Assembly: GCA_019058365.1 (NCBI GenBank)
Contig: JAHPZE010000051.1
Location: forward strand, 1 to 18,923
Source: Promethearchaeota archaeon
GTDB taxonomy: Archaea > Asgardarchaeota > Lokiarchaeia > Sigyniarchaeales > SOKP01
Length of the DNA: 18,923 bases
Direction of reading: 5' to 3'
The position numbers and the translations under genes are program-made. Below are positions 1-18,923 of this stretch, piece after piece; position 1 is the stretch's first letter; every line of letters begins with the position of its first letter. The notes below the pieces were generated by a model. It had not been told where the DNA came from. It did not search any database and saw only the letters and a program-made list of their open reading frames with translations.

Positions 1-106
1 AAACGAAGAACGTTGAAAACATTTATAATTCTTCATTCATTTATAAAAATACCCTTTAATTCTTTTTTTTTCATTTTATTAAAAATTGAGCAAAAAAATT
101 CAAAAT

Positions 107-265
107 TTAACCAGGTATTTTTACTCTTCTTCTCGCCACTTCTTTTAAAAGAAGATGATTTACCATTTTTTTGTCGCTTTGGGTAACTTCATTATGAGGA
201 GTTATTATCTCATTAATATAAATATCATCCCTATTAGGATGAGGTAAAACTTGTTCTAGGTGCAT
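107..265 (-). CDS. Putative small protein, 52 aa (MHLEQVLPHPNRDDIYINEIITPHNEVTQSDKKMVNHLLLKEVARRRVKIPG)
   Basis: Manually translated ATG(265)..TAA(107), 53 codons, below the ORF-track cutoff. Co-directional and 77 nt downstream of the DHH gene; followed by a T-rich tract on the minus strand. Confidence 0.45.
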   Translation of the reverse strand: MHLEQVLPHPNRDDIYINEIITPHNEVTQSDKKMVNHLLLKEVARRRVKIPG

Positions 266-342
266 CTTAATTAAGTGAAAAAAAAGTAATTTATAAAATT
301 TCCTATTAATCTTTAGAAAAAAGAGAAAATTAATACTTATTT

Positions 343-1305
343 TTAAATTCGGTCAATTCTAAATTTATTAATACAAATTTTCATACTTTGTATAAAATCT
401 TGACTGATTTCATGATTAGTAGTAAAAAGCTTATCACATTTAAATCCAGCTCTATTCTTATGACCTCCACCTCTATAATTTCTAGCTAATTCCCGGCAAT
501 TGACATAATCACTATGGATAATTATTTCGTTATATCGAAAGTCAATCCCTATATAACATTTTATCTCAGTAAAATGCTCCTTTAATATAGATACTATTTT
601 TCCCCCACCAAGCTTAGCAAAAGAAATTAAAATTTCACCAAAATCTTTAACATCTATCATTTTTATATGATTTAGGGCAAATTCAGTTTGATTACTTTCC
701 AATTGTTTTACTTTCACTAACTCTTCATCAAACCAAGGATCTTCAAACTTTCCAATAGACATTAAATCAACAATTTTTTTCTTAACATCATCTAATTCAT
801 ATCCTCTGTTGTAAGCAATAATCGATTGAAGATTGGATGCAATTTCATACTTTTTTGTTTGGAAATCTATATCTCTAGAAAATTTGGCAATCTTGTTAGC
901 AACATAATCATCTGGTAAATAATAATCTTTAACAATTTCGGCGCTGCACCTCTTAGGATCATTTAGATAAAGCTCCAGTAATTTTTCTAATTCTTCTTTA
1001 TTATAATTATCTATTAAATGATGGTCATACCAAAATATTTTACAATCCTTATCTTTCGCCCTACTAAATAGAATAAATAATTCTCTAAAATCTTCATTAA
1101 AACCGATATCAGAAATAATAAATTGGTTTTGCAGAGGAAACTTATTAAAAATTTTTTTTACAAGATCTCTAAAATTTGTATAATGAGCATAATATAATTT
1201 CATTTCTTGCGTTTTATCTTCATTAAAATAATCGAAATATCTCTTAACGATTGCTTGTGAACCTAATCCATCAAGATCTAATTCATGAGTAATAGAAATA
1301 ATCAT
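343..1305 (-). CDS. DHH/DHHA1-family phosphoesterase (nanoRNase/oligoribonuclease-like)
   Basis: Motifs THELDLDG (DxD), ISDIG, WYDHH and C-terminal DHHA1 GGGHKNRAG. Confidence 0.9.
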   Translation of the reverse strand: MIISITHELDLDGLGSQAIVKRYFDYFNEDKTQEMKLYYAHYTNFRDLVKKIFNKFPLQNQFIISDIGFNEDFRELFILFSRAKDKDCKIFWYDHHLIDNYNKEELEKLLELYLNDPKRCSAEIVKDYYLPDDYVANKIAKFSRDIDFQTKKYEIASNLQSIIAYNRGYELDDVKKKIVDLMSIGKFEDPWFDEELVKVKQLESNQTEFALNHIKMIDVKDFGEILISFAKLGGGKIVSILKEHFTEIKCYIGIDFRYNEIIIHSDYVNCRELARNYRGGGHKNRAGFKCDKLFTTNHEISQDFIQSMKICINKFRIDRI

Positions 1306-1362
1306 TTTTTTTAACTTGTTTAGAATATAAATTAATAATATATCATTAGAAATAAGTGATTT

Positions 1363-1815
1363 TTAGAATAATGTTAAAAATGGTTTAACTTTCTCTCTTC
1401 CTTCGGCATTCTCAATACACTCTAGAATTCTTTTAGATAGATCCTTTTTTTTTTGAAAATATATTCTCATTATATCATCTAAAGATTTATAGGGATATCT
1501 TTCCACTAACGCAAGATCTCTTCTTGAACACCCACTTTGTCGCATACAACAATAAGAAAGTGAACCAAAACATACAATTTCAGAATCCCAATTATTTTCT
1601 TTCGAAAATTCCTCCTTAATTCGGATAAATTCGTCAGTTCCAAGACCTAGATCCTTCAATCTTTCATCTCTTCTGCATTTAAAACCATATGTAAGCGAAT
1701 ATCCTGGTTTACAACAAAATGTTAAAGCACGATAATCTCCCCCCATGCATATTGGTACCGGGGCATTATTTTCCCATCCTGGAAGGTTCCTAATTTTATC
1801 TTCTTCTAACTTCAA
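1363..1815 (-). CDS. Methanogenesis marker 9 domain-containing Cys-rich protein (probable Fe-S/metal binding)
   Basis: WENNAPVPICMGGDYRALTFCCKP and CFGSLSYCC...C motifs fit the marker-9 domain pattern. TTG start; no in-frame ATG further upstream before a stop. Confidence 0.8.
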   Translation of the reverse strand: MKLEEDKIRNLPGWENNAPVPICMGGDYRALTFCCKPGYSLTYGFKCRRDERLKDLGLGTDEFIRIKEEFSKENNWDSEIVCFGSLSYCCMRQSGCSRRDLALVERYPYKSLDDIMRIYFQKKKDLSKRILECIENAEGREKVKPFLTLF

Positions 1816-1868
1816 ATTATTCTCATATAGCCTAAATTTGTAATAACCCTAAATAAATATAATAAGAG

Positions 1869-2031
1869 GGCTCGGTACGGGAATTATTCCGAAAAGAATA
1901 TGTTTCTTTCCGTTTGAACCCGTCTGTCCCCGGTTGTAAGGATATTTTCAAACCTCTAGGGATTCACAGTCCCCAATATTAGACGTTATAGCTTATATAA
2001 CCATAACTCTAACCACTATACGAACCGAGCC
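1869..2031 (-). tRNA. tRNA-His(GUG) with encoded G-1 and three non-canonical BHB introns (2008-1979, 1955-1926, 1913-1884); CCA not encoded
   Basis: Removing three 30-nt segments gives a 73-nt cloverleaf: G-1 GCTCGGT TC GTAT AGTGGTTA GTAT T GGGGA CTGTGAA TCCCT AGAG ACGGG TTCAATT CCCGT ACCGAGC C73. The 7-bp acceptor stem is perfect, the anticodon GTG is at 1967-1965, and G-1:C73 is the His identity element. Confidence 0.92.
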
Positions 2032-2091
2032 ATAGTTTTTTTTTTATAATAATAAATCTAAATGTTTACTTATAAAAAAATTTAATTATCC

Positions 2092-2664
2092 CTATTGGTT
2101 TTCACTTACCACGGAAATTATATATTTTAGACATTGATTAATTGCACTATCAAGTTTTCCAGAATTATCAATAATTATGTCGGCTTCTTGAAATAATTGA
2201 TAACTTTTTGCTCGTTCTATTCTTTCTTCTAATAATTCTGATCCTTCTCTTCCTCGATCTTTTAAACGTTTTATAGTTGTCTCAAGAGGCACATAAATGA
2301 AAATTACTTTAAGATTTTTATAAATATCTCGTGTTTTTTTCACAATTGACCGACTTACATTAACAATAACGGGGTGCCCCTCTTTAAGAAAATCTTCAAT
2401 TGTTATAGGAATTCCATAGGATAAACGGTAAATTTGCCATTTGAAGGCAAATTCTCCTTTGTTCTCCATTTTTTTGAATTCTTCTGGAGATATTGAAAAG
2501 TTTTTTTCAGTTTCAGAAGGTGGTCTCGTAATAAATCTTTTCGGAGCATAAATCTGCTTCAAATACGAGGGATATGCTTCTAACACTCCTGAAATTATTG
2601 AATCTTTGCCAGAACCAGAGTTTCCTACAACCAAAAATAATGTACCAGTGAACTTTTTTGACAT
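2092..2664 (-). CDS. phnN: Ribose 1,5-bisphosphate phosphokinase PhnN-like (guanylate-kinase fold)
   Basis: P-loop VVGNSGSGKDS, RFITRP, FAFKW...LSYGIP, VIVNVSR and RLKDRGRE are typical PhnN motifs. Confidence 0.8.
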   Translation of the reverse strand: MSKKFTGTLFLVVGNSGSGKDSIISGVLEAYPSYLKQIYAPKRFITRPPSETEKNFSISPEEFKKMENKGEFAFKWQIYRLSYGIPITIEDFLKEGHPVIVNVSRSIVKKTRDIYKNLKVIFIYVPLETTIKRLKDRGREGSELLEERIERAKSYQLFQEADIIIDNSGKLDSAINQCLKYIISVVSENQ

Positions 2665-2753
2665 TTGCTTGATAAATTATAAAAAAAAAATAAATTATAT
2701 CCATTTAGGAAACAATTAAAATATAAAAAATCATAAAGACTTATAAGAATAAT

Positions 2754-2771
2754 TTATGTTAACTAACTTGA
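2754..2771 (+). promoter_or_regulatory. Candidate DtxR/MntR-type operator (imperfect palindrome TTATGTTA-AC-TAACTTGA)
   Basis: 6/8 arm match and resemblance to the DtxR box TTAGGTTAGCCTAACCTAA. It lies just downstream of a TATA-like TTATAAG (2741-2747), in the divergent region before the DtxR-family gene. Confidence 0.3.
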
Positions 2772-2821
2772 AAAAACAAATTATTATTCAAAAATAAAAC
2801 TTCAAATTTTAGACTTAAGAG

Positions 2822-3244
2822 ATGGCGAAAAAAAGTTCTATATCAACTTCAAAGATCTCAGACATTCCTGAAAGTTACCAAAGATATTTAGATGAAATTC
2901 ATACTATATCTAGTAGAAAAAAAGGTGGATGGGTTACAAACAAAGAAATTGCAGAAAATCTTCATGTTGAACCCGCCTCCGTATCAGGAATGCTCGAAAA
3001 ATTAAAAAATAAGGGATTAATTAAATGGGAACCTAGAAAAGCCATTAGATTAACCGAAGAAGGTAAAAAAATTGCTAAACAGTTAAGTGAAATTCACAAC
3101 CTCCTTTACCAATTTTTCGCAAGAGTTTTGAAAATAGAAGATCAAAAAGTTATTGAGAATCTATCTTGTGAAATAGAGCATCATATTACTCGAGATGTAA
3201 AAACTTCATTAGAACAATTTCTATCACAATATTTGGATAGTTAG
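2822..3244 (+). CDS. DtxR/MntR-family metal-dependent transcriptional regulator
   Basis: wHTH (YLDEI...VTNKEIAENLHVEPASVSGMLEKLKNKGLI...IRLTEEGKKIA) plus metal-binding/dimerisation segment H-x-LL...CEIEHH; no C-terminal FeoA domain. Confidence 0.92.
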   Translation: MAKKSSISTSKISDIPESYQRYLDEIHTISSRKKGGWVTNKEIAENLHVEPASVSGMLEKLKNKGLIKWEPRKAIRLTEEGKKIAKQLSEIHNLLYQFFARVLKIEDQKVIENLSCEIEHHITRDVKTSLEQFLSQYLDS

Positions 3245-3309
3245 ATTTAATTATAATCTTTAATTCAATGGTACAACCAACTTAAAAAAATTCTTTAAAT
3301 GTATTAAAA

Positions 3310-4068
3310 ATGTCTGATGACTTAAAAGAAAAAATTAGTTATGTAAATAAAATATTTGAAAATTTTTCTAACTTTATTGAATTAAGTGATTTTAGATCTT
3401 TTTTATTATTTACTCTAACTAGCCAAGTTCCAACTAACATTTTGGCTCAAATCGGCTTGGGAGGGAATAAAGAAGTAATAAATTTACCATATAATCCTAT
3501 ATTCAATATTTATTATCAGAAAATTAATTTAATATCAGCAGGGTCTTTAATCGTTTACGTAAAAAAAGAAACTATCAGTGAAAAATTTATCTTAGATAAA
3601 GATGATCGAATAATTAAAAATTTTCTGAGTGCTAATGAAATGAGTCTTGCTTTTAGAGGTAAGGAAAAATTTCTCCTCCCAAAGATTAGTGATTGTACTG
3701 TTTATAATAACGATGGAAAATCTAATTTAAAAGTTAAAGTTGACGATTTATTCCATTCATTAGAAAGTTTCCTAGCAGTAGCTGAGCCAAATTTGCTCTT
3801 TGTTGTAGACGCCACTAATGAATCAGAATCTGATATATTATTTACATTTAATATGGTACCAGAGATGCCAGGTCGTATCGATCAAAAGGTTCTGAAAATC
3901 GATGTTTTTTTTGATAAGACTCATAAAACAAAAGATAAAACCTATTTAAAAAGAGAAGAAGATTATACAATAAAATATTTGAATGATATTAAAGAAATAA
4001 GCCATGCAGATACATATAAATCAGCTTTTTCATTAATTCTACATGTAAAATCATTTTCAAAACCATAG
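3310..4068 (+). CDS. Hypothetical protein (252 aa)
   Basis: Long ATG-started ORF co-directional with the DtxR gene and followed by a T-rich tract; no motif recognised. Confidence 0.75.
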   Translation: MSDDLKEKISYVNKIFENFSNFIELSDFRSFLLFTLTSQVPTNILAQIGLGGNKEVINLPYNPIFNIYYQKINLISAGSLIVYVKKETISEKFILDKDDRIIKNFLSANEMSLAFRGKEKFLLPKISDCTVYNNDGKSNLKVKVDDLFHSLESFLAVAEPNLLFVVDATNESESDILFTFNMVPEMPGRIDQKVLKIDVFFDKTHKTKDKTYLKREEDYTIKYLNDIKEISHADTYKSAFSLILHVKSFSKP

Positions 4069-4316
4069 TATCACTCAATTCTTTTTATTTCTTCCATCTT
4101 TTTTTAGAGTGTAAAATAAAAAAAATGTATATTAGTATATTAATACTATTATTGCATTTATTAGAGAGTTGATAGAATTATATTCGTTAACAATTAAGCG
4201 ATTAATACAATTAAAGGATTAATATAATCAATTTATATAACATCCGACAAAATATATTAAATATAATATTCAGTGATCAGTTTACATTTAAATATTTTGT
4301 AAAAAGGGTTGATGAA

Positions 4317-4520
4317 ATGAAGATTATTACAATAAATTTGCCAGAAAAATATTTGCAGGCAATTCAAATTTTAAATGACATGGGAGTTTATCCCTCCCGA
4401 AGTGAAGCGATAAGAATTGCTTTAAATGATTTTTTAGAAAAAGAATTAAAAATGTACAATGATCTCGATGATAATAGCTTTAAAATGCTCATAAGAAGTA
4501 AAAACAACAAAAAAAATTAA
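4317..4520 (+). CDS. Ribbon-helix-helix (CopG/Arc/MetJ) transcriptional regulator
   Basis: MKIITINLPEKYL beta strand followed by ...GVYPSRSEAIRIALNDFL helices, the classic RHH pattern. Confidence 0.88.
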   Translation: MKIITINLPEKYLQAIQILNDMGVYPSRSEAIRIALNDFLEKELKMYNDLDDNSFKMLIRSKNNKKN

Positions 4521-4537
4521 TCTTTTTTCTTTTTTTC
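4521..4537 (+). terminator. Oligo-T archaeal terminator-like tract
   Basis: TCTTTTTTCTTTTTTTC immediately after the RHH stop codon. Confidence 0.5.
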
Positions 4538-4673
4538 ATCTTAGATTTTAAATTTCCAATTTCAATGCATTATCTTTAATTCATTTGATTTACCAAAAAG
4601 AATTAATTAAAAAATTAAATAGAAAAAATGTAATAAAATTTGATATATTTATGTCTAATATTTTTAATGAATT

Positions 4674-4829
4674 ATGAAGAACTTGAAATCTACGCAAATA
4701 ATGATTTTACTAATGCTTTTCTCAAGTGCTTTGTTTCGCATAATGACCCCCATGGCAGAAGGAATTTCTTTTGTTTTGAAATTTAATGAAAATCAAGTAC
4801 CATTCATAAATACATATCTCAAGATATAA
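4674..4829 (+). CDS. Possible 51-aa small ORF with hydrophobic N-terminus (MKNLKSTQIMILLMLFSSALFRIMTPMAEGISF...), or a remnant
   Basis: Manually translated ATG(4674)..TAA(4829); signal-peptide-like start; no recognised domain. Confidence 0.25.
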   Translation: MKNLKSTQIMILLMLFSSALFRIMTPMAEGISFVLKFNENQVPFINTYLKI

Positions 4830-4915
4830 ATAGTCAACTGATTTATTTTCAATTAGATAAAAAGGAACTCAAGTATTATATTCATGCAACAAAAATATAT
4901 ATAAAGGTAAAATTA

Positions 4916-5554
4916 ATGAAAATAACAATTATTGGAACAGGAAGATTAGGGAGTACTTTAGGGAAAATTTGGGCAGAAAAAGGACACATGATTATGTTTG
5001 GCTCTCAAGATCCCCAGAAAGCAATAAAGTTAGCTAATTCAATCGGATTCAATGCAACTGGTGGAACATATGAACAAGCTTCAAAATTTAGTGAAATAAT
5101 CATTCTAGCAGTTCCATGGTCGGGTGTAAAAGAAATAATCAAAAAAGCAGGAGATTTAGAAGGTAAGATTATTGTAGATTCTACTACTACTGCTGCACCC
5201 AGTTTGGGAGGACTTTCAACAGAACCTACTCCGTCTGCGGCAGAAAATGTTGCAAAATGGGCAGTAGGGGCTAAAGTAATAAAAGCAGTTCATACTATTG
5301 GAGTAGAAAGTTTAAATAAAACACACTTTGGTACCCAAGAAGCAAGTTTATTTATTTGTGGAGATGATCTAGATGCAAAATCAAAACTTAAGCAATTAGG
5401 ACAAGATCTAAGTTTTGAAGTTATTGATGCAGGGCCACTTACAAATGCAAGACTTATAGAACCTTTAGCAATACTTTGGATTGAATTAGCTTATAATCAA
5501 GGGATGGGGACAGATATTGCTTTTACTTTATTAAGGCGTAGGATGGCAAAGTAA
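4916..5554 (+). CDS. NADPH-dependent F420 reductase / F420-dependent NADP oxidoreductase family protein
   Basis: Rossmann IIGTGRLG, ILAVPW, SAAE, FICGDD..AK and DAGPL.NAR.IEPL motifs of the F420_oxidored family. Confidence 0.85.
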   Translation: MKITIIGTGRLGSTLGKIWAEKGHMIMFGSQDPQKAIKLANSIGFNATGGTYEQASKFSEIIILAVPWSGVKEIIKKAGDLEGKIIVDSTTTAAPSLGGLSTEPTPSAAENVAKWAVGAKVIKAVHTIGVESLNKTHFGTQEASLFICGDDLDAKSKLKQLGQDLSFEVIDAGPLTNARLIEPLAILWIELAYNQGMGTDIAFTLLRRRMAK

Positions 5555-5715
5555 ACTAATTTATTAACTTTATTTTTCTCTTTTCTATTTCATTTTTATT
5601 TTGCGTTAGATTTCACTTAAGTTATAACTTTAATATATAAAATAAAATTAATTTAAAAATTATAAATAATCATAGGTAGATTATCTTTTAATAAATATTG
5701 ATTTATGAATGAGAT

Positions 5716-6765
5716 ATGCGAGTTGCTAGATATTATAGTAATAATGATATAAGGACTGATGATATACTAAAGCCAATAATCGGTCCAGGAGAATTCATGG
5801 TTAAAGTAAAAAAGTCGGGAATCTGTGGATCTGATATACTAGAATATTATAGAAAAGCAAAAATGAAAAAGTTGGGAGTAAGTTCTTTGATTTTAGGTCA
5901 TGAGATTGCTGGAGACATAATAGAAAAAAGTGAGATTATAAAGCATCTTAATGTGGGAGATCGTGTTTTTGTCTCGCACCATGTGCCTTGTTTTGAATGT
6001 CATTATTGTAAACAAGGACATCATACCGCGTGTGATTTACTACATAATACAAATTTTGATCCTGGTGGTTTCGCTGAATATGTCAGGGTACCTAAAATCA
6101 ATATTGAAAAGAGGGGTGTATATGTTTTAGATAATAATGTCTCATATGAGGAAGCAGTTTTTATTGAGCCATTAGGATGTGTTTGTCGAGCACAACGTTT
6201 ATCAAATATTAAAAAAGGGATGACTGTCTTGATTTTAGGTTGTGGGACATCTGGTTTATTACATGTAAAATTGGCAAAACTTAGAGGTGCTAAAAAGGTT
6301 ATTGCAACTGACATTAATGAATTCCGGTTACAAAAAGCACAGGAATTCGGAGCTGATGAAGTTTTTAACGCAAATAGAGATCTATCAAATGAAATTAAAA
6401 AGATCAACGACTTTAAATTAGCCGATATCGTAATAGTTTGTACGGGAGCTTTATCAGCAGCAAAACAAGCATTGGAATGTGCAGCACCAGGAAGTAAAAT
6501 CATATTTTTTGCGGTTCCAGAACCAGGGATTAACTTAGAAGTTCCGATAAACCGATACTGGAGAAATGAAATTACAATTATGACTTCTTATGGTGCAGCT
6601 CCAGAAGACCTTGATGAGGCATACAATTGGATACTCTCAAAGAGGATTAATGTTGTAGATTTAATTACTCATCGATTCCCCCTCAGCAAAGCTGGCGAGG
6701 CATTTAGAGTAGTATGTGAAGCTGGTGAATCAATTAAAGTAATTCTTGACATGGAACTAGATTAA
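5716..6765 (+). CDS. Zinc-dependent medium-chain dehydrogenase (L-iditol/sorbitol dehydrogenase-like)
   Basis: GICGSD, GHE, structural-Zn CFECHYC...C, EPLGC, NAD-binding GCGTSG and LITHRFPL. Confidence 0.92.
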   Translation: MRVARYYSNNDIRTDDILKPIIGPGEFMVKVKKSGICGSDILEYYRKAKMKKLGVSSLILGHEIAGDIIEKSEIIKHLNVGDRVFVSHHVPCFECHYCKQGHHTACDLLHNTNFDPGGFAEYVRVPKINIEKRGVYVLDNNVSYEEAVFIEPLGCVCRAQRLSNIKKGMTVLILGCGTSGLLHVKLAKLRGAKKVIATDINEFRLQKAQEFGADEVFNANRDLSNEIKKINDFKLADIVIVCTGALSAAKQALECAAPGSKIIFFAVPEPGINLEVPINRYWRNEITIMTSYGAAPEDLDEAYNWILSKRINVVDLITHRFPLSKAGEAFRVVCEAGESIKVILDMELD

Positions 6766-6781
6766 TATCTTGAAAATTCGA

Positions 6782-7744
6782 TTATTTAAAGTGATTGCTT
6801 CTCTGGATATGCTTTCGAATTATCCAGGATTCCCATAAACTATATATTTCAAATAAAAAATCTTTTAATTTTCTTTTTGGGAAAAAAATATCCATTTGAA
6901 GTAATTGTTTAACAACCTCATCTTCTGATAACTTTGAAGAGTTTGATATTTTTAATGCATTATCGACTTTTTCTTGATTTTCCTTAATCTTAGTTCTCAT
7001 ATATTCAAAAGGGTGTGTATCTGGATTTTTTACTATATATGAGTGACTTGAAGTTAAAAACTTCGCATTATTTATAAATATTGACTCCGCTTTATTAATA
7101 TCTTCAATATATTGCGAAATTGAGGCTTGCTTAAATCCATACCAAGGACCAAAACCATCAATCCCAGGTTTTGGTTTATCAAATCCAAGACAACTAATAT
7201 GTAATACTTTTTCTTTAGGTAATAAGAATCCTACATGTGCTTTTGAGTGTCCAGAAAAAGAAATTGTATCTATTCTAAACTTTTCAAATTTTAGTGAATC
7301 ACCAGGTTTGAAACAATTTACTTGTTTACAATTATGAAATCCATTTATTTCTCCAAACTTTTCAACAGAAGAGTACTCCATTGCTTCGTTAAAACCAAAT
7401 CCTTCATAAAAATTGTGTAGATCAAGCAAAAAGTTCGCTTCAGGACTTGGAGCATGGATATTAGCTCCAAATTGCTCCCAAGCATATACATGAGAAGTGT
7501 GGTCGACGTGTGCATGAGTACACACGTAATTTGAGACGGGACCATATATATCATTTAAATTTTTAATATATTTAGGTTCGATATTTAAATCAAGTGCTAT
7601 CGCTTTTTTATTTCTAGCTTTTTTAGGTAAAATTAGAAGTCCATCACAACAAGAAAATAAAAAGGGGACTTTTTTTTGATGGATTAGTAAAATGTCTTCT
7701 GTTACTTCCCAGATTTCAAGATTATCTATTTTTGGAAGAGACAT
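6782..7744 (-). CDS. MBL-fold metallo-hydrolase
   Basis: THAHVDH (HxHxDH), GHS and a later SSH metal-ligand motif. Confidence 0.85.
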   Translation of the reverse strand: MSLPKIDNLEIWEVTEDILLIHQKKVPFLFSCCDGLLILPKKARNKKAIALDLNIEPKYIKNLNDIYGPVSNYVCTHAHVDHTSHVYAWEQFGANIHAPSPEANFLLDLHNFYEGFGFNEAMEYSSVEKFGEINGFHNCKQVNCFKPGDSLKFEKFRIDTISFSGHSKAHVGFLLPKEKVLHISCLGFDKPKPGIDGFGPWYGFKQASISQYIEDINKAESIFINNAKFLTSSHSYIVKNPDTHPFEYMRTKIKENQEKVDNALKISNSSKLSEDEVVKQLLQMDIFFPKRKLKDFLFEIYSLWESWIIRKHIQRSNHFK

Positions 7745-7801
7745 TGATGTAAAATTTACTGATATTTAACCAAATTGTAATAAAAAATAAATAAAACTTT
7801 A

Positions 7802-7836
7802 ATAAGTTGACTTTCATAAAAATTAAGTCAATTTAT
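7802..7836. promoter_or_regulatory. Inverted repeat ATAAGTTGACTT-N11-AAGTCAATTTAT (operator or hairpin)
   Basis: 11/12 arm match, between the methyltransferase stop and the MBL start, upstream of a minus-strand BRE/TATA-like AAAGTTTTATTTA. Confidence 0.35.
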
Positions 7837-7860
7837 GCGAAGATTCAACATATTGTCATG

Positions 7861-8997
7861 CTACTTGAAAGCATATACTATGTAGTATGGAGCAAGATAT
7901 ACTCCTTTCTTGGAAAAAAGATTAATAAAATAATTTGTTAATTTTGAGATAGGGTTATATATCGATGCAATATTTAAATTTACCTTAGGAATATATTTCT
8001 TTGTTGTAAGATTATTTCTACTTTCATAAACTCCCGCTATTACCTGACCATCAAAACTGTTTCGGGTAAAAAATCCTAACAAATCATATGGATGCATTAA
8101 CCTTTCGGCCCAGTTTCCAGTAAAAGGATCACAGGTATTTGAAGGAAACCTTTTCTCTCTTTCTGAAGGAATTATTTTCAAATCTAAATATTTTAAAACA
8201 CACTCTCTAATATCCTTCTCAATCATTCCCCTTGTTAACCTTGTCAAGAGTTTTAACTCTTCAGAATTTAGTCTATTTTCTGATATTTTAAGAATGAGTT
8301 CCTTTCTTATTTTTGCATAGGCATCTAAGGTATATCCTTCTTTATGTCCAAATTCCTTTTTTCTATCAATAAATTCGCAATTATGATGGTGAGTTTTTAT
8401 TCTTTTTTTAATAATAGGATTATATGGATTGGCTCCTGAGGCCAATACAAGACTTAAATTTTTTTGAGGTAAGTTTATTAACCCTTGAAAAAATAATTCA
8501 ATATTATAAATATGTTCAATAACATCATAAGATCCTACAGCATTGCAATAAATAGATTTATCTTTAAGGTAACTTATAATCTCTTGTATTTCACCTAAAA
8601 TGTAATCATCTGCAATATTTCCTATTGATTTAGCAATCTCTTTAGCATCATGACATGAAATTTTGTAGATATCATTATATAAAACTGTACCAATTCCGAT
8701 CTCTTTCGCAAGTAATGAAAAAATACCAGAACCCCCACCATATTCAATAAAAACAAAATCCTCTAGAGAATTCTTATAATTTCTCAAGCAAAGAGCTAAT
8801 AAAAAACAATATCTTTGCAAGGTTCCTTTCAAATTCGAGATTGATTTACCAAAATAATTAGCCATATAATCTGAAATATTTAAGGATTTAATTTCAAAAT
8901 TTCTAAATTTGCTAAATAAGTTTTTGGCTGCTAATTCAATCTCTTCTAAAAGTATTCGATTTTTTGGTAAATATTTAGATTTGAATAAAAATTCCAT
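7861..8997 (-). CDS. Class I SAM-dependent methyltransferase
   Basis: Motif I EYGGGSG, YNDI acidic motif and DVIEHI motif. Confidence 0.8.
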   Translation of the reverse strand: MEFLFKSKYLPKNRILLEEIELAAKNLFSKFRNFEIKSLNISDYMANYFGKSISNLKGTLQRYCFLLALCLRNYKNSLEDFVFIEYGGGSGIFSLLAKEIGIGTVLYNDIYKISCHDAKEIAKSIGNIADDYILGEIQEIISYLKDKSIYCNAVGSYDVIEHIYNIELFFQGLINLPQKNLSLVLASGANPYNPIIKKRIKTHHHNCEFIDRKKEFGHKEGYTLDAYAKIRKELILKISENRLNSEELKLLTRLTRGMIEKDIRECVLKYLDLKIIPSEREKRFPSNTCDPFTGNWAERLMHPYDLLGFFTRNSFDGQVIAGVYESRNNLTTKKYIPKVNLNIASIYNPISKLTNYFINLFSKKGVYLAPYYIVYAFK

Positions 8998-9051
8998 GAG
9001 TAATATAAAAAAAAAAAATTTAATTACTTATTGAATTTCGCTTAAAATCAG

Positions 9052-9210
9052 CTAAATTAATGGATTTGATTTATCTTCTTGAAGTAGAAAAGTTAGGAAA
9101 TAGAGAGCCAACATAACTATAGTAAGTATAACTGTTAATATACCCATAGTTGGGGCAAAAATATGGTAGCTAATAATTGAGAAAAGTAAATTACCAACTA
9201 GCCATGGCAT
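9052..9210 (-). pseudogene. 52-codon hydrophobic ORF, possibly the C-terminal remnant of an MFS-like membrane protein
   Basis: Manual translation MPWLVGNLLFSIISYHIFAPTMGILTVILTIVMLALYFLTFLLQEDKSNPLI*. It has two hydrophobic segments, and PWLVG resembles MFS TM11. Confidence 0.35.
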
Positions 9211-9328
9211 TTCATATATTGATATAATTTTGAAAAGAAATGCTCCTTAATATTTAAATACAGAAATCTGATTAATATTTGGTTAATTATGAAAAATAAC
9301 TAAAAGTCTAAAAAAAATAATAATAGAA

Positions 9329-9418
9329 TTAGAGTCCTTTTGGACCTTGTTTGTATATTTCATAAGCTTCATCCACAGAAGCATTATTATGAACTATCTT
9401 ACGAACTGCTCTAATCAA
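9329..9418 (-). pseudogene. 3' remnant of a class I DhnA/LsrF-type aldolase/thiolase gene
   Basis: Manual translation LIRAVRKIVHNNASVDEAYEIYKQGPKGL* resembles the C-terminal (M)I-x-AV-x-x-IVH-x-x-x-x-x-x-EA segment of LsrF/DhnA proteins. An in-frame stop lies at 9460-9458 upstream, and the rest of the gene is absent from the window. Confidence 0.55.
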
Positions 9419-9492
9419 TCTATTTAATTCTCTTAACTGAAAAAATTTTATGCTTCTTTAAAGGATATTGATGAATATTCTTCGAGCTTCTA

Positions 9493-10380
9493 TTAATTAA
9501 AAATTTGATATGGAGAATTATCTTTCTCCCAATTTTTTAAACCGTGATATAATTGAGTTAGTTGGAAGAATCGAAATTCATATGAAAGTCTTAAGATAGA
9601 TTCTATTTTTTTCCTAGTAATTTTAGCCAGATTATATCCAAAAATGTATTTTAAACCTATTAATAATAATTCTGTTATATCATGGCCACAACACACGTTC
9701 CAGGGGTCATTAACTTTAGTTTGCAAGTTATGTGCTTCATTTTTTATTTTAACATCTGATTCTTTGTTTCCTGGAGAATTTTTGATTAGTTCTGACACAA
9801 ATTTGTTATAATCAATTGTCAAGTTCTTTAATTTTATGAAATTCTTATATATTAAATCTTGAAATTTTAACTTCCAATTATTATTTATTGATGCCCATCT
9901 TACATATCCGATTAGTAAAGAATTTTCAATTAATATTTCTCTTAACTTTTTAGACATTTTTTGTTCTAATTTTTTCAATTCTAGTTCATCTGTAAATTCC
10001 CTCAAAAAATTTTCAAAAGCAAATGATGAAACTATCATTGTTTCAATATCATGATTATCTGTATAGAACATATTAACCGAAAATTTCTTCACTTTATTTA
10101 AATGATCAAAATCGGCATCAAGTACTAATACTATTCCAGCCTCTTTCCTGTTTTCTAAAATCTTAAATACTTGAGTTGCAAAACTTTTAGTAGGGATGGC
10201 TTTTACACGGCATTTATTATTATTTGTAAATTTTTTAAAAAGTTTAACATCTGAATTCCCTTCAACAATCAAATAAGTACCATTGTATAATGATCTACTC
10301 ATGCTTATGGCATTTGCATAGGAATATGGGCTTTTAGGTTTAACCACTATTATCACTCTAGCCTGACTGTAAGATCCCAT
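9493..10380 (-). CDS. DUF4435 / TOPRIM-like nuclease (AriB-like component of a PARIS-like system)
   Basis: LIVEGNSD (TOPRIM Glu), DADFD (DxD), HDIETM and CCGHD motifs. The true start is probably GTG at 10356 (GTGA overlap with the ATPase stop) or 10347. Confidence 0.8.
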   Translation of the reverse strand: MGSYSQARVIIVVKPKSPYSYANAISMSRSLYNGTYLIVEGNSDVKLFKKFTNNNKCRVKAIPTKSFATQVFKILENRKEAGIVLVLDADFDHLNKVKKFSVNMFYTDNHDIETMIVSSFAFENFLREFTDELELKKLEQKMSKKLREILIENSLLIGYVRWASINNNWKLKFQDLIYKNFIKLKNLTIDYNKFVSELIKNSPGNKESDVKIKNEAHNLQTKVNDPWNVCCGHDITELLLIGLKYIFGYNLAKITRKKIESILRLSYEFRFFQLTQLYHGLKNWEKDNSPYQIFN

Positions 10381-11684
10381 TGTTCATTTATTATCTGAGG
10401 AGAATGGGTAGCAACGAGGATATCTAAACTACTAAGTTTAGCTATATCCAAAAGATTTTCTAAAAACACTTCTTGCCATTCAACATGGAAAGATATTTCA
10501 GGCTCATCAATTAGTATTAAAAAATTAGGTTTTGCATTAAAAAGCATTTCATATAATAAAACAATCTCGTGTTTTTCACCTGAAGATAAATCCTCCAAAT
10601 CCAATCTTCTTCCATTTTCAGTTGTTACTACAAATCCATCTTGTTTATTAATTTTTAACTCCTTATTTAAAAATCTTTTATTTATTATATTCATAAATAA
10701 ATTGATCTTTTCAAACAATTCATCGAAAGTTGCTAATTTATCTTCAGTATCATTAATATATACATTTAATACATACACTGTATTATCATCAATCTTTTCA
10801 GATTTAATATCAGTTATACTACTTTCCTTATCTAATAAACCAACATCCATAAGTTTTTTTCTCTTCTCTTCCAAATATGTTAATCTTAAACGAATTTCCT
10901 CCTCACCTAAAGTTGAAACAGGTCTTTCTCTTACTACTCTTCCGGGAAATGATCTATCAAGTGACTGTGATAATTCGGCATATTCTGTTAATGTTTTCTG
11001 AATCAATTCCGTTAAATTTTCAGAATACATTTTTACCGAGGATTTTAGCATATATCTTTTTTTATATCTAGGTTTTTTTATATCCTCTTTGACCATTAAC
11101 CTTTGTGTCTTTATGAATACAACTTTAAATTCATTTATAAGATCCAAAAACCATTCTTCTTTTCTTTCTTTCTTAGGATGAAATAATAATCTATATTCAT
11201 GATTTTGTATAATTTCGTTATATGGACGAATTTCATCTGTTGGTTCATGTAACCACAAATCTCTATTTGGATCAAATAATAAATAATCATATTTACTCAT
11301 TATATATCTTTTAAATCTTGGATCGTGCTTTAGTTCCATAATTGAAGGACTATATGAAATTTTGAAAGGTTTTTTTTTTCCATTTTCCATAGAAAAGTTC
11401 AACGTAATGTCTTGAAAATCTTTTTCCTCCTCTTTTTTTGTTGTTTCTTTTCTTTCAATCCTAAGTGATTCATTATTATCAAATTTTAACAAAAAAGTTT
11501 TAAACGGAATTTTAAAGAATGTATATTGATCATTATTGAAAAGTGCATCAATCATTTTCAATATGGTTGTCTTACCATATCCGTTTGGTCCGTGAATAAT
11601 TGTTATTCTCTCATTAAGATGAAATGGAATTGTATATGTAAACATCCCAAAAAGTTCTTCTATATAGATTTCTTTAATTCGCAT
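10353..11684 (-). CDS. ABC-type (AAA_21/AAA_15) ATPase (AriA-like component of a PARIS-like system)
   Basis: Walker A GPNGYGKT, signature LSSGEK, Walker B LILIDEPE, H-loop ATHSP, long helical insert; overlaps the DUF4435 gene. Confidence 0.88.
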   Translation of the reverse strand: MRIKEIYIEELFGMFTYTIPFHLNERITIIHGPNGYGKTTILKMIDALFNNDQYTFFKIPFKTFLLKFDNNESLRIERKETTKKEEEKDFQDITLNFSMENGKKKPFKISYSPSIMELKHDPRFKRYIMSKYDYLLFDPNRDLWLHEPTDEIRPYNEIIQNHEYRLLFHPKKERKEEWFLDLINEFKVVFIKTQRLMVKEDIKKPRYKKRYMLKSSVKMYSENLTELIQKTLTEYAELSQSLDRSFPGRVVRERPVSTLGEEEIRLRLTYLEEKRKKLMDVGLLDKESSITDIKSEKIDDNTVYVLNVYINDTEDKLATFDELFEKINLFMNIINKRFLNKELKINKQDGFVVTTENGRRLDLEDLSSGEKHEIVLLYEMLFNAKPNFLILIDEPEISFHVEWQEVFLENLLDIAKLSSLDILVATHSPQIINEQWDLTVRLE

Positions 11685-11963
11685 AATTCAATATTATTAT
11701 TTTTGGATATTTCTATTAAATCTGTATATATATTTTAAAATCTAACTATTAATTTTTTCTATTTTTGTTATATCCTTTTAATATAATTTTTAAATAATTA
11801 TATATCTAATACTTAATTCAATTTAGTTTATAAAAGACTTGTAATAAATATAAAAAACCTTATCTTAATTTATTTTGGAAAGAAGGCTTAGTTTTTGTAT
11901 GAAAACTTAATCTATTTTTCGCTAAATCTCGTTATTGTAATATAACTTATACTTTAAAGAAAT

Positions 11964-13805
11964 TTATCTCGATTTCTTAATTGATTGACGATGCCAATAA
12001 TGGGATGGTGGTCTCTTAATTTCCCATTCATCACAAAGATCGACCAAGATTCGCCGATAAATACCATATTTTTCACATATTTCTTTGATTTGCTTCATCC
12101 AAACTAATTTTTCAAGTTCTTCTTTAGTGATTTGATTCTTCAACGTTTCTTTTAATGGGACTCTAAAAATTTTTCTCTTTCGTTCCAAACTAAACTTATA
12201 ATTATCCATCATCTCATTAAATAATTTACCCCCTAGACTAAGATACCAAGATTTTCCATCTTTATCAGGGTAAACATCATGAGGAACTTTAAATTTCTCT
12301 TTTATCTGATCCAAAATCTTTTTACTACCTAAGTGAAACGTGGTAGTGCCTTCTTTTCCATCACCATCAAAAAAACCTAAAAGAAACGCTAAAGCCAATT
12401 CACGAGAAACTAAAGACGGAAGTTGAGTATTCTTTAATTTGGCTGGTCTATAACCAAGATCTAATAAATTTTTTTTCACTTGCGAACATTTAAATCTTAT
12501 ACGAACATACGTCTTAATTCCTGATTTTGTTTTTTTATTATTCTCACTCTTATAGGCAGAATTTAACCCAATTGCTTGAATATATCTGTCTACTAATATC
12601 TCATCTTTTTTGCTTAACTCAAGGCTTATTTCCGACCTTTGTCCAAGATATACCTCTGCCCATAAAACCCCTAACCAATATGCTTTTTCTTTATTATTTA
12701 TATCTTCAAAATAATTCACTTGAAGATTAGGATGATAATTTAATACTTTTAATTCTGAAGAAATTGGCAAATCTGTATTTGAATCTCTATAAGCATCAAT
12801 TATATTGAGAGCATTTTCTCCTTTAATACCAAGAGTTGAATTTATGTTTTTTTCCCATTTTTGCAATTCATCTAAGGCAACTTTAAAATCCGGGTTAGAT
12901 CTTAAAGTACGTCTAATTCTATCTAATCTTCTTGAATATCTACAAATAATCAGGCTTAATTTACGCCAAGGTAAACTTCCATTATGAAACATTTTTATTT
13001 TACGACCTTCAATTTTTAAATATGGAGGAATAATCCCTTCAATTTCGTTCCTTAATGCATTAAGAAGATCATTAGTAGTATTAATTGATTTTGAATTATA
13101 CCAATAAGAATAGAAATTTTTCAAATCTTCCCGTATTACATATTGAAAGTATGGAATGTTCTTCATTTCCCACATATCCGAAACTAACCTAAATACAATT
13201 TTTTGTAACCATATTATAGATGTTAGAAAATGTGTTCGATAATCTTGATTTAACTCAATTTTTTTTTGTAATAATCTTAATGAATTATCAAATTCTTCAA
13301 TAGAGATATTATGTAAATTTTCTAAGAAACTTCTACCTATTCGTTTACTTAATATAGGTTTTAATTTGGTTGCAAAATAAGTGAGAATAGATTGGTTTAT
13401 ACTTATACGACGGACACTAACATTATTATCTTGTTCCCATTCTCTGATAAAAGTATAGATTAAACGGGAAAATACAATAATTAAATTTTCTTTGAATATT
13501 TGAGGAAAATCCTTGTCCTCCCAAATCATATTCCGAGAATACTTTCTAGATTTTGTTAACTTGCCAATTCTTTTACCAATTGATTCTTTATTTTTCTTAA
13601 TATTATCTTTAAGATTCGAGGTTTTTTTATGAATATTTTTATTAAATTCTTCTTGAGTGTCAATATCATCAAATTTAATTTCTATTCCACAGAATTCACA
13701 GATTATAGATTCTTTATTTTCAAGTATTCTGCGAAGGATATCCTGTTGAAACTCCCCACCACAATATTTACAGCAATTTGAAGGGCTCTTGCCATTTTCG
13801 AACAT
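11964..13805 (-). CDS. Free-standing LAGLIDADG-family protein with N-terminal Zn ribbon and C-terminal HTH-like domain
   Basis: CKYC...CEFC at the N-terminus; two LAGLIDADG-like helices KAYWLGVLWAEVY (degenerate) and LAFLLGFFDGDG; C-terminal ITKEELEKLVW...PPSHYW. Confidence 0.8.
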   Translation of the reverse strand: MFENGKSPSNCCKYCGGEFQQDILRRILENKESIICEFCGIEIKFDDIDTQEEFNKNIHKKTSNLKDNIKKNKESIGKRIGKLTKSRKYSRNMIWEDKDFPQIFKENLIIVFSRLIYTFIREWEQDNNVSVRRISINQSILTYFATKLKPILSKRIGRSFLENLHNISIEEFDNSLRLLQKKIELNQDYRTHFLTSIIWLQKIVFRLVSDMWEMKNIPYFQYVIREDLKNFYSYWYNSKSINTTNDLLNALRNEIEGIIPPYLKIEGRKIKMFHNGSLPWRKLSLIICRYSRRLDRIRRTLRSNPDFKVALDELQKWEKNINSTLGIKGENALNIIDAYRDSNTDLPISSELKVLNYHPNLQVNYFEDINNKEKAYWLGVLWAEVYLGQRSEISLELSKKDEILVDRYIQAIGLNSAYKSENNKKTKSGIKTYVRIRFKCSQVKKNLLDLGYRPAKLKNTQLPSLVSRELALAFLLGFFDGDGKEGTTTFHLGSKKILDQIKEKFKVPHDVYPDKDGKSWYLSLGGKLFNEMMDNYKFSLERKRKIFRVPLKETLKNQITKEELEKLVWMKQIKEICEKYGIYRRILVDLCDEWEIKRPPSHYWHRQSIKKSR

Positions 13806-13866
13806 ATAAATTTGTAACTTCCATTTATATTTAAAAAAAAAATTGAAATTCGAATTTTATTAATTA

Positions 13867-15627
13867 TTATCTCTTCATATGAACTTTTAAAAATAAAAAA
13901 ACCAATAAGCCTAATATTCCCGTAATGATGATAAACTCTACTATAAGATTTTCCTCTAAGTTAACATTTATACTATCGTTGGTTTCATCTTCTATATCAT
14001 CAACGGGATTATCAATAGGGTCATCAACGGGATCATCAACAGGATTGTCAATAGAGTCATTAACGGGCTCGTCATTAGTATTATTAATTTTAATTTCGAA
14101 TTTAAATATATATAATGTTGTCCATGAAGCGATATTACCTACAATGTCTTGTGTACAGACTCTCATGTAATAAGTTCCGTTATTAATAGCAGGTGGATCA
14201 TAACTTGGTAAATTAGTAAAAGCAGTTGACGTTCCATAAGGATCTTCTCCCCAGTAATAATAATATCCCGCCACATCTGTATGAGAATCTTTGGCACCAC
14301 TCCAACTAAACTCGGGATTATTTATAGTATCTTGTAATATATTGCTTTCAGTTGTGCCATTTAATTGAACACATTCAGTTGGATTAAGCGGAGGTGTCGC
14401 ATCAACCAATAATTTGGAGTACCATATAAAATTATAGTTATTATATTCATTAAATTCATCAATTGAATTATCAGCATCTATAATCCAGCCTATATAGTAA
14501 TTTCCACTAGGAATATTATCAGGAAAAGTTCCAGACCAAAAAGACTCTTTAGATGCTGTTGAAGATAATGAAGGGATGATATCAAATCCGATTAAATAAT
14601 CAGCTTTAGTAAAAGTTGTATCTTTAGATGCATAAAATGATACTTTAATATTATTTGCGGAACTCGTTCCTAAATTACGTATTTTACACCATGCTTCAAA
14701 CTCGGTTAAACCAGCTCCAACTATAGATGTATTGTACCCTGCTAATTGATTATATTCAGATACTAAATCGGGTTTATCAGTCAAAGTTTCATCAGCAATA
14801 AGCCAATTGTCAATACAACGGTATTTATTTTAGTTTATTCGAGTACCATAATTTAGATCTAATCCTATATAGCTAGAAGAGACAACTGAGAGAATATACG
14901 GCCCACCGTTATAATATACCCACACAGGACTCCCACTCTGACCACCTGTTGTATCTAAATAATACCAATGATTATATTCATTGGCATCTAATCCATAATC
15001 ATTAGTCCAATACATATTTCTTCCATTATCCAACTCAGCGGGATAACCAGCAGTATTTAACAATCCTGAATATGTTGAACTTGATGATAATGTAGTATAA
15101 AGCCCCATCCATCCAGTATATAATCCAATATCTCTATCTAGTGTGAGGACTGCGAAATCATGATAAGTAGAAGCATAATCCTTCCAATCATCATAACACC
15201 GCATTTTGATAGCCCAGGCATATCCAAATGGTTCATTTCCATTGTCTTCCCCCGGTACAACCCTAATACTATCAGCCCACCCCCCATGTGAATGTGAATA
15301 TACACAATGCCCCGCTGTAAGCACATGATTTTTGTCTATTAAAGCTCCTGTAGCGAATGTGGTATATTCTCCCCATGTAATATGCAATTTAGCAACCGTA
15401 CTCCAAGGATAAGAAGTTGTGGACGTGATTCTCTCTCGGTCATCAGTTCCTATTACATTAGCTATCGTAGGCTCTAGGGAATGTATAGAACTGTTATTGT
15501 TATCAACTTCATGTGCAAATGATGAGAGAATAGTAATATTAACTATAAAAAACAAAAATAGAACTGCTTTCCTGTGAATTTTGATTTTAAGTCTTAGATT
15601 AGTACAGTATTTTATTAATTTAGCCAT
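13867..15627 (-). pseudogene. Single gene: secreted glutamyl-endopeptidase-like (trypsin fold, S1) protease + CARDB/Ig-like domain + Pro/Asp linker + C-terminal TM anchor, interrupted by an in-frame TAA at 14832-14830
   Basis: ORFs 14830-15627 and 13867-14784 are in the same frame: ...YGTRIN*NKYRCIDNWLIADET-LTDKPDL.... Protease motifs are VIGTDDR, LTAGHC, DFAVL, GYP and GQSGSP. CARDB-like motifs are PDL...IRNLG and GNYYIGWIIDADNSIDEFNEYNN. Confidence 0.85.
13996..14067. repeat. 6 x 12-bp tandem repeat arranged as 2 x 36-bp, encoding the PVND/SIDN/PVDD/PVDD/PIDN/PVDD linker
   Basis: Units atcatcaacggg, attatcaatagg, gtcatcaacggg, atcatcaacagg, attgtcaataga, gtcattaacggg; the two 36-mers match at 32/36. 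Confidence 0.85.
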
Positions 15628-15650
15628 CGAGATATAACTTGGTTTTCTCC

Positions 15651-15677
15651 TTATTCTTTATTCTAAACTAAGAATAA
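15651..15677. terminator. Small hairpin TTATTCTT-N11-AAGAATAA between the two surface-protein genes
   Basis: Perfect 8-bp inverted repeat in AT-rich DNA; function uncertain. Confidence 0.25.
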
Positions 15678-15718
15678 AAAGTAAACAAAAAATAGAATTA
15701 GTAAAAAATAAAAATAAT

Positions 15719-18700
15719 TTAATTCCAATCTTTAAAGGGAATTTGCTTACTGTCCCTCTCATTCTTCGATTGATTGTTGTTTACTACTTTTTCTATTACA
15801 TCTCTGTTTTCACCAATGCGTATCCGGTGTTTTATTTTTCTTCCAGTCCCTATTACTACTGCCACCACGATTGCTGTAATTATTGAGGCAGAAATTGCTA
15901 GTACCATACCATTGACATCAAACGGAAGATTTATAGGATTTGGTATTGGATCAGGAGTCGGTGTTGGATCAGGGGGTGGTGTTGGATCTGTAGGAATCCG
16001 TGATTCAATTTGCACCTCATGTTCAAATAAAATTAATCCCTTTGGGAAGAAAATGTCGACCAAAGTAACATTGAAATAATAGCTCGCGGCGTCTTCGAAT
16101 TCATAGGTGCAAGTAAATTTCGAATAAGTTGTAAAATCGATTTTAGTGAAATTTAGAGTTACTATATATGAGTCATCTTTAAATATATGAACATTAACAG
16201 TTGAATTGCTAATGGAATGAAATTCAGAATTGATTTTACGTGAGACATTTACATTAAATGTTATTTTTTTATCATTTTCTGTTATATTATAATCTATTAT
16301 CTGTGCAAAGGTTGTTTGGAAAACAATTGGTACTTGACCAATGAGTTCTAAATGATCATAGATATTCAAAGTTCCTTCTATAAATGGAAGATATTTTGGG
16401 TCTTCTGGTACTAAGAAATTAATCTGATATGAATTATCGAATTGTTCTTCGAGGTATAATGTGCCAAATTTAATGCTTTCAAAAGTAACTGATGTTAATT
16501 GACCATATTCACTAAATATTAAATTACTAAATGATGCGGTGATTGTGTTAACACTTCCTAAAGAAATTGACTTGGTATAATCACATTCAATATGTAGCTC
16601 ACTATTTCTTGCCATATCACAGATCCATTGAAAAATTTCTTGATTAATTTCTACTTTGTCTAAACTAGAATAAAACTCACTTTTATCATCAATGTATAAT
16701 TGTTTAACCAACCTATTAGTTAATGTAGCATTAAAATCAATTTCAAAATCCAAAATTTCAGAAATCTTGTAAGAGTAGTAAACATTTTCTACGTTGCTGT
16801 AATCGATGGTTAATCGAACATAATCTTTAAGTTTTTCCTTATCCAAATCAAATAAATTTAGAGCTTTTAAGATATATATCGAATAATAAGTGTTTTTTAG
16901 GATTACTTCTAGGTTTGATGTATAGTATGGTTTGAAAAAAATCACGGAATCTGTTTCACATAAATTTCTTCTGATATATCCATATAGAGCACCCTTATTG
17001 AACGATAAATTAGCAATATTCCCAAGATCTAAAAATTCAACTAATAATTCTAATGTTTTAATGGCGTAAAAACTACTTTCTAAAAAAATGCTCTTATTTT
17101 GTGATTCAGGAGTTTTTAGAGAATAAGTTAGAAATGGCAAGAAAGCCCCATAGTTTTCAAAATCCGAGTTTAAGAATTGACAATTCAAAACATTATTGAT
17201 CAGAACCATTAAATCATAGTTTGAGTCAAGATCATCTAACTTAAACATATTTTGCAAAGAACTTAATGCTCGATAATTAAATTTGTGATTATAAAGGCCA
17301 TCAATTTCTTGTGTATATCGATGATACCCTAAATTATAGAATTCGATGGGATATAACCTAAATCCTATAAAATTTTTGAAATTTGTGCTTGCAGAGAAGC
17401 CGTAACATTCTATAAACCCAAAATATTGAAAGCACTGCTCTAATAAATTGTATATCCCAAGTATGTCTAAATCTGGAATGCGATTAAATAAATCAAAAGA
17501 GTTTACTATTGAGTATATGAGATCAATAGCCATATAATCATTAGAAATTAATGAAAATCCATTATTTTGCTTATAATAGCCAACGGCACCAGCAATCTGA
17601 CTTTTTTTTAGTTCAGTTAATTGAGAAATTTGTCCAGATTCTTTTAAACACCGAATTATTTGAAAGGTGTCAATCAACTCATGATTTTGAAATACAGTTG
17701 AAGAATCCCAGTTTCCCAAATAATTTCGATTAGTTAAAAGGAAATTCATTACTTCATTTATATTAATACCGGTATACCCCAAAATATTTGACAATTCTAA
17801 TCCTAATGCTGTTGCAATGATATTACAAAAATCAGGTATTCCAAAATCACACATTTGGAATGAATGAATAGAGTTATCATATAATCCATCTAAATATTGG
17901 CAAAAATCTATTATTCTTATAGAATCAACTAAATTTAATATTTCTAAACTCTTAATACAGTAATATGATGAGAGTAAATTAGGCTCGAACATTGGAGATG
18001 TAAGAGAATCAAAACTAGTATCATTATCATTAGTAAAACCTCCATTTAACGATTGCAATCCATTAATATATTGTACAATTCTTGTTAGTTCACCATTATA
18101 CCCACTCAAGTCATCTATTAATAAATCTAAAGTTCGAAGAGCATAATAAGTATTATCCATCGTTGCTATTTTAAACTTTCTAACTAAATTTGAGTCATAG
18201 GGCTGCCCTATAAAACCATTTTCAGAACCTTCAGGATTGTAGCAACTCCAAATAAAATCTATTAAATCTTGGCTATTTATCAAATCTAATTGCCCTAATA
18301 ATCCTAAAGATAATATCGCATAACAATTAATTTCAAGAACAGAAGTAAGAGGATAGTAACACTGTGAAAAATCCGTGTCTAGGTACCTATAAGCATATTT
18401 ATCAATGAAAACTTGTGATCTGTTATCAAAATGAGACATAATATAGTTTGTAATTGCTGTCTCATTTATTTGATCAAGCGCCTTAAGAGCTTCAAGAATG
18501 TAAAGACTATAGTATGTAGCTTGTAGAGAAGATTCATAGATTTGAGGAAAGTAACCAAAAGATGAATATTGATATAATTTGTGAGCAAAAGTGTTCGTGA
18601 TTATTTCATAGTTACTCTGTGTACTTGAAATTGCGGGATTTTCAATTAATTCATTGTTTATATTCCTCTGTGTGTATCCTTGAATGCATAAATTGCATCT

Positions 18701-18817
18701 AAAGCTTCCATTTAGAGATATTGAACTGATTAAAAAAAAAATACAATAATAAACCAAGATTTTATACGGGTTCTTCAATTTTTTGCTCCTTACATTTAAA
18801 TTTAAACAATAATGCAA
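15719..18817 (-). CDS. Large secreted, C-terminally membrane-anchored protein with prenyltransferase/squalene-oxidase-like (alpha-alpha barrel) repeats
   Basis: N-terminal hydrophobic segment; repeated TYYS/TYYA/SYYC/SFYA helices and YINGLQSLNGGF; beta-rich C-terminal region, PT-rich linker, TM helix (MVLAISASIITAIVVAVVIG) and basic tail. Start uncertain (TTG 18817 or TTG 18778). Confidence 0.8.
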   Translation of the reverse strand: MHYCLNLNVRSKKLKNPYKILVYYCIFFLISSISLNGSFRCNLCIQGYTQRNINNELIENPAISSTQSNYEIITNTFAHKLYQYSSFGYFPQIYESSLQATYYSLYILEALKALDQINETAITNYIMSHFDNRSQVFIDKYAYRYLDTDFSQCYYPLTSVLEINCYAILSLGLLGQLDLINSQDLIDFIWSCYNPEGSENGFIGQPYDSNLVRKFKIATMDNTYYALRTLDLLIDDLSGYNGELTRIVQYINGLQSLNGGFTNDNDTSFDSLTSPMFEPNLLSSYYCIKSLEILNLVDSIRIIDFCQYLDGLYDNSIHSFQMCDFGIPDFCNIIATALGLELSNILGYTGININEVMNFLLTNRNYLGNWDSSTVFQNHELIDTFQIIRCLKESGQISQLTELKKSQIAGAVGYYKQNNGFSLISNDYMAIDLIYSIVNSFDLFNRIPDLDILGIYNLLEQCFQYFGFIECYGFSASTNFKNFIGFRLYPIEFYNLGYHRYTQEIDGLYNHKFNYRALSSLQNMFKLDDLDSNYDLMVLINNVLNCQFLNSDFENYGAFLPFLTYSLKTPESQNKSIFLESSFYAIKTLELLVEFLDLGNIANLSFNKGALYGYIRRNLCETDSVIFFKPYYTSNLEVILKNTYYSIYILKALNLFDLDKEKLKDYVRLTIDYSNVENVYYSYKISEILDFEIDFNATLTNRLVKQLYIDDKSEFYSSLDKVEINQEIFQWICDMARNSELHIECDYTKSISLGSVNTITASFSNLIFSEYGQLTSVTFESIKFGTLYLEEQFDNSYQINFLVPEDPKYLPFIEGTLNIYDHLELIGQVPIVFQTTFAQIIDYNITENDKKITFNVNVSRKINSEFHSISNSTVNVHIFKDDSYIVTLNFTKIDFTTYSKFTCTYEFEDAASYYFNVTLVDIFFPKGLILFEHEVQIESRIPTDPTPPPDPTPTPDPIPNPINLPFDVNGMVLAISASIITAIVVAVVIGTGRKIKHRIRIGENRDVIEKVVNNNQSKNERDSKQIPFKDWN
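15947..15988. repeat. About 2.3 x 18-bp repeat encoding the DPTPPP/DPTPTP linker
   Basis: tggatcaggagtcggtgt tggatcagggggtggtgt tggatc. Confidence 0.7.
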
Positions 18818-18923
18818 CCATCTATTTATAAAGAAAAATGGGTATTAACAAAAATTTGAAAAAAAAGAAATTGAGTAAATTTTACTCTTAATCTTTTTTA
18901 TTTTTTTCTAATTATTTGCCAAC

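Follow-up and report, generated by a model that had tools for sequence, protein, structure and literature searches.

The window, a stretch of 18,923 nt corresponding to contig C32 of the assembly of an Asgard archaeon, carries on its minus strand a tRNA-His(GUG) gene that is interrupted by three 30-nt introns at non-canonical sites, one each in the D arm, the variable loop, and the T loop. We infer that the gene is functional and that its transcript is spliced three times by the endonuclease EndA together with RtcB, with a probability of roughly 0.88, and the main uncertainty of this reading concerns the recognition of the D-arm intron. The host assembly comprises 4.74 Mb in 54 contigs with a GC content of 29.5% and has an estimated completeness of 100% and an estimated contamination of 6.6%. 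The closest public relatives of the guanylate kinase encoded next to the tRNA gene were found in Promethearchaeia/Promethearchaeota metagenome-assembled genomes (MAGs), i.e., Lokiarchaeia-type Asgard archaea.

The tRNA-His(GUG) gene and its detection

The precursor gene spans 163 nt from G-1 to C73 (1869..2031, minus strand, as are all features of the gene), as delimited by its sequence and by orthologs in synteny, and its two ends form an 8-bp acceptor stem that includes the G-1:C73 pair (G at 2031, C at 1869). Exon 1 (2009..2031) comprises G-1, the 5' strand of the acceptor stem, U8-C9, the 5' strand of the D stem, the D-loop, and G22, and is followed at site 22/23 of the D arm by intron 1 (1979..2008), which forms an 8-bp hairpin and has the degenerate central helix GGUU/GUCU. 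Exon 2 (1956..1978) holds the 3' strand of the D stem, nucleotide 26, the complete anticodon arm with GUG, and A44-G45, while intron 2 (1926..1955) at site 45/46 of the variable loop has the central helix CCCU/GGGG and a motif of the HBh' type. Exon 3 (1914..1925) contains A46-G48, the 5' strand of the T stem, and U54-A58, and is separated by intron 3 (1884..1913), at site 58/59 of the T loop and with a central helix GUUC/GAAU and a 9-bp inner hairpin, from exon 4 (1869..1883), which completes the gene with U59-U60, the 3' strands of the T and acceptor stems, and C73.

Removal of the three introns (2008-1979, 1955-1926, and 1913-1884) left 73 nt that ARAGORN called as tRNA-His(gtg) with an acceptor stem of 8 bp, the D stem GUAU/GUAU, the anticodon stem GGGGA/UCCCU, and the T stem ACGGG/CCCGU. 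This call upheld the identification in the earlier note, made from the DNA letters alone, of a tRNA-His(GUG) with a perfect acceptor stem including G-1:C73. The spliced cloverleaf displays a 7-nt anticodon loop with U33 and the anticodon GUG, and the anticodon arm is unbroken in the gene; the intact loop means that there is no 37/38 intron, and the numbering proposed for the three inserts (22/23, 45/46, and 58/59, with none at 37/38) was correct. The description of the locus as a GC-richer island also held, with a GC content of 0.39 across 1876-2025 versus 0.22-0.28 in the flanks. A split or permuted tRNA gene of the Nanoarchaeum, Caldivirga, or Cyanidioschyzon type was considered and rejected, as all four exons are colinear on one strand within the 163 nt of a single locus.

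The CCA end is not encoded, and C73 is followed directly by CTC and then by T-rich sequence. An A/T-rich element (AAATTTTTTTAKA type; 2069..2083, minus strand) lies 38-52 nt upstream of G-1 and is kept in nearly all orthologs. From its conserved position it is a candidate BRE/TATA promoter, and the T-rich 3' trailer (1850..1868, minus strand) is a candidate termination region. The gene is flanked upstream by a guanylate kinase (2092..2664, minus strand; Pfam PF00625) and downstream by a conserved 150-aa ORF without a Pfam match (1363..1815, minus strand), which served as synteny anchors. Further along the window and on the same strand, an AAA_15/AAA_21 ATPase identified with Pfam (10353-11684) overlaps a 295-aa ORF without a Pfam match (9493-10380), and a 613-aa ORF (11964-13805) had no Pfam match at E 1e-4.

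The expectation that standard annotation would miss this gene was borne out. ARAGORN reported no tRNA in the unspliced window, Rfam reported nothing there at gathering thresholds, and the locus was also missed in the genome-wide Rfam tRNA search; because both programs miss the gene, the host genome would appear to lack tRNA-His. The E-value mode of Rfam was tried on the orthologs and yielded sub-threshold mis-hits to tRNA-Sec in single-intron alleles only, with no match to the window gene. No second tRNA-His was detected by ARAGORN with introns allowed or by Rfam in the 54-contig MAG with its 6.6% contamination. Four GC-rich anticodon arms with a YUGUGRN loop were present in the genome and only that on C32 was enclosed by a G-1...C73 stem, while a search of the genome for the conserved His exon words with one mismatch allowed gave no further tRNA-like context. 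One tRNA-His locus each was likewise found in the two other genomes that carry intron 1 (G005 and G066). On the question of another tRNA-His, which had been raised with the initial identification, these searches point to this locus as the sole recognisable copy in the assembly, a further copy on an unassembled piece being conceivable.

Intron alleles of the orthologous genes

Orthologs were gathered by BLAST of the 163 nt against genomes of the same genus and by synteny searches with the guanylate kinase, and each of the resulting 41 genes was aligned to the 73-nt mature sequence to place its inserts. The deduced mature tRNA was the same or nearly the same across the 41 loci and identical in most same-genus genomes, with exon 1 being 100% identical in most same-genus orthologs and G-1 and C73 kept in 41/41. 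Enough flanking DNA was available for 36 distinct loci: the gene was located between the guanylate kinase and the 150-aa ORF in 29 of these, and all 36 had the 150-aa ORF directly after tRNA-His.

The number of inserts per tRNA-His gene ranged from zero to three, with differing subsets among the orthologs, and so constant a mature sequence beside such varied inserts goes well beyond chance. L023/G046 has a gene that lacks the 22/23 insert alone and matches the window gene at each of the other 133 nt, so that the junction GGUUAG|UAUU is fixed unambiguously. Both the 22/23 and the 45/46 inserts are missing from L008 and L009, and the 45/46 intron is also absent from L011 among others. L011-L014 are without all three introns and have at 32/33 an insert of 26 or 30 nt instead, the 58/59 intron is absent from L011-L016 and others, and genes of the G012 type carry the 45/46 insert alone. 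Finally, the gene of L049/G047 is intron-free, and its tRNA-His was called directly by ARAGORN. Removal of each of the three inserts restored the conserved tRNA and matched the intron-less alleles; for introns 2 and 3, the junctions CCCUAG|AGACGG and GUUCAA|UUCCCG retain a 2-nt sliding ambiguity that is settled by the BHB register. The junctions proposed before any comparison was made were thereby found to be exact, as judged from sister alleles lacking each intron. Compensatory changes occurred in distant relatives at pair 3:70 (U-A to C-G) and in the T stem (ACGGG/CCCGU to GGGGG/CCCCC). Given these changes and the insert-free alleles, the inserts have the behaviour expected of introns in a gene that is under purifying selection.

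Splicing motifs, splicing enzymes, and the D-arm intron

Splicing motifs were sought by a BHB scan of all cut-site pairs around each insert, with a 4-bp central helix (H), 3-nt bulges, and an inner helix (h'). The top-scoring BHB of the region coincided with the comparative junction for both intron 2 and intron 3 (H 4/4, h' 4/4), in agreement with the motifs drawn for them in the earlier note. The H of intron 3 is formed by G53-C56 with the intron sequence GRRY and was paired in 15/15 distinct orthologous sequences; three of its four pairs vary, solely by one-sided G-C/G-U or U-A/U-G exchanges, and both-sided changes were found in 6/9 pairs of its h'. In the corresponding controls, 0/500 shuffles reached the observed values and slid registers paired at 44-60% versus 95%. 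The H of intron 2 was invariant in 13 sequences and hence uninformative for covariation, and an A-U to G-C change was identified at the base of its h'. The outer helix amounts to 1 bp in intron 2, where it is essentially absent, and to 2 bp in intron 3 in the strict register, and because these outer helices are short, the motifs of both introns are relaxed and HBh'-like.

Both central helices draw on exon strands that the cloverleaf also uses. The H of intron 2 takes up C40-U43 from the 3' strand of the anticodon stem with a predicted pairing probability of ~0.42, and that of intron 3 competes with the T stem for G53-C56 with a predicted probability of ~0.1. The final six bases of intron 2 (GGGGAC; 1926-1931, minus strand) are the same as those of the anticodon stem's 5' strand together with C32, and intron 2 therefore competes with the anticodon stem for C40-U43. 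In the predicted folds, the cloverleaf and the three motifs cannot all form simultaneously in the precursor, and splicing would proceed through local alternative folds.

Two PF01974 paralogues were identified in the genome, in the regions C26:34764-34988 and C12:101662-101910. EndA alpha (198 aa) matched the catalytic subunit of Aeropyrum pernix EndA (3p1z_B; E 1e-35) and contains the Tyr-His-Lys triad as well as a Lys aligned with K44 of the Crenarchaea-specific (L1) loop, while EndA beta (206 aa) resembles EndA of M. jannaschii with the catalytic His replaced by Ser; RtcB is also encoded. The (alpha-beta)2 EndA with the L1 loop occurs in Asgard and TACK archaea and has been tied to a broad substrate range (Kaneta et al., PMC5829648). 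The protein sequences thus support a host EndA of the two-subunit, broad-specificity type that is predicted to be able to cut relaxed motifs, as the earlier note had anticipated from the inserts themselves.

In the proposed mechanism, the single functional tRNA-His(GUG) gene would give rise to a precursor of ~163 nt plus leader and trailer, from which RNase P would trim the leader and leave the encoded G-1. The heterotetrameric (alpha-beta)2 EndA would cut two nt into each 3-nt bulge of every intron, RtcB would join the four exons and probably circularise the introns, and the CCA enzyme would add the 3' end. Because the anticodon stem would lend its 3' strand to the H of intron 2 and the T arm its G53-C56 to that of intron 3, the local alternative folds would have to precede the cloverleaf. 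The relaxed motif of intron 1 presumably relies on the broad specificity associated with the L1/Crenarchaea-specific loop of EndA alpha.

The motif of intron 1 had been flagged as weak from the start. Its H (GGUU/GUCU) has 3/4 pairs, comprising one G-C and two G-U pairs beside a U-U mismatch, and in G005 and G066 the same helix (GGUU/GCUU) is reduced to three G-U pairs and a mismatch. In the partition-function fold, the pairing probability of the window H was ~0, and it is predicted to be out-competed by a rival helix of U20-G23 with C50-A53 that extends the intron 1 hairpin by 4 bp (P >0.95; ~4.7 kcal/mol better). Other BHB registers were tried and discarded, as every option with an H of 4/4 breaks the cloverleaf or gives the wrong length. 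The unrelated and independent 22/23 introns of L043 and L028 have central helices of 4/4.

The distribution of intron 1 was placed on a maximum-likelihood tree of the guanylate kinase and 150-aa ORF proteins (340 columns, 29 syntenic loci), which replaced a flanking-DNA tree that held non-syntenic rows with long branches. The window grouped with G005 and G066 (95/95), with G046 as sister (100/99), and the next outgroups are without the 22/23 intron. Among the three carriers, 5/30 positions of intron 1 vary, including two changes inside h' that keep pairing, compared with 1/60 positions in introns 2 and 3 and 0/73 in the exons, and their guanylate kinase proteins are 89-92% identical (8-11% diverged). 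By parsimony, the absence of the intron from G046 and the next outgroups places its gain on the stem of the three-species clade, and from these sequences intron 1 looks like a comparatively recent gain common to the three species. A bolder proposal, which we consider unlikely but worth stating, is that the 22/23 intron is not only recent but tolerated and presumably spliced without a canonical central helix, the shared 30-nt length reflecting a length-measuring or mobile-element mechanism and not BHB selection alone. If true, the window genome (G000) and G046 would offer a before/after snapshot of the birth of a tRNA intron, and one taken from the closest prokaryotic relatives of eukaryotes.

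Three other explanations of the inserts were weighed against triple splicing. Each insert being a self-contained hairpin, they might be expansion hairpins that are kept in an unusually long mature tRNA-His. However, they break the D stem, the variable loop, and the T loop, the last between A58 and U59. Interactions between the D-loop and the T-loop hold the L-shape of a tRNA together, and retained inserts would disrupt these interactions because all three elements are interrupted. Close relatives with an identical mature sequence moreover lack the inserts in every combination, including the intron-free allele, and the pairing of the central helix with the exon is conserved, as a splicing motif requires, which leaves retention in the mature tRNA scarcely credible. 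A small chance is given to the 30-nt inserts being removed or inserted without a canonical BHB, through a hairpin-length "ruler" of the Asgard EndA or as a mobile 30-nt element, with the BHB-like features of introns 2 and 3 being secondary. This would account for three unrelated introns of exactly 30 nt, for the dominance of 30 ± 1 nt among the tRNA-His introns of the genus, for the narrow span of the single-intron tRNA genes of the genome (100-103 nt), and for the youngest intron having the poorest BHB. It is opposed by the failure to find a donor or second intron copy in the genome or its relatives, by the H of introns 2 and 3, which are conserved or co-vary as BHB recognition predicts, and by the full central helices of the independent 22/23 introns in L043 and L028.

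The features that set intron 1 apart could also mark a decaying or poorly functional copy, in which introns 2 and 3 are spliced and the 22/23 insert, for want of a proper BHB, is not spliced efficiently, so that His decoding would require low-level splicing or another tRNA-His gene that escaped detection. Such decay would fit an H with a single Watson-Crick pair, the thermodynamic preference for the non-BHB hairpin extension, and the variability of intron 1 relative to its companions in the three genomes. Yet no second tRNA-His was found in the host genome and a single locus occurs in each of G005 and G066, the exons are invariant across three diverged species, the two h' substitutions keep pairing or improve it, and EndA alpha bears the loop known to permit relaxed motifs (PMC5829648); a decaying copy is accordingly quite improbable, and splicing of all three introns remains the preferred reading.

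Relation to known systems and intron turnover

The earlier note regarded Thermoproteales as the best-known source of triple-intron tRNAs, a view that published Asgard examples have made outdated (PMC11291895; 10.64898/2026.10.13.758758). Introns are present in 92-95% of the tRNA genes of Atabeyarchaeia and Freyarchaeia, often several per gene and at non-canonical sites (Valentin-Alvarado et al., 2024, PMC11291895). A 2026 preprint on Asgard archaea counted as many as five inserts in a single tRNA gene, reported repeated gains and no general route by which inserts arrive, and described D-arm inserts that tRNAscan-SE overlooks and a widespread two-paralogue EndA (10.64898/2026.10.13.758758). The gene described here shares with that report the Asgard host, several short non-canonical introns per gene, D-arm inserts missed by finders, a two-paralogue EndA, introns repeatedly gained and lost among close relatives, and the lack of detectable donors. 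It differs in its host, a Lokiarchaeia/Promethearchaeia genus that is not named in the preprint text, in the tight intron length of 30 nt against a median of 22-23 nt, and in a genome of mostly single-intron tRNA genes with ~4 that have roughly three introns' worth of insert by a rough span count.

The multi-intron tRNAs of Thermoproteales (Sugahara 2008; Fujishima 2010; cited in 10.64898/2026.10.13.758758 and PMC4090602) are, as far as these citing accounts describe them, similar in having up to three BHB introns per gene, non-canonical positions, and an (alpha-beta)2 EndA with the Crenarchaea-specific (L1) loop. In the same accounts, many of the introns form sequence families across tRNA genes that are read as transposition, whereas no related copies were found here, and the present host is a low-GC (29.5%) Asgard archaeon and not a crenarchaeon. 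The chemistry and geometry predicted here match those of the canonical 37/38 intron of the strict hBHBh' type, in which a central helix of 4 bp is flanked by two bulges of 3 nt and the cut follows the second nucleotide of the bulge, and intron 3 can be drawn as a T-arm analogue of the canonical intron that is one nt off the ideal 59/60 site. The canonical intron differs from all three in its place within the anticodon loop; the outer helices are moreover reduced or missing in the present gene, and intron 1 has a degenerate H.

Multi-intron Asgard tRNA genes thus being already published, this tRNA-His is a well-documented further example and not a new kind of system; it stands out by the narrow length range, around 30 nt, of introns that are unrelated to each other, by its clean allelic series, and by a young D-arm intron with a poor motif. 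One syntenic gene with zero to three introns in seven site classes across 29 related genomes constitutes an unusually clean comparative series, in which two sister genes are distinguished solely by a 30-nt D-arm intron whose splicing motif is poor. The series bears on what has been called the central question, that of the motifs which tRNA introns need and of the way in which they arrive (10.64898/2026.10.13.758758), and its alleles are concrete substrates for EndA cleavage work.

Over the tree of the 29 related genomes and their syntenic loci, the seven intron-site classes required at least 27 gains or losses. Close neighbours on the flank trees, L004 and L056 among others, can carry entirely different intron sets in tRNA-His, e.g., 45/46 plus 58/59 versus 15/16 plus 32/33, and such differing sets suggest either a very fast turnover or the replacement of whole alleles by recombination between lineages. 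All three window introns are 30 nt long and unrelated to each other in sequence. The ortholog inserts at 15/16, 22/23, 32/33, 45/46, 58/59, and 59/60 are mostly of 30 nt as well, and the remaining lengths are 26, 27, 29, 31, 33, and 35 nt. Neither a donor nor another copy of any of the three introns emerged from a blastn-short search of their own genome, in which the best matches were of 14-17 nt at E >=0.016, and the best weak matches in relatives fell in ordinary AT-rich or coding sequence and not in hairpin inserts. A match of 22/30 to intron 3 on contig C39 (~206.9 kb) was considered as a mini-intron of a protein gene and dismissed as chance, as the opposite strand is an unbroken HdrA-like frame. 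A T-loop intron family with a tRNA-Ser(GGA)-like gene (21/30 identity) was judged not significant, given that ~8 positions are forced by exon pairing and that the match was the best of many.

The other tRNA genes of the genome were surveyed with a span scan based on the T arm and acceptor stem with one T-loop insert allowed, which gives approximate spans and not curated intron counts. By this rough measure, 39 plausible tRNA genes were identified and ~28/39 have inserts: nine genes span 71-74 nt, two 82-84 nt, 18 100-117 nt, six 131-145 nt, and four 151-175 nt. The single-intron genes cluster at 100-103 nt. Most tRNA genes therefore appear to have one insert of ~30 nt, with tRNA-His belonging to the roughly four longest genes. 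Several tRNA-like genes of 142-175 nt, e.g., Leu(UAA)-like and Ile(UAU)-like, were unreported by ARAGORN and Rfam and probably carry two to three inserts each; with rc positions counted on the reverse-complemented contig, these genes are located on C12 (rc 26976-27120), C34 (rc 305297-305471 and + 23030-23180), and C35 (rc 201127-201287 and rc 284515-284656).
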